Source of the DNA: Ascoidea asiatica JCM 7603
Lineage: Eukaryota; Fungi; Ascomycota
Reading direction: 5' to 3'
Assembly (NCBI GenBank): GCA_001600695.1
Contig: BCKQ01000012.1
Location: forward strand, 27,440-91,439
DNA: 64,000 bases
The position numbers and the translations under genes were made by a program. The notes under the pieces are model-generated. The model saw only the letters and a list, made by a program, of their open reading frames with translations, had not been told where the DNA came from and searched no databases. Of the stretch, positions 1-64,000 are shown piece by piece. Position 1 is the first letter of the stretch. Every line of letters begins with the position of its first letter.

Positions 1-2030
1 TCTTCTACAACTTTGGATTTGGTAAATTTATTATCTAATGATTGTCCTATCACCCTTTCTCAATATGAAGATATTGAAAATTTCAATTATTCAAAATTAT
101 CAAAAAGAGCTGCAAAAGCAATTGAAAGAAAAGAGTATAAAATTAGTACAGTTGTTAATAATCATAAAAACGAAATTTTACCTCCTCATCAATTAATTCC
201 AAAGGTATTACTCGATATATTGGAAACAAAAAAAAGGAAAAGTTATGACAAATACTAAAATCAAAGAAAAATGCTATATGGAAATTAATGTAAAATACTT
301 TGGATTATCCAGAGTATTTTTTGATAAATTTGTAGATTTTTCTTCAAATAAAAATTCTCTTGAAAAGACATTAGATGCAGCTGAAAAATTTAAGTTTGCA
401 AGTTTACAATTACAAACAAAAATGATAAAAAATTACAACCAATTTTTGCTGCATGTAAAATTAAAATGGATCTATTATCTTCCCTAGATGATAATTTTAA
501 AAATTATTTAAATCATATTCCTTATAGAATAAATATATTGAATTCTATGCAAAATATTTGTGATCCAATTAAACCATTAGATTATAATCAAACTTTTATT
601 GTTAATCGTAATGTTTTTTCTAATTTATCAATTCAAAAAGATGAAATATATAATGATTTTTTAAACATATCCAATAAAACAAATTATTTTTTAAAAGAAT
701 TCAATGCAAACAATGGTATTAAATTAATCAACCAAATTCGTTACATCGAAGATAATTCAAATAAATTCACTGAAAAAAATGATATCAAAAAGGGGAAAAC
801 GAAAGAAAAGAAAAATAAATCACATAAACCATTGCATTATAATTCCTTTTTCACAGATTCTGCTCTTTTTGTAGATGATTCAGATGATAATACTTTAAAT
901 TCAGTTAAAAATTCATTTAAAAACAAAGATTCAAATTTTAATATAATTAAAGATTCAATAAAAAATTCAATTCAAAATAAAAATTTAAATTTTGGTTCAA
1001 TTAAAGAAATTAAAGATTCAATTAAAAAGCAATTATAGATTCAATCTAAAAATCAAATGAAATTCAAAATTCAGATTCAAATCATAATTCAAATCAAAAT
1101 TCAAATGAAACTTCAAATGAAAATGCAAATGAAAATGCAAATGAAAATGCAAATAAAATTAAACAGCCAATTAAAAATCCAATTAAAAATACAATTCAAA
1201 AACCAATTAAAAATACAATTCAAAAAACAATTCAAAAACCAATTAAAAATCTAATTAAAAATCCAACTAAAAATCCAATTAAAAATTTAATTGCAAAACC
1301 AATTCAAAAACAAATTGCAAAACCAATTGCAAAACCAATTCAAAATCCAATTCAAAATCCAATTCAGAATTGAATTCAAAGTTCAAATTCAAATTCACAT
1401 TCAAATTCAAATAAACCTGTAAATTTAAATGACAATTCAAAAGGTATTAGTAAAATTATATTATTAAGTAAATTAACCAGCTTTTCAAAACTTCATAATA
1501 AACTAGATTCTAATTCTACTACTACTTCAACTGCTAGTTCTAATTTCAAAATTTCTAAAACACATTCATCAACACATTCATCAACATATTCAACCAAAGA
1601 TTCAACCAAAGATTCAACTCCTTTTTCCCCATTGAACGAACCATCACTTTCAACTGTTGACCTTCAACCACCTTTTTTGTTTAAGCCACTTGAATATTAT
1701 TTAACTATTCCTAATATTAATGATAATAAAAAATTTCAAATAAAAGAAAAATTGCTGATTCAGGTTCAACAACTTTCACTGAAGCAATAGCTATTAAAAC
1801 TAGGGTTTCCACTAAAGATGTTGCAGATGAATTTTCCCAACAATTAAACATTAATTCACCCAAAAAAATAGAGTAATTTACAAAACAACTAATAAAGAAT
1901 CAAATGAAAATAGTAACAAAAGTATAAAATATAAGAAAACAAAAAACGATAAAATTTCTATACCTGAAAATGCTGAAATTATTAGTAGAAGTGATGATGA
2001 AAATTCAAAAAATAACTTTGATTTTGATTT
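1..2030 (+). pseudogene. Long degraded gene, 5' end possibly outside the window; N-terminal part faintly resembles an integrase Zn-binding (H2C2) module, followed by Asn/Ser/Pro low-complexity sequence
   Basis: ORF pieces 13-258, 245-487 and 466-1038 overlap in successive frames. The reading continues after frameshifts as DSNHNSNQNSNETSNENANENAN...KPIKNPIKN...PFSPLNEPSLSTVDLQPPFLFKPLEYYLTIP. The motif CYMEINVKYFGLSRVFFDKFV recalls the T/Y-x-x-I-x-x-x-Y-x-G-I-x-R-x-x-V-x-x-F-V pattern of H2C2 domains, but the His/Cys ligands are absent. Confidence 0.55.
1160..1375 (+). repeat. Degenerate 12-bp minisatellite (AAAAHCCAATTM-like), coding K/Q-N/K-P-I units in the pseudogene frame
   Basis: Successive units aaaatccaatta / aaaaccaattca / aaaaccaattgc are visible, preceded by a (aatgaaaatgca) 12-mer array at ~1104-1152. 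Confidence 0.8.
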
Positions 2031-3463
2031 GGTAACTCAACTTTAAAGGACTTCTTTATATTCTATTCTTTACTTTTTAAATGTTCAATTAATTGACCAT
2101 CGTATTTTTTGTTGATTGTTCTTTTCAACACCTAAGTATTTTTCTTTTACTTAAACAATTGAATTTCTTTTTTTATTTTATTTTTTTTAATCAATAATAC
2201 TTTTTCTTTTTATTTTAGGTTTTCATTGTATTCAAAACTTTTGATATTTGATTTGTTTTTTGTAGTGGGACTTTAAGTTTTTTATTTTTATTAAATAGTT
2301 AAGTAGTATACTAAATAATTCAATTATAATAACATGTTATTTGTTTTGTGAAGTTATAATATAATTAAGTTGTCTAATATCTGTTATAATTCTATTAAAA
2401 TGTCCCTTTTTCAAATTTTCGTTAAAAAAGCTTAAAAATGTCGGACATTTTTGTCGAGAAATCTGTCCTAGGCGCCTTCAGTTTTAATCTTTTTAATCAG
2501 GAAACTATTAAAAATCCAGTTAAAAAAGTAATTAAAAACCTTCGTTTTCTGGCCACTTTAAAGGTGCCACAATCAAAATTTTCCCTCCTGCGGCGCCCAT
2601 GGCTAGGGCGTGGCGTTATTGTTTTTTTGGTCTACGTTCTTACTAAAATGTCAAAAGTCGAAAGTTGAAAAACGGGCGATTAAAATAACTTTCTTAAGTA
2701 TGTATATTTGTTACTGGACTATATGCACTCTTTAATAAACGATCGATTTTTGTTTTTATTACTTAACAGGATCCCGATTTAAGAATTTTACTCCCAATTC
2801 AGGACATTTTTTGGCCCTTTTTCTCTTTTAGGGAAATGCAAGAAAAGGTAGAAAAAAAGGCGATATTGCTTGATTATGTACAAATATTATTTAATTATTG
2901 GTATACATGATGCAGCTTTTGGATTAGTTACCGGATTGCGACATGTATGGTAAAAATGCAAAAATTGGGGATTCGCGGTGATCAATTTTTTCCAAGAGAG
3001 TATAAGTTCATTCTCGTCAAATAAAAGATACTCAATGTGAGTTACAATTTTAAGTTGTTCTTCTACTTCATTATTATGCAGTATATGGCCTGTAGACAGA
3101 ATGTGCGTATGATGAATAGTCTGATAATCTATGTTGATATTTCAAGTTGAAACTGCAAAATTATTGAGTTTTCCACATAGATTATCAAATATGGAGTGAA
3201 TATTAGCATAAAAAGTCTTAAAAATTAAAAAATATTTCAAAAGAATTTCTCTAACACTAGTTGCCAAATTATTCCTTACTATGAATTCTAATATATCTAG
3301 TAATGTTTGTCTAGTTATAAAATATATAGAAAATATTGAAATCGAAATTATTGATTTCAAAATTGTTTTTTTGAAGTCACAACTAGGAAAAAGGAAAGTG
3401 TAAAAAAAAAGGTATACTTAGCAATAGAAAAGATGAAAGACAAAATTTTTGTTAAAGAGTTAT

Positions 3464-4430
3464 TATTTTTCAAATCATTGAATCAATTTTGTATTACCTC
3501 TTTAATATTTTTAACATGATTTGATGTATATTCTACGCCATTTAAGCTTAACATGAATCCTTGACCTGGAGGTATACAAGGAAAAATATGGTAAGGGCTT
3601 CCATTAAACGGGACATTATCAATATTTCAATATAAATTGTTTAATTCTGGAATCGGGTTATTTAAATTATGAGTTGAATTTGCTGCAGTATTTGATTGAA
3701 TAGAACATGTAGTTGAAGTACTTGAAGAGTTTGAAATTGTGGTTAAAAAATTTAAACAGTTTTTCATTAGGTTCTTTATCTTTTTGTCTCTTACCGATTA
3801 TTTCTGGAGAAATTAGTTGAAGAACTACAAATAGATTTTTTTAATAAAACTACTCTTGATGATGATAAAAATAATAAGGTCTATTCGAATTAGATAAATA
3901 CATATTACCATGAAAACTCGATAGTATGATAATTGAATTATTGAATTTGATTTTAAAGAATTTTTTTGACTGATTAATTAAAATTGAAAAATTATCTTCA
4001 TGATCTTTATATTAATCAAATGTTATACCAAATTTTTGGTAAAATTCGGTATTTTATTTTCAACAGTAGTTTGAAAAAAATGAAAATTAATTGAAGATTC
4101 TGAATATGATTTAATTAGATTATTTTCATTATTATTATTATTTGGATTAGTAATCGTAAGATAAATGATTTTCTTTAGGTGAAGATAAAGTAACTTTAAA
4201 TTTACTTTTTTCAAACTTTTCCATATTAAAATGTCTATTTGAATTTAAATTTGGGAATTTCTTCACTTAAAAATCAAAATGAAAAAGAACCACATAATGA
4301 TTCGAAACCAAGTGATTATTTAAATTTAGATAGTGTACCAAACTTTAATATCATCAAAATATTTTTCAAATTTTTATTTTTCGAGTTTATAAGATCCAAA
4401 AGATCTCTATCATTTCTTTTAGCAATTTAT
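3464..4430 (-). pseudogene. Degraded gene remnant, family unknown
   Basis: Protein-like stretches with stops and frameshifts on the minus strand, e.g. TSTTCSIQSNTAANSTHNLNNPIPELNNLY*NIDNVPFNGSPYHIFPCIPPGQGFMLSLNGVEYTSNHVKNIKEVIQN* and ORF 4023-4214. Confidence 0.4.
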
Positions 4431-4859
4431 TGAACTATTTAAAACTGCTCTTAAAATAAGATTACTAAAATTTAAAATAATTGAAATCATTTTGTACAAA
4501 ACCAACTTGTCGCCAAAATCATAGAATTTCTTTTTATTTGTGATTTGGTATTTTTAAACCGCGTAATTAATTTTACACAAAAAGTTAAATCAAAATTCAT
4601 ACAATTCTCGAAAGGGAAATTTGGCATATTTTTTTATTTTTTTATTTTAAGAAAAATAAGATAATAACCATTTAAAATAGGCAGTAATATCTTTTCAAAA
4701 ACCATACAGTAAAATTAATAATAACATTGTGTATCGCATTATGACACTGTACAAAACACTAAAACTTTAAGAAACAAGGGAAAAAAAACATTCACAAAAA
4801 ACACATTAAATAATAAGTAATATAATTATACATTTAAACAAACTCATACAAACCTGAAA

Positions 4860-7800
4860 TCATACCTTTTTTTTCAAAACTTCTGACCTGTTTATTAGAG
4901 CATAATCATTTTGTGGACCTTTTACCAAAGTTGGTGCACCAATAACAAAATGACCACTTCCTGTGCTTTTGGAGCCTTTAATACTTTTATTACTTTTCGT
5001 ACTTATATTGCTTATATTACTTTTACTGCTTTTATTATCATGAGAAAATCCAAACGTTTGAGATTTTTTAGTTTTTATTGTCCCTATGTTTTTATTTCTA
5101 ATGGATACTCCTCTTTTTAATAAAATGTCGTGAAAAATTGAAGCTCTTCTTTTATGCATTCTGCTTTTATTGCCTTTTTTATTATCTTTAACACCATCTC
5201 CATTGCTATCGTTACTGGTATTTTCAATACTTTCAATATGATTATTTTTTTGATTTTTCTGCATTTTAACTTTAACCACTGACGTTTCACTACTACACCT
5301 CGTTTCGAAACTACTCTTGTTATTCTCATTATTACTCATACTGTTGTTGATATTGATTATATTAATCAAATTAGATGCCGATAAACTTGCATTTTTATTC
5401 CTATATGGCCTTGGATTGGGATTTATTTGTATCGGATTATCAAATCTATTTATCTTCTCATCAGCATGAAAGTCTAAAGTTTCCATTATAGATAATGTAA
5501 GTGATTTATTATATCTATGTCCCAGACCCTCTTTTGGAAATGATTCCATTGTTCGCGATTTTCGCAAACCTTTTCTTTTATTATGATAATTATTATTGCA
5601 ATCCTTATTGCTATTGTTATTGTTATTATCGGTACTATTATTCTGATGAATGTTTCCACTGCTTATTCCATTTTTAATCATTCTTTGTATATCTTTTAAT
5701 GATACACTTCTTCTATGTAGTTGATATTTACCCATATTAAATGAGGAGGTTCGATTTATTGTACTTGATGATATTGAGTGATTTAAAATAATGTTTTTAC
5801 TTTGGGTTTTTGATTTAGCCGGAATATGATGAATCTCATTTTCTGATTTCTTACTATTCAAAGGGGAGTTTTTTTTAAGATTAGATCTAGGAAATTTATT
5901 ATTTTTAGAAATGGAGTTGATAATTACAGATCCATTATCATTTTCGTTACTTTTTTCTGAATGCTGTAAAATCTCTAATCTTCTTTCCTTTGTTAGATAT
6001 TTATTATCATCTAAGAAAGACCTTTTTTCGTTTCCTGAAAGATTAACAGGAGATCTTAATATTTCAAGCTTCTTTTCTTTCTCAAGCTTTCTTAAATTAT
6101 CCATTTGTTTATGTAAATGATTCTGGACTTCTTCCTGACTTTGTATATCAATATCTGTAAAAGAATATCTTTTTTCCTCTTCTATTGAAGAAAATCTAAA
6201 TTTGCTTGATGTAGCTGAAAGAAAAGAAACTCTTTTTGGCCTCAACTGAGAAATTGGCACTAATCTTTTAGTAGTTTCAGAATTATGGACATTAGACACA
6301 CCAGAAGAAGGAAAAGAAACGTATTGTGTCTCAGAGGAATCGACAGTGAACTTTGTTCTGGCACTAGCATAATCTGCATAATCAAACAATGATAATTGAT
6401 CATCTTTAGGAGGTGGATCAGGGGCTTTACTATCATATGATAAAACTGAGAATCTAGAATTAGGTTCCGTGGCAGGTAAATCTTTTGGGCTTTTTAGGGA
6501 AAGTGATTTTTCATCAGTAGGTTCCCAGGAATTTTTGATGGATTTGTTATATTTAATTGATTTCAGTGATGCCTTCAGTGATACTCTTGATGAAGGGGAT
6601 TGTCTTGAATTCTCAACAACAGAAAAATTTGATTTTAATCCTACACTTGATTTTGAGCTTTTTTCGTCATCATCATTCGTGGGCTCTTTCTCAAAAATGC
6701 TATCTAAGTTTTGTTGCATAACATTTTCAAACCTAGAATTGTTATTTGAACATTTATTTATATATTTTTCTTTGGCTTGATGAAAAGGATTTTGCACTTT
6801 TTCTGGACTAAATTTAGTTTCCTCATATGGTGAATCAGGATAATCAACTGAAACAGATACAAATTTTTGAGCGAAAAAATCTTTATCTGATATAGATGAA
6901 ACTGTGGAAGTTTGCTTCTCATGTAGAAGAAGAGGAGCTGGTTTATGGCGAGAAGATAAAATGCTTGTTGAATTACTGGAGTTAGTAGAAGGTATACATT
7001 CTGAAGAGGTGAGAGATGCTGATGGAACAGGATTGATGGTTATAAAATTTTTAACTTTTGAATTAACCAGGTTATTATTATTGAAGTCTTTTGAGATATC
7101 TTGTGATTTAGCATTTTCTTCTTCAAATTCTTTACCAATACTATTTATAGAACTAGGTTGTTTTAATTCTATAAGTGAATTTATCAGTTCCAGATTTGTT
7201 GAAGATGATGGCCAAAAGTTTGAGTCAACAGTCGGGGAAATTGCTCTTATGGTAACCACTTCCCCATTTGTAGAAACTGTCAAAGAAGCTTGGTCTTTGA
7301 AATCATTATTTGTATTAATTTTATTATTAGTGTCATATTCTAAATCATTATCTTTTCTGATATTAACTAGCTTCAATTGTTTACCGGTAGAACTCACTGT
7401 TGAAAGAGAAAAAAAAGTTGCAGGTTTGTCAGTGATATTGTCTTTCAAGGATAAATCTGAATCTGAATCACTATCTGAATATAAAGAATTTACACTATTA
7501 CTCAAATCAGATGTTAAAGAATTCAATTGATCAAAGGAAGACTTTAGATTTGTATTTTCATTAATCAACTCATGATTCTTGCCCTTTTCTTGTAGTAATA
7601 AGGTTTCCTGAGTTTTTAACTTTGTATTAAAAATATTATGAATAAAACTTATTTCATTTTCATAGTTAATATTTAACTTCTGTAAATTAATATTAACTTC
7701 TTCAATTTCTTTTATTTTCGATTCTAAAGTAAGATTTATATTATTTAGTTGTTGGCGAAATGAGTTTATCTTTGACTCATTAAGTGATATTAATCTTTTA

Positions 7801-7937
7801 TTGTAAATTTTTTGAGAACCCAAGTCAGTTTTTAATTTATAAATTATACATAAAAGTAACACCAAAACAACATCTTTAAGATACGCTGGTAGTATATTAT
7901 CATAGCTTAAGGAATCCATTAAATTTCTTTTTCTCAT
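4860..7937 (-). CDS. Uncharacterised 1025-aa protein: N-terminal TM segment, coiled coil, long Ser-rich disordered region, basic C-terminus
   Basis: Uninterrupted 3-kb ORF with ATG; hydrophobic VVLVLLLCIIYKL; heptad-like region at aa ~45-150. Confidence 0.85.
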   Translation of the reverse strand: MRKRNLMDSLSYDNILPAYLKDVVLVLLLCIIYKLKTDLGSQKIYNKRLISLNESKINSFRQQLNNINLTLESKIKEIEEVNINLQKLNINYENEISFIHNIFNTKLKTQETLLLQEKGKNHELINENTNLKSSFDQLNSLTSDLSNSVNSLYSDSDSDSDLSLKDNITDKPATFFSLSTVSSTGKQLKLVNIRKDNDLEYDTNNKINTNNDFKDQASLTVSTNGEVVTIRAISPTVDSNFWPSSSTNLELINSLIELKQPSSINSIGKEFEEENAKSQDISKDFNNNNLVNSKVKNFITINPVPSASLTSSECIPSTNSSNSTSILSSRHKPAPLLLHEKQTSTVSSISDKDFFAQKFVSVSVDYPDSPYEETKFSPEKVQNPFHQAKEKYINKCSNNNSRFENVMQQNLDSIFEKEPTNDDDEKSSKSSVGLKSNFSVVENSRQSPSSRVSLKASLKSIKYNKSIKNSWEPTDEKSLSLKSPKDLPATEPNSRFSVLSYDSKAPDPPPKDDQLSLFDYADYASARTKFTVDSSETQYVSFPSSGVSNVHNSETTKRLVPISQLRPKRVSFLSATSSKFRFSSIEEEKRYSFTDIDIQSQEEVQNHLHKQMDNLRKLEKEKKLEILRSPVNLSGNEKRSFLDDNKYLTKERRLEILQHSEKSNENDNGSVIINSISKNNKFPRSNLKKNSPLNSKKSENEIHHIPAKSKTQSKNIILNHSISSSTINRTSSFNMGKYQLHRRSVSLKDIQRMIKNGISSGNIHQNNSTDNNNNNSNKDCNNNYHNKRKGLRKSRTMESFPKEGLGHRYNKSLTLSIMETLDFHADEKINRFDNPIQINPNPRPYRNKNASLSASNLINIININNSMSNNENNKSSFETRCSSETSVVKVKMQKNQKNNHIESIENTSNDSNGDGVKDNKKGNKSRMHKRRASIFHDILLKRGVSIRNKNIGTIKTKKSQTFGFSHDNKSSKSNISNISTKSNKSIKGSKSTGSGHFVIGAPTLVKGPQNDYALINRSEVLKKKV

Positions 7938-8447
7938 GAAGATAAAGAATAGAACAGAAACTGAAAAGGATTCAAAGAAATTTATTATGATGATATATTA
8001 AATTTAAAACAAAGGGTTAAAAATATGGATAAATCAAATTTTGGATGACTGATTTAAATTTAAGATCATAGCAGGAAATAAAGGAAGAAATTTAACTTTT
8101 GTTGGTTGTCTTTCTTATTTTTCTAAGATCAAAATTTGATTTAAAAGATAGTATTACTGTAACCGTATTTCCAGATAATTTTATCCTAAACCTATGAACT
8201 TATTGAGGTTTGATATTTAAGAAAAGCACTGAATTGAAAATATGAGAAATTGATATCACTTAGTAATTTTTAATGCCAAAATGAGATAAATTAATAGTGA
8301 ACTGAACTAAACCAAAAATCACTTAATAAGATGAAAAACCTGATAAAGGTAGAAAAATTTGTAATTGATATATATATATATATTTTGGGTAGGGTTTTAG
8401 AAGAAATAAAGGAGGGATTCTTAATAAGACCAAATAAATTTTATTTC

Positions 8448-8534
8448 TTTTTATGTAAATATCAAAATTGTGGGAAAACTAACAGTAAATTCTTAATCTT
8501 GAAAATAGAAATCATTCAAACTCTAAGGAAGTAA
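8448..8534 (+). pseudogene. Stub of a C2H2 zinc finger
   Basis: FLCKYQNCGKT matches the F-x-C-x4-C-GK start of a C2H2 finger; the two His residues are missing. Confidence 0.3.
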
Positions 8535-8929
8535 CTAATGGTAATATTAAAGAAACTGATTGCTATTAAAAAACAATAAAATATGACAAAGGAAAATAGA
8601 AGATGATAAAACATTAAAAAAGGTAATACATAACATTACTATTGATCTAAGATCAAAAAAGGGGTTGATTGACTTAACTTACCAATATGAAAAGTGTTAA
8701 TTATAAATCCATTTGAAGTACGCTGTAAAGGAGAGTATGTAACGGTACTCTAACGGGCCCGGTACTCACAATATGTACTGTACATTGCAAATCACGTCGC
8801 TAATACTCCAAAATAATCAAAAACTTTTTCTTGGTAACTTTTTATTCAGGTACAGAACCAGTTTTGCAGGTCTAAAGAAATTGAATTAGGCTAAACATGC
8901 TATTGTGTGGCTAATAAAATTAAGCAAAC

Positions 8930-8974
8930 CATGTGACCTTTAAAACATGTGACCATTACTAGATCAGTCACATG
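8930..8974. promoter_or_regulatory. Cluster of three GTCACATG motifs (bHLH-type: Cbf1/CDEI-like; two also contain the Rtg R-box GGTCAC)
   Basis: catgtgacc at 8930 and 8946, gtcacatg at 8967. Confidence 0.4.
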
Positions 8975-9412
8975 CTATCCTAAAACATACTTTATTTATA
9001 TTTTAGGTATTTATTTAAGTTGATAATCTGCAAAGATGGAACTTAGTCATCTTCTTACCACTTTTATGGTTCGTAGGACAAAATCAATTATAGATATAAA
9101 CCGTGGAAAAGTGTTCAAAAGTGGCAAATATCAAATCAAGTTTCAATTCCGATACACTTGGCGGTGTTTCCAGATCACGTTCTTTTGGAATTGCTCAACA
9201 AGAAATTGGATGCCTGGGTTACCAAAGACACGTGAACCATTGTCGCCAAAAAAATGGGGCCAACCTCTTTAACTTTATTGTTACTTTTTGAAAGTGGAAA
9301 TAATTCCTTTTATATAAATAAAGTAATTGAAAAAGCCATAGTAATATAAGTTGCAATTTGATTGATTTTAAAAAGTTGAAAATAATGTAGTTAAATTAAA
9401 TTTATTTGTTTT

Positions 9413-9736
9413 AAAAATTTTTAAACCTGGTACAAGTTCATCATCTGCAATTGCTTAAAAAAGTGAAGTCGAACCAGTTATACCACAAATTACAGAAGAT
9501 AAGGAAGTTCAAAATTCTCCAATACTTATAATAATTTTAGATAAAATAAAGGTTTGAATAACTTGAGTATCTTTATATAATAAATCTCTTCGAATTGAAA
9601 TACCAATTGAAAGAATAATAATTACATAAGTTGAAAAAGATAATAATAAACCCCATAAATTACTATTTGGTATTGAAATTGAAGGATTTTTTAAAGAATC
9701 TGACATACTTCAACTAGCTAAAATTGCAGCAGTGAA
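9413..9736 (-). pseudogene. VHC1: Internal fragment of a cation-chloride cotransporter (VHC1/SLC12 family)
   Basis: Single frame reads FTAAILAS*SMSDSLKNPSISIPNSNLWGLLLSFSTYVIIILSIGISIRRDLLYKDTQVIQT...IIISIGEF*TSLSSVICGITGSTSLF*AIADDELVPGLKIF. This matches the CCC signature A-G-A-x-M-S-G-D-L-K-x-P-S-x-S-I-P-x-G-T-L-W ... AIAxDxxxPGL. Three in-frame stops (9710-12, 9509-11, 9455-57). Confidence 0.85.
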
Positions 9737-9743
9737 TCTTTCT

Positions 9744-10404
9744 CTATTCTTTCTTTATTATTTTTCTTTTAGTATGTTTTTTTTCAAAGAAATCTAATAT
9801 TGTTTTTGAATTTTTATCTTTTTTAACATTGTATGGTTTTGCTGGAGTTAATTCTGTATCATTTAAATTATTAAAATTTATGATATTTGAATTTGAATTT
9901 GGATTTGTGTTGTTGGAAATTGGGGAAGATAATTGAGAAGAATTAAAAGATTTTTGAGAATTATAATTATTATTATTTGGAGTTAAAGGAGAAGTATTTC
10001 TTACGGAATTTAATGACTTTAATCTTGAGTTTGCTCTTGAATTTGCTCTTAATAAAGGTAGCTTAATATCTGGTTTTGAAATAATTCTTGAACTTAAAGT
10101 TAACATTGGTCTAATTCTTTTATTTTTATTACTGTTAGCGTCGTTATTATTAAAATAAGAATTGGTATTGGTATTGATATTGATATTAATGTTTGAGATA
10201 TAAATTGTATTTGAATTATCAGCGATTATTGTACCTGTATTATTTTCATTTCGTATATAATTATTGATTATATTACTATTCTTAATAGTACTTTTGATAA
10301 TGATATCATTTATTGGTTCCTTGATAGTTCTATTTGGAACTTTTGAATCAGAGGAAATATTTTTGAAATGATTGAAATTTCTTAAATCATTATTTATAAT
10401 ATTT
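9744..10404 (-). pseudogene. C-terminal fragment of an Asn/Ser-rich protein ending in a PIP-box-like motif
   Basis: The frame of ORF 9744-10106 stays open upstream to ~10404, then shows stops. It ends NSKTILDFFEKKHTKRK. Confidence 0.4.
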
Positions 10405-11218
10405 TACAATTAACTTACAACTTTTTATCAAAGCGTGAATAAATTCATATCAATATCTTTATCAATATTATTATCATTTTATTCTTTTATTAGAATGGTA
10501 TTAGAATAGTTGACTTGCATGTCCTGTATTTTAGCAATATCTGTCATAATCAAAACAAATACAAACTTCAAACCAGTTTTATGGGTTTTCGTTGAAGCGC
10601 CTTGCCTAGATTTAAGATCCTCTCAACTTTTAAAATAACTTTTTTTGTTTTCAGTTTCATTAAATTTAGAGCCTTATTTTGTTACATTACTTTTATTGAA
10701 TACATTGAAAAACTTTTTTTTGCTCACTCTAAATAGATTGACAAGTTAAATATCTCCTTGAAACTTTTAATAACTTTATAAAATGATGTGAGAATATAAA
10801 TCTTTTGTTTCTTTTTGTTATTTCCTTATGATAAAATTCTCCCTTTTAATACAAATAATTTAAACTCGACAATATTGGTATGAAATTACTCAAATTATGT
10901 TTTAAAACATTGAATTATAAATATTCTACAACATAATTGTTAAAATTGTTTTCATTCACTTTACTTTTTCTTTTTATGCTTTTACAGGCAATTATTATCT
11001 CTTTATTTTTATTTCTTTTAAGTTTAATTCATATATATTTCAACTATGACACGTGACTTGTTTTTTTTTTTATATTAAATGTTGGATGTTAAATGAATGT
11101 GTTGTCAGTTGTTGTTGCTCGTTGTCACTCGTTGTCAAAAATATTTGAGTTAACCTTTTTCTTATTTTATTTTCTTTTCCTTCAGTGACTGATATTACTA
11201 AAATTACTTCAATTAAAA

Positions 11219-11566
11219 ATGGATCCTCCACCCACTTATTTTCAAGCAACAAATGTTGAATGTGCCTTTAATCCCTCACGGGTTGGTAGCCAATTAAAAA
11301 AATCAATTATGAAGAAAGCATTAATTTCAAAACGTTGGGAAAAAAGTAAAGATAATTTACCAGTTCAAATGAAAAAAAAATTAGATAATTTCCTTTTAAA
11401 ATGCTGTGACGAACCATATTTGTATCAAAAATATGACTCAACAAAAGTGAAATTGATTACCAAACTATTAAGGAATAATCCGATTGGTTTATCATTTAAA
11501 AATTGGGCTTGGCTGTTAGAGAGTCAAAATGTTAGTTATAGTTCTGAATATTTACGCCGTTGCTAG
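11219..11566 (+). CDS. Small basic orphan protein (115 aa), possibly truncated by a premature TAG
   Basis: AAAATG start context, non-low-complexity sequence, Cbf1-type CACGTGAC at ~11050. The frame continues past TAG as RGTKNKKRKLRVIDILGDEED* to ~11632. Confidence 0.45.
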   Translation: MDPPPTYFQATNVECAFNPSRVGSQLKKSIMKKALISKRWEKSKDNLPVQMKKKLDNFLLKCCDEPYLYQKYDSTKVKLITKLLRNNPIGLSFKNWAWLLESQNVSYSSEYLRRC

Positions 11567-12995
11567 AGAGGTACTAAAAATAAAAAGAGAAAATTAAGAG
11601 TAATTGACATTTTAGGTGATGAAGAAGATTAATTGTCCTATGTACACAAAACTATATAAATATGTCTGTTTTTCTCTACATTGTTTTAATTTTATATAGG
11701 TTTGAAATTATCGAGTTTGATGTTTACTATTTTACATATATTAATTCATAATATTTATTATTAATATATTTATAATATTGACCTCATTTTTCATTATCTT
11801 TGAAATTTTGTAAACTAAAACAACTTAATTTATTCCATTATGTCTCAAGAATCCCGACAATAATACATTCTTGAAGATCGTAATAAAATTTTTAATTTAT
11901 TTGAAACTTCCAAACTATACAATTTTTATTTCACTTTCAATACCAGCCAAACAATGCAGCTGGGAAAAACAAGCTTTTTACCTGTATCTTGCTGCTAAAT
12001 TACTTTTAACCAAACTTTTTGAGGACATCTACTTTTCATAGTTTATCCGGTAAGCCCCTGTAAATATTCGGTCAAATATTATTATTTATCAATAAACATT
12101 TGATAAAATTAACTTAAAAACCTGTTTTTAATGAAATAAATCTTTTATTTTCTTTTTTTTTCAAAGGGTTGAGTAAATATATTTCAAATATTAAAAAATA
12201 ATAAAAATTTAAGATTAAAGTCAATATAAAAACGTGGAAGAATTTAACCCAGATAGTTATCTACAAATATTTATACTCTTAGATAATTGAATAATTTATT
12301 CTAAAAAGCAAAAAAAAAATTCTATTAAAAGAAGGGAACGTCTAAAAGATCGATTACCTAAACTTGTATAAAGATATATTCAATGATTTATATAAATTTT
12401 TCATTATTTTCTTATTACTAAAAGGTCTTTTTTAATATTCCATTGAATTTCATCAAATAATTTTTTCTTTCAAAGTTCTGAGTTGAGCTATTATTCGTTT
12501 GATTTTTTTTTCTATTCCCTAAAAGTTCCTTTTCGAATAGTCAATTTTCATAAAAAAAAATTAGTTTCTTTATCTCAATTATTGCATCAAAGTATAAATA
12601 CACAATCTTACAATCAAGTATACAAAATTTATTAATCGTAAACTAATTTCTTGCGCCAGACTGTAATTAAGTAATAATGTAATCATTGAAAAGATTTTCA
12701 GTATTAAAATGTAAATTATTCTCACCTAAAATGCCTCCTTGAATACTGTAAAACAATATATTTTTAAATCTTATTAGGATTCGAGTTATTTAGGAAAATT
12801 ATTTAATATAATTATTTTCTCTCGGTTTTTCTCTTTTCTTTTTTTTAATTAAATTTTCCTAGATTTATATATTCATTCTCATTTTCATTTTCACCCTCAT
12901 TTTATTTATTGTATTTCAATTAATTTATTCCAACAAAACAAATAACCAAACATACATAAAAACAAATAATCATTATAAAATAATATTCCATTATA

Positions 12996-15075
12996 ATGGC
13001 ATTATCAGTTAATAATTTTTCATTATCATCATAAAAATCATCTTCATTGAAAAATAAATTTTCAATATATTTTTTCATTTCTTTAATAATTTTAATTTTG
13101 TTATTGAATTCTTTTTCAATTATAAGGAAATTAACTGATGATCCAATATCTTCAATACAATTAGATGATTCTGGTAAAAATATTTATGATTCAAAACAAT
13201 CTTATAATTCAAATAATAAACCTAATTATAATAATAATAATAAAAATAATAAAGATAACAATGAAGATTTATCAATAAATTCTGATTTATGGGATTCAAT
13301 ATTTAAAAGGAAGAAATCAAATCCAATTTCTTCATATATTAATTCATATTTAGAGTTTTCACCTTATAATTTCACTTCATATTCAAAAAATATACTCAAT
13401 TCATCTCTTATTAATATTCAAAATGATACACAAATATGTGATTCATTGTATTATAATTCTGAGATTAAAGTTTCAAATAAATTAATACCACTAAATGAAA
13501 AAGATAATAATGAAAATTTGAAAAAATTTATTAATCAAATTTCATTAACTGATTATAATTTAATTTTAAATAATACTTTAGAGAAAAATAATTTGGCTGA
13601 AAATAAATTAACATATTGGAAAGAATTTGCAGGTAGTTCAATTTGGTTATCTCAATACAATTTTCATTTTATGGTGAATAGATTGATTTTTTCAATAAGT
13701 GAAAGAGATGAACCAATTGAAAGTTTTTTAACTGTTGAAATTTATAATAAAAATTTTGTTCAAATTCAAAATTATTTTTCTTTTCAATATGGACCATTCC
13801 AAGATCAATCATTTTCAATAACAGTCCCAACAGTTTTAGATTCAATTTTATTTTATATAAATTTAAATGTTTTAGATTCTGAAATAATTGATAAAACTTT
13901 ACCATATAGATTTTTTGGACCAGAAGATCCAAGAATTTTGTTAAAAAAAAATTATTATTAATTTTATTATCATGATAAATTAGTTAAAGAAGTGATTTAT
14001 GAAGAACCAATAATCATATTTAATATGATGACAGATAATAAATATGAAAATAAAAGATTAATTTATGCATATTTACCATTTCAAGAGAAATTAATTGTTT
14101 TAAGATTACCAGTTTTGAAGAAAACAGAAAAAAACTGGGCACCATTTTTTAATTTTGATTTAGGAATTATAAATAAGATTAATATCTTAGTACCAGATCC
14201 AAGTTTATTAACAACATCAAAAAATCAAAAAAATTTTAAATTTTCAAATGGTTTTATAAATTTTATTTATCAATTAAATCCAATTGAAATTATTAAATGT
14301 AATTTAGATACAGGAGAATGTGATTTTATTTATAATATGAATTCAATTGAAAATCCAAAAAAAAATTATTTCAATAAAGAAATTGAAGCACATTTAAGAG
14401 GTGGAACAAACTTAGTTGAATTACCAAAAAGATATATGAGTAAAATTTATGAAATGATATATTATGAAAAATCAATTGATAATTTAAAATATAAATATTT
14501 TAATGATTATAATATTTGGATTGGAATTCCAAGAAGTAATATTGCACAATGTGGATGTGGTGTAAGAATGTATAGACCTTCATTACTTATATTAACGAAT
14601 TTAAAAGATTCATTAAATTATGAAATTATGAGTGTGAGTAGTAGTCTTGATTTTAATATTGATGTATTAAATTGGGATTTAAATGAAACAAGTCAAAGTT
14701 GTTCAGGTAAAATGAGTGTTTTAATTCCAAATAGTATTGATTATTGGGATCTTGATATTAAAGAAAATAATAAAAATAAATTTGAATATGATGATTATAT
14801 GGGTATAACATTATCTGAGGCAGATTCTAATACAGTTATAATTCATTTAAAAGGATTATTAAAATATATTATTGGATTAGATTTTATTAAATCGGGATAT
14901 GATATGAATGATACTTCGGTATTAGAACCATTTGAAATTTCCAATGAAATGGTTGTTCAATGTGCATTATATGATTCATTTAATTATTGAAGATTATGGT
15001 GAAAAAAATGGACAATCTGAATATTTGAAAACTTTAAAAATTTCTGAAAATGAAGAAAATCATATAGAGGAATGA
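12996..15075 (+). pseudogene. Beta-1,2-mannosyltransferase (BMT family, GT91) pseudogene
   Basis: Type II TM anchor; motifs FAGSSIWL, GPEDPRILL, EPIIIFNM, EKNWAPFF, LRGGTNL, CGCG-x-x-MYRP, IPNSIDYW, DYMGITLSEAD. ATG at 12996 in frame, TAA at 13032-34, TAA at 13959-61 (frame continues FYYHDKLVKEVIYEEP), and a frameshift at ~14988 separating the EDYGEK...HIEE* tail. Confidence 0.9.
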
Positions 15076-15229
15076 TTTATTTTCTTATATTTTTGATTTA
15101 TTTATATTTTTTTATTTTGTTTTCATATAGACTTTTTTAGATTCTTTTTAAAAGTTATTATTTTTTGTAATATATATATTAGTACTTTTTTTATCATTTC
15201 ATTTCATTTCTTTTTTTTTTTCAATAAAA

Positions 15230-16378
15230 TCAAATCCAAATTAAGAAATAAATAATAATTATAAAAAACAAAGAAAATAATGGATTTTTTTTATTTAAAT
15301 AATTTAAATCTTTTATAGAATTTTGAAAATTTGAATAATTTTTACTTATATTATATTTTAAATTTGAAAAAGGTTGAGGAAATAAATTATGATCAATTAA
15401 TTTTTTTAAATCCCATTCAATTGAATTTTCAGTTTTATAACACCAAAATATCCAACCACTTAATTTTTTATAATAATATAATTGAGCTTCAATATATCTT
15501 CTTGTATCAATTTTTTTTTGATTATCCCATTTATCATAATTATTAATATTATTACAAGAACCTATAGAAATATTATTTTTAAAAGAACCATTAAATCTTG
15601 AACCTGTATTTATACCATTTAACCATGGTGTACAATCAGTTAAAGCTGCAGACCATTCACCAATAATATTTAAAATTTTATTATCAATTGATTGATTTAA
15701 AGAAATTGTTGAAAATACAGAATATTTATGATGATCTAAGATTATATTAAAAGTATTTGAATTTGAAGAATATAAATCATTCCAATAACCAATTGATTGA
15801 AATGCATCATGAATTATAAAATTATTTGGAGATAAAATATTTGGAGATCTTAATAAATTATAAGTTCCAAAATAAAAATTTTCAATAGTAGTAATATTTA
15901 ATTTTGAACCTAATGGTTCATTTAAAATTTCTATACTAATAATTGTATTTAAATAAATTGAATTTAAAGTTGAATTTGAATTTAAAGTTGAAATTGGATT
16001 AAAATAAGTATTAAAAATAATTTTTAATACATCAAAAGTTAAATTTATATTTTTTTCATAATTTAACCAATTTAAATTATCTCTTAAACCTGAATTATCA
16101 AAAACATTTTGAGAACCAGGAGCAGAATGTAAATTTAATAAAATTTTTAAATTATTATTATAAGCCCAAATTATAGCATTATTTAAATAAAATTGTTGAC
16201 CTTGAATATAAGGATCATTATTTAATTTTTTAAAAGCCTAATAACCAATTGGAATTCTAATTAAATTAAAACCAAAAAATTTTATTAATTTAAAATCAGA
16301 TTCATTTATAAAAGTTGACCAATGATTATTTAATCTTTTTTTAGATTCTATTGAACCTAAAGTTTTACAATAATTATA
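15230..16378 (-). pseudogene. GH5 exo-1,3-beta-glucanase (EXG family; EXG2-like hydrophobic tail), 5'-truncated; absent from the ORF track
   Basis: Hand translation: YCKTLG...HWSTFI...RIPIGY*AF...LHSAPGSQNVFDNSGLR...IEILNEP...IHDAFQ...DHHKY...IGEWSAALTDCTPWLNG...YIEAQL...GWIFWCYKTE...FPQP...LFSLFFIIIIYFLIWI*. One TAG (16238-40) replaces the conserved Trp; no in-frame ATG; signal peptide and RGVNLGGW N-terminus are missing. Confidence 0.93.
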
Positions 16379-16820
16379 GAAGATTATTTATTTTCAGTGG
16401 CTTATAAAAAGATTAAAAAGTCTAAGCATTTCTTTTGAGCTTTTGAACCAAGAAAATGAATAATGAATAAGAATTTCAACGAATGAAACAAAGCCAATGA
16501 TTTAAAAATAGACATAAACAAATCTTCCAGAAACGAAAGTGAAAGTGAATTGATTTAGATAAAAAGAGTCAAATTGAAAATAACCAAAGAAGATATAAAT
16601 GGAAAATAATAAAAAAGTATTAAAAGTGGTATTAAAAAAGTATATCCACCACTTATTTAAAGATAAACAATCAAATTTAAGGACCCTGATGGCACGTGTA
16701 ATTATATAATCAGGAGAGTAACAGAAAATAATTACGTAACAGCTCGGTGGTTACCGTGCCGACAAAAGTCCGAGATCCGAGAAACCCCCGATAGCCAGTG
16801 GTCGGCTAAAAGCAGGGAAT

Positions 16821-16846
16821 GCGGAATGCGGAATGCGGAACGCGGA
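16821..16846 (+). promoter_or_regulatory. Four CGGA half-sites in 7-bp tandem (GCGGAAT)n; candidate Zn2Cys6 binding array
   Basis: gcggaatgcggaatgcggaacgcgga, ~1.1 kb upstream of a Zn-cluster gene. Confidence 0.4.
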
Positions 16847-17041
16847 TTAAGGAACGGGTGAGGCTAACGGGAGGCAGTGAATGGTTTTGTAGCAGTTTTA
16901 GCTAACAACAGTAGTTAAAGATGTGCTTAACTCCGCTCCCGAAGGGTCTCTTCTGGTCCGTCCCTGAGCCGCCATTAGTCAGCCGCTCGCCGCCGGTGGC
17001 TCTCGCCGCTGCCTGTTGCTTAAGTCCCTAAAACCCAGAGC

Positions 17042-17107
17042 TTGCGTTACTGTTGCGTTAGAGTTGCACTGGTGTTGCGCTGGTGTTGCGCTGGTGTTGC
17101 GTTGCTG
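17042..17107 (+). repeat. 11-bp GC-rich tandem repeat (TTGCGCTGGTG-like) x6
   Basis: ttgcgttactg ttgcgttagag ttgcactggtg ttgcgctggtg ttgcgctggtg ttgcgttgctg. Confidence 0.8.
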
Positions 17108-17865
17108 TTGGCGTTGTAATTTTTCGGTATTGGTTTGAACTCTGCGATTTTTATTTCGTAATTACGTTTTTGAACAGCTGCAACACATTTTTGCGACTGT
17201 TTTCACTTTTTTCACTTTTTTCACTGTTTTCACTTTTTTCACTGAGGAATAATTTTGGAAATGGAATCAAAGCAGTGAGAAGAATGAAAAGAATGAAAAG
17301 AATGAAAATAAAGCATTAAATAGATGATAAAATAGAACAGTGATAATTATCATAATACTAATAATCATAGTAATAATACTGAGAATAATACTCTAAATAC
17401 TGATATTGAATTATGACAATCGATAATAATAAACAATAATATGGCTTTGCCTTTTTATTTAGTCTAAGTTTGTATTATTCCTATTTATTCTTCATATTCA
17501 AATTTATATTCAAATACAATTTAGCTTTTTCATTATTATCTAACTTACATTTTTTACTGATTTCAAATAGATAACAAATCAATAAAACTAATAAAATTAA
17601 TCAAGAAAAGTAAAAAAATAAATAATAAATAATAAATAATAAATAATAAATTTATCAAATATTTTATCATTATTCGATTTTCTTAATCAATAAATCTTTT
17701 ACATTTATTTATATTCAATTATATTCAAATTCAATTCAAATTCATTAATTTATAGACACGTAATTAAAACATCATTATATTATATTATATTATATTATAT
17801 TATATTATTATATTTATTCTTTATTTGCCACCTTTATATTCTTTCTTTTATATCAAATATACTTA

Positions 17866-17902
<37 letters not shown>

Positions 17903-17922
17903 TATTTCAATCTATTTCAAAA

Positions 17923-20900
17923 ATGAATAATGAAGATTTAATTCCAAATTTAAATAATAATCATATCTTAATTCCAGATATTATTAAAATTGAAGATGAA
18001 ATTGAAAATGATAATGAAGAAAGTAGTAATGATGATAATGATAATGATAATGACAATGATAACGACAATTACTCAAGTCCAAATAGTTCTAATCAATCTC
18101 AATCTCGATCACACTCTCAATCTCAATCTCAATTACAATCACAACAAGAATCTCAATCTAATTTACAATCCAATTCTCAATCTCAGTCTCAAATTAATTT
18201 AAATAATAATATTAATAACAATTTAAAACCAAAACGTCAAAGAGTTTCAAAAGCTTGTGATTTATGTAGAAAAAAAAAAATTAAATGTAATGGAAAAATT
18301 CCTTGTAATTGTTGTAAAAATCCATTAAATTGTACTTATTTACATATTAAAAAAAAAAGATCTTCAAATAAAAATTTTAATTTAAATAAATTCATTTCTT
18401 CTTCAACTTCTAAAATTATTAACCTTACTACAACTAATAATATATCCAATAATATTAATACCACTAACAAAAGTAATAATAATAATAATAATAATATTGA
18501 ACTTAATAATAATAGTAATATCTTAGACAATAATATTTTACATTCTAATAATATAAATACTAGTAATAATATTATAAATAAAATATTAACTAAAGATAAT
18601 GAAAATTCATTTTCAAATACTGCAATTAAAAAACTTGAATCAAGATTAAATAAAATGGAAGAATTAATGGAATTATTAGTTAGTAAATTAGGTAATTCTC
18701 AACAACAAATTTCAAATACTTTTAATAATACTTTTAATAATAATAATAATAATAATAATAGTAGTAATAATAATCTTTTATCTCAAAATTTTATACCAAA
18801 TCAATTAAAAAATTTTCAAATTCAAGGAATTGATAAAAATGATATAATAAATGATTTTGATGATCCAATAAATTTTAAAAATTTTAATTATAATAAATCA
18901 AAATCTTCAATTACAAATGATTTTAATGATCCATTTTCTTCATTTTCAATGTTTAGTAAAGATGGTTTAAATTGGGTAATTAAAAAATTATCAAATACTT
19001 TAAATTTAAATATAAATAATGATATTTTTTTTGATAATGTAAATAAAAATAATGAATTATATTCTTTAGTAACTCCATTACTTATTTTACAACATAATAT
19101 TAAAGAAATTTCTAAATTTCAAACTAATAGATATTCAGAACCTGTAATGAAATCTTCATTAACTCCATTACCAAAAAAATCAAAAGTATATTTAATATTA
19201 TATTTATTAAAAAAATCTGCTCATCCTCTTTCTATGATATCTATTGATGAAGTTCAAAAAGTTGCTGAAGATTATTATGATGATTCAAAAAAATTAACTT
19301 CTGATGATTTATTAATGTTAAATGCTTTATTAGCTTTTGCTTCATTAATAATACCTTATTCACCTTTTTTTTCAACAAAAGTTGAATGTAGATTTACTGG
19401 TGAAATTTTTACTATTGATGAATTAAAAGATTTAGAAAATATATTCTTAACAAATTCAATATATTATTTTCAAAGAATTTCATTAGCTGCAAATTCACTT
19501 CGAGGAATTCAAGGTATATTATTATTAACATTATATAATGAATCTTTATTTATTCCAAAAGTTAATTATATGCTTCTTTCCGTTGCTTTAAGATCTGCTC
19601 AAGATATGGGTTTACATAGAATTGAGACATATTCAACTTGGAGTAAAGAAGAAGCTGATAAAACTAAAAGACTTTTTTATACTTGTTATGTAATAGATAA
19701 AAGTTTTTCTTTTAGAGCTTCAAAACCACCAATTATCAATGACTTAGATGTGACTGCATTAAATGATACGTTTTATTATTCCTTTATAGCTAAAACTTTC
19801 AAGGTTAATATTTCTGATATTGTTGGTAATGAAGGTGTTTTTTCAGAAGGTCTTTGTGATGGAAGTAAAGAAAATTTTGAAATTTTATTATCTTGGTTAA
19901 CTTTTTCTTTATCTAAAATAACTGCAAAAGTATATTTTAATCTTTTTTCAGCTTCTGCTCAAAATAATACAAATTTCAAAAGAACAAAAGAAAAAGTTGA
20001 AGAATTGCAATTGGAATTAATTAATTGGAAAAATAAAATACCTTCCAGTCTTAAGCCTGGTGGTAACCTTGATTCTATTGAAAATATTTTTGAAGGAAAA
20101 ATTGACGAAATTGAATTAGGAAAATTAAAATCTGAGGTTTTAGTTTTACATTTTCAATATTTCTTTCATTTATTATCCATTAATAGAATGTCAATAAGAA
20201 TTCCATGGAGTAATTTATCATCCAATTTTGTAACTTCAAAAAGTTCTTTGTCTGTTTGTTTAGAATCTTCTAGAGAAATTTTAAAACTAGCAAAGAATTT
20301 ACCTAAAGCAATGCCTCATCTAATTAATTCTTGTTTAATTTTTCCAATTTCTGCATTCAGTACATTATTTAGCACTTCAATTCAATATCCTATGGCAGAA
20401 AATACTTTCAATGATATAATACTAATGATAGAATCTTATAATGATTTTTTTGGAATTTGTCCAAATAATTTCAATTTTTCATTGATTGATATTATAATAA
20501 AACAGTTAATTATAATTTCCATAAAAATATATGAGAAAAATAGCAATAAAACTGTTAAAGTAACTGGTATTTTCAGTGAATCTAGCACTGTGACTCCGGA
20601 AGCTCTTCAAAATATAATTTCATCAAGAAAAGCTAAGTTAAATATTAAAACATCATCTAAAGAGACTTTTAATGATGATATTTTAAATTTTGGACAAAAT
20701 CAAGGATCTTCATCCTCATTATCAAAATATTCAAATTATGATGAAATACAAAGGGCGTTTTTATCATCTCCTGATGATAATGTTGTAAGTCCAAATACAT
20801 TAAATAGTATAACTGGCCTACTTGACGGGCAAACAATGACTAATTCAATGATGCTTCCTAATAGTAATGCTACCGCAAAGCCTTTAAATTCTTCTGATAT

Positions 20901-21069
20901 TCCATTAAATTATGCTAATCAAAATAACAATGAAAATTCACAATCTATTTTTGATGGTATGATTAATTTCCCTAATTTTACTCCCGAAAAGGAAAGAAAT
21001 TCAGGAGAAAATACAAATTTCACTGATGGTTCAATTCAACCTTCAAATGGTGGGTTTAATTGGTATTAG
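17923..21069 (+). CDS. Zn(II)2Cys6 fungal transcription factor with Fungal_trans middle domain (Hal9/Mrr1-like)
   Basis: RVSKACDLCRKKKIKCNGKIPCNCCKNPLNCTY; dimer coil LESRLNKMEELM; ALRSAQDMGLHR...RLFYTCYVIDK...KPPII. Confidence 0.95.
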   Translation: MNNEDLIPNLNNNHILIPDIIKIEDEIENDNEESSNDDNDNDNDNDNDNYSSPNSSNQSQSRSHSQSQSQLQSQQESQSNLQSNSQSQSQINLNNNINNNLKPKRQRVSKACDLCRKKKIKCNGKIPCNCCKNPLNCTYLHIKKKRSSNKNFNLNKFISSSTSKIINLTTTNNISNNINTTNKSNNNNNNNIELNNNSNILDNNILHSNNINTSNNIINKILTKDNENSFSNTAIKKLESRLNKMEELMELLVSKLGNSQQQISNTFNNTFNNNNNNNNSSNNNLLSQNFIPNQLKNFQIQGIDKNDIINDFDDPINFKNFNYNKSKSSITNDFNDPFSSFSMFSKDGLNWVIKKLSNTLNLNINNDIFFDNVNKNNELYSLVTPLLILQHNIKEISKFQTNRYSEPVMKSSLTPLPKKSKVYLILYLLKKSAHPLSMISIDEVQKVAEDYYDDSKKLTSDDLLMLNALLAFASLIIPYSPFFSTKVECRFTGEIFTIDELKDLENIFLTNSIYYFQRISLAANSLRGIQGILLLTLYNESLFIPKVNYMLLSVALRSAQDMGLHRIETYSTWSKEEADKTKRLFYTCYVIDKSFSFRASKPPIINDLDVTALNDTFYYSFIAKTFKVNISDIVGNEGVFSEGLCDGSKENFEILLSWLTFSLSKITAKVYFNLFSASAQNNTNFKRTKEKVEELQLELINWKNKIPSSLKPGGNLDSIENIFEGKIDEIELGKLKSEVLVLHFQYFFHLLSINRMSIRIPWSNLSSNFVTSKSSLSVCLESSREILKLAKNLPKAMPHLINSCLIFPISAFSTLFSTSIQYPMAENTFNDIILMIESYNDFFGICPNNFNFSLIDIIIKQLIIISIKIYEKNSNKTVKVTGIFSESSTVTPEALQNIISSRKAKLNIKTSSKETFNDDILNFGQNQGSSSSLSKYSNYDEIQRAFLSSPDDNVVSPNTLNSITGLLDGQTMTNSMMLPNSNATAKPLNSSDIPLNYANQNNNENSQSIFDGMINFPNFTPEKERNSGENTNFTDGSIQPSNGGFNWY

Positions 21070-21829
21070 AAAATTAGCCCACTCTTCATTTCTTGCTTTA
21101 CTTTCTTTTAGTTTGTTTCTATATTTTGTTTTTATATTTTACTTTTCTACTTTGTTTTTCTCTTTATTTTCACGACGTTTTAAAACGGTGATTTTCTCTT
21201 GTTTGTTTATTTCTTATATTCAATAATTGTTTACAGGAATTTAAGGAGTCTTTTATTTTCTACAGGATAGTTTCCTTGTTTATAGCGAAATTCACTTGTA
21301 TATATAGTTTTTAATGATATGGCATGTAATACTTAAGTCAACGATCTTTCTTGTTCAATTTGGATGATATTTATTCTGTTCACCAGTTATTTTCATGAAA
21401 TAATTAATTAACAAGAAAATATTATTTTTAATCTAACCTTTTTATCTAGTAATAAATTGAAAGTTTGTATTAAGAACCGGGTTTTATGCTTCAAAGCTAG
21501 CTAATACTTCTTAGCCTTTTCTTACCATGAACTAATGCTTTAACCTTGAGATATTGATCATAATTCTGTTTTATTCCTAGGAAATAAGTTATTCAAACTA
21601 TCTCTAAAGCATTCAGAACCATTTTTGTAACTAATGTGGATATTTTCTTTTTACTGCTTTTCAGTTTTTTTGTTAACAGAAAAAGTAATAGTTGATTTTT
21701 AGTCCAAAGAGTTGAAGAAAATTTTTCATTTTATTGATTGATATATGAAATTATAAAATTTGTAAGATACGGCTAATCAGATAATATAATACAAAAAAAA
21801 AAATGCAGCAATAGTAACAAGAAACTTTT

Positions 21830-24800
21830 TCAATGAGTAAGATCTTTATAGGCTGGAAGAGAACTTGAAGCCAAATGCTCAAATAAAAATTTAAATTGAC
21901 CTCCTGAAAATCCAACAGAAAACAATCTATTTGTATCCAATTCTTTGTCTCTTAAATACAAGTATCCAATAAAATAATCATAATTATCAATTAGAATTCT
22001 CATTATGATTTTTTTAACATTTAATTCACAAATATTTTTCCCTTCGTAATCATCATTTAAACCAAAGAAGAAAAAAACTATCAGATTAAGCATTTTATAT
22101 GAACATCCATTTGAATAACTTCTCAAGAAATTTAAAATAAACACCATTAAACAAAATTTCTCATCACTTAAATGATCAATGATTATATCAACAAAATAAC
22201 CAATTAAAGTTTTTATATATGATTTCATAATTATTTTAAATCTAAAACTATTAATATTTCTATTATTTATATCAATTGATTCTTCAAAAGATTTTAAAAA
22301 ATCAGTTAATTCCAAATAATCTCTTTTTTCTAATTCATTTATCATTCTTGTGACTATACCTTCTTGACTGAAAATAGAACTACCTTTATTTTGATTGAAA
22401 TAATCTTTTAAACCTTTAATAACATCATATTTACTTATTTTATCAGTAATTCCTTCATTTTCATACATTGAAGAAAGTTCATAACATAAATTAATATCTT
22501 CAATACAAACATTTTTATCATCACCACAATTATCAAATAAACCTTTTAAATAAGAAACATTTTTTTGATTATAATTTTTAGTTGTATTTTCAAAAATTTT
22601 ATCATCAGCATTTATAAGCAAAAAATCAATTGAACTTTTAATTCTCATAGGAACATTAATTAATATTTCAAATACAAATCCATTTTGAGGATTTTTTTCA
22701 ATTAAATCATGATGAGGAATCATTGGTTTAAACCAAAGTTTATTTTCTTCTTTATTTTCTTTTTTACTTTTAATTAAATTTATTGAACTTTTAGTACAAT
22801 TTATACTTTTAAATTTATCTCTTTTAAAAAAATATAAACTTGAAATTAAATAATCACTATTATCTATCATTATTTTAAGTAATAATCTTTTTAATTGATA
22901 TTCATTATTTTTTGAAAAATCAAATAAATCAAGATGACCATACATACGTGAATAAAAAATTGGATAAAAAGTTTTACTTATTGAAAAAGAATTTAAACTA
23001 CCTGTAATTGAATTAAATTTTCCGAAAAACATTATTAAATATATAAATAAATGTAAAATTTCTGTTTTTAAATGTAAACTAAGTTGAGAAATTATTTTAC
23101 TTAATAAAGATTTTATTTCAAATTTTATATCTTTATCAATTGATATATTTTTTGAATTTATATTAAATGAAGAATATAAACAATCATTATTTCTTGAAAA
23201 TCTTAATAAATTATTATAATAAATTTCATTATTTAATTCTTTTCTAATAATATTTTTTGCAAGTTTATCATTAATTAAACCATCATTAAAATGTTTAGAT
23301 AAATAAATTTTAATTAAAGAACCAATATCATAATTTGTAATTTGTTTATAATTTTCATAATCATTTTTATTATTTTCTTCTTTTATTAATTTATAAACAT
23401 TATTACTTATTAATCTCATATAATTTAAATCTTGAATTTGAAAATTATTTTCATAATTATAATCTTTTTTTGTTAATAATATTAATAAATCTCTAATATT
23501 TTCATCATCACCATTTTTTATAAAAATATTTTCAGATTTTGAAACTTTATTTTTAGATAAAAATGAAATTGATTGATAAATAATTTCAGGAATTTTTAAT
23601 TTAATTTTTATAAAATTTTTATTTTTTAAATCAGGTATATTTAAATCAATATTAAAACTTTTATTAATTAAAATTTTACCAATTTCATCTTTTGCAATAT
23701 AATTATTATTAAAATTATTTTTACCATTATTAATTTTAAATTTACTCATACATAAACCATTCAGAAAAAAAATAAAATTATCAATTAAAATTTTTATAAA
23801 TAACAATTTTATATCTTTATCATCAATTGAATTATTATTTGAATCAATTTTAAAAAAAATTGGAAAAAGTTTTTCAGATATTATATATGAAGTTGAATTT
23901 GTTTTTAAAAAAGTTTCTTTATAATTTGAGAAAAAATGAATTAAATAAAATAAAATATTTAAATTTTCTACAGGTATTAATTCAACTGAAAATAAATAAA
24001 CTAATTGAGTTAAAAGATTTTTAATAATAAAATTTATATCATTATTTAAATTTAAATTTGAATCACTTATATTTAAATTTGAAGATTTATTTAATTTAAT
24101 ATATTGAATTAATAATAAAAAATTAGAATTATTTTTAATTAAATAAGAAATTTTATTAAATAAATTTAATGGAATTATACTATATGGAATTTTAATAATA
24201 TAAAAAATTAATAAATTTAAAATTTGAAAAATTGTAAATTTTGAATTTAAATTAATTATTGAAAAATTTACATTATTTACATTATTTAAATTTTTAAAAT
24301 TTCTTAAATTTTTTTTAAAAGTTGATTTTAAATTATTAAAATTTATATTTAAATAAATATTTAAATCTGAAATATTAATATAATTAAAAGAATTTTGTTC
24401 AAAAGTAATTTTTAAAAATTCTAAATTTTTATTATCTAAATTATTAAAATTATTAAAGTTATTTGAAATATTAATTGAATTAAATGGATTTTTTAAATTT
24501 GAAAAAGATAATTTTGAATCATATAAAAAATTTATACAATTTATTATTGGTAATGGAACATATTTTAATTTTAATAAATAATTTTTTAAATTTTTTAAAT
24601 TATTTAAATTTTCAAAATTTGAATGAAATGGAATTAAAAGTGGTGGATTAATTAAAGAAATTAATTTAAAATTATTAAATTTTAAATCATTATTTATATT
24701 AATTTTTAAAATTTTTAATTTATTTGATTGAAAAAAATTTTGATTAATTAAAATTAACCAATTTAATAAAAAATCAATATTATCAATATAAATAATTAAG

Positions 24801-25630
24801 ATTAAATTTAATAAATTTGAAATATTTTTAATTTGATTATTTAATTTTATAAAATTATTAATATTAAAAATATAATTAAAGAATAAATTTGAAAGTTTAA
24901 AAGAATTTTGATTTTTATAATTTTTTTTATGAAAATTTAAAAAAGATAAAATAAATATAAATGAATTTAAATTAATTAAATTTAAATGATTTAAAAATAA
25001 ATGAATTGTAAAAATTAAGAAATTTTGAATTAAAGATTTTATAAAAATTGAAATTGAATTATTATTAATTGATAAAGAGAAATTTAAATAATTTAAATAA
25101 AATTTTGTTGATAAATTTAAAAGATTTTTATAAAATTTAGATTCATTATTTGATGATTTTAATTCATTATTTGAATCTAAGGTTAATAATAAATGATTAA
25201 TTAATTTGATTGAAATTTTTGAAGGTATAATTTTTTCAAAAGGTAAAGAAGTTAAAAAATTTAATAAATCATTAAGATCATTGTTGTTGTTGTTGGTGGT
25301 AGTGGTGTTGGTATTGTTGTTATTATCAGAGAAAGAAATTGAGATTAAATTTTTAAGAATTGAAGGAATTGATAAATTTAAAACTAATTTATAAATTTGA
25401 TTATTATTAGATTTATAAGATATTGGAATTGGGATTTGTAAAGGTAATAAATAATTTGATTTTTGTAAATTTTTTAATGGTTTACCAAATTCAGATTTAT
25501 CAATATTTGTAGATTTCATTATATTTTTTATAGTACTTATATTATCTATACTTATATTATCTATATTATCTATATTATCTATAGAAATAATAGAATTATT
25601 ATAATTATTATTATGAATTAATAAAGTCAT
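21830..25630 (-). CDS. 1266-aa protein built of four tandem divergent RhoGAP-like (Sac7/Bag7-type) domains, all lacking the arginine finger
   Basis: Four-fold recurrence of IP-x-I-I-x-x-x-I-x-FL, a D-I/V-x-x-L-x-K-x-Y-L-like helix, L-x-x-x-Y/F-L/I-I/L-x-F-F/L, and terminal I-L/M/Y-I-D-N-x-D/I-Y/F. Confidence 0.8.
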   Translation of the reverse strand: MTLLIHNNNYNNSIISIDNIDNIDNISIDNISTIKNIMKSTNIDKSEFGKPLKNLQKSNYLLPLQIPIPISYKSNNNQIYKLVLNLSIPSILKNLISISFSDNNNNTNTTTTNNNNNDLNDLLNFLTSLPFEKIIPSKISIKLINHLLLTLDSNNELKSSNNESKFYKNLLNLSTKFYLNYLNFSLSINNNSISIFIKSLIQNFLIFTIHLFLNHLNLINLNSFIFILSFLNFHKKNYKNQNSFKLSNLFFNYIFNINNFIKLNNQIKNISNLLNLILIIYIDNIDFLLNWLILINQNFFQSNKLKILKININNDLKFNNFKLISLINPPLLIPFHSNFENLNNLKNLKNYLLKLKYVPLPIINCINFLYDSKLSFSNLKNPFNSINISNNFNNFNNLDNKNLEFLKITFEQNSFNYINISDLNIYLNINFNNLKSTFKKNLRNFKNLNNVNNVNFSIINLNSKFTIFQILNLLIFYIIKIPYSIIPLNLFNKISYLIKNNSNFLLLIQYIKLNKSSNLNISDSNLNLNNDINFIIKNLLTQLVYLFSVELIPVENLNILFYLIHFFSNYKETFLKTNSTSYIISEKLFPIFFKIDSNNNSIDDKDIKLLFIKILIDNFIFFLNGLCMSKFKINNGKNNFNNNYIAKDEIGKILINKSFNIDLNIPDLKNKNFIKIKLKIPEIIYQSISFLSKNKVSKSENIFIKNGDDENIRDLLILLTKKDYNYENNFQIQDLNYMRLISNNVYKLIKEENNKNDYENYKQITNYDIGSLIKIYLSKHFNDGLINDKLAKNIIRKELNNEIYYNNLLRFSRNNDCLYSSFNINSKNISIDKDIKFEIKSLLSKIISQLSLHLKTEILHLFIYLIMFFGKFNSITGSLNSFSISKTFYPIFYSRMYGHLDLFDFSKNNEYQLKRLLLKIMIDNSDYLISSLYFFKRDKFKSINCTKSSINLIKSKKENKEENKLWFKPMIPHHDLIEKNPQNGFVFEILINVPMRIKSSIDFLLINADDKIFENTTKNYNQKNVSYLKGLFDNCGDDKNVCIEDINLCYELSSMYENEGITDKISKYDVIKGLKDYFNQNKGSSIFSQEGIVTRMINELEKRDYLELTDFLKSFEESIDINNRNINSFRFKIIMKSYIKTLIGYFVDIIIDHLSDEKFCLMVFILNFLRSYSNGCSYKMLNLIVFFFFGLNDDYEGKNICELNVKKIIMRILIDNYDYFIGYLYLRDKELDTNRLFSVGFSGGQFKFLFEHLASSSLPAYKDLTH

Positions 25631-26447
25631 AAAGTATATATAATTAAATTAAATGGAAATGGAGAATGAATTGAAGGTTAGTTGATGATTAGTTGATAAT
25701 TGATTGAATAATAGTTGATATATTGAAATAAAAAAAAAATACATTATTAAAATTGATAAGATATTAAAAATTAATTAATAAGTAATATATAATATGTAAT
25801 TGAGAATAGAAAAGTTTAGACAGAGGTAGATTATAAAAGAAATTTTAAATAATTTCAATTTTAGATTTTATTTAAATTATTTAAATTATTTAAATTGTCG
25901 ATCATTATTCAAATAGAGTAAATTATAAAGATATAATAGGATTTTGTTACTGTAGTTTTAGTAGGAGTTAAATCTTAACTAGCATAAATTATATTTAGGT
26001 TAGTACCGAGAGTATTCGATAGTATTCGATAGTATTTGAAATTATTTGAAATTATTTTAGATTATTTATAATTAATCCAACATTCATATATAAATTATAT
26101 AATTATTAATATTTATTGGGCAAAAGAGTGAACACATTTATAATACATTTATTAGGCAAGGAAGTATTTTAATACATTAATACTTAACAAGTACTAAATT
26201 TAAATATGTTTTGTAGGGGAAATAGCTTCCTATTTATAGACAATGGAATTAATGATCTTGAATGAGATCTATTATAGAATTAGATACTAATAGTAGTGTA
26301 GTAGTAGTGTAGTAGTAGTTAAGAGAGACTGTTGCAGTGGCAATGTTGTATCTCATCCAGCAGAAACAGAGGAAATAGAAGAAATGGAATCTTCCATGGA
26401 TCAGATAATTGATTAGTTGTTTAATTGATTAATTGCTTAATTGGTGG

Positions 26448-26906
26448 TTACTTGCACAAGGAGACCCAATTTAAAGAATCTGAGGCGCAGTTCAAACCAT
26501 CCTGGAGCACATTCACCTTTGCACCCCTGACACGCAGCTTGGCCACTTGCACTCCAGCCACAACACTCTCCAACTGCCTGGCACTGAGATGTTTTCTGCC
26601 ATTGGTTCCGTTGTCGATGATGCTGGTGCTGCTGCTGGTGCTGCTGTACGACGACAACGACAACGACAACGAGCCACTGAGCTCCAAGTACCGGGCTAGC
26701 GACTGCTGCATCTGCTGACAAGTCTCTGGCGACGGCAAGCCCCGGATCTCTCTGAGCCACCGATGGGGTCTGTTCTTCTTGCCACTGCCCCTCCAGCTGC
26801 TGCCACCTTCGCCACCTTCTCCACCTAAAGCACCTTCTCCACCTGAAGCACCATCCTTGCCCTTTCCTTTTGTGCCTGTGTTTATCTCCTGACTGCTATC
26901 ACCCAT
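26448..26906 (-). CDS. GC-rich orphan ORF, 152 aa, Gly/Lys-rich N-terminus
   Basis: AAC-ATG-G start context; ORF limits roughly coincide with the GC island; divergent from GMH1 with a CACGTGAC site between. Codon usage is unlike neighbours and other frames are also open. Confidence 0.4.
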   Translation of the reverse strand: MGDSSQEINTGTKGKGKDGASGGEGALGGEGGEGGSSWRGSGKKNRPHRWLREIRGLPSPETCQQMQQSLARYLELSGSLSLSLSSYSSTSSSTSIIDNGTNGRKHLSARQLESVVAGVQVAKLRVRGAKVNVLQDGLNCASDSLNWVSLCK

Positions 26907-27379
26907 GTTATCTTCCTATTACTACTCTTCTTATCACCAATTGTATTCTATTGTATTCAACTCTTCTTCTCTTCTGTCATTGAGTAATACCAACAATAAC
27001 AATAAGAACAAGAACAAGAACAAGAACCACTATCATAATAATAATATTGCTCATAATCAGAATATTCTTGATATTACCACGTGACCAATCATCTAAGCCC
27101 ATCCACAATTCTGGTTTCTATTTTGTTATTCATTGACTATTTGTTCATTAAAGCTACTTTTTAAATCTTTTATTTGTTTTTACTTAATAAATAATAAATA
27201 ATAAATATATTCTAATTCATATTATTTTACTTAATAATATTAATATATTCAATTACTTATAAATTAATCAATATTAATCAATAATATATATTAACAATCT
27301 ATATTCAATAATCAAATACATACTCAATAAGTAACTAAACTAATTCATTTCAATTCACTTCATTTCAATTCATATAACA

Positions 27380-27547
27380 ATGTCTTTTAATCCACTAGAT
27401 AATAATATAAATCATAATAATAACAATAACAATAATATAAATGATTATAGTTTTGAAACAAATAGTTTAAATAGTTTAAATAGTTTAAATTCAAAAAATT
27501 CTTCATTTTCAAATTTCATAAAACAAAAACCATTTAGATTTCAAAGA

Positions 27548-27583
<36 letters not shown>

Positions 27584-28315
27584 TCAAAATATTCATCATT
27601 TAAATTTAAAATTCCAATTTTTTTTAAAAGAATTTTAAAACCTCCAACTTTAGATTTTGATACTGCAATTTGGGAAATTTTTTATATTTTATTAAATCCA
27701 AAAAAAGTTTATAAATCTTTATATTATCATAAATTTACAAAAAATTCTTGGCATAGAGATGATCCTTCATTTATAATTTTAATTTCATTATTTTTAATTT
27801 TAAGTGCAATTGCTTGGGGTTTAACATATTTAAATTCTTTTAAAAAAATTATAAATTTAATTTTTTATATGGTTTTTATTGATTTTTTCTTAGTTGGAAT
27901 TATCATCTCAACAATATTTTGGTTTTTAATTAATAAATTTTTATATTTAAAATCTTTAAATCAATTTCAATTTCAACAACAAAAAAATGATAATTATTTA
28001 GAATGGGCTTATTGTTTTGATATTCATTCAAATTCTTTTTTAATAATTTGGTTAAATATTTATTTAATTCAATTTATTTTATTACCAATTTTAAATTTAA
28101 ATTCTTGGTTCTCAACTTTTTTATCAAATTTTTTATATTTCTTCACTTTATCTTATTATTCAATTATAACTTTTTATGGTTATAATATTTTACCATTTTT
28201 AAATAAAACTCAAATTTTATTATTTCCAATTCCAATTTATTTTTTATTATTTATAATTTTAACTTTATTTAATTTTAATATCTCAAATTATTTAATTGAT
28301 ATATACTTTAATTAA
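27380..28315 (+). CDS. GMH1: UNC-50 family Golgi membrane protein
   Basis: LDFDTAIWEI...PKKVYKSLYYHKFTKNSWHRDDPSF; LEWAYCFDIHSNSF; Y-x-x-ITFYGY-x-x-LPFL; about five TM segments. Confidence 0.95.
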
Positions 28316-31300
28316 TAATAAATTCATTAATTTTATTATCTTCATTAATTTCCATACTAAATATTGATGTAATAATCCAATTCCATTCAACAATCTTATA
28401 TTCAATATTCTCTTTCTTACAAAATTTCTTAAATCTTAAAATTATATTCCTATTATCTTCTTCATCTTTATTTTTATTACTATTATTATTATCATCATCA
28501 CTATTAATTAAATTTGGTTTAATTGTAATTAAATAACTTTTTCTATTACCAGTTTTTAAATCTTCACTATAATTAATATCTTTAATAAAATTAATTTTAT
28601 TACTTTTATTAATAATCTTACATTTATTTTCAACTCCATGTGATAATAAAATTTTATCAATAATATTAGAATTTCCTGGTAAATAATTTGTTATATTAAA
28701 TTTTAAACCTTTAAATAATAAATTTTTTTCAAAAAATCTATTTTCACATTTTTTTAATAATTCATTTATTGAAATTTTTAATTCATTTATTGAATTTTTT
28801 TCAATTTTATCAATCATATAATTTTTTGGAATTATTTTTTTTAATAAATTTAATTTTTTTATTTCTTTTTCTTCTTCTTTATTCTTATCATTATCATTTT
28901 TAAGAATTTTTAAAATATCTTCAATAAATTTTGGATGTAATATAAATTTTGGTCCTTTACTTAATCCAACTAAAAATTTTTCTGTTCTCATAATTCTTGG
29001 AGATATAATTGTATTTAATTTCAATTTATTTGATTTTTTATCATGAATAATTCCAATACTTTCTAATAATTTTTGATCTTGTCTATTAATATCTGGAAAT
29101 CCAGTTGCAATATAAATAATATTAAATATTAATTTATTTTTTTCTTCTTCACTCATTTCTTTATTTTTTGAAATTTTTTTATTATTACTTTTATTATTAT
29201 CTAATTTTTCTTTTTTTGGAACTTTTAACATTTTTATTCGAATTTTTAAAGGTTCTGGAGTATTTGTTTTTCGTTTTTTTGTTATAAAATCTTGACTATT
29301 TTCTAAATCTTCATTTTTATTTATCTCAGTTGCAATTTGATTTTCTTCAATTGTATTATTAATTTTATTATTATCAATAATTTTTAATTCTTTATCTACT
29401 TTATTATTATCTTTATTATCAGTGTTTTCAATAGGATCATCAATAGGATCATCAATATCAATATCATCACTTTCATCATTTTCAGTATCACTTGAATTAT
29501 CTTCATGAATTTTTTCATCTTTATTTAATAATCTTTTTTTATTTAATTTTAATTTTTTTTGATCTCTTTTAAATTTTTCTTGTATTACTTCACTTGGAAG
29601 TTTTGGAATTTCTTTATATCTATGTTGTTTTTCAAAAATATTTAATTCTTCTATATCAGAATGAAGTTTTTGAACAGCTTTCATTTTTGCTTTTCTACCA
29701 CCTCCACTTGATAAAATTGTTCTTGAATTATTTAAAATATTTTTTTTCTTAAAATTTATTGGAGTTGTAATTAAATCTTCTTTTAATTTTTTAATAGTTG
29801 GTAATGGTATTTTATTTAAATTTTTATCTTCTTGAGATAAATTTGAATTTTGTGATAATAAATTTAATTTAGCATTATTATTATTATTATTATTGTTAAT
29901 ATTATTATTATTGTTAACATTAAATGGATTTTTATTTTCTTTATCTTTATCATTTGAATTAATAAATTCTTTTGTAAATTCAGAATCTGGATCATAAAAT
30001 TTTTTTAAAACATATCTATTTAAATTTCTTGGTTTTATATTAATATATTCATTTTTTGAAATTGAATTATATTTTTTATCATTTGGATCCATTAATTCCC
30101 AATTACTATAACAATCTTCTAACCAATAATGATTAACAATTTTTGGTAAATTTTTATTATTTATATAACTTTTATCTTTTAACCAATTTTGAATTGCATT
30201 ATATTTTAAACCACTTGCTCTTGGACAAATTAAATAATCATCAGTTGGTTTTAAAGATTTTGAAAAAATTCCACCAATTGCATTAATTAATTTTTCTAAA
30301 TATAATCTTGAATCACCATAATAATTTGTGATTGTAAAAATTTTACCTTTTAAATTTGAAATTGAAGAAATTGGAGTTAATAAAGATGGATAAATTGGTA
30401 TTGGATAATAGAGTAAACTAAGATATGGAGAAAAAATTAATTTTTTTTTATAAATATTTAAAAACCAATCCATTGTTCCAACCATAATATTAATATTTTT
30501 ACAAGCATTAATATAATTATTACCATCACGATAAGAACCAATATAAATATTTAAATTTTGATTTGAAAAATCAGAAGTTAAATTACCACCACTATTTTCA
30601 ATTAATCTTTTTAAAAAAATTATCATTCTTGAACTTAAATTTAAATCATTTGATAAATAAATTGTTTTACCAGTAAGAAATTGATTATCTTTATTTAAAG
30701 ATGAAGAAATTTGATTATTATTTGAAATAGCATTATATAAACCTAATTCATATTCATCAGCATTATCATGATCTTCATTGTCATTTTCATTTTCATTTTC
30801 ATTTTCATTGACATTGTTAATTGAATGAGAATTATTATAAGATTGAATGAAATTATTTAAAGCTTTTGGATTATTTAAATTATAATCATTTTCATTTTGT
30901 AAAGATCTATTTATTAAAGTATCTTCAATCCATTGAGGTAAAACTATTGAAGTATTAATTTTTTTACTTTTTAAAACATTTTCACAAGTTATTATTAAAA
31001 TATCAGATTTATAAAAACCAATTAAATGAGTTGTAAATTTTGTTAAAATTGAATAATACATTCCACCAAAAGTAGTTATAATTTTTTTTAAAAATAATTT
31101 ATCATTATCAGGTATATCTGCAATTGTTATTGCTAAACCACTAAAAAAATTTGAAGTTATTAGATTAAATTTATTTGGATAATATAAACAAAATGGTAAA
31201 ACTCTACCTCTTGTTAAAGAATCATAAACCCAATCTGATTTTATTATTGGAATTAAATAATCAGAACATTTATCAAATTCAGGAAATTCAACAGTTTGTG

Positions 31301-31526
31301 TAATAATATGAGTTGTATTTGATATTATTTTATTTATTGACATTATATCATCAGTAATATATTTTATATTAATATTATTTGCACCATTTTTTTGTAAATT
31401 TGTAGATAAATCTATAACTTCTTGAATATCTAATAAATCAGATTCAATTATTAAAAAATCAAGAGATGAAAATACTTGATTTTTACTTATAGTATTATTT
31501 GCTATTAATTGATCTCTATATTCTTG

Positions 31527-31566
<40 letters not shown>

Positions 31567-31583
31567 TGAGATTTGGTATTCAT
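28308..31583 (-). CDS. RTT107: Multi-BRCT DNA-damage scaffold (Rtt107/Esc4/Brc1)
   Basis: BRCT signatures THII...WVYDS, GGMY...THLI...WIEDT, ITNYYGDSRLYLEKLINAIGG, VNHYWLEDCY; RKAKMKAVQKLHSDI linker; C-terminal pair with RTEKFL and VEWNWI. Confidence 0.9.
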
Positions 31584-31818
31584 TATTGATTGAAATAAGA
31601 TGAAATGAATTCAAATTCATTATTGTCAAAGTAGGATATTAAAAGAATGATTTCTTATGGAATCTGAAATCAATAAATAGTTTAATTCAATGAATTTTCT
31701 TTCAACTTATCAGCATATCAGAAACAAAAGTAATCAAATCAACAAAAAGTATAAAAAAATAAAGCATTAAAAATCATTAAAAATCATTAAAAATCATTGA
31801 AAATTCGAAATTCATTTT

Positions 31819-31839
31819 TTTTCGCGTCTGTCGCGAAAA
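31819..31839. promoter_or_regulatory. Inverted pair of CGCGAAA (SCB/MCB-like G1/S) elements upstream of RTT107
   Basis: ttttcgcgtctgtcgcgaaaa; CGCG is very rare in this AT-rich window. Confidence 0.6.
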
Positions 31840-31898
31840 TCAAAAATTAATTCTGCTTTTTTTTTCAGAACCAGCGGTGTGGATCTGCTAGGGGCACC

Positions 31899-31910
31899 TG
31901 AAAAAGTTTT
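31899..31910 (+). promoter_or_regulatory. RRPE-like element upstream of KRR1
   Basis: tgaaaaagtttt ~150 bp before the ATG of a ribosome-biogenesis gene. Confidence 0.45.
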
Positions 31911-32053
31911 TTTTTTTTGTGAATTTCAAAAATAAATTCTTTGTTGCTGATGAAGAAGATTGATATAATATATTAGTTCTATTATATTAGTTCTATTATA
32001 TTAGTTCTATTATATTATATTATATAGGAAGTATTATAATAATAACAGTAATA

Positions 32054-33274
32054 ATGGTGTCAACTCATAATAAACCAAAACCTTGGGATACAGGAGATAT
32101 AGATAAATGGAATATTGAAGAATTTACACCAGAACAAAGTTCAGGACCATTCTTAGAAGTTTCTTCATTTACTATTTTTTTTCCAAGTTATCGTTCAAAT
32201 TATTTAAGACAAATATGGGGAGAATTAACAAGAATTTTAAAAAATAAATTTATAGATTGTGAATTAAATTTAATTGAAGGTTCTATGACTGTTAAAACAA
32301 CTTTAAAAACTTTTGATCCAGCAATAATTTTAAAATCAAGAGATTTAATAAAATTATTATCTAGATCTGTACCATTTCCACAAGCTATAAAAATTTTACA
32401 AGATGATATTGCTTGTGATGTTATAAAAATTAATTCATTTGTTTCAAATAAAGAAAGATTTATTAAAAGAAGACAAAGATTAGTTGGACCTTCTGGAAAT
32501 ACATTAAAAGCTTTAGAATTACTTACTGGATGTTATATGCTTGTTCAAGGTAATACAGTTAGTTGTATGGGATCTTTTAAAGGTCTTAAAACTTTAAGAA
32601 GAATTATTGAAGATTGTATGATAAATATACATCCAATTTATCATATTAAAGAATTAATGATTAAAAAAGAATTAGAAAAAAGACCAGAATTAAAAGAAGA
32701 AAATTGGGAAAGATTTTTACCAAATTTTAAAAAGAAAAATATTTCAAGAAAAAAACCAATGAAAAATAAATTAAAACCAAAAGATAAAATAACTTTATTT
32801 CCAGTTGCTCAAACTCCAAGAAAAATTGATCTTGAAATTGAAAGTGGTGAATATTTTTTAAAACCAAGAGAGAAAAAAATTAAAAAATTATTAGAAATTA
32901 AAGAAAAACAAGAAAAAATTAAAGAAGAAAATCAAAAAAAAAGAGAATTAGATTATATTGCTCCAAAAGAAGATGATTATTTACCTGGTAAAAAAAGAAA
33001 AAGAGATGATGATGATGTGATATTAAATGAATTAAAGATAGAAAACGAAGAAACAAAAGAACATGATGATGATGATGATGATGATGAAAAGAAAGAGAAA
33101 AAGATTAAGAAAGATAAGAAAGATAAGAAAGAGAAAAAGGATAAAAAAGATAAGAAAGACAAAAAAGAGAAAAAGGATAAGAAAGAAAAGAAACATAAAA
33201 AAGATAAAAGTAAAGATAAAAGTAAGAATATTGATGAAGATGAAGATATAGAATTGAATTTAGATTCGGATTAG
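32054..33274 (+). CDS. KRR1: KRR1 small-subunit processome KH-domain protein
   Basis: [13 protein letters not shown]-x-DIDKW; EGSMTVKTT; [16 protein letters not shown]; RRQRLVGP; [13 protein letters not shown]; KKD-repeat tail. Confidence 0.99.
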
Positions 33275-33366
33275 TAGTTTATTCATTATATATATTTTTG
33301 TTTACAATACAAGTTATATTTCATATTAGTTATTTAAATACTTTTTATATATAAAGATCAAATGTA

Positions 33367-33403
<37 letters not shown>

Positions 33404-33413
33404 ATTAAAGAAA

Positions 33414-33944
33414 TTAAGCAGATTTATCAGATCTTGCAGCGTATAAATAACTATCTTTATCATCTCTTGAACCTAAATCTTTTGCTAAACCATCATATGG
33501 ATAATTTCTTGGCATTGCAGGTTTTTCTTCATAAAATAAAGTAACTAAAGTTGCAGAAATTAGAATTAATGAAGAAAAAAATATTATATTCCATTTAATT
33601 GCAGTTGAATTTGAATCAACTGTAAAAACATCTGGTGACCACATATTTTGCATATCATCATTTTCATTTAATAATTGATCAAAATTTCTACGATTTTGTT
33701 GATCATCATATTTTAAATATGGATCTCTATTAAAATATAAATCTGCTGGTACATCTGGATAATTACCTAATAATGGATCTGGATTTGGTTTTAAATCTTT
33801 TAATGAAGAACTTGATGTTGATGATGATGAGAATCTTAAATTAATATTTCTTTGTGATAATAAATATTTTGAAGAATTTTGAAGTGGTATTCTTGTAATT
33901 GTAGGAATTCTTGTAATTGAAGTTCTAAAACCATTGGAGAACAT
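33414..33944 (-). CDS. NDUFB8: Mitochondrial complex I accessory subunit NDUFB8 (ASHI/NIAM)
   Basis: Arg/Ser presequence; DPLLGNYP...RDPYLKYDDQQNRRNF...MWSPD; one TM; PAMPRNYPYDGL-x-x-DLG. Confidence 0.92.
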   Translation of the reverse strand: MFSNGFRTSITRIPTITRIPLQNSSKYLLSQRNINLRFSSSSTSSSSLKDLKPNPDPLLGNYPDVPADLYFNRDPYLKYDDQQNRRNFDQLLNENDDMQNMWSPDVFTVDSNSTAIKWNIIFFSSLILISATLVTLFYEEKPAMPRNYPYDGLAKDLGSRDDKDSYLYAARSDKSA

Positions 33945-34333
33945 CTTGAATATAGTTGTTAAATGATAAAGAAGAAGAATAAGAAGAATAAGAAGAATAT
34001 TAATTAATGACTACTATTCTCAAAATATTACACAATTACCTATCAACTACCTTTTCATTACCATTACCATTACCACTATCACTATCATTAGCAATTGACC
34101 TTTCTGGAGTTTCTCTGGAAAGGCCTTACATTTTCAGAATTTCCAATTGGTCCAATCCCAGAGAAAAACAGTGCAAAACTCAGAGACAAGCAAAAACATA
34201 GAATAAACAGTGAAAAAAACAAAGCACGTGCACTAACAAACCCACCATTGTGGATCTTTTTATCTAAAGTTTAGACCGGTTAAAGTAGATGATGCATGGC
34301 CATAGAAAATTATGCACCTTTTATGCATGTTAA

Positions 34334-34405
34334 GGTCGTATAGTGTAGTGGTAATCACCTTCGGTTTTGATCTGTATAACCCCGGTTCGAGTCCGGGTAG
34401 GACCT
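34334..34405 (+). tRNA. tRNA-Gln(UUG), intronless, with stem mismatches
   Basis: GGTCGTA TA GTGT AGTGGTAA TCAC C TTCGG TTTTGAT CTGTA TAAC CCCGG TTCGAGT CCGGG TAGGACC T; 72 nt; A and B boxes intact; closely resembles yeast tQ(UUG). Confidence 0.93.
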
Positions 34406-34406
34406 A

Positions 34407-34420
34407 TTTGTTTTTTTTTT
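34407..34420 (+). terminator. Pol III oligo-dT terminator
   Basis: tttg followed by T10 right after the tRNA. Confidence 0.85.
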
Positions 34421-35003
34421 AACTCTTTTTTTTTCTGTTTTTCTATTTTTAATCTTCCCGCACTGTCCAGCACAATCCAGCACTTTCCAGCACTCTTTTT
34501 GTGACTTTGTCACCGGACATTGCCGACCCAGTTTTCTGGTCTCGGACACGGTATAAACTAATCTCAAATACCCGATATCCGAGGCTAAAAAAAACGCTTA
34601 TTAAAACACAAAGAAAAATAGGCTTTAATTAGTTATTGTTAGAAACTTATAAATTTTTATTGAAAGAACTATTAAGAAATATTAGAAATTAAGGAAAACT
34701 ATTTAAAACTATTTGAAACTAAGGAACAATGTGCAAATTATAAAAGAAGAACAAATGAATGCAGACAATATCACAAACAAAAATTGAAAAAAAAAGTGAT
34801 TTAAAAAAAAAGCAATAAAACCAAACAAAATAAAATAAATAGACAAATACTCAAATAAACAAACAAAAATATACCAAAAAATAATTTAAAAAGATTTAAA
34901 TACATTCAAGAAATAAATCCATATCCATAACCAATTTTTTTTTTTTTTTCTTTTCTTTTCTTTTCATTTTCATTTTCATTTTCATTTTCTTTAAATAATT
35001 TAC

Positions 35004-38000
35004 TTAAATCAGTTCATTTTTTTGATGACTTTTGGACTGATTTTTACTTAATGTAGAACTTCTATCAACTGTAATAACAGAATCTGATTGAATTAAAGAT
35101 TTTAAATTTGTATCATAACTTTTTAAAATTATTTGAAAATTTTTATTAATTTTAATATATAATTGATTTAATTCATTAATTTTATAATTTAATGAATTAA
35201 CTTGTAAATTATTTTGTTTAATTTGATAATTTGATGAATCTATATTTGCTTTCATACTATTATTTAAACTTATTAAATTATCTGAATTTGTATTAATTAA
35301 TTTAATAATTTTATCATAATTTTTATCAATATTATTTTTTAAAATTTCTTCATTTAATTTTAATTCATTTATTGCTTTTGCTACAATTTCTTTATCATCT
35401 AAAGAAATTATTAATTTATTATGATTTTCTAATTCATTATTAATATTTAATAATTTTTCATTAATTTCAATAATTTTTTTATTAAATAAATTTGAAATAT
35501 TTTTATTATTATCATTAATTTTATTCATTTCATCTTTAATTTCAGTTTTAAACTTATTTAAATTATTATTAGAATTATCTTCAATAGATTTAGTTTTATT
35601 ATGAAATTCATTTAATAAATTACCTTTTAAATTAATATCAATTTTTAATTCGTTTAATTCTTTATTTGTTGAAATAATTTCAGAATTAATTTTATTAATA
35701 AAATTTAAATTTTCTTTCAGTTTATTTTCAACAATTAATAATAAATTAGAATATTTTGAATTTGAATCCATAATATTTTGTTCTAAATTTGTAAATTGTT
35801 TATCATTTTCTGTAACAATTTTTCCCATACTTGCATCTAAAGAAACAAAATTTTCTTTAATTGAATTTCCAATATCTTCTAATCCAGAATCATGTTGACT
35901 AATTTTTTCTTTAATATTTGTTAAATCTGAAGCTAAACTTTGATTCATTGTTTGAAATTGATTATTTAAATTTTGTAATTTTTTATCATTATCTTCAAAA
36001 GCAGAATTAACATCTTCTTTAAGATTATCAATATCTTTCATAACTAATAAATCAACTCTAGAATCAATAATTTTATCAAGATCTGTTCTTGTAACATTAG
36101 TTTCTAATTCTCTTCTAATTCCTTTAAAACCTTCGGAAATATTATTAATTTTTGAATTCATTTCATTTTTTACAAGAAATAATAAACTTTTATTATTAAT
36201 TTCAAATTTATTATGATTTTCATTAAGATTATCTTGAATTGATTTTGAATTTGAAATAAATTTTTGATCAATATCATTATTAATTTGTTTATTTTTTTCT
36301 TGTAAATCTTCAATTAAATCATTATTTAATTCAATATTTTGACGAAAAGATTGAAAATCAATTGAAATTTCATGAAGTTGATTATTTTGTTGTTCTAATT
36401 TATTATTAATATTATTTTGAATATTATCTAAAGAATTCTTTAATTCTTTAAATTTTTTATTATTATCATTATAATCAAGTTCAATTCTATCACTAATTTC
36501 TTTTATATTATCAACATTATTTTCAATTTTTTTTAAAACATCTTTATTAATTAAAGTTTCAATTCTTTGTATTTCATTTTGTAAAAATTTTTTTAATTCT
36601 AAATTCATTCTTTCTTCTAAAATATCAAGTCCTTTTGTTGTATTTGTAGAATTAATGAAAATAATATTTTTTAAATTTTCATCCATTGATTTTTTAAAAT
36701 CTTCATTTAATTCATTTTTAATTAAAGATATCTTTTTTTCAACATCATTTTCATTTTCTTCATTAAATTTTTTTTTATTTTTCTCACTTGTTTCGAATTC
36801 AAGTTTAAGATTATTGAATAAATTAAACAAATCATTATTTTTGTTTTTAATAATTTGAAATTGATCTTCATTAATTTTTTTCAAATTATTAATCTCACTC
36901 TTTTGATCATTGATTTTTTTAGAAAGTAAATTATTAAATTCGTTATCAAATTTTGAAATTTTTGAATTTAAATCTTCTTTAAATGAAATTAATTCATTTG
37001 AGAAACGTTTTGAAATATCCCTTGATTTATTATTTGATTGATTGAAATTATTTGATAAATTAATATAATTTTCTTTTAAATTTTCAATTTCAACATTTTG
37101 ATCACTAATTTTTTTAGAAAGTAAAAGATTAAAAGCAGTATCAAATTTTGAAATCTTAGAATTTAAATCTTCTTTAAAAGAAACTAAATCATTAGAAAAA
37201 CCTTTTGAAATATTTTTTGATTTATTATTTGATTGATCAAAAGTAGTAGATAAATTATTAAAATTTTCTCTTAAATTTTTAATCACAATATTTTGATCAT
37301 CAATTTTCTTTGATAATAAATTAGTAAAATCGGTATTGAATTTTGAAATTTTAGAATTTAAATCATTTTTCAAAGTAATTAAATCATTGGAAATACTTGT
37401 TGAAATGTCTTTGGATTGATTATTTGATATATTAAAATTTTCTTTTAAAATTTCATTATCTTTTTTCAAATTTTCAATTTCCAATTTTTGATTTGCAAGT
37501 TTTTCAGAAAGTAAAATATTAAAATCAGTATCAAATTTTGATATTTTAGAGCTTAAAACATCTTTAAAAGAAATTAAATCATTTGATATACCTTTTGAAA
37601 TATTCTTTGATTTAATAATTGATTCATTAAAAGTATTTAATAAATTATTGAGATCTATTTTTAAATTTTCATTTTTTTCTTTTAAATTAATTATTTCAAT
37701 ATTTTGATTTTCAAATTTTTTAAAATGTATAGTATTTAAATCATTATCAAATTTTGAAAATTTTAAATTTAAATCATTTAAATCATTTGAAAAATTTTCA
37801 TTTTTTTTTAATAAATTTTTAATATTATTATTATTTTGAATTGAAGAATCTTTAAATTTAATAAATTCATTATTTAAACTTGAAAATTTATTATTAATTC
37901 TTGAATCAATATTTGCATTCATTATATTAGTTTTTAAAGATAATTGATTTTTAATTTCATTAAAATTATCAGATAAAGTATCGGAAATTGATTTTGTTGA

Positions 38001-38354
38001 TTCAGATTTTATAGAAACTGTATCAAAATTTGAATCATTCATTAAATTAATTTCAGATTGTAATTTTAAAATTGAAGATTTATTAAAATTTTCAATTTTT
38101 TTGATATTTGATTGTAAATCAACTAATTTATTATTTAATAAATTAATTTTATTTAAATTTTTTATTAAAAATTTATCATTTTTTTGAATAATATCTTTAT
38201 TTGTATTATTATTGTAATTTTTATTAATATTTTTTTTTTTTGAGAGATCATAATCATTAATAATTTGAATAGAAAATTTTTGAAGTTGAGTATTTTCAGT
38301 TAAATATAATAAAGATTTAAAGAAAAAATATATTAAAATTTCAAATAAAATCAT
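35004..38354 (-). CDS. 1116-aa long coiled-coil protein with N-terminal hydrophobic anchor and 65-aa internal repeats
   Basis: 3.3-kb ORF; MILFEILIYFFFKSLLYL; continuous heptad character. Confidence 0.85.
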   Translation of the reverse strand: MILFEILIYFFFKSLLYLTENTQLQKFSIQIINDYDLSKKKNINKNYNNNTNKDIIQKNDKFLIKNLNKINLLNNKLVDLQSNIKKIENFNKSSILKLQSEINLMNDSNFDTVSIKSESTKSISDTLSDNFNEIKNQLSLKTNIMNANIDSRINNKFSSLNNEFIKFKDSSIQNNNNIKNLLKKNENFSNDLNDLNLKFSKFDNDLNTIHFKKFENQNIEIINLKEKNENLKIDLNNLLNTFNESIIKSKNISKGISNDLISFKDVLSSKISKFDTDFNILLSEKLANQKLEIENLKKDNEILKENFNISNNQSKDISTSISNDLITLKNDLNSKISKFNTDFTNLLSKKIDDQNIVIKNLRENFNNLSTTFDQSNNKSKNISKGFSNDLVSFKEDLNSKISKFDTAFNLLLSKKISDQNVEIENLKENYINLSNNFNQSNNKSRDISKRFSNELISFKEDLNSKISKFDNEFNNLLSKKINDQKSEINNLKKINEDQFQIIKNKNNDLFNLFNNLKLEFETSEKNKKKFNEENENDVEKKISLIKNELNEDFKKSMDENLKNIIFINSTNTTKGLDILEERMNLELKKFLQNEIQRIETLINKDVLKKIENNVDNIKEISDRIELDYNDNNKKFKELKNSLDNIQNNINNKLEQQNNQLHEISIDFQSFRQNIELNNDLIEDLQEKNKQINNDIDQKFISNSKSIQDNLNENHNKFEINNKSLLFLVKNEMNSKINNISEGFKGIRRELETNVTRTDLDKIIDSRVDLLVMKDIDNLKEDVNSAFEDNDKKLQNLNNQFQTMNQSLASDLTNIKEKISQHDSGLEDIGNSIKENFVSLDASMGKIVTENDKQFTNLEQNIMDSNSKYSNLLLIVENKLKENLNFINKINSEIISTNKELNELKIDINLKGNLLNEFHNKTKSIEDNSNNNLNKFKTEIKDEMNKINDNNKNISNLFNKKIIEINEKLLNINNELENHNKLIISLDDKEIVAKAINELKLNEEILKNNIDKNYDKIIKLINTNSDNLISLNNSMKANIDSSNYQIKQNNLQVNSLNYKINELNQLYIKINKNFQIILKSYDTNLKSLIQSDSVITVDRSSTLSKNQSKSHQKNELI
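36875..37795 (-). repeat. 195-bp (65-aa) coding tandem repeat, four good copies plus one degenerate
   Basis: SKISKF motif recurs at ~37533, 37338, 37143 and 36948; unit SKNISKGFSNDLVSFKEDLNSKISKFDTAFNLLLSKKISDQNVEIENLKENYINLSNNFNQSNNK. Confidence 0.9.
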
Positions 38355-39479
38355 TTTAAAAAGTTTATGTAATTGGTAATTATGTATTTGATAACAAAAA
38401 TGTGAATGTGAATGTGAATGTGAATGAAAATTGTAAGGAAATTTTAAATTCTTTAAGTATGATTATAAATTTAAGTAATTTATTACTAAAGACTTTATTA
38501 TTAACTAAATGAATTTTAAAAATTGATTATTCCAATAGTATACTTTAATTATGATCAATTATTGATTTGAATTTATAAAAAATAAATTTAAAAAGTTTCA
38601 AATGTCTCTTTTTTTTTACAATTATCCAGAGTTAAAAAAAAACACAGATTTAGTATACAATCAATGATTTTAAATATTTGATAATTGATTAAATTTAAGC
38701 TAGACTGGGGAATATTGAATACTTTTCATAAAAAATATATAATATTGGATATATAATTTTAATTTTATTAAAATGAATGAAAATACAAATGAATAATAAC
38801 TCTGAAATATAGGGAATATATCCTTAGAGAAATTGATAAGTTTAAGTATTATTTAATGATTTATATGAATAAATCATGATTGAGATTATTGAAATTAGTA
38901 TGATTAATGAATTCATTGTTATAATCAGAGTTTCATTGGGAATTGATCAGATAAAATGATCATCGAATAGAATTGAGATGAATTTGAAAAAGATATTGAA
39001 ATATAATAAATATGATTGATAATAAATAATAAATAATAAATAATAAATATAAAGAATAAACAAAGTAAGCGCTAAACGATGTTTACTTTTGTTTCACTCC
39101 CAAAACAGCGATATCGAGTAGTTGAACAGTAGTTAAACAGTAGTTAAGAAGTGTCAGCGGTTATTTACTACGCTAATTACAAGATTGTCAGTGTTTGTTG
39201 TAGTATTAAATTTGGTAATTGATGAAGAAATGATTAAAACATGTATAAAAAGAAGAAAAGAACAGTTTCAAATATATAATGAACAAGAGAATAAAAAGAA
39301 GAAGAGAATAAATATTAATGTCAGCAAGACTTATTTGTCTTGTCTTGCAACATCTGAAGAAGTAAAAGATAAAATAGTCTAAGATTATATTTGAATGAAA
39401 TAATAAAAAGGAAAGAAATATATTCAAAAAGAAGATAATCAAAATATATACAAATAAAGATGAAATCAATTACTTTGTT

Positions 39480-39948
39480 TTATGTAGAAGAATTATTATC
39501 TTCTTCATTTACAACAATCTCACCCTTTTTTTGTGCAATTTTAACAACATCAAATGCTTTTAATAATTTTCTTCTTGCTCCCATAGCACTTACACCAACT
39601 TTTTGTAAATCTTCATCTAAATAATAAATTAATTTTTCCCAAGAAATATTTGATAAAAGTTCAGTATATTTATGTAATCTTAAATTTTTTAACCAAACTG
39701 GTAAATTATTTAAATTTTTTAATTGAATTAATTCAACTGAATTTAAACTTGGTGATTTTGGTGAATTCATTAATAATAATGTTAAATCTTTTGATGATGA
39801 TAATGGAGTTTTTTCAATAATTTGATTAATATTGTTTGATGTTGGAGTTTTTGCTTCAATTTTCATATTTTTATTATTACTATTAATGTTAGTATTAATA
39901 TTATTAATAATTTTATTTTTATCATTATTTGAATTGTCTAAATTTTTC

Positions 39949-39979
<31 letters not shown>

Positions 39980-40186
39980 AATTTTCATTAATAATTCCTT
40001 CATTTGATTTATTTTTATTAAATTGTTGTTGTTGTTGTTTATTTGATGATAATATTTTATCTTTATTTTCATTATTATTGTTATTATCTTTTAAAAATGA
40101 ATTTCTATTTCCATTATATTTTTTAGTCCTGCTAATAGATGGAGAAGATGACAAACTTGTATCAAATGAAGTATTATTTGAGTTCA

Positions 40187-40256
<70 letters not shown>

Positions 40257-41188
40257 GTTATTGTTATTGGAATTTCCATTAGAATTGAAATTAAAGTTAG
40301 TATTTGAATTAGAATTATGATCTGAAGTGAAAGTATTATTATTATAATTAAAATTTAAATTAGAATTTGAATTTGAATTTGAATTTGAATTAGAATTCAA
40401 GTTATTATTACTATTATTTGAATTATTTTTTCTTGAATTTCCAGAAACTGAAGATGTTCTATTATGACCAAAAGATCTATTTTGAGATTGATTATGAAAT
40501 GAACTAATACTTTTTGAACTAAAAGAATGTGGTAATTTATTTCTTTCTTCATTATTTGAATTTCCATTTCCATTTCCATTTCCATTTCCATTTTGATTTG
40601 ATCCCAGATTATAATTTGAATTTGAATTTGAATTTGAATTTCCAATTTGATTTTTTTTTAAAGAATCAAGTTTTGTTCTTGAATTTATAGTTGATAATGC
40701 TTTTAATTTCATTGCTGTATGAGGATCAAATGTAAAAGGTGTTGAATTATTATTATTACTATTATTAATTTGATCATCATTATATAAAGTTGGAGAAGTT
40801 GGAGATTTCAAAGAATTTTGAATATTTGTAAATGAAATTTTCAGATTTTGTAAATTATTTTGATTTTGATTTTGTTGATTTTGTTGACTTTGTTGTTGAT
40901 TTTGATTAGAAAATAAAATTTGAGATGAAATATTTAAATCATCATTAATATTATTTGAATTTGAATAAGATTGATTCATTTGAATACTATCTGAAGAACT
41001 ATTATTTGTAATAATTTCATTTTGTTGTAATTGATTTTGATTTTGAATTTGAATTTGATTATTTCTTGGTCTTGAAGTAAATTTTTGAGCTTGTTTTTTT
41101 AAAAAATTAGATTCTGCAATCAATGGAGAAAAAAGTAAATTATTATTATTATTATTAATATTGTTATTGATATTGTTATTTGAATCAA

Positions 41189-41219
<31 letters not shown>

Positions 41220-41904
41220 ATTAATATTATTATTAATATTTTGATGATAAGATAATTTGGAATTTAGATTTGAATTTGTAATTGAATTAGAATTTAAATT
41301 TGGAAGTGAATTATTATTATTGTTATTAAAAGATTGAATGGATTGAATAGATTGATCATTTTGAAAAGAATTAGTATTAATTGTTAAATTATTATAATTA
41401 ATTGAATGAGAATGAGAATGAGAATGAGAATGAGAATATTCATTATTATTGGTAATATTATTATTGGAAATATTATTATTGGAAATATTATTATTGGTAA
41501 TATTTGAATGATTATCAGAATCACTTAAAACACTATCTAAAGTAAAAGGTTCATTATTATTATTATTATTTGAATGTAAAATATTTAAATTATTATTTGA
41601 AGAATTAAAATTTTGAAAAATTGGAGAATAAATTTGAGAAATTGGTCTACTTAAATTACCTTTATTATTATTAATATTATTAATATTATTGTTATTATTG
41701 TTATTATTGTTATTATTGTTATTGAAATAAAAAGAATTATGATTTGAATTAATGTTATTATTATTGTTAGATGGATTGTTATTGTTAGGTTGGTTATTAT
41801 TATTATTATTATTATTAGGTAAAGAATTATTAAGATCAGAATTGAAAAGATATGGATAATAATTTTGTAATTTTGAATATAAATAATTTAATAAATCAAA
41901 TTGA

Positions 41905-41937
<33 letters not shown>

Positions 41938-42629
41938 GATAATAAATTATTAAATAAAATATCAATAAATTTTAATTTTTGTTGAATATTTGAATAATTT
42001 GATAATTTTAATATAAAAGATTTTAAAATATTTAAATCATTATCATTAAATTTATTTAAATCTATATTTGAATTTATATTTGAATTTATATTTGAATTTA
42101 AAAGGTTTGAAGGTGTTGAGATTGCAGATAAAGTTGGAGATATTATGTTATTAATATTTTTATTATTATTATTATTATTTATATTACTGTTATTATTATT
42201 ATTAATATTTAAATCAAAAGTATATCTTGAAGCTGGAGGAGATAAAATTGAAATTGAATTATGAGAATGAGTTGGAGATAAAATATTATTAATATTATTT
42301 AAATTTGAATTTGTATTTGCACCTAATTGAATTGGAGGAGGAGATAAAATTGAAGATCTTGAATAATTTAAATCTGGAGAATTTAAAAAATTTAAAGAAA
42401 GTGGTCTTTCTTTATCTTTTTCTTTATCTCTTTCTCTTGAAAATAAATTTGGATTTGAATGATTATTATTCAGATTATAATTAAAATTTAAATTATCAAG
42501 AAATAAATTATTTCCAAGATTTCCAAGATTAGAATTATTATTATTATTATTAGTCATATTTGATTTATTATTTGAAATTGAATTTAAAGAATCATAAGCA
42601 GATTGAATTGGAGATAAAAAATTAGTCAT
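39480..42629 (-). CDS. VTS1: Vts1/Smaug SAM-domain RNA-binding protein with very large Asn-rich region
   Basis: LNNLPVWLKNLRLHKYT...WEKLIYY-x-DEDLQKVGVSAMGARRKLLKAF; MKLKALSTINSRTKLDS motif. Confidence 0.95.
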
Positions 42630-43154
42630 TATTATAAATTTCTAATTTCTATAATATGAATAATTTATATAATAAGATAAGTTTTGAATATGAAAATGAA
42701 TCTAAAAGTGATATTTAAAATAATGAAATGAAATGAATAGAATAATGAATAGAATAATGATAATGATAATGATAATGATTATAGGATTTTATTAAAACTT
42801 GTTTGTGAAAAATATAAAAAAAAAAAAAAAAAAAAAATTATTTAGGAATTTAAATATCAAAAATTATAAAATTATAAAATTATAAAATTTAGAAATTAAT
42901 GTTTTTAATAGGTCCAAATACAGTTAATAAAGGCAGCAAAATAAGCAAGAGAAAGTAGGAGAATTAAAGTGGTGTAAGGAGTTTTAGAATAGCAGATAAA
43001 GAGAAGAAGAAAAGAAGTAAGAAGAAGAAGAAGATAATGAACAGGAAGAAGAAGAAGAAGAAGAAGATATAGAAAGAGAGAGAGAGAGAGAGAGATGGTG
43101 CTGCTGATGGAGGTGGTTCTGGTGGATGTGAATCTGGCTGTGGGTCTTATTGAA

Positions 43155-43343
43155 GTGGAACAGTGGTGGAACAGTGGTGGAACAGTGGCAGCAGGCCAGG
43201 AATAGTGCACTGAAACTGTTTGGCGCGACAATTCAAGATCCACCACTGCCCAGTGCCACTCAGCGCCACTCCGCGCTTCTCTCTTCCATTCGGATCTGTC
43301 CCTGGTCTGGTCTGGTCTGGTCTGGTCTGGTCTGGTCTGGTCT
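43155..43343 (+). repeat. GC-rich short tandem repeats: (GTGGAACAGTG)x3 and (CTGGT)x8
   Basis: Directly visible at ~43155-43188 and ~43302-43341. Confidence 0.85.
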
Positions 43344-43573
43344 ATTGTGTGTTCTGGAATCTGGTTCTAAAAACTAGACCGCTTACGTGATAATAGCCAT
43401 TTATTACATAATTAGTACCAGTCGAGTGGTACATGCACAATCATGTATTTCAAGTTTCAATAAAGCCAAACTGCTCCGTGACACTTACCTTCAGGTACAC
43501 GCACTTTTACATGCCGCCGTGCAACCGCACCAGCAGACGCCCGCATTCCACCCTTGGCTCTGGTTCCGTGCTG

Positions 43574-43590
43574 TGATTGGAAAATTTTCA
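43574..43590. promoter_or_regulatory. CCAAT box (TGATTGG) abutting an RRPE (AAAATTTTCA) upstream of MSS116
   Basis: tgattggaaaattttca ~230 bp before the ATG. Confidence 0.55.
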
Positions 43591-43812
43591 TCGGTTTTTA
43601 ACCTGATTTACCGTTTTTCATAATTTCAATTTCCTTGAAACTAAATTTTTTTTGTTTTTATTTTCTTAATCTAAATAAATAAAATTTTCTTTTAACTTAC
43701 TTACTTACTTACTTACCAACTTACTTTATTACTTTATTCTTATTATTCAATAAATTATTCAATTCAATAATTAGTTTTCAATTCAATTTTAAAATAATTT
43801 AATTATCCATTA

Positions 43813-46461
43813 ATGCTTCAATCTTTACAATCAAAAGGTTCATTCCTTTTAATTTCAAAAAGATTATTATTAAATTCAAATAAATTTTTAATTTCAAAAA
43901 ATTTTAATACTTTAACTTCAAGAAATTCTACTAATTATACCACTTATTCTAATACTTTCTATAATAATAATAATAATAATAATGTTTCAATTATATCAAA
44001 TTATTCATTAATTAATAATAATTCATTAAATTTAAGAAAATTTTCTTCAATATCTTTTCAATATAATTCTAATTCTGAAGCTGCTGCTGAAATTCCAAAA
44101 TCTGATAAATCTAATGAATCTAATGAATCTAATGAATCTAATGAATCTAATGAATCTAATGAATCTAATGAATCTAATGAAACTTCAGAAAAAATAAAAA
44201 AAAATATGGATGAAATTGAATTATTTTCTGATTTATTATCAAAAAATAATATTACAAATAAAAATATTATTGATCCATTATTAATAAAATCTTTAAATAA
44301 TTTAAATTTTATTAAAATGACTTCTGTTCAAAAAAAATCAATACCAAAAATTTTAACTACAAATACAGGTTTAGTTGCAAGAGCAAAAACTGGTACTGGT
44401 AAAACTTTAGCTTTTGGTTTACCAATTTTACAAAAAATTATTTCTGATATTAAAAATAATAATTTTAAAAATAATAAAGTTAATGCTTTAATTATTGCTC
44501 CAACAAGAGATTTAGCAAATCAAATTAAAATTGAATTTGATAAAGTCTTACATCAACATACAACTTTAAATGATGAATCTGATTATAATAATAATAATAA
44601 TAATAATAATAGAGGTAATAATAGAAGAGGTGGTAGTGGATCAAGAGGAAATTATAATAATAGAAATGGTTCAAGAAATGGTGGTTCAAGAAATGGAAAT
44701 AATAATAATTATAGAAATAGAGATCAAGATTCATTTTCAAATAATAACAATAATGGTAATCCATTTTATGATAGAAGAGGTTATAAAGATTCAAGAGAAT
44801 CAAGAAATGGTAATTTTAAAGATAATAATAATTCAAATAATAATGAATTTAAATCTTTTAAAAATATTAATGTTTTAAATTTAGTTGGTGGTGAAAGTAG
44901 AAGATTTCAATTAAATTTTTTTAGAAATTCAAAATCAATTCCACAAATTGTAGTTGCAACTCCTGGTAGATTTTTAGATTTAATTAATGAACCTGAAGTT
45001 TTAGATGCTTTTACAAATGTTAAAACTTTAGTTTTAGATGAAGCTGATAGATTATTAGATGATGGTTTTAAAGATGATTTAATTAAAATTAATAATGGTT
45101 TAATAAAATTATCTCAAGAAGAAAAAAAAAATAATGATATTGAAAATAATAATATTGAAAATTCTGATGAAAATAAAGTTAATTTTAGAACTTTATTATT
45201 TTCTGCAACTATTGATAAAAATGTTTTAAATTTTGCAAAAGCTGTACTTGGTAAAAATTTTCTTTATATTGATACTGTTGATCCAAATGAACCTGAAACT
45301 CATGAAAAAATTGATCAAACTTTATCAATAACTAATAATTATTTTGAAAGTATAATATCTGCAGTAAATTTAATTCAAAATAAAATTAATGAATATAAAT
45401 CTTTACCTGATAAAAATTTTAAACCAATAATTTTTATGCCAACTGTTAAATCTGTTCAATTTTTTCATAAAATTTTATTACAAATTATTAAAAATGATAA
45501 TAATAATAATTCTGGTAATTCAGGTAATTCAGGTAATTTAAGTTATAAAAAAGATTTTATAAAAGTTTTTCCATTTCATGGTAAATTAACTCAATTTCAA
45601 AGAGATAGAAATGTTGAAATTTTTAGAAAATCAAAATCAGATATTTTAGTTACAAGTGATGTTGGTGCAAGAGGTATGGATTTTCCAAATATTTCTCATG
45701 TTATTCAAATTGGTTGTCCAACAGAAACTGCAACTTATATTCATAGAATTGGTAGAACTGCAAGAGGTGATAAAACTGGTGAAGCTATATTATATCTTAC
45801 AAAAGCAGAAATAAATTTTTCAAAAGCTTTATCAAAAGAACGTAAAATAATTTTTAAACAAGAAGAAAGATATGATTCAAAATCTGAAGATATAAAATCT
45901 ATTGAAAAAATTGTTACAGATATAACTTCAGATGATAATAAATTTTCTGATGATGCAAATGATCAAAATAATGAACAATATATTGGTGAATTTGTTAGAT
46001 CAATGGCAGGTCATACAATTCAAATGGCTTCAAAATTTAGATTAAATAGATATGATTTAATTCAAGGTATTACAAGTTGTTATGGAAAATTTTTAAATGA
46101 TGAAAATTTAAAACCAAGAGTTTCAAAAAAATTTTGGGGTGATATTTTAGGTTTAAATCCAAGAGAAGCAAGAGATTTATTTGATATTGGAGGTAGTAGA
46201 GGTTTTCAATCTAATGATAGATTTAATTCATTTAATGAAGAATCATCTAATAAAGATTTTGGTGGACGTGGAAATAATAGAGATAGAGAAAGAGGTGGAG
46301 ATCGTAAAGGTGGATCATCATCATCATCATCATCATCATCAAGAAGAGGAGGTTATAGTCGTGGTGGTAGCTCCAGAGATGGTGGTAATTCAAGAGATGG
46401 AAATAATTATGGTAGAAGATCATCATATGGAGAAAATTCAAATGATGATTTTTCTTTTTAA
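43813..46461 (+). CDS. MSS116: Mitochondrial DEAD-box RNA helicase Mss116
   Basis: Presequence-like N-terminus; Q motif MTSVQ; ARAKTGTGKTLAF; PTRDLA; TPGR; DEADRLL; FSAT; DVGARGMDFP; YIHRIGRTAR; EPETHEKIDQ; RGG tail. Confidence 0.95.
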   Translation: MLQSLQSKGSFLLISKRLLLNSNKFLISKNFNTLTSRNSTNYTTYSNTFYNNNNNNNVSIISNYSLINNNSLNLRKFSSISFQYNSNSEAAAEIPKSDKSNESNESNESNESNESNESNESNETSEKIKKNMDEIELFSDLLSKNNITNKNIIDPLLIKSLNNLNFIKMTSVQKKSIPKILTTNTGLVARAKTGTGKTLAFGLPILQKIISDIKNNNFKNNKVNALIIAPTRDLANQIKIEFDKVLHQHTTLNDESDYNNNNNNNNRGNNRRGGSGSRGNYNNRNGSRNGGSRNGNNNNYRNRDQDSFSNNNNNGNPFYDRRGYKDSRESRNGNFKDNNNSNNNEFKSFKNINVLNLVGGESRRFQLNFFRNSKSIPQIVVATPGRFLDLINEPEVLDAFTNVKTLVLDEADRLLDDGFKDDLIKINNGLIKLSQEEKKNNDIENNNIENSDENKVNFRTLLFSATIDKNVLNFAKAVLGKNFLYIDTVDPNEPETHEKIDQTLSITNNYFESIISAVNLIQNKINEYKSLPDKNFKPIIFMPTVKSVQFFHKILLQIIKNDNNNNSGNSGNSGNLSYKKDFIKVFPFHGKLTQFQRDRNVEIFRKSKSDILVTSDVGARGMDFPNISHVIQIGCPTETATYIHRIGRTARGDKTGEAILYLTKAEINFSKALSKERKIIFKQEERYDSKSEDIKSIEKIVTDITSDDNKFSDDANDQNNEQYIGEFVRSMAGHTIQMASKFRLNRYDLIQGITSCYGKFLNDENLKPRVSKKFWGDILGLNPREARDLFDIGGSRGFQSNDRFNSFNEESSNKDFGGRGNNRDRERGGDRKGGSSSSSSSSSRRGGYSRGGSSRDGGNSRDGNNYGRRSSYGENSNDDFSF
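44110..44181 (+). repeat. (TCTAATGAA)x8 coding Ser-Asn-Glu repeat in MSS116
   Basis: Directly visible. Confidence 0.9.
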
Positions 46462-47280
46462 AAAAAGTTTTAAATCCAATCAATGATAATAGTCATTTAA
46501 TTTATGGAAAATCCTATCAAAATCTTTTTTTTTTTTTCAAACTTTTTTGTCGATTTTTAATTTTCAATTTTTAATTTGCAATAACTGTACTATTAACACT
46601 CATTATAAAACTCACTCTATTCAATTTTTCTTTTTTACTTTTTTTTCTCATCCAATATTTTATTTTATCTTTGTCTTTTAACCTTTTTTTTTTTTCTCTC
46701 TCTCTCTCTCTCTCTCTCCCTCTCTGTATTTATAAAGGTGATTATAAACCTTTCTTTATGCTTGTAAATAGTCATACCGAATAAGAGCTTGCAAAAACTT
46801 ACTCATATGATATTATGAATCAATAACTAAATAAATAAATATTATTTCTGAACATTGCTATTTTAAACCATTTGCCACTGTCAAATTCTCTTTGTGCAAA
46901 TGCCAGCAGCTGTGGAATTTTATGTATGGCCGGATCCGCGTCGCGCTGGGGCACAGTCCGTGCCACGGACACCCGGACACCCCAACCTCAACCGCTTCAA
47001 CCAAATATTTTTTAGCTTTGTTTGGTTTTTTTCCATTTCTGGCCCCAGAGAATGAACAAAATAATGAAGAGTAAAATGAGTAAATGAATAAATGAATAAA
47101 TGAATAAAATGAGATACAACTGTTATTGAATGTTTAGTTATTGCCATTGACTTTGCAATTGCAATTGAAATTGATATTCTTGTTGCTGTTGCTATTTCTC
47201 TGCTCTTTGTTTTTTTTTCAATTGAAGTTTATTTGTCTGAAATTTATCAATATAATAATTGAAAAAAGGTACTTTAAATA

Positions 47281-50200
47281 ATGGAGAATGATGAAATCAG
47301 AGTTGCAAAAATTGCTGATGTATTACAATCAAATATCACAAAAAATATAACTGAATTGATTAAGCTTGATAATGAAAATGAAAATGAAAATGAAAATGAA
47401 AATAATAATAAAGATGATCAATTGATTGATAATGAAGATGATCAAATAACTAATTCAACTGAAGAAAATATTCAAACTAAAAGAAAAGAATTATTGTCAC
47501 TTTTGATAAAGGATATTCATCAATTTCAACCATGTCCTCAATTATTAGATAAATCACTTAATTCTTATATTACTCTTCTTTCAAATCATTATCTTTCATT
47601 AATTGGTTTAAAATCAACAAATTCTCAATTAACTGAAAAATTATCTTTAAATGATCAATTAATTATACCAATAAATTCAAATAAAAAAAAAATTAATAGT
47701 AAAAAAAGATATTGGATTTCTGAAATAATTTATACTCTTTGTAAAATAAGAGGTGTTAAAACAATCACTGTTTGTCTTTCTTCTGATGTATATTTAATTG
47801 ATTCTTTACTTAAAAGATTAGAATCTTTAACTCTTCTTCAATCAATTTCTACATCAAGATCTTCTTTAAATTTAAATTCAAATAAAATTTTAAAAAATGA
47901 TATAAATTCTTCAATGTTTTTAACAAAAAATTCAAATAATCAATGGCAAGAAATTTTTTTTCTTTTACTTTGGTTATCTGTTTTAGTTTTAGCTCCATTT
48001 CCACTTTTTACAATAAATAAATCAATTCCAGAAAGAATTTCAAAAATTTGTAAATTTTATCTTTTAAAAAAATCTGGTGGTAAAGAAAATGATATTGCAA
48101 ATTTATTATATTCAAGATTTTTATCAAGAAATGATTCATCTTCATTTTCTTATTTAAATCAATTCTATACAAATTATTTATTTAAATTTAATTCAAATAA
48201 TCAAATTTTTGAAAATAAATTTAAATTTATGAAAATTAATGAAAAATTAAGTAATTTAATTGTACTTTCAAAATTATTAAAAATTTCAAAATCAAATTTA
48301 TTAAAACCTTTTTTACCTTTACATTGGATTTTAATTAATTCTGAATTTCAATCTTTAATTGATAAATCTGCAGGTTTAAATTCTTCTTTAACTGAAAATA
48401 TAACTATAATGAAATATTTAACAAAAAATATGGGTAAATTATGTCAAAATTTTATTGATATTGAAGCTGATTCAAAAATAGATTTTAAATTAGAAAATAT
48501 TGAAAATATTGAAAATATTGAAAAAATTGATAAAAATAATAAAGATGATGATTTAAAAACTAAATGTTTAGAAGAATTAAGTTCTTCCATGGATCCTTTT
48601 GAAAAAATTGAAGAAATTATTTCAAATCTTTTAAGTATCATTGGTCATAAAGATACAATAATTCGTTATTCTGTTTCAAAACAAATTTCAAAAATTACTT
48701 CTTTATTACCTTCTGATTTTCAAATTGATATTCTTAATAATTTAATTAATGAACTTGATATTCAAAAATTTAATCTTGAAGATACTTTAAAAAAAAATAA
48801 AAATTCTATAATTTTATTCACATCAAAACAAATAAATTTTGATGTAGTTTCATCTGATAAATTTCATGGTATATTTTTAGCACTTTCTGAATTAGCACGT
48901 CAAAAAATTATTCCAATTTCTTATTTACCAATTATTGTTTCTTTACTTCATAAATCTCTTTTTTTTAAACAACAAAGAATAACTTTCATTTCTGGTTCAA
49001 ATGTTCGTGATTCTTCTCTTTATCTTGCTTGGTCTTTTATAAAAAGTTATACTAAACAAAAAGAAGAAATTTCTCCTAAGATTTTATTACAATTATTTAA
49101 TGATTTATTAATTGTTGTTAGTTTTGATAAAGATTTAATGATTAGAAGAGCTGCAAGTGCAGTTATTCAAGAATTATTAGGAAGATATGGTTTAATAGTT
49201 TGGTCAAATATTATTGAAAATCCTTTATATTATGATGATGCATCTATTTATACACCTGAAAATTTAACTGAATTTAGTTTAAAATTAATTGAAATTTTAG
49301 ATTATATCAAATTAGGTAATTTAAAATCTTCATATCTTGAAATCTCATTTAATATTTTCACTAAACTTAAAATTTTTCAACAAAGTTTTATAAGTTATTT
49401 AATTAATGATGATTTTGATATTCATGGAAATGGCTTAATTGCTTCTTATAAAACTAGTTATATTTCTCAGATTTATGATACTAATGAAGGTATTAATTCT
49501 GATGATTTTGAAATTAGAAAACTTAGTTCTATGACATTGAAGAAAATGTTACAATGGAAGAAAAATACTTATAAACCTCATATTATTAGTCTTCCACAAA
49601 CAACTTCAAAAGACTCGGATAGTAAGCTTGAATTAAATGAAAATAATGAAACAGAAAAAAAATCCGAAATTAGCAAATCAAAAAAAGAAATTACAATTGA
49701 AGCTGAAAAAATTAGTCAAAAGTCTCTTCTGGATTCGGATTCTTCACCAACTAAGGAAATGCATATGGATACTGATGTTGTTGAAAAACATAATGACAAT
49801 AAATCCGAAATTATAATGCTAGGTAATTCATTAAGGGAAATTCCAACTGTTTCAGAAAATGAAAAAAAAGAACCAAATGTCTCTTTAATCGAAGTCTCAA
49901 TCCAAAAACCAGCCACAGAACAGAATTTATTAGAGGAAGTAGCAATTGTTTCTACAAAGGAAATATGCCAAACAAACTCATCTGTTATTATTGAAAAAGA
50001 GACTCCAGTGAACAGTTCTCAGCTTGAAGAGATTAATTCCGGTGTAGGGGATGTGACTTCAACTCAATCAAAACTTTCTCAAACACCATTACATGATGTA
50101 GATGGTGATCTGGGGGTTGAATCTATCTCTGATATAATTGCAAAAGAATCGAGTGGTGGAAGCACTGAAACATTGGAGAATAAAAAGACTGACGATTCTA

Positions 50201-52746
50201 GTTCCCCAAATATGAATGAGTCTGATCCAACTAATTCCGATATTCCTATACTATCTAAAGATGAAGCAACGAAATTGGTGGGAATTGAAAATATTAAAAA
50301 TGAAAGCATTATTTCTTCTTCAATAGAATCAATAAGTCCTCTTGTTGTAATATTCAATATATTGAATTTGCTTTTAATTAGATGTAAAGAAAATAAAATC
50401 GAAGGAAACTTTTATACCTTGGCAGAAATAATACCTTTAACATTTCCAGAAACCATAACATATTACAATAGTTTATCTTCTGAAACTGCCTTGGATGGCA
50501 TTGAAAATGTTTTAAGTACAGAACAGTCTACTTTCATACATTCCTTATTGGAAATTATGCTTGACCAAAAATTTGATTATCATAAAGATCCATCTTACAA
50601 AGGAGAAGAATTTATCTACCTTTTAGCCACTATTGTTCCATTTATAAATTATCTATTTTTATTTGATAATAAAGATTTATCAAAAAAACAAAATCAAAAT
50701 AAGGGAGAAGATCCTATAAGTCCAATATTATATGAATCTGTTTTCAATATTATCAGACAGAATGATACCTTTATTTCTGAAAAATTCAAATTATTCGTTG
50801 AAAATTTATCATCAATCAATTTGAAATCATCAACATTTGATAGTTCCATATTTACCAAAAAATGGTTGAAATATATTAGAAATGGTAATTTAATTAGTTC
50901 TGAAAATGTAGGCTATTTAGATCTAAGTTATATTTTTCCTTATCTTGATTCCAAGATTTTACCAATTCTTTTGGATAAAAAAGTAGATTATCAAATAAGA
51001 AAGAATTTAATATCATCTATCTCAATTGTTCTTGCAAGAGTTCAACAAGAAGAATTAAGTTCGTATAAGTTATCTCCACATTTTATGATAGAATTAATAG
51101 GTCAGCTTGATGATTATACATTAACAACACAAGGTGACGTTGGTAATAAAATTAGATTTGAAGTAATACAATTAATTTCATCTAATCTTAAACTTTTTTC
51201 CGAAGATAAAAAATTTGTAGAATTGGCTGAAAAAAAATTAATTAGACTTTCAGGAGAAGTTATTGATAGATTGAAGTTTAAATCCATGGAATTATTATTA
51301 AAGTTAAAATCTGAAACAAAGAAATTAAATTTATTTTCTTATGAATATAATTATGCAAAAATTGATAGTAAAGGATGGAATGGAAAATCATACATTGAGA
51401 TTGTTCCTGAAAATTGGATATTTGATTCTATGCTGGAATATTATAAGTTTTTACTTAATTTTTATTATGATAATTATTTGATACCAATTTGGACCATGAT
51501 TAAGAGTAAGAATAAAAACATTAATCAGGAAGAAGAACTAATTTCATTGAAAGAAATTTCAAAAGAATTTTGGAAAGGATTTGTATTTTCTTCTGGAGCA
51601 CTTCAAGCATCTGATTCTACTATTATTAATTCTTCAAATACTATGGTCTGGTTTTTAAATAAAAAAATGTCAACAGACAAATTTATTATAAGTAATATTA
51701 TGAATCATTCAAATAATGAAGATTATAAAATGGTAGAAGAGATTGAATTAAATAATATTATTAATAAAAATGAAGAACTTAAATCTATTGTTTTTACAGA
51801 TTTATTATCAATATTAAAAATTCCTTCAAGTAATGTTGTGAACTCTAAAATCAGAGTTTCCAAAGGAGGTAGAAATATTTCTGGAAGAACATCTCGTACT
51901 GATTTAGCTAGTAAGGATCAGTTGAATAATAGATTTGTTAAAGGACAATTATGTTGTTTAAATTTATTAGCAAAATTATTTGATGCAAATATCAAATTAC
52001 CAAATTACGAAAATGAATTAAAAGATGAAATTAAATTACCAGTGAAACCATTACCTAATAAATTAGAATTTTCAAATATTAAAAGTGTCTCTAGACGTTC
52101 ATCAGGTTTATTGAGACCACCAAGCCAGTTAGATCTTAAAAAGAAAAATTCCAGGAATTCATTAACACCATCATTATCAAATAATTTACCAGAAAAAAAA
52201 ATTAAAAATGAAACTGTTACAATTGTTATTCAATCACATTCTAATTTAGTTAAAGCCTTATACATTAGAACATATAATTTACATTTGAATACAACTAATT
52301 TTTTAAAACTTTCGTTGTGCCTTAAAGTTTTTCAATATTTAATTCTTTTTGAAGATTTTAAAGAAGCTTTAAAAAGATTATGTTGGTTATGTTGTAATCA
52401 TCAATTGAAAAAAATTAAATTGTTAAGTTGTGAATATCTTTATCAACTTTATTATGATAAGTTAAATTCTTTAGTAGATAATAATGATAATAAAATTATT
52501 ATAGAAGATAATAATGATAATGAAAGTATAAAAGAATTTGAACTTGATACAGATACATATTTAAATATTTTAAATGATTCAAATGAAAATCATGAAAAAG
52601 TAGATAATGCAAAAGAAGATAAAAAAAACCAACAACTTATTTCAGATCTTGAAAAAGCATTAAAGATATTATCAGATATTGATTGGAATGGAGAAGATGA
52701 TGATAGATTAAAATCATTTTCTAATAGTTTATATGTTGAATGGTAA
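47281..52746 (+). CDS. CIN1: Tubulin-folding cofactor D (TBCD/Cin1)
   Basis: FQPCPQLLD; CKIRGVKTI; LLLWLSVLVLAPF; GSNVRDS; FDKDLMIRRAASAVIQELLGR; LDDYT-x-x-x-QGDVG. Confidence 0.93.
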   Translation: MENDEIRVAKIADVLQSNITKNITELIKLDNENENENENENNNKDDQLIDNEDDQITNSTEENIQTKRKELLSLLIKDIHQFQPCPQLLDKSLNSYITLLSNHYLSLIGLKSTNSQLTEKLSLNDQLIIPINSNKKKINSKKRYWISEIIYTLCKIRGVKTITVCLSSDVYLIDSLLKRLESLTLLQSISTSRSSLNLNSNKILKNDINSSMFLTKNSNNQWQEIFFLLLWLSVLVLAPFPLFTINKSIPERISKICKFYLLKKSGGKENDIANLLYSRFLSRNDSSSFSYLNQFYTNYLFKFNSNNQIFENKFKFMKINEKLSNLIVLSKLLKISKSNLLKPFLPLHWILINSEFQSLIDKSAGLNSSLTENITIMKYLTKNMGKLCQNFIDIEADSKIDFKLENIENIENIEKIDKNNKDDDLKTKCLEELSSSMDPFEKIEEIISNLLSIIGHKDTIIRYSVSKQISKITSLLPSDFQIDILNNLINELDIQKFNLEDTLKKNKNSIILFTSKQINFDVVSSDKFHGIFLALSELARQKIIPISYLPIIVSLLHKSLFFKQQRITFISGSNVRDSSLYLAWSFIKSYTKQKEEISPKILLQLFNDLLIVVSFDKDLMIRRAASAVIQELLGRYGLIVWSNIIENPLYYDDASIYTPENLTEFSLKLIEILDYIKLGNLKSSYLEISFNIFTKLKIFQQSFISYLINDDFDIHGNGLIASYKTSYISQIYDTNEGINSDDFEIRKLSSMTLKKMLQWKKNTYKPHIISLPQTTSKDSDSKLELNENNETEKKSEISKSKKEITIEAEKISQKSLLDSDSSPTKEMHMDTDVVEKHNDNKSEIIMLGNSLREIPTVSENEKKEPNVSLIEVSIQKPATEQNLLEEVAIVSTKEICQTNSSVIIEKETPVNSSQLEEINSGVGDVTSTQSKLSQTPLHDVDGDLGVESISDIIAKESSGGSTETLENKKTDDSSSPNMNESDPTNSDIPILSKDEATKLVGIENIKNESIISSSIESISPLVVIFNILNLLLIRCKENKIEGNFYTLAEIIPLTFPETITYYNSLSSETALDGIENVLSTEQSTFIHSLLEIMLDQKFDYHKDPSYKGEEFIYLLATIVPFINYLFLFDNKDLSKKQNQNKGEDPISPILYESVFNIIRQNDTFISEKFKLFVENLSSINLKSSTFDSSIFTKKWLKYIRNGNLISSENVGYLDLSYIFPYLDSKILPILLDKKVDYQIRKNLISSISIVLARVQQEELSSYKLSPHFMIELIGQLDDYTLTTQGDVGNKIRFEVIQLISSNLKLFSEDKKFVELAEKKLIRLSGEVIDRLKFKSMELLLKLKSETKKLNLFSYEYNYAKIDSKGWNGKSYIEIVPENWIFDSMLEYYKFLLNFYYDNYLIPIWTMIKSKNKNINQEEELISLKEISKEFWKGFVFSSGALQASDSTIINSSNTMVWFLNKKMSTDKFIISNIMNHSNNEDYKMVEEIELNNIINKNEELKSIVFTDLLSILKIPSSNVVNSKIRVSKGGRNISGRTSRTDLASKDQLNNRFVKGQLCCLNLLAKLFDANIKLPNYENELKDEIKLPVKPLPNKLEFSNIKSVSRRSSGLLRPPSQLDLKKKNSRNSLTPSLSNNLPEKKIKNETVTIVIQSHSNLVKALYIRTYNLHLNTTNFLKLSLCLKVFQYLILFEDFKEALKRLCWLCCNHQLKKIKLLSCEYLYQLYYDKLNSLVDNNDNKIIIEDNNDNESIKEFELDTDTYLNILNDSNENHEKVDNAKEDKKNQQLISDLEKALKILSDIDWNGEDDDRLKSFSNSLYVEW

Positions 52747-53329
52747 TTTCAATTTATTTTTTTTTATCTATTTATTTTATTTAATTTTTATTTAACTTTT
52801 CTTAAATCTTCTTCTTATTAAATAAAATCCTTAGTTCTTTCATTATTTTTTTTTTTCTTATTATAACCATATATATTTATATTTATATTTATATATATAT
52901 AATTTGTTCATATATTTTTTTACATTTATTATTATTATTTTTTCATTCATATTACTTTTTTTTTTCATTTTCCTTTCAATAATTTCATAATCTTATTATT
53001 TTTAAAAATTTAATAAACTTTTACTTTTGTATTTATATATTGTTGTTTAGATAATACAATATATTTATAATTTGTAAATAAATTAAAAATAAATTGAATG
53101 GCTTTGATATTTTGATAGTTTATTTTTTTTTTTGTTTGATAAACAAATTAAAAATTTAACAAGTAAAATTAAGTTTATAAAAAGTGACTGTAAATTGTAA
53201 GTAAATCCAAATTTGGGATTTCTCGATTCAAAAAACAGTAATAATTAAAATTAAGGAGTAATAAAAAGAAAAGATTTAGTAAAAGATTTACTAAATATAA
53301 TTATATTTGTAACATTTTTAATTATTACA

Positions 53330-53675
53330 AATAAAAAAATAGTAATAATTATATATTTGTTGAATGTATTTATTAGTAGTTAAAAGTTATTTCAATTAAA
53401 GAAGAAGAAGAAAATGATGATAATATTAAAAGAATAAAAGAATAAAAGAAATTAAAGAGAATAATGATGAAAGGATATTAAAAAATTTAAATTTAAATTT
53501 AAATGTTAATGTTGATATCAATAAACATAAATTAAATTTAGAAGAAGTTGAAATTGAAGAGAATGAAGTTAAAAAAGATATTATGAATATTTTAAGTGCT
53601 TCAATGAATATTAAAAGTAAAGAAGAAGAAGATGGTGACGATGATGATGATGATGATGATGATAAAATAAAATAA
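53330..53675 (+). pseudogene. Possible C-terminal gene fragment (acidic tail)
   Basis: Open stretch KEIKENNDERILKNLN...VKKDIMNILSASMNIKSKEEEDGDDDDDDDDDDKIK* with stops and a frameshift upstream and no plausible start. Confidence 0.3.
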
Positions 53676-53681
53676 GTTGAT

Positions 53682-54515
53682 TTAATTATTTAAAATATTT
53701 TTAATTGAGAAATAAATTGCAGAGAATAAAAAAGATGGAATCATTATAAATTTTAAACCATTATCAATATCATTTTCAATATCTGAATTCTTAAAATTCT
53801 TAAAAGTATTAGAAGTATTGGAAGTATTAGAAGTTTTAGAAGTATTGGAAATATCTAATTTCAATCTTTTTTTATGAATTAAATTATTATTTAATTGAAT
53901 AAATTTTCTTTTTTTATTAATATTATTATTATTAATATTATTTAAATTAAAATTAGAAATTATTGGAGAAGAATTTAATTTTAATAAAGTTTTTTTATAA
54001 TTTAATTTATATTCTTTTAATTTTTTTAAATTTTTAATAGTTTCATTATAATCATTATTATTTAAGTAAGTTAAATCAGATTCAACTAAAGTTTCATCAG
54101 GATCATATTGATTATTGTTATTATAATAATTTTCTAAATTTTCTATATTTTCTAAATATTTCAAATCTTGTATGTTTTCAGGAATCCAATTATCATCTTT
54201 ATCATCTTCTTCCTGGTCATCATCATTATCTTCTTCTTCTTCTTCTTCTTCTTCTTTTTTTGGAAGTTGATTATCTTCTTCATGTTTGATTCCATTTACT
54301 TCTTTAATTTTCATCATTTTCTTCATTTCTTTTAGTTCTTTCACTTCTTTCAGTTCTTCAAGTTCATTTAACTCTTTTACTTCTTTTAGTTTATTGATTA
54401 TATTCATTTTAATAAATTCATCATCAACTAATTTAATTTTTTCATTTTTTTTAAATTCTTGATTAATTTTATATTCTTTATATAGTTTCAATTGATTTTT
54501 CTTTTTCATTTTCAT
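53682..54515 (-). CDS. Charged low-complexity protein with C-terminal hydrophobic (tail-anchor-like) segment
   Basis: 277-aa ORF; NLS-like KKRK/KKRLK; ends GLKFIMIPSFLFSAIYFSIKNILNN. Confidence 0.65.
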   Translation of the reverse strand: MKMKKKNQLKLYKEYKINQEFKKNEKIKLVDDEFIKMNIINKLKEVKELNELEELKEVKELKEMKKMMKIKEVNGIKHEEDNQLPKKEEEEEEEEDNDDDQEEDDKDDNWIPENIQDLKYLENIENLENYYNNNNQYDPDETLVESDLTYLNNNDYNETIKNLKKLKEYKLNYKKTLLKLNSSPIISNFNLNNINNNNINKKRKFIQLNNNLIHKKRLKLDISNTSKTSNTSNTSNTFKNFKNSDIENDIDNGLKFIMIPSFLFSAIYFSIKNILNN

Positions 54516-55291
54516 TTTGAATAATTAAGTGATTCTAAGAAGATAATAAAAAATACAATATCAAAAATACAAAACTTCATTGGAATAAATATATAATTGA
54601 ATATTAAAATACAAAAATAACAATAATGAATAAAATTAGTATAAATAATGATAAACATATATTTTGAAACAGATTTAAAACCATGTAAAGAATATACCAT
54701 ATAAAATATATATACTATATATAATTCAGGACAGAAAACTGACCTAGAACCAGACAATATAGGACAGGTGTCCTGTTTTGTTTATTTATCGCCAGATTTG
54801 TGGATCTCCTTGTTTTTGAAACCATTCAGACGGGTCTTCTTTTTTTTTGTTTTTCTTATCTTCGGGTATCGGCACTTCCGCCGGAGCTGCACCTGACCGA
54901 AGCTGGTTTTGTGGCGCCGGGAGCGAGGCCCCCGGGCTGGCCAATCAGCGTGTTTGCCTCCCCCTGGCCCTCGCTTCTCCAGCAATGCAGAGCAGCGACT
55001 TATTTCTTATCGCTCTCTGCTTGCACTCTGCTTGCAATCTGCTTGCAATCTTCTTATCCTTTAAATACAAATTAAATCTCTCTGTCGCTTGATTTGCTCT
55101 TCTTTCTTTGTTTCTGTCCCCTTTCACTCCTTTTCTTCTTTCTTTCTTTCTTCTTTCTTCTTTCTTTCTTATTTCTTATTTCTTTATTCTATTCAACTTT
55201 TATCAAATCTCATATAAAACAACAATTATTTAAAAATTACTATATTTCTTCCTTCATCCATTTAATTTCCTGCCAAAAAACAATTTCAAAA

Positions 55292-57361
55292 ATGCAATCA
55301 ACTTCTGATATTAATTCTTCAATTTCTCCATCTCCATCTCCATTAATTATAAATCAAGATTATCCAGTTAGATTAATTAAATTATTAGAAAATAATCCAT
55401 TAACAATTGGACGTTCATCAAAATCAAATAAAAATTATTTAAGAAAATCTTCAAGAAATAATGCTTTTTTTAATGAAAGAACTTTAAGTGCAATTCATGC
55501 AAAAATTTTTAAAATTAATTATTCAAATTCTAATTCAAATTCTAATTCAAATTCTAATTTAAACTCTTCTTATTCAAAATTTTATTCAAAATTTTATTTA
55601 TGCGATTCTGGTTCTCAACATGGTGTAATTTTTAAAAATAAATTATTACCAAAAGGTTTTAAAATTCAAATTAAAAATGGTGATAAATTTGGTTTAGTTT
55701 TAACTGATAAATCTTTAATGGATCGAATAATTAATAAATTTAGTAATTTTAATAAATTTGATAAAATTAATAATATTAATAAAATTAATAAAATTAATTA
55801 TAAATATCTTTCAAATCCAGATCCTAATTGGTTAACTATTGATGATTCAAAAGTTAAATTATTTTTAACTTTTTCAATAAAATCTGATCCTTTTATTTCT
55901 TTATCAATTACAAATCCAATTTCTAGTCCAATCACTAATACAATCACTAATACAAATCTTAATCTTTCTCAAACTCTTGATTCTTCAGAAGATGATCAAG
56001 ATTATCAAGAAACTTACAATGATAAAAATGATAATGATGATCAAATTCAAGTTTTAAAGAAAATTGAAATTAAAGATTCAAATCAATTTATTAATTCAAT
56101 TCCTGTTTATGATTTAGATGATAATGATAACAATGAACATCTTAATGATGAAGATGAAAATGATAATGACCACAACGATGATAGTGATGATTTATATGAA
56201 ACTATTCCTCCAATTATTAACTTAATTAAAAATAATCAAGATTCAAGACATGAAACAAATCAAGAAATTGATCAACAAAAGAAATTATTCAAATATCCTA
56301 ATATTCCTAATGATATTAAAGAAGAATCTAAAGAACTTAAAGAAGAACTCAAAGAAGAACCAAAATCTTTAGAACAAGAAGAAGAAGTCGATGAAGAAAT
56401 CGAAGAAATCAAAGAAGAAGAAGAAGAAGAAGAAGAAGAAGAAATTGATGAAGATGATGAGGATGATAAAAATAATGATGAAAATAAACAAAATTTAGAA
56501 AGAAAAGATATTCGTGATAAATGGATTTTTAGAAATAATATTATGAAATATAAAAATTATCCAATTTATGATACTGAATATGATTCTCCTTCTGTTTATG
56601 ATGATGAACTTGATGAACTTGATGAATTTGATGAATATGATGATTATGATAATGATAATAATAATAACCAATCTTCATGTCTTGAAAATGAAATTTGTAA
56701 TGATTCTTCGGATTCTTCTTTTGATTTATCTAATCATTTATCAAATACTTCTTCAAATGATTTAACTAATACTAATAATACTGATTCAGATGATAATGAT
56801 TCTAATGATTCTAATAATTCTAATAATTCTAATAATTCAAGTATTTCAAGTCCATTATCAAATTCTTCAATTCCTTCTTTATCTTATCTTAATCCTTCAA
56901 ATTCTTTTAATAAATCAAATCTTTATACAACTAAAAATTTTAATAATAATATTTATTCAAGTTATGGTTTATTAAATTCTTTAATTGAAAAAAAAAAATT
57001 AGAATCTGAAAAAGAAATTGAAAAGATATCTAAGAAAAGATCATTTAGTGAAATGACTTCAATTAATCATAACAATAATATTAATAAAAAAGATAATATT
57101 ATCATTGAAACTGTTGATAAAGGTACTCAAATAACAGAAAATGAAATGAATTCTAAAAATGAAATTAATGAAATTAATGAAATCAATGAAATCAATGAAG
57201 TCAATGAAGATGAAAAAATATTAAAAAAAGCTAAGAATAATGATTCAACTCCAAGAAGTTCAATTAAAGGTTTTGTTGTAGGTTCATTATTAGGTGCTGT
57301 AGTTGGAAGTATTGCAACTTTTGGTACTTTAGCTTCTATTGCTGAAAGTTTACAATCTTAA
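55292..57361 (+). CDS. FHA-domain, acidic-linker, tail-anchored protein (Far9/Vps64/SLMAP-like topology); likely start ATG at 55292
   Basis: LTIGRSS...LSAIHAKI...YLCDSGSQHGV...IKNGDKFGL; C-terminal FVVGSLLGAVVGSIATFGTLASIA; AAAATG at 55292 is in frame with the listed TTG start. Confidence 0.85.
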   Translation: MQSTSDINSSISPSPSPLIINQDYPVRLIKLLENNPLTIGRSSKSNKNYLRKSSRNNAFFNERTLSAIHAKIFKINYSNSNSNSNSNSNLNSSYSKFYSKFYLCDSGSQHGVIFKNKLLPKGFKIQIKNGDKFGLVLTDKSLMDRIINKFSNFNKFDKINNINKINKINYKYLSNPDPNWLTIDDSKVKLFLTFSIKSDPFISLSITNPISSPITNTITNTNLNLSQTLDSSEDDQDYQETYNDKNDNDDQIQVLKKIEIKDSNQFINSIPVYDLDDNDNNEHLNDEDENDNDHNDDSDDLYETIPPIINLIKNNQDSRHETNQEIDQQKKLFKYPNIPNDIKEESKELKEELKEEPKSLEQEEEVDEEIEEIKEEEEEEEEEEIDEDDEDDKNNDENKQNLERKDIRDKWIFRNNIMKYKNYPIYDTEYDSPSVYDDELDELDEFDEYDDYDNDNNNNQSSCLENEICNDSSDSSFDLSNHLSNTSSNDLTNTNNTDSDDNDSNDSNNSNNSNNSSISSPLSNSSIPSLSYLNPSNSFNKSNLYTTKNFNNNIYSSYGLLNSLIEKKKLESEKEIEKISKKRSFSEMTSINHNNNINKKDNIIIETVDKGTQITENEMNSKNEINEINEINEINEVNEDEKILKKAKNNDSTPRSSIKGFVVGSLLGAVVGSIATFGTLASIAESLQS

Positions 57362-58331
57362 AATCAAAATTAAAATTAAACATTAAACATTAAACATTAT
57401 TTGTTTTCTTTTCAAACTTTTTTAATCTTTTTTTTTTTGGTTAATGATCTTTTTGTGTGATTTTCTTTTTTATATTTCAAACTCTTTATGTTTTTATGTT
57501 TATGTTTTTATTTCTTTCATTCCAAGGTTACTTTTTTATCCTTTTTCTTTCTCAATTTCTATTTTTCTTACTTTAATGTTTGGTTTTTATATGGTTTATT
57601 CAATTGGTTTAAATTGTTAACTTAATTATTTTTTATTAATAGATTACATTCTATTTAATACTTTTATTCTACTTTTATAATACCGTTTTTTTGCAATAGA
57701 AAAAACTATTAACTTCAGATTTCAAATTTCAATTTATATTTTTTTGTTTATGTTTAACATTTCATCTACTGTCTTTGTTTTCTATTTATTTATCAAGGTA
57801 TTTATTTATATTATTTTTATTTATAAACAACTTATATTTTAATTATTTGAACATGTAATATATGAAATATGTAATCCTATGTAATTTTATAAAAATAATC
57901 AACATTATAAAGACAGCCTCAGAAAACAAAAATGCCATAAAAAGGTGGTTAAAGGGAATGACAACTCAGCATTCTCCCAGACTATAATAAGCAAAAGCAC
58001 TATTAAAGAACGAGATTCCATCAGTTGCAATGTACCCAATTCATCATTGACTGTTTAGTTGATAAAGAAAAAAAAAGAAGAGAAAAAGAAAAACAAGAAG
58101 AATAGAAAAAAAAAAAAAGCAGATTTGGCTCTTTTTATACTATTTTGAAACTGGTAGCCAACTGATAACAAAAAAAAGTGACCAATAAAAGAAAGTGAAG
58201 TAAAAATAAATAGGGTTGCTGCAGACCACGTGATACATAACTTATGTTAATATCCCAAAAGAGTTAATTTCCATTCTTTCTACGTAAACAAAATATTATT
58301 TTTATTTTTTTTTCTTGAATTATAACTAAAT

Positions 58332-60026
58332 TTAAAGAAATAATAATGTAAAAAAAACAAAAAGGATTGAATAAACTAGAGTCCATCGAATATTAATCTC
58401 ATAACATTTATTACCTGATCCATTTGCTACCATATTTCTTGAATAAAAAACAACTAATGATGATGATGATGTTTCTGAAGATAATTTTGAAATAAAATTA
58501 TTATAATCTTTAGAATTTGAAAATGTACTTGAAATTGTTTCTTTAAATCTAGATGTTGAAAAAATTGATGTAGAATTATTACCATTAGAATCTGTAGTAA
58601 TTGTTGTACCTGTATAACTTGAATGAATTATAGTTACCGTAGTTTCTGTAGAATAAAAAGAATTTGAATAATTTAAAACTTTTGTAGCATCTGGTAATAA
58701 AGATAATGATGTATCTATTACTACTTCTATAAATTCTTCTTCAGATTGAGATTGATTATTTAAATAATATGATTTACCTAAATTAACTGTATTAAAATCA
58801 AAATCATAAACCATATAAATATATTTTCTAAATTCTTTACCTAAATGAATATCTTTAATATATGAATAATCTGCTTGAGAAAATGAACCAACAATACCAT
58901 AATATTGAAGATCTGTAAGAAAATTATTTGAATTATATGAATATGAATTTTGTGATAAAAGTTCAGAAAGTGGTAAAATAATTTCAAAACCTTGAAAATT
59001 TAAAGTTAAATTACCATTTAATGTTCTTGAAGTACAATTTGAAATTTCTAATGGTTTTAAAGATGATAAATTTTGATTTAAACAAATTTGAAAATAATCA
59101 TTTAACATTAATTTATTATATAAAATTTGTGGAAATACAAGAGCAGTTGATTCAATTTCTATATTTTCTGAAGATGAAATAAAATTTGGTAAAGCTGGAT
59201 ATTTTTCATCATTTTCTGTTAAAATTGTATAATTTTCTTTAACATTAGAATAATTTGTTATTAATGAATTATCTGAATTAATAGTTATTCCAGTTAATGT
59301 TATTCCAATACTATTATTAACCATTGGAAATGAAATTAATTCTTCATTAATAAATTTTGATTTATCATAACCACCAAAAATTATTGATGAATTAATAAAA
59401 TCATATTCACCAATTGAAATTATTCTTCTTTTTATTAAATTTTGTTTAATTAATTCATCCCAAATTGAATTAATTTTATTTATTGAAGAAGAATTTAAAT
59501 AATTTGAATTATTATAATATAAACCTAATTGACCAGCTCCATAAGTTATACTCATTGCTCTATCTTCAATTATATAACCAAATGTGAAATTTTCAATTTT
59601 TAATTCATTTGATAAATTTAAAGTTTCATTTGCCCAAACTCCATATGGTCTTGAAATTGAATATTCATCATAAAATCCATCAGGTATTAATAATTGATTA
59701 TATGAAGATGAATTAAAATTAAAAAAACCAGGTGCATAACAAATCATTGTACTACTACTTAAATATAATGCTTCAAATAAATTTGCTCCTGCACAAGCTT
59801 GATTATAAGAAGAAATAACATAAGTTTTAGTTGAAGCTAAATTCATAAAAAATTCAATATCTTGTGATGGAGTACCAATAGAAGCTTGAATACTAAAATT
59901 TCCAGAATTTGGATATATTTCAATATAATTACTAGATTCTTCTGAATCTGTTGAATTATCAGATTTAACTTTATTCAAATTACAAAGAAAAAAAACAAGA
60001 ATTGTATATATTATTGAAGTAATCAT
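58332..60026 (-). CDS. GPI-type yapsin-like (A1 pepsin fold) protein, catalytic aspartates lost
   Basis: Signal peptide; SIGTPSQ; FMNLAS in place of LLDTGS; IIFGGYDKSKF; PALPNF in place of PALLDSG; LGKEFRKYIYMVYDFD; Ser/Thr stalk, NGSG, hydrophobic tail. Confidence 0.88.
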   Translation of the reverse strand: MITSIIYTILVFFLCNLNKVKSDNSTDSEESSNYIEIYPNSGNFSIQASIGTPSQDIEFFMNLASTKTYVISSYNQACAGANLFEALYLSSSTMICYAPGFFNFNSSSYNQLLIPDGFYDEYSISRPYGVWANETLNLSNELKIENFTFGYIIEDRAMSITYGAGQLGLYYNNSNYLNSSSINKINSIWDELIKQNLIKRRIISIGEYDFINSSIIFGGYDKSKFINEELISFPMVNNSIGITLTGITINSDNSLITNYSNVKENYTILTENDEKYPALPNFISSSENIEIESTALVFPQILYNKLMLNDYFQICLNQNLSSLKPLEISNCTSRTLNGNLTLNFQGFEIILPLSELLSQNSYSYNSNNFLTDLQYYGIVGSFSQADYSYIKDIHLGKEFRKYIYMVYDFDFNTVNLGKSYYLNNQSQSEEEFIEVVIDTSLSLLPDATKVLNYSNSFYSTETTVTIIHSSYTGTTITTDSNGNNSTSIFSTSRFKETISSTFSNSKDYNNFISKLSSETSSSSLVVFYSRNMVANGSGNKCYEINIRWTLVYSILFVFFTLLFL

Positions 60027-60740
60027 ATTGATATTCTTATATTCTTTTCTAAATATCTAGAATCATAAACACTATTTATTTCACCTAACTATTAACAGAT
60101 GACAATTTAAATAGTTTATATATTGGGTATAACTAACTATCTTTCAAATCAGATCTAAGAAGTTATTGCCTTACTTTATCTGTTTCTGTTTCTGTTTCCT
60201 TGGTTCATCCAAAGCAAGAAAAGAAGATCAAATGAATCAATTAAACCATTAAAATCAAATAATTCTGCTTCAACTCAACTAAAATAAAGAATCTTTTTTT
60301 CTGGCTAAAAACTTTGACCTGTGCAATTTTAGACCAAAAAAACTGAACTTCGCCCACTTTGAACTCGCAGCATTCCCCGATTGTGCTGAAAAGAAGCCAA
60401 ACTAACTGGAAAGGGACCTCTCGTAAAATTATTTTTAGCTTCCTCCATTTTTTTTCCTTAAATACAATTTAGGTGCTTATCTCAAATAAAGCTTTATCAA
60501 CTTTGGATTTGGAAGATTTTTTTAATTTCTAGAAATCATGTACCACCACTTTCACAACAGAAGCTCAATTAGCTTAAATATAGCTTATTATCAGGGTATA
60601 GTAGAACACTAGAGCCTTTAAATAAATATCAAAAGGTCTTTTTTATCAAACTACCTCTGACAGGTATCCAAGACTTGTCTTAAAAACAATTCGAACTCAG
60701 ATCAAAATTATTAAAACATAAACATATATAAACAGAAAAG

Positions 60741-63590
60741 ATGAATAAAATTCTCTCTTTTCAGATTTTTATTTTCACTCTTTTATTAAGAATAACAAAT
60801 GCTATAAGCAATGATAGTAGTGTGGATTATGAAGAAGGAAGTGGTTATTTACAATTACCATATTATTTCAATGGATCAAATCTTTTAATTAATGCTTCAA
60901 TTGGTGATCCAAGTCAAGATCTTTCATTAGTATTGGATTTTGATTCTTGTATTGTTAATATACCTTCAATTTTAAATTCAAAATATAATGATTCTTCAAT
61001 AAATAAAGATTTAAATTATTATATAAATTCTACAAGTACTTATAGACAAACAACTGATTTTAATTCAACTTATTTTGGTGCATATAATTTTTCAAAATCA
61101 AATGATTATACTCCAGTTTTTATTTCTGGTGAAAATTTATGTTATAATAGTAATTGTGGTTCAATTGGAATTTTTGCAAATGAATCAATATCTTATAATA
61201 ATGATTATATTTTTGAAAATTTTACATTTTGTCATTCATATTATTCAACTTGTGAAAGTGGTTCTATAGGTTTATCTGCATTTTGTGATGATGTTTATGA
61301 ATCATTTTGGGATAATTTAATAAATAGAAATATAACTAAAAAAAAAATAATTTCATTTGCCTTAAGAAATAATTCAAATATTTCTGTTCCTATATTATTT
61401 GGTGCTATAGATAAATCAAAATTTATTAATGATACTTTAACAACTGTTCCAATGATAAATACAAATAATTCTGCAATTGCTCCAAATATTAGTAATTTAG
61501 CTATAACTTTAAATGGTTTATCAGTTTCAACTCCAGAAAATGGTGGTAATATTACTGATCTTTTAAGTTCAACTTTATATCCAGTTAAATTTGGTTTAGA
61601 AGGTTGGTCAAAAAGTTTTGATACAACATATTTTCCATCTAGTATACTTTATTCATTAGAAGATATTTTACAAAATTCTTTAACAATTTGTAATGCAACT
61701 GATTGTTCTAATTCAGTTATGTCAGATTCTTATTTTAAATTAGATTTTTCTGGTTTTGAAATAAATATTCCATTAGAAAATTTAATTACTTATTCAGTTT
61801 TTAATAATTCTTTATCAGGTGCTTTAACCTTTTATTTTGAAAGTAGTTTAAGTAAAATTTCAACATCAAGTGATGATTCTTTTATTCTTGGTTATAATTT
61901 TTTACAATATTTATATGTAATGGCTGATTATGATAATCAAAATGTTGGTCTTGCTTATTCCAATTTAGATCATTCAACTTTTGAATTTACTGATGAAGAA
62001 GATGATGATTCTGATGAAGAAATTCAAGTTATAAATGATGATAATATTAGTTCTTTTGTTAAAAAGGCTTCTAATTATAATGAATCTTATTATATGTATT
62101 CAACAAGTCTTACAATCACTCATACTGGTGATTATTCTTTAAATGCTACTGCTACTGATTCTCTTAATCATACATCTACTTTTACAGAAACAAAATCTTT
62201 ATATATAAATGTTATCACAACTTCTTTCACAAAGGAAACTGATGTTCAACAATTTTTAAGTTCAGTTGAAAAATATCAATATACACAACCAACTGCAACA
62301 TCTACAATAAATTGGAATGATTTATATAAATATCCAGATGATTTACCATTAATGTTAAATAATTCAACAGAAAATTCAAATAATGATAATGAAAAATATA
62401 TCAAAGTTCCATATTTTATTAAAGATTTTAATTCAACATATCCTGGTTATTATATTAATGTAACTGTTGGTTCACCACCTCAAGAAATTGAATTATCATT
62501 ATCAACAGAATTTGCAGATTCAATTTTAAGTTCTGAATTTAAAAAAAATGGAGAATTTGAACCTTTTTATAATTTTAGTAAATCAGTTTCTGGATATACA
62601 AATTTATCAAATTCAGGAACAAATTATTCATATTATACATCACATTATAAAACTGATAATTTTGAAATAATTGGTAGTAATTTAACAATTGAAGATATAT
62701 CATTTGTTTATTGTGATGAATATCCAAAATTTCAACTTAATATTCTTGGATTAAATCCATTATTAGAAGTTTCTTCAAAAATTAATTATGTTGATATAAC
62801 TTATGAAACATTTTTAGATAAATTAGTTAATAATAATTTAATTAATGGTAGATTTTTTAGTTTTTATAATTATTCTGATTCTGGAGATTCATATAATGGT
62901 ACAATAATCTTTGGAGGTATAGATACTGAAAAATATGAAGGTGATTTAACATCAATTTCATTTGAATTAGAAGAATTAGATGATTTTAGAAATAGAAATG
63001 GAGTTTTTAAAGGTATTTTTGTTAATATTTCTTCAATTGAATTTATTCATAAATATATTGATATTGATGAAAATGAATATAATATTACAATGATTTTACT
63101 TAGTGAAGAAGAAAGTAAAAAAAATAATTTTTTAACAAATTTTGATTTAGATTATAATAATTATGAAATTAAATTTCCAAAATTAATTTATGATAGATTC
63201 ATGACAAATTATTTATTAAGTTCAGATTATATTGCTAGTGCACCAATTAATTCAACACCAGATACAAGATATGATTGTGCATTATGTTTTATGAATGATA
63301 TTTTTAGATTTCATTTAAATGAAGATTTTTTTATTGATATACCATTAAATGATATAGTTTATGCATCTCAAGAATCAAGAGAATCTACATCATGTTTTTT
63401 AGTTTATGGAACAATTGGAGAAAGTGATAGTGATAATCAAATAATTTTAGGAAATATTGCTTTAAGATATTTTTATATGGTTTATGATTTTGATTTAAAA
63501 ACAATTTCAATGGCAAAAATTAAAAGTGAATTATTAATTCCATCAAATTTAACATATGAAGAAAATATAATAAGTAGTAATAATATATAA
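60741..63590 (+). CDS. Secreted protein with two tandem pepsin-like folds, DTG motifs degenerate
   Basis: Domain 1: SIGDPSQ-LVLDFDS...ILFGAIDKSKF...ILGYNFLQYLYVMADYD. Domain 2: YYINVTVGSPPQ-LSLSTEF...IIFGGIDTEKYEG...ILGNIALRYFYMVYDFD. Confidence 0.9.
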   Translation: MNKILSFQIFIFTLLLRITNAISNDSSVDYEEGSGYLQLPYYFNGSNLLINASIGDPSQDLSLVLDFDSCIVNIPSILNSKYNDSSINKDLNYYINSTSTYRQTTDFNSTYFGAYNFSKSNDYTPVFISGENLCYNSNCGSIGIFANESISYNNDYIFENFTFCHSYYSTCESGSIGLSAFCDDVYESFWDNLINRNITKKKIISFALRNNSNISVPILFGAIDKSKFINDTLTTVPMINTNNSAIAPNISNLAITLNGLSVSTPENGGNITDLLSSTLYPVKFGLEGWSKSFDTTYFPSSILYSLEDILQNSLTICNATDCSNSVMSDSYFKLDFSGFEINIPLENLITYSVFNNSLSGALTFYFESSLSKISTSSDDSFILGYNFLQYLYVMADYDNQNVGLAYSNLDHSTFEFTDEEDDDSDEEIQVINDDNISSFVKKASNYNESYYMYSTSLTITHTGDYSLNATATDSLNHTSTFTETKSLYINVITTSFTKETDVQQFLSSVEKYQYTQPTATSTINWNDLYKYPDDLPLMLNNSTENSNNDNEKYIKVPYFIKDFNSTYPGYYINVTVGSPPQEIELSLSTEFADSILSSEFKKNGEFEPFYNFSKSVSGYTNLSNSGTNYSYYTSHYKTDNFEIIGSNLTIEDISFVYCDEYPKFQLNILGLNPLLEVSSKINYVDITYETFLDKLVNNNLINGRFFSFYNYSDSGDSYNGTIIFGGIDTEKYEGDLTSISFELEELDDFRNRNGVFKGIFVNISSIEFIHKYIDIDENEYNITMILLSEEESKKNNFLTNFDLDYNNYEIKFPKLIYDRFMTNYLLSSDYIASAPINSTPDTRYDCALCFMNDIFRFHLNEDFFIDIPLNDIVYASQESRESTSCFLVYGTIGESDSDNQIILGNIALRYFYMVYDFDLKTISMAKIKSELLIPSNLTYEENIISSNNI

Positions 63591-63662
63591 AAATTCTTTA
63601 TATAATAATATGTAATAATACAATATATAATAATAATATATAATAATATATAGTAATAATAA

Positions 63663-64000
63663 CTAAAAATTATATAATCTTTCTTCAATTATTGAATTTT
63701 TTATATGAACTTTTTCTTTTTCTTTAATGATTAAAAAATTAACATGATTTGATAAAATTTGAGTGAAATTTTTTGAACAATAAGGACAGTTAAATTTAAA
63801 ATTTTTATTTAAATTTGATAAAGTAAATTCTAAAAATTCTAAGAAACAATTGAAATGAAATAAATGATTACAATTTAATTTTAAAACTTTATCATTTAAA
63901 TTCAAATTTTCTAAACATATTGGACAAATGTTAAATTTTTCTTTTAACAATGGATCTATATCTTTGAATAAAATTGGATTTTCATTGATTAAATTTTTAC
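63663..64000 (-). CDS. 3' end of a RING-H2 (C3H2C3) ubiquitin-ligase-like gene; 5' part outside the window
   Basis: CPICLE-x11-C-N-H-x2-H-x2-C-x19-CPYC; frame open to the window edge. Confidence 0.85.
   Translation of the reverse strand, partial: KNLINENPILFKDIDPLLKEKFNICPICLENLNLNDKVLKLNCNHLFHFNCFLEFLEFTLSNLNKNFKFNCPYCSKNFTQILSNHVNFLIIKEKEKVHIKNSIIEERLYNF

What the first reader, a model, noticed from the sequence alone, without database searches (positions are those of the whole stretch)
21830..25630. Four tandem RhoGAP-like domains with no arginine finger: a candidate multivalent Rho-GTP scaffold or decoy
Seen: the ORF splits into four homologous units (~25495-24765, ~24560-23763, ~23593-22845, ~22656-21970). 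Each begins IPSILKNLISISF / VPLPIINCINFL / IPEIIYQSISFL / VPMRIKSSIDFL and ends IYIDNIDFL / ILIDNFIFF / IMIDNSDYL / ILIDNYDYF. Unit 1 is preceded by FGKPL. Unit 3 reads ENIFIKNGDDENIRDL...YDIGSLIKIYL...LFIYLIMFF...SISKTFYPIF. Known: RhoGAPs such as Sac7/Bag7 read FGxxL...IPxxx...GIFRxxGxxxxxxxL...HDxxxLLKxYL...LxYLxxxL...NLAxxxxPxI, and the R of GIFR is catalytic. Here that position is Ile (ENIFI), Glu (DKIFE, probably also ITFE) or deleted. Inference: a four-module pseudo-GAP that could bind or shield several active Rho proteins rather than switch them off. I know of no yeast protein with four RhoGAP folds.
Basis: partly seen in the sequence, partly recalled or inferred. Interest (0 to 1): 0.85.

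Follow-up and report, generated by a model that had tools for sequence, protein, structure and literature searches.

The report
Four-domain dead RhoGAP of Ascoidea yeasts
A yeast gene encodes four copies of a Rho-GTPase "off-switch" domain in a row; all have lost the catalytic residue and most Rho-contact residues, so it is probably a repurposed scaffold, seen so far only in the genus Ascoidea.

Summary
Observation confirmed. Window 21830-25630(-) encodes 1266 aa with four RhoGAP-derived units. Unit 3 models as a RhoGAP bundle (Z 17.8; the alignment included true RhoGAPs), and no unit has an arginine finger. The same architecture occurs in Ascoidea rubescens (P0001) and in a second, gap-split paralogue in this genome; no other four-domain protein turned up among 1.8 billion representatives. 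The units come from an Ascoidea-only expansion of a Sac7-related RhoGAP subfamily that is single-domain and Arg-positive in Saccharomycopsis. New here: all three four-unit proteins carry an LP[S/A]Y motif close behind the last unit, the Rsp5 WW-binding PY consensus. Best reading: a catalytically dead scaffold that recruits Rsp5 (0.4); rivals are a low-affinity Rho binder (0.25) and a drifting remnant (0.2). Arg-less RhoGAPs and two-domain RhoGAPs are known; four dead domains is a new variant. The scan had already noted single-domain paralogues elsewhere in this genome, but no four-unit form. Expression is untested and the full-length model failed.

The parts
21830..25630 (-). ORF, 1266 aa, four tandem pseudo-RhoGAP domains (Met38 is a possible alternative start)
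   Evidence: orthologue P0001 in A. rubescens, E 6.8e-28
24749..25492 (-). Unit 1 (aa 47-294): RhoGAP-derived; finger loop and following helix deleted; contains no Arg; 46% identical to orthologue unit 1
   Evidence: RhoGAP homology shown through the orthologue
23747..24655 (-). Unit 2 (aa 326-628): finger column Asn, Lys319 column Ile, Asn391 column Ile
22829..23686 (-). Unit 3 (aa 649-934): best-preserved unit; modelled as RhoGAP helical bundle with N-terminal beta-hairpin; finger column Ile, Lys319 kept, Asn391 column Ser
   Evidence: pLDDT 79.6, pTM 0.82; Z 17.8, rmsd 3.0, 191 aligned to 3fk2
23507..23533 (-). Degenerate finger loop of unit 3 (aa 700-708), Ile in place of the catalytic Arg
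21953..22738 (-). Unit 4 (aa 965-1226): finger column Glu or Thr, Lys319 kept here but Phe in the orthologue, Asn391 column Lys; several unit-specific motifs conserved with the orthologue
   Evidence: (100/98 with orthologue unit 4)
21848..21859 (-). C-terminal LPxY (PY-type) motif, aa 1258-1261, at the same place in all three four-unit proteins
   Evidence: consensus from PMC1911201
27380..28315 (+). GMH1/UNC-50 neighbour (context for the synteny argument, not part of the protein)

Best explanation
A catalytically dead, four-domain scaffold or adaptor that arose in the Ascoidea ancestor by internal duplication of a RhoGAP domain from a locally expanded subfamily. Shown: RhoGAP ancestry of the units, loss of the Arg finger, loss of most Rho-contact residues, retention of the four-unit layout in two species and two paralogues, and a conserved LP[S/A]Y close behind the last unit. 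Inferred: the helical bundles are kept as binding platforms using surfaces other than the canonical Rho interface, and the PY motif docks the WW domains of the Rsp5 ubiquitin ligase, so the protein either brings Rsp5 to its partners (cortical polarity or endocytic proteins, by ancestry) or is itself turned over by Rsp5.
For: Finger Arg 0/12, Lys319 3/12, Asn391 2/12 in four-unit proteins vs 17/17, 17/17, 16/17 in outgroup and 6/6, 5/6, 4/6 in Arg-positive Ascoidea paralogues. Units remain 28-46% identical between species, similar to Arg-positive Ascoidea pairs at 35-46%, so the fold is still constrained. LPxY is present in all three four-unit proteins; chance within 30 residues of the end is about 0.004 per protein, and 2 of 136 other RhoGAP hits have one there. 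x = Ser/Ala matches the Rsp5 preference (PMC1911201). Tree: all Ascoidea domains on one branch (95/96), Saccharomycopsis single-domain Arg-positive proteins outside.
Against: No experimental or expression data (no RNA run holds the gene). 7% of S. cerevisiae proteins have an LPxY by chance or otherwise. The three motifs share ancestry, and an Arg-positive paralogue has LPSI at the same place, so part of the motif is inherited. One PY motif shows at most Rsp5 binding, not adaptor function. No partner is identified. Identity values are inflated by the extreme N/I/L/K composition. The full-length model failed (pLDDT 32), so the domain arrangement is unknown.
Confidence: 0.4

Rival explanations
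1. Multivalent Rho binder or decoy: each unit binds a Rho GTPase weakly and four units give avidity on membranes, shielding Rho from active GAPs or acting as an effector-like scaffold, as proposed for Msb1 and shown in part for Ecm25.
For: The RhoGAP fold is kept. Ecm25 lacks the finger yet binds Cdc42 through its Sec14-like plus RhoGAP region (PMC8202958). Msb1's RhoGAP-like domain is speculated to be a Cdc42/Rho1 binding surface (PMC3681933). Units 3 and 4 of this gene keep Lys319.
Against: Rho-contact columns vary freely between orthologues and paralogues; unit 1 lacks the finger loop altogether. The isolated Ecm25 RhoGAP domain binds Cdc42 barely above background and without nucleotide preference.
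Confidence: 0.25
2. A drifting by-product of a gene-family expansion: redundant duplicates lost catalysis and are kept open by weak selection (foldability, minor dosage effect) with no specific new function.
For: Long branches, especially the C10 paralogue (2.2-3.0 changes per site). 14% GC coding sequence, 10.5% in unit 2. About 27% BLASTP identity to the orthologue against 77% for Nic96, 70% for Kre6 and 46% for Ubr1. No A. rubescens counterpart of the C10 paralogue was found.
Against: The frame is open over 3.8 kb against about 134 expected stops; all four units, their order and the terminal motif are kept across a deep species split and a gene duplication; unit-specific motifs in units 1 and 4 are conserved.
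Confidence: 0.2
3. Non-canonical GAP: one unit still accelerates GTP hydrolysis without a cis arginine finger (Asn or Lys substitute, Arg from another unit or partner, or switch stabilisation only).
For: RapGAP works without a catalytic Arg (PMC2265111, abstract seen). Unit 3 has a Lys one residue after the finger column and keeps Lys319.
Against: No residue at or beside the finger column is conserved between orthologous units. Units 1-2 together hold one Arg, in an unconserved insert. RhoGAP-fold proteins lacking the finger are described as inactive (PMC8305018).
Confidence: 0.07

Closest known systems
Ascoidea rubescens ASCRUDRAFT_68159 (P0001; UniRef name 'Rho-GAP domain-containing protein', uncharacterised)
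   Same: Four units in the same order, no Arg finger, terminal LPSY; units 1, 2 and 4 are each other's best matches (46, 36, 36%).
   Different: 1682 aa with longer low-complexity inserts; different flanking genes (KRE6, SET3). It has only an automatic name; no paper on Ascoidea RhoGAPs was found.
Sac7/Bag7 RhoGAPs and their sister subfamily (Saccharomycopsis P0004, P0006; Ascoidea L021, L022, L024, P0002, P0003, P0005)
   Same: RhoGAP fold, N-terminal hairpin before helix A, helix-B and final-helix motifs; the units nest with the Ascoidea members in the tree.
   Different: Those have one domain with Arg finger, Lys319 and usually Asn391; true Sac7/Bag7-like genes exist separately in this genome (L026, L027).
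Yeast pseudo-GAPs Ecm25 and Msb1; human OCRL, INPP5B, ARHGAP36, FAM13B, DEPDC1, p85 BH domain
   Same: RhoGAP fold without GAP catalysis, reused for binding or scaffolding; p85 also lacks most Rho-binding determinants (PMC8305018).
   Different: Each has a single RhoGAP-like domain beside other domain types; none is a tandem array of the dead domain; no orthology to this gene.
Parasitoid-wasp venom/calyx RhoGAP families (Leptopilina LhGAP3, LcGAP1; Venturia), doi 10.1101/2023.06.05.543686
   Same: Lineage-specific expansion from one RhoGAP, loss of the Arg and of Rho-contact residues in most copies, tandem two-domain members, fast evolution.
   Different: Secreted animal venom proteins from RacGAP1, at most two domains; this protein is a fungal four-domain protein with no sign of being secreted (signal peptide not formally tested). 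Convergent, not related by descent within the family.
Rsp5 adaptors with PY motifs (ARTs, Bul1/2, Sna3)
   Same: Terminal (L/P)P[S/A]Y motif.
   Different: No arrestin fold or membrane segment; adaptor activity untested.

Membership tests
RhoGAP fold superfamily (PF00620) | Helical RhoGAP/BH bundle | tested here: met
   Unit 3 model pLDDT 79.6; all 50 Foldseek rows shown are RhoGAP-fold domains; VIA Z 17.8 vs 3.6 for the first unrelated row. The alignment behind the model included true RhoGAPs. Units 1, 2, 4 rest on sequence homology; the four-sequence full-length model was uninformative.
RhoGAP fold superfamily (PF00620) | Score above the Pfam gathering cut-off | tested here: not met
   No PF00620 hit for the protein or any unit; single-domain paralogues do pass.
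Active RhoGAPs (Sac7/Bag7 type) | Arginine finger (Arg282 of p50RhoGAP) | tested here: not met
   0 of 4 units here, 0 of 12 in the three four-unit proteins.
Active RhoGAPs (Sac7/Bag7 type) | Rho-contact residues Lys319 and Asn391 | tested here: not met
   Lys kept in units 3 and 4 only and not in the orthologue's; Asn absent in all four units here.
Active RhoGAPs (Sac7/Bag7 type) | Measured GAP activity | not testable with these tools
   Needs a biochemical assay.
Sac7/Bag7 orthologous group | Clusters with Sac7/Bag7-like sequences | tested here: not met
   Units fall on the Ascoidea branch (95/96), apart from the Sac7-like clade (100/99). This genome's own two Sac7-like rows were dropped from the tree because their borders were mis-set.
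Rho-binding pseudo-GAPs (Ecm25, Msb1, OCRL type) | RhoGAP fold without Arg finger | tested here: met
Rho-binding pseudo-GAPs (Ecm25, Msb1, OCRL type) | Binds a Rho GTPase | not testable with these tools
   Sequence evidence leans against a canonical interface.
Rsp5/Nedd4 PY-motif adaptors | (L/P)PxY motif conserved among homologues | tested here: met
   Present at the same place in 3 of 3 four-unit proteins.
Rsp5/Nedd4 PY-motif adaptors | Binds Rsp5 WW domains and promotes ubiquitination of a cargo | not testable with these tools
   Needs binding and ubiquitination assays.

The most novel reading that the evidence does not exclude
A new class of ubiquitin-ligase adaptor built from four dead RhoGAP domains, which reads several polarity proteins or Rho GTPases at once and hands them to Rsp5, i.e. 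a GAP family that moved from switching Rho off by hydrolysis to controlling the pathway by ubiquitination.
Probability: 0.12. Interest if true: 0.8.

Novelty: new variant of a known kind. Interest (0 to 1): 0.5.

Why it matters
It is the highest RhoGAP-domain copy number found in these searches (others had two), and Ascoidea holds the whole series in one genome: Arg-positive single domains, Arg-positive fusions with a long C-terminal region, Arg-less single domains and two four-unit arrays. That makes it a compact natural test of how an enzyme domain becomes a pseudo-enzyme repeat, and of whether Rho binding survives loss of catalysis. If the PY motif works, it links a RhoGAP-derived scaffold to Rsp5. 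The limit is that it is confined to one little-studied genus and has no functional data.

Tried and rejected
Direct Pfam and PDB sequence searches with the protein or its units: nothing. Word-index search with a single-domain paralogue: blank; the profile search then found relatives, so the blank was a sensitivity limit. Full-length AlphaFold with four rows: pLDDT 32, uninformative; not used for a fold search. Rejected: low-complexity artefact (shuffles, outgroup profile, fold); pseudogene (open frame, orthologue); Sac7/Bag7 orthology (tree); ITFE as the unit-2 finger (alignment). Pfam did not confirm the DH-PH reading of the paralogues' C-termini. Monophyly of all units is neither shown nor rejected (AU p 0.156). 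Literature: 'tandem RhoGAP domains' and 'Ascoidea + RhoGAP' gave no papers.
Full report
1. Observation. Window 21830-25630 on the minus strand is one ORF of 1266 aa at 14% GC. About 134 stops would be expected by base make-up and the other five frames carry 75-239, so it is a maintained gene. Five of six unit pairs align better than composition-preserving shuffles (z 4.2-10.4); u1-u2 does not (z 1.6). The genome has 20.3 Mb in 71 contigs and its nearest named relative in the searches is Ascoidea rubescens; I take it to be A. asiatica from memory of that assembly, not from a tool. The two CUG codons (aa 623, 1183), which that species reads as Ser or Leu (PMC6041473), are not at key positions.

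2. The units are RhoGAP domains. Pfam misses them, but the genome holds single-domain RhoGAPs that pass PF00620 and share the units' end motif: L021 (1385 aa), L022 (1262 aa), L024 (589 aa), L028 (458 aa). A profile of those four alone hits units 2, 3 and 4 (E 1e-4, 3e-15, 6e-13) and unit 1 of the A. rubescens protein (4e-7). A profile of non-Ascoidea Arg-positive RhoGAPs also finds them. The joint profile finds p190A RhoGAP in the PDB at E 2e-5. Unit 3 models at pLDDT 79.6 and matches RhoGAP structures only (Foldseek; Atlas TM 0.56-0.60; VIA Z 17.8, rmsd 3.0 over 191 residues, first unrelated row Z 3.6). That model used an alignment with true RhoGAPs, so it is not independent of the sequence evidence. 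The independent attempt, a near full-length fold from the four-unit proteins only, failed (pLDDT 32).

3. Distribution and origin. The only full-length homologue found among 5.8 billion proteins is A. rubescens P0001, 1682 aa (both scored only the top 8000 candidates). Among 133 profile hits in 1.84 billion representatives, it alone shows four domains; a few others show two. A second four-unit gene lies in this genome on contig C10 (L030:1410-5751), split by an assembly gap inside an AAT repeat that is in frame as poly-Asn on both sides; it was read with X at the gap. In the tree all Ascoidea domains are on one branch (95/96), apart from the Saccharomycopsis single-domain Arg-positive proteins, the Sac7-like clade and a further yeast subfamily. 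Unit 1 groups across all three proteins (95/87) and unit 4 across the two orthologues (100/98); units 1, 2 and 4 are each other's best matches between species (46, 36, 36%). So the four-unit layout predates the species split, and probably the gene duplication. A single origin of all units is not rejected (AU p 0.156) and not shown; branches are long and composition is skewed. Synteny: in A. rubescens the gene lies between KRE6 and SET3; in this genome SET3-KRE6-UBR1 is intact on C13 without it and the gene sits head to head with GMH1. GMH1 is YKR030W and, from my own knowledge, SET3 is YKR029C, so each species may keep one flank of an ancestral GMH1-gene-SET3 block. This is a suggestion only.

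4. Catalysis is lost. No unit of the three four-unit proteins has Arg at the finger column (0/12; outgroup 17/17). Here the column is deleted (u1), Asn (u2), Ile (u3) and Glu or Thr (u4). Residues 1-442 hold no Arg; unit 2's only Arg lies in an unconserved insert; the nearest Arg in units 3 and 4 lie in helices, not in the finger loop. Three single-domain Ascoidea paralogues (L028, L029, P0011) also lack the Arg.

5. The Rho-binding face is eroded too. The review PMC8305018 names Lys319, Arg323, Asn391, Val394 and Pro398 as binding determinants besides Arg282. Lys/Arg319 is kept in 3 of 12 units and Asn391 in 2 of 12, against 17/17 and 16/17 in the outgroup and 5/6 and 4/6 in Arg-positive Ascoidea paralogues. 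No unit keeps the Lys in both orthologues. A decoy for Rho-GTP should lose the finger and keep the contacts; here both went. Yet the units are about as conserved between species (28-46%) as Arg-positive pairs (35-46%), so the fold is still under constraint, with the caveat that shared composition inflates these values.

6. A conserved PY motif. All three four-unit proteins carry LP[S/A]Y 30-80 residues after the last helix, followed by an acidic and a hydrophobic residue. The chance of this within 30 residues of the end is about 0.004 per protein, and 2 of 136 other RhoGAP hits have one there. (L/P)PxY with Ser or Ala at x is the preferred Rsp5 WW ligand, present in 72% of high-confidence Rsp5 substrates; LPxY occurs in 7% of yeast proteins (PMC1911201). 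Caveat: the three copies share ancestry, and Arg-positive L024 has LPSI at the same place, so only the Tyr is specific to the four-unit group.

7. Mechanism. Shown: ancestry, fold of unit 3, loss of finger and contacts, conserved layout and motif. Inferred: a non-catalytic scaffold using other surfaces and docking Rsp5 (0.4). Rivals: avidity-based Rho binder like Ecm25 or Msb1 (0.25), weakly selected remnant of a family expansion (0.2), non-canonical GAP (0.07). Expression could not be tested.

8. Comparison and novelty. It works like a pseudo-GAP; it is not a member of the active RhoGAPs or of Sac7/Bag7. Arg-less RhoGAP domains are well known (Ecm25, OCRL, ARHGAP36 and others), and parasitoid wasps show the same path of expansion, Arg loss and two-domain tandems. 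I found no description of a protein with four RhoGAP domains (the library is incomplete). Verdict: new variant of a known kind, interest 0.5.

Those places were not sent to any search tool afterwards and the full-length model was not fold-searched; two searches were already issued in the same batch. Local scripts on held data still read the whole ORF.

Noticed in passing
L030:1410-5751 (+) (G000:C10:541409-545750): Second four-unit pseudo-RhoGAP gene, more diverged, split by an N-gap inside an AAT repeat, also ending in an LPSY motif; no A. rubescens counterpart found.
   Followed up: partly
L021:3489-7643 (-) and L022:1608-5393 (-); A. rubescens L032: Neighbouring Arg-positive RhoGAPs with a shared ~400-aa C-terminal region that looks like a degenerate DH-PH (RhoGEF) module by eye; Pfam did not confirm it. 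A. rubescens has a three-gene cluster of the family next to TOA2.
   Followed up: partly
L028:4596-5969 (-), L029:2829-5972 (-), P0011: Single-domain Arg-less members of the same subfamily; L028 has a PPPPY motif upstream of its domain.
   Followed up: partly
window 26448-26906 (-): GC-rich 152-aa orphan ORF between this gene and GMH1, faintly histone-H3-like by eye; no Pfam hit.
   Followed up: partly
L023:3602-7159 (-): 1186-aa protein that looks like an Rgd2/Rgd3-type F-BAR RhoGAP with a weak partial PF00620 match and no recognisable finger motif; this genome may hold further pseudo-GAPs outside the subfamily studied.
   Followed up: no
window 4860-7937, 35004-38354, 53682-54515, 55094-57361, 58332-60026: Long ORFs with no Pfam match.
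   Followed up: no
P0016, P0038, P0045, P0087, P0094, P0126: Proteins of other eukaryotes with two RhoGAP domains; P0016 and P0094 keep the Arg in both domains; P0045 is from the wasp Venturia canescens, P0126 from the fungus Entrophospora.
   Followed up: partly
L036:2-1390, L037:3676-6870: LTR-retrotransposon-like coding remnants beside SET3 (C13 end) and NIC96 (C24), at the points where the A. rubescens gene order is broken.
   Followed up: no
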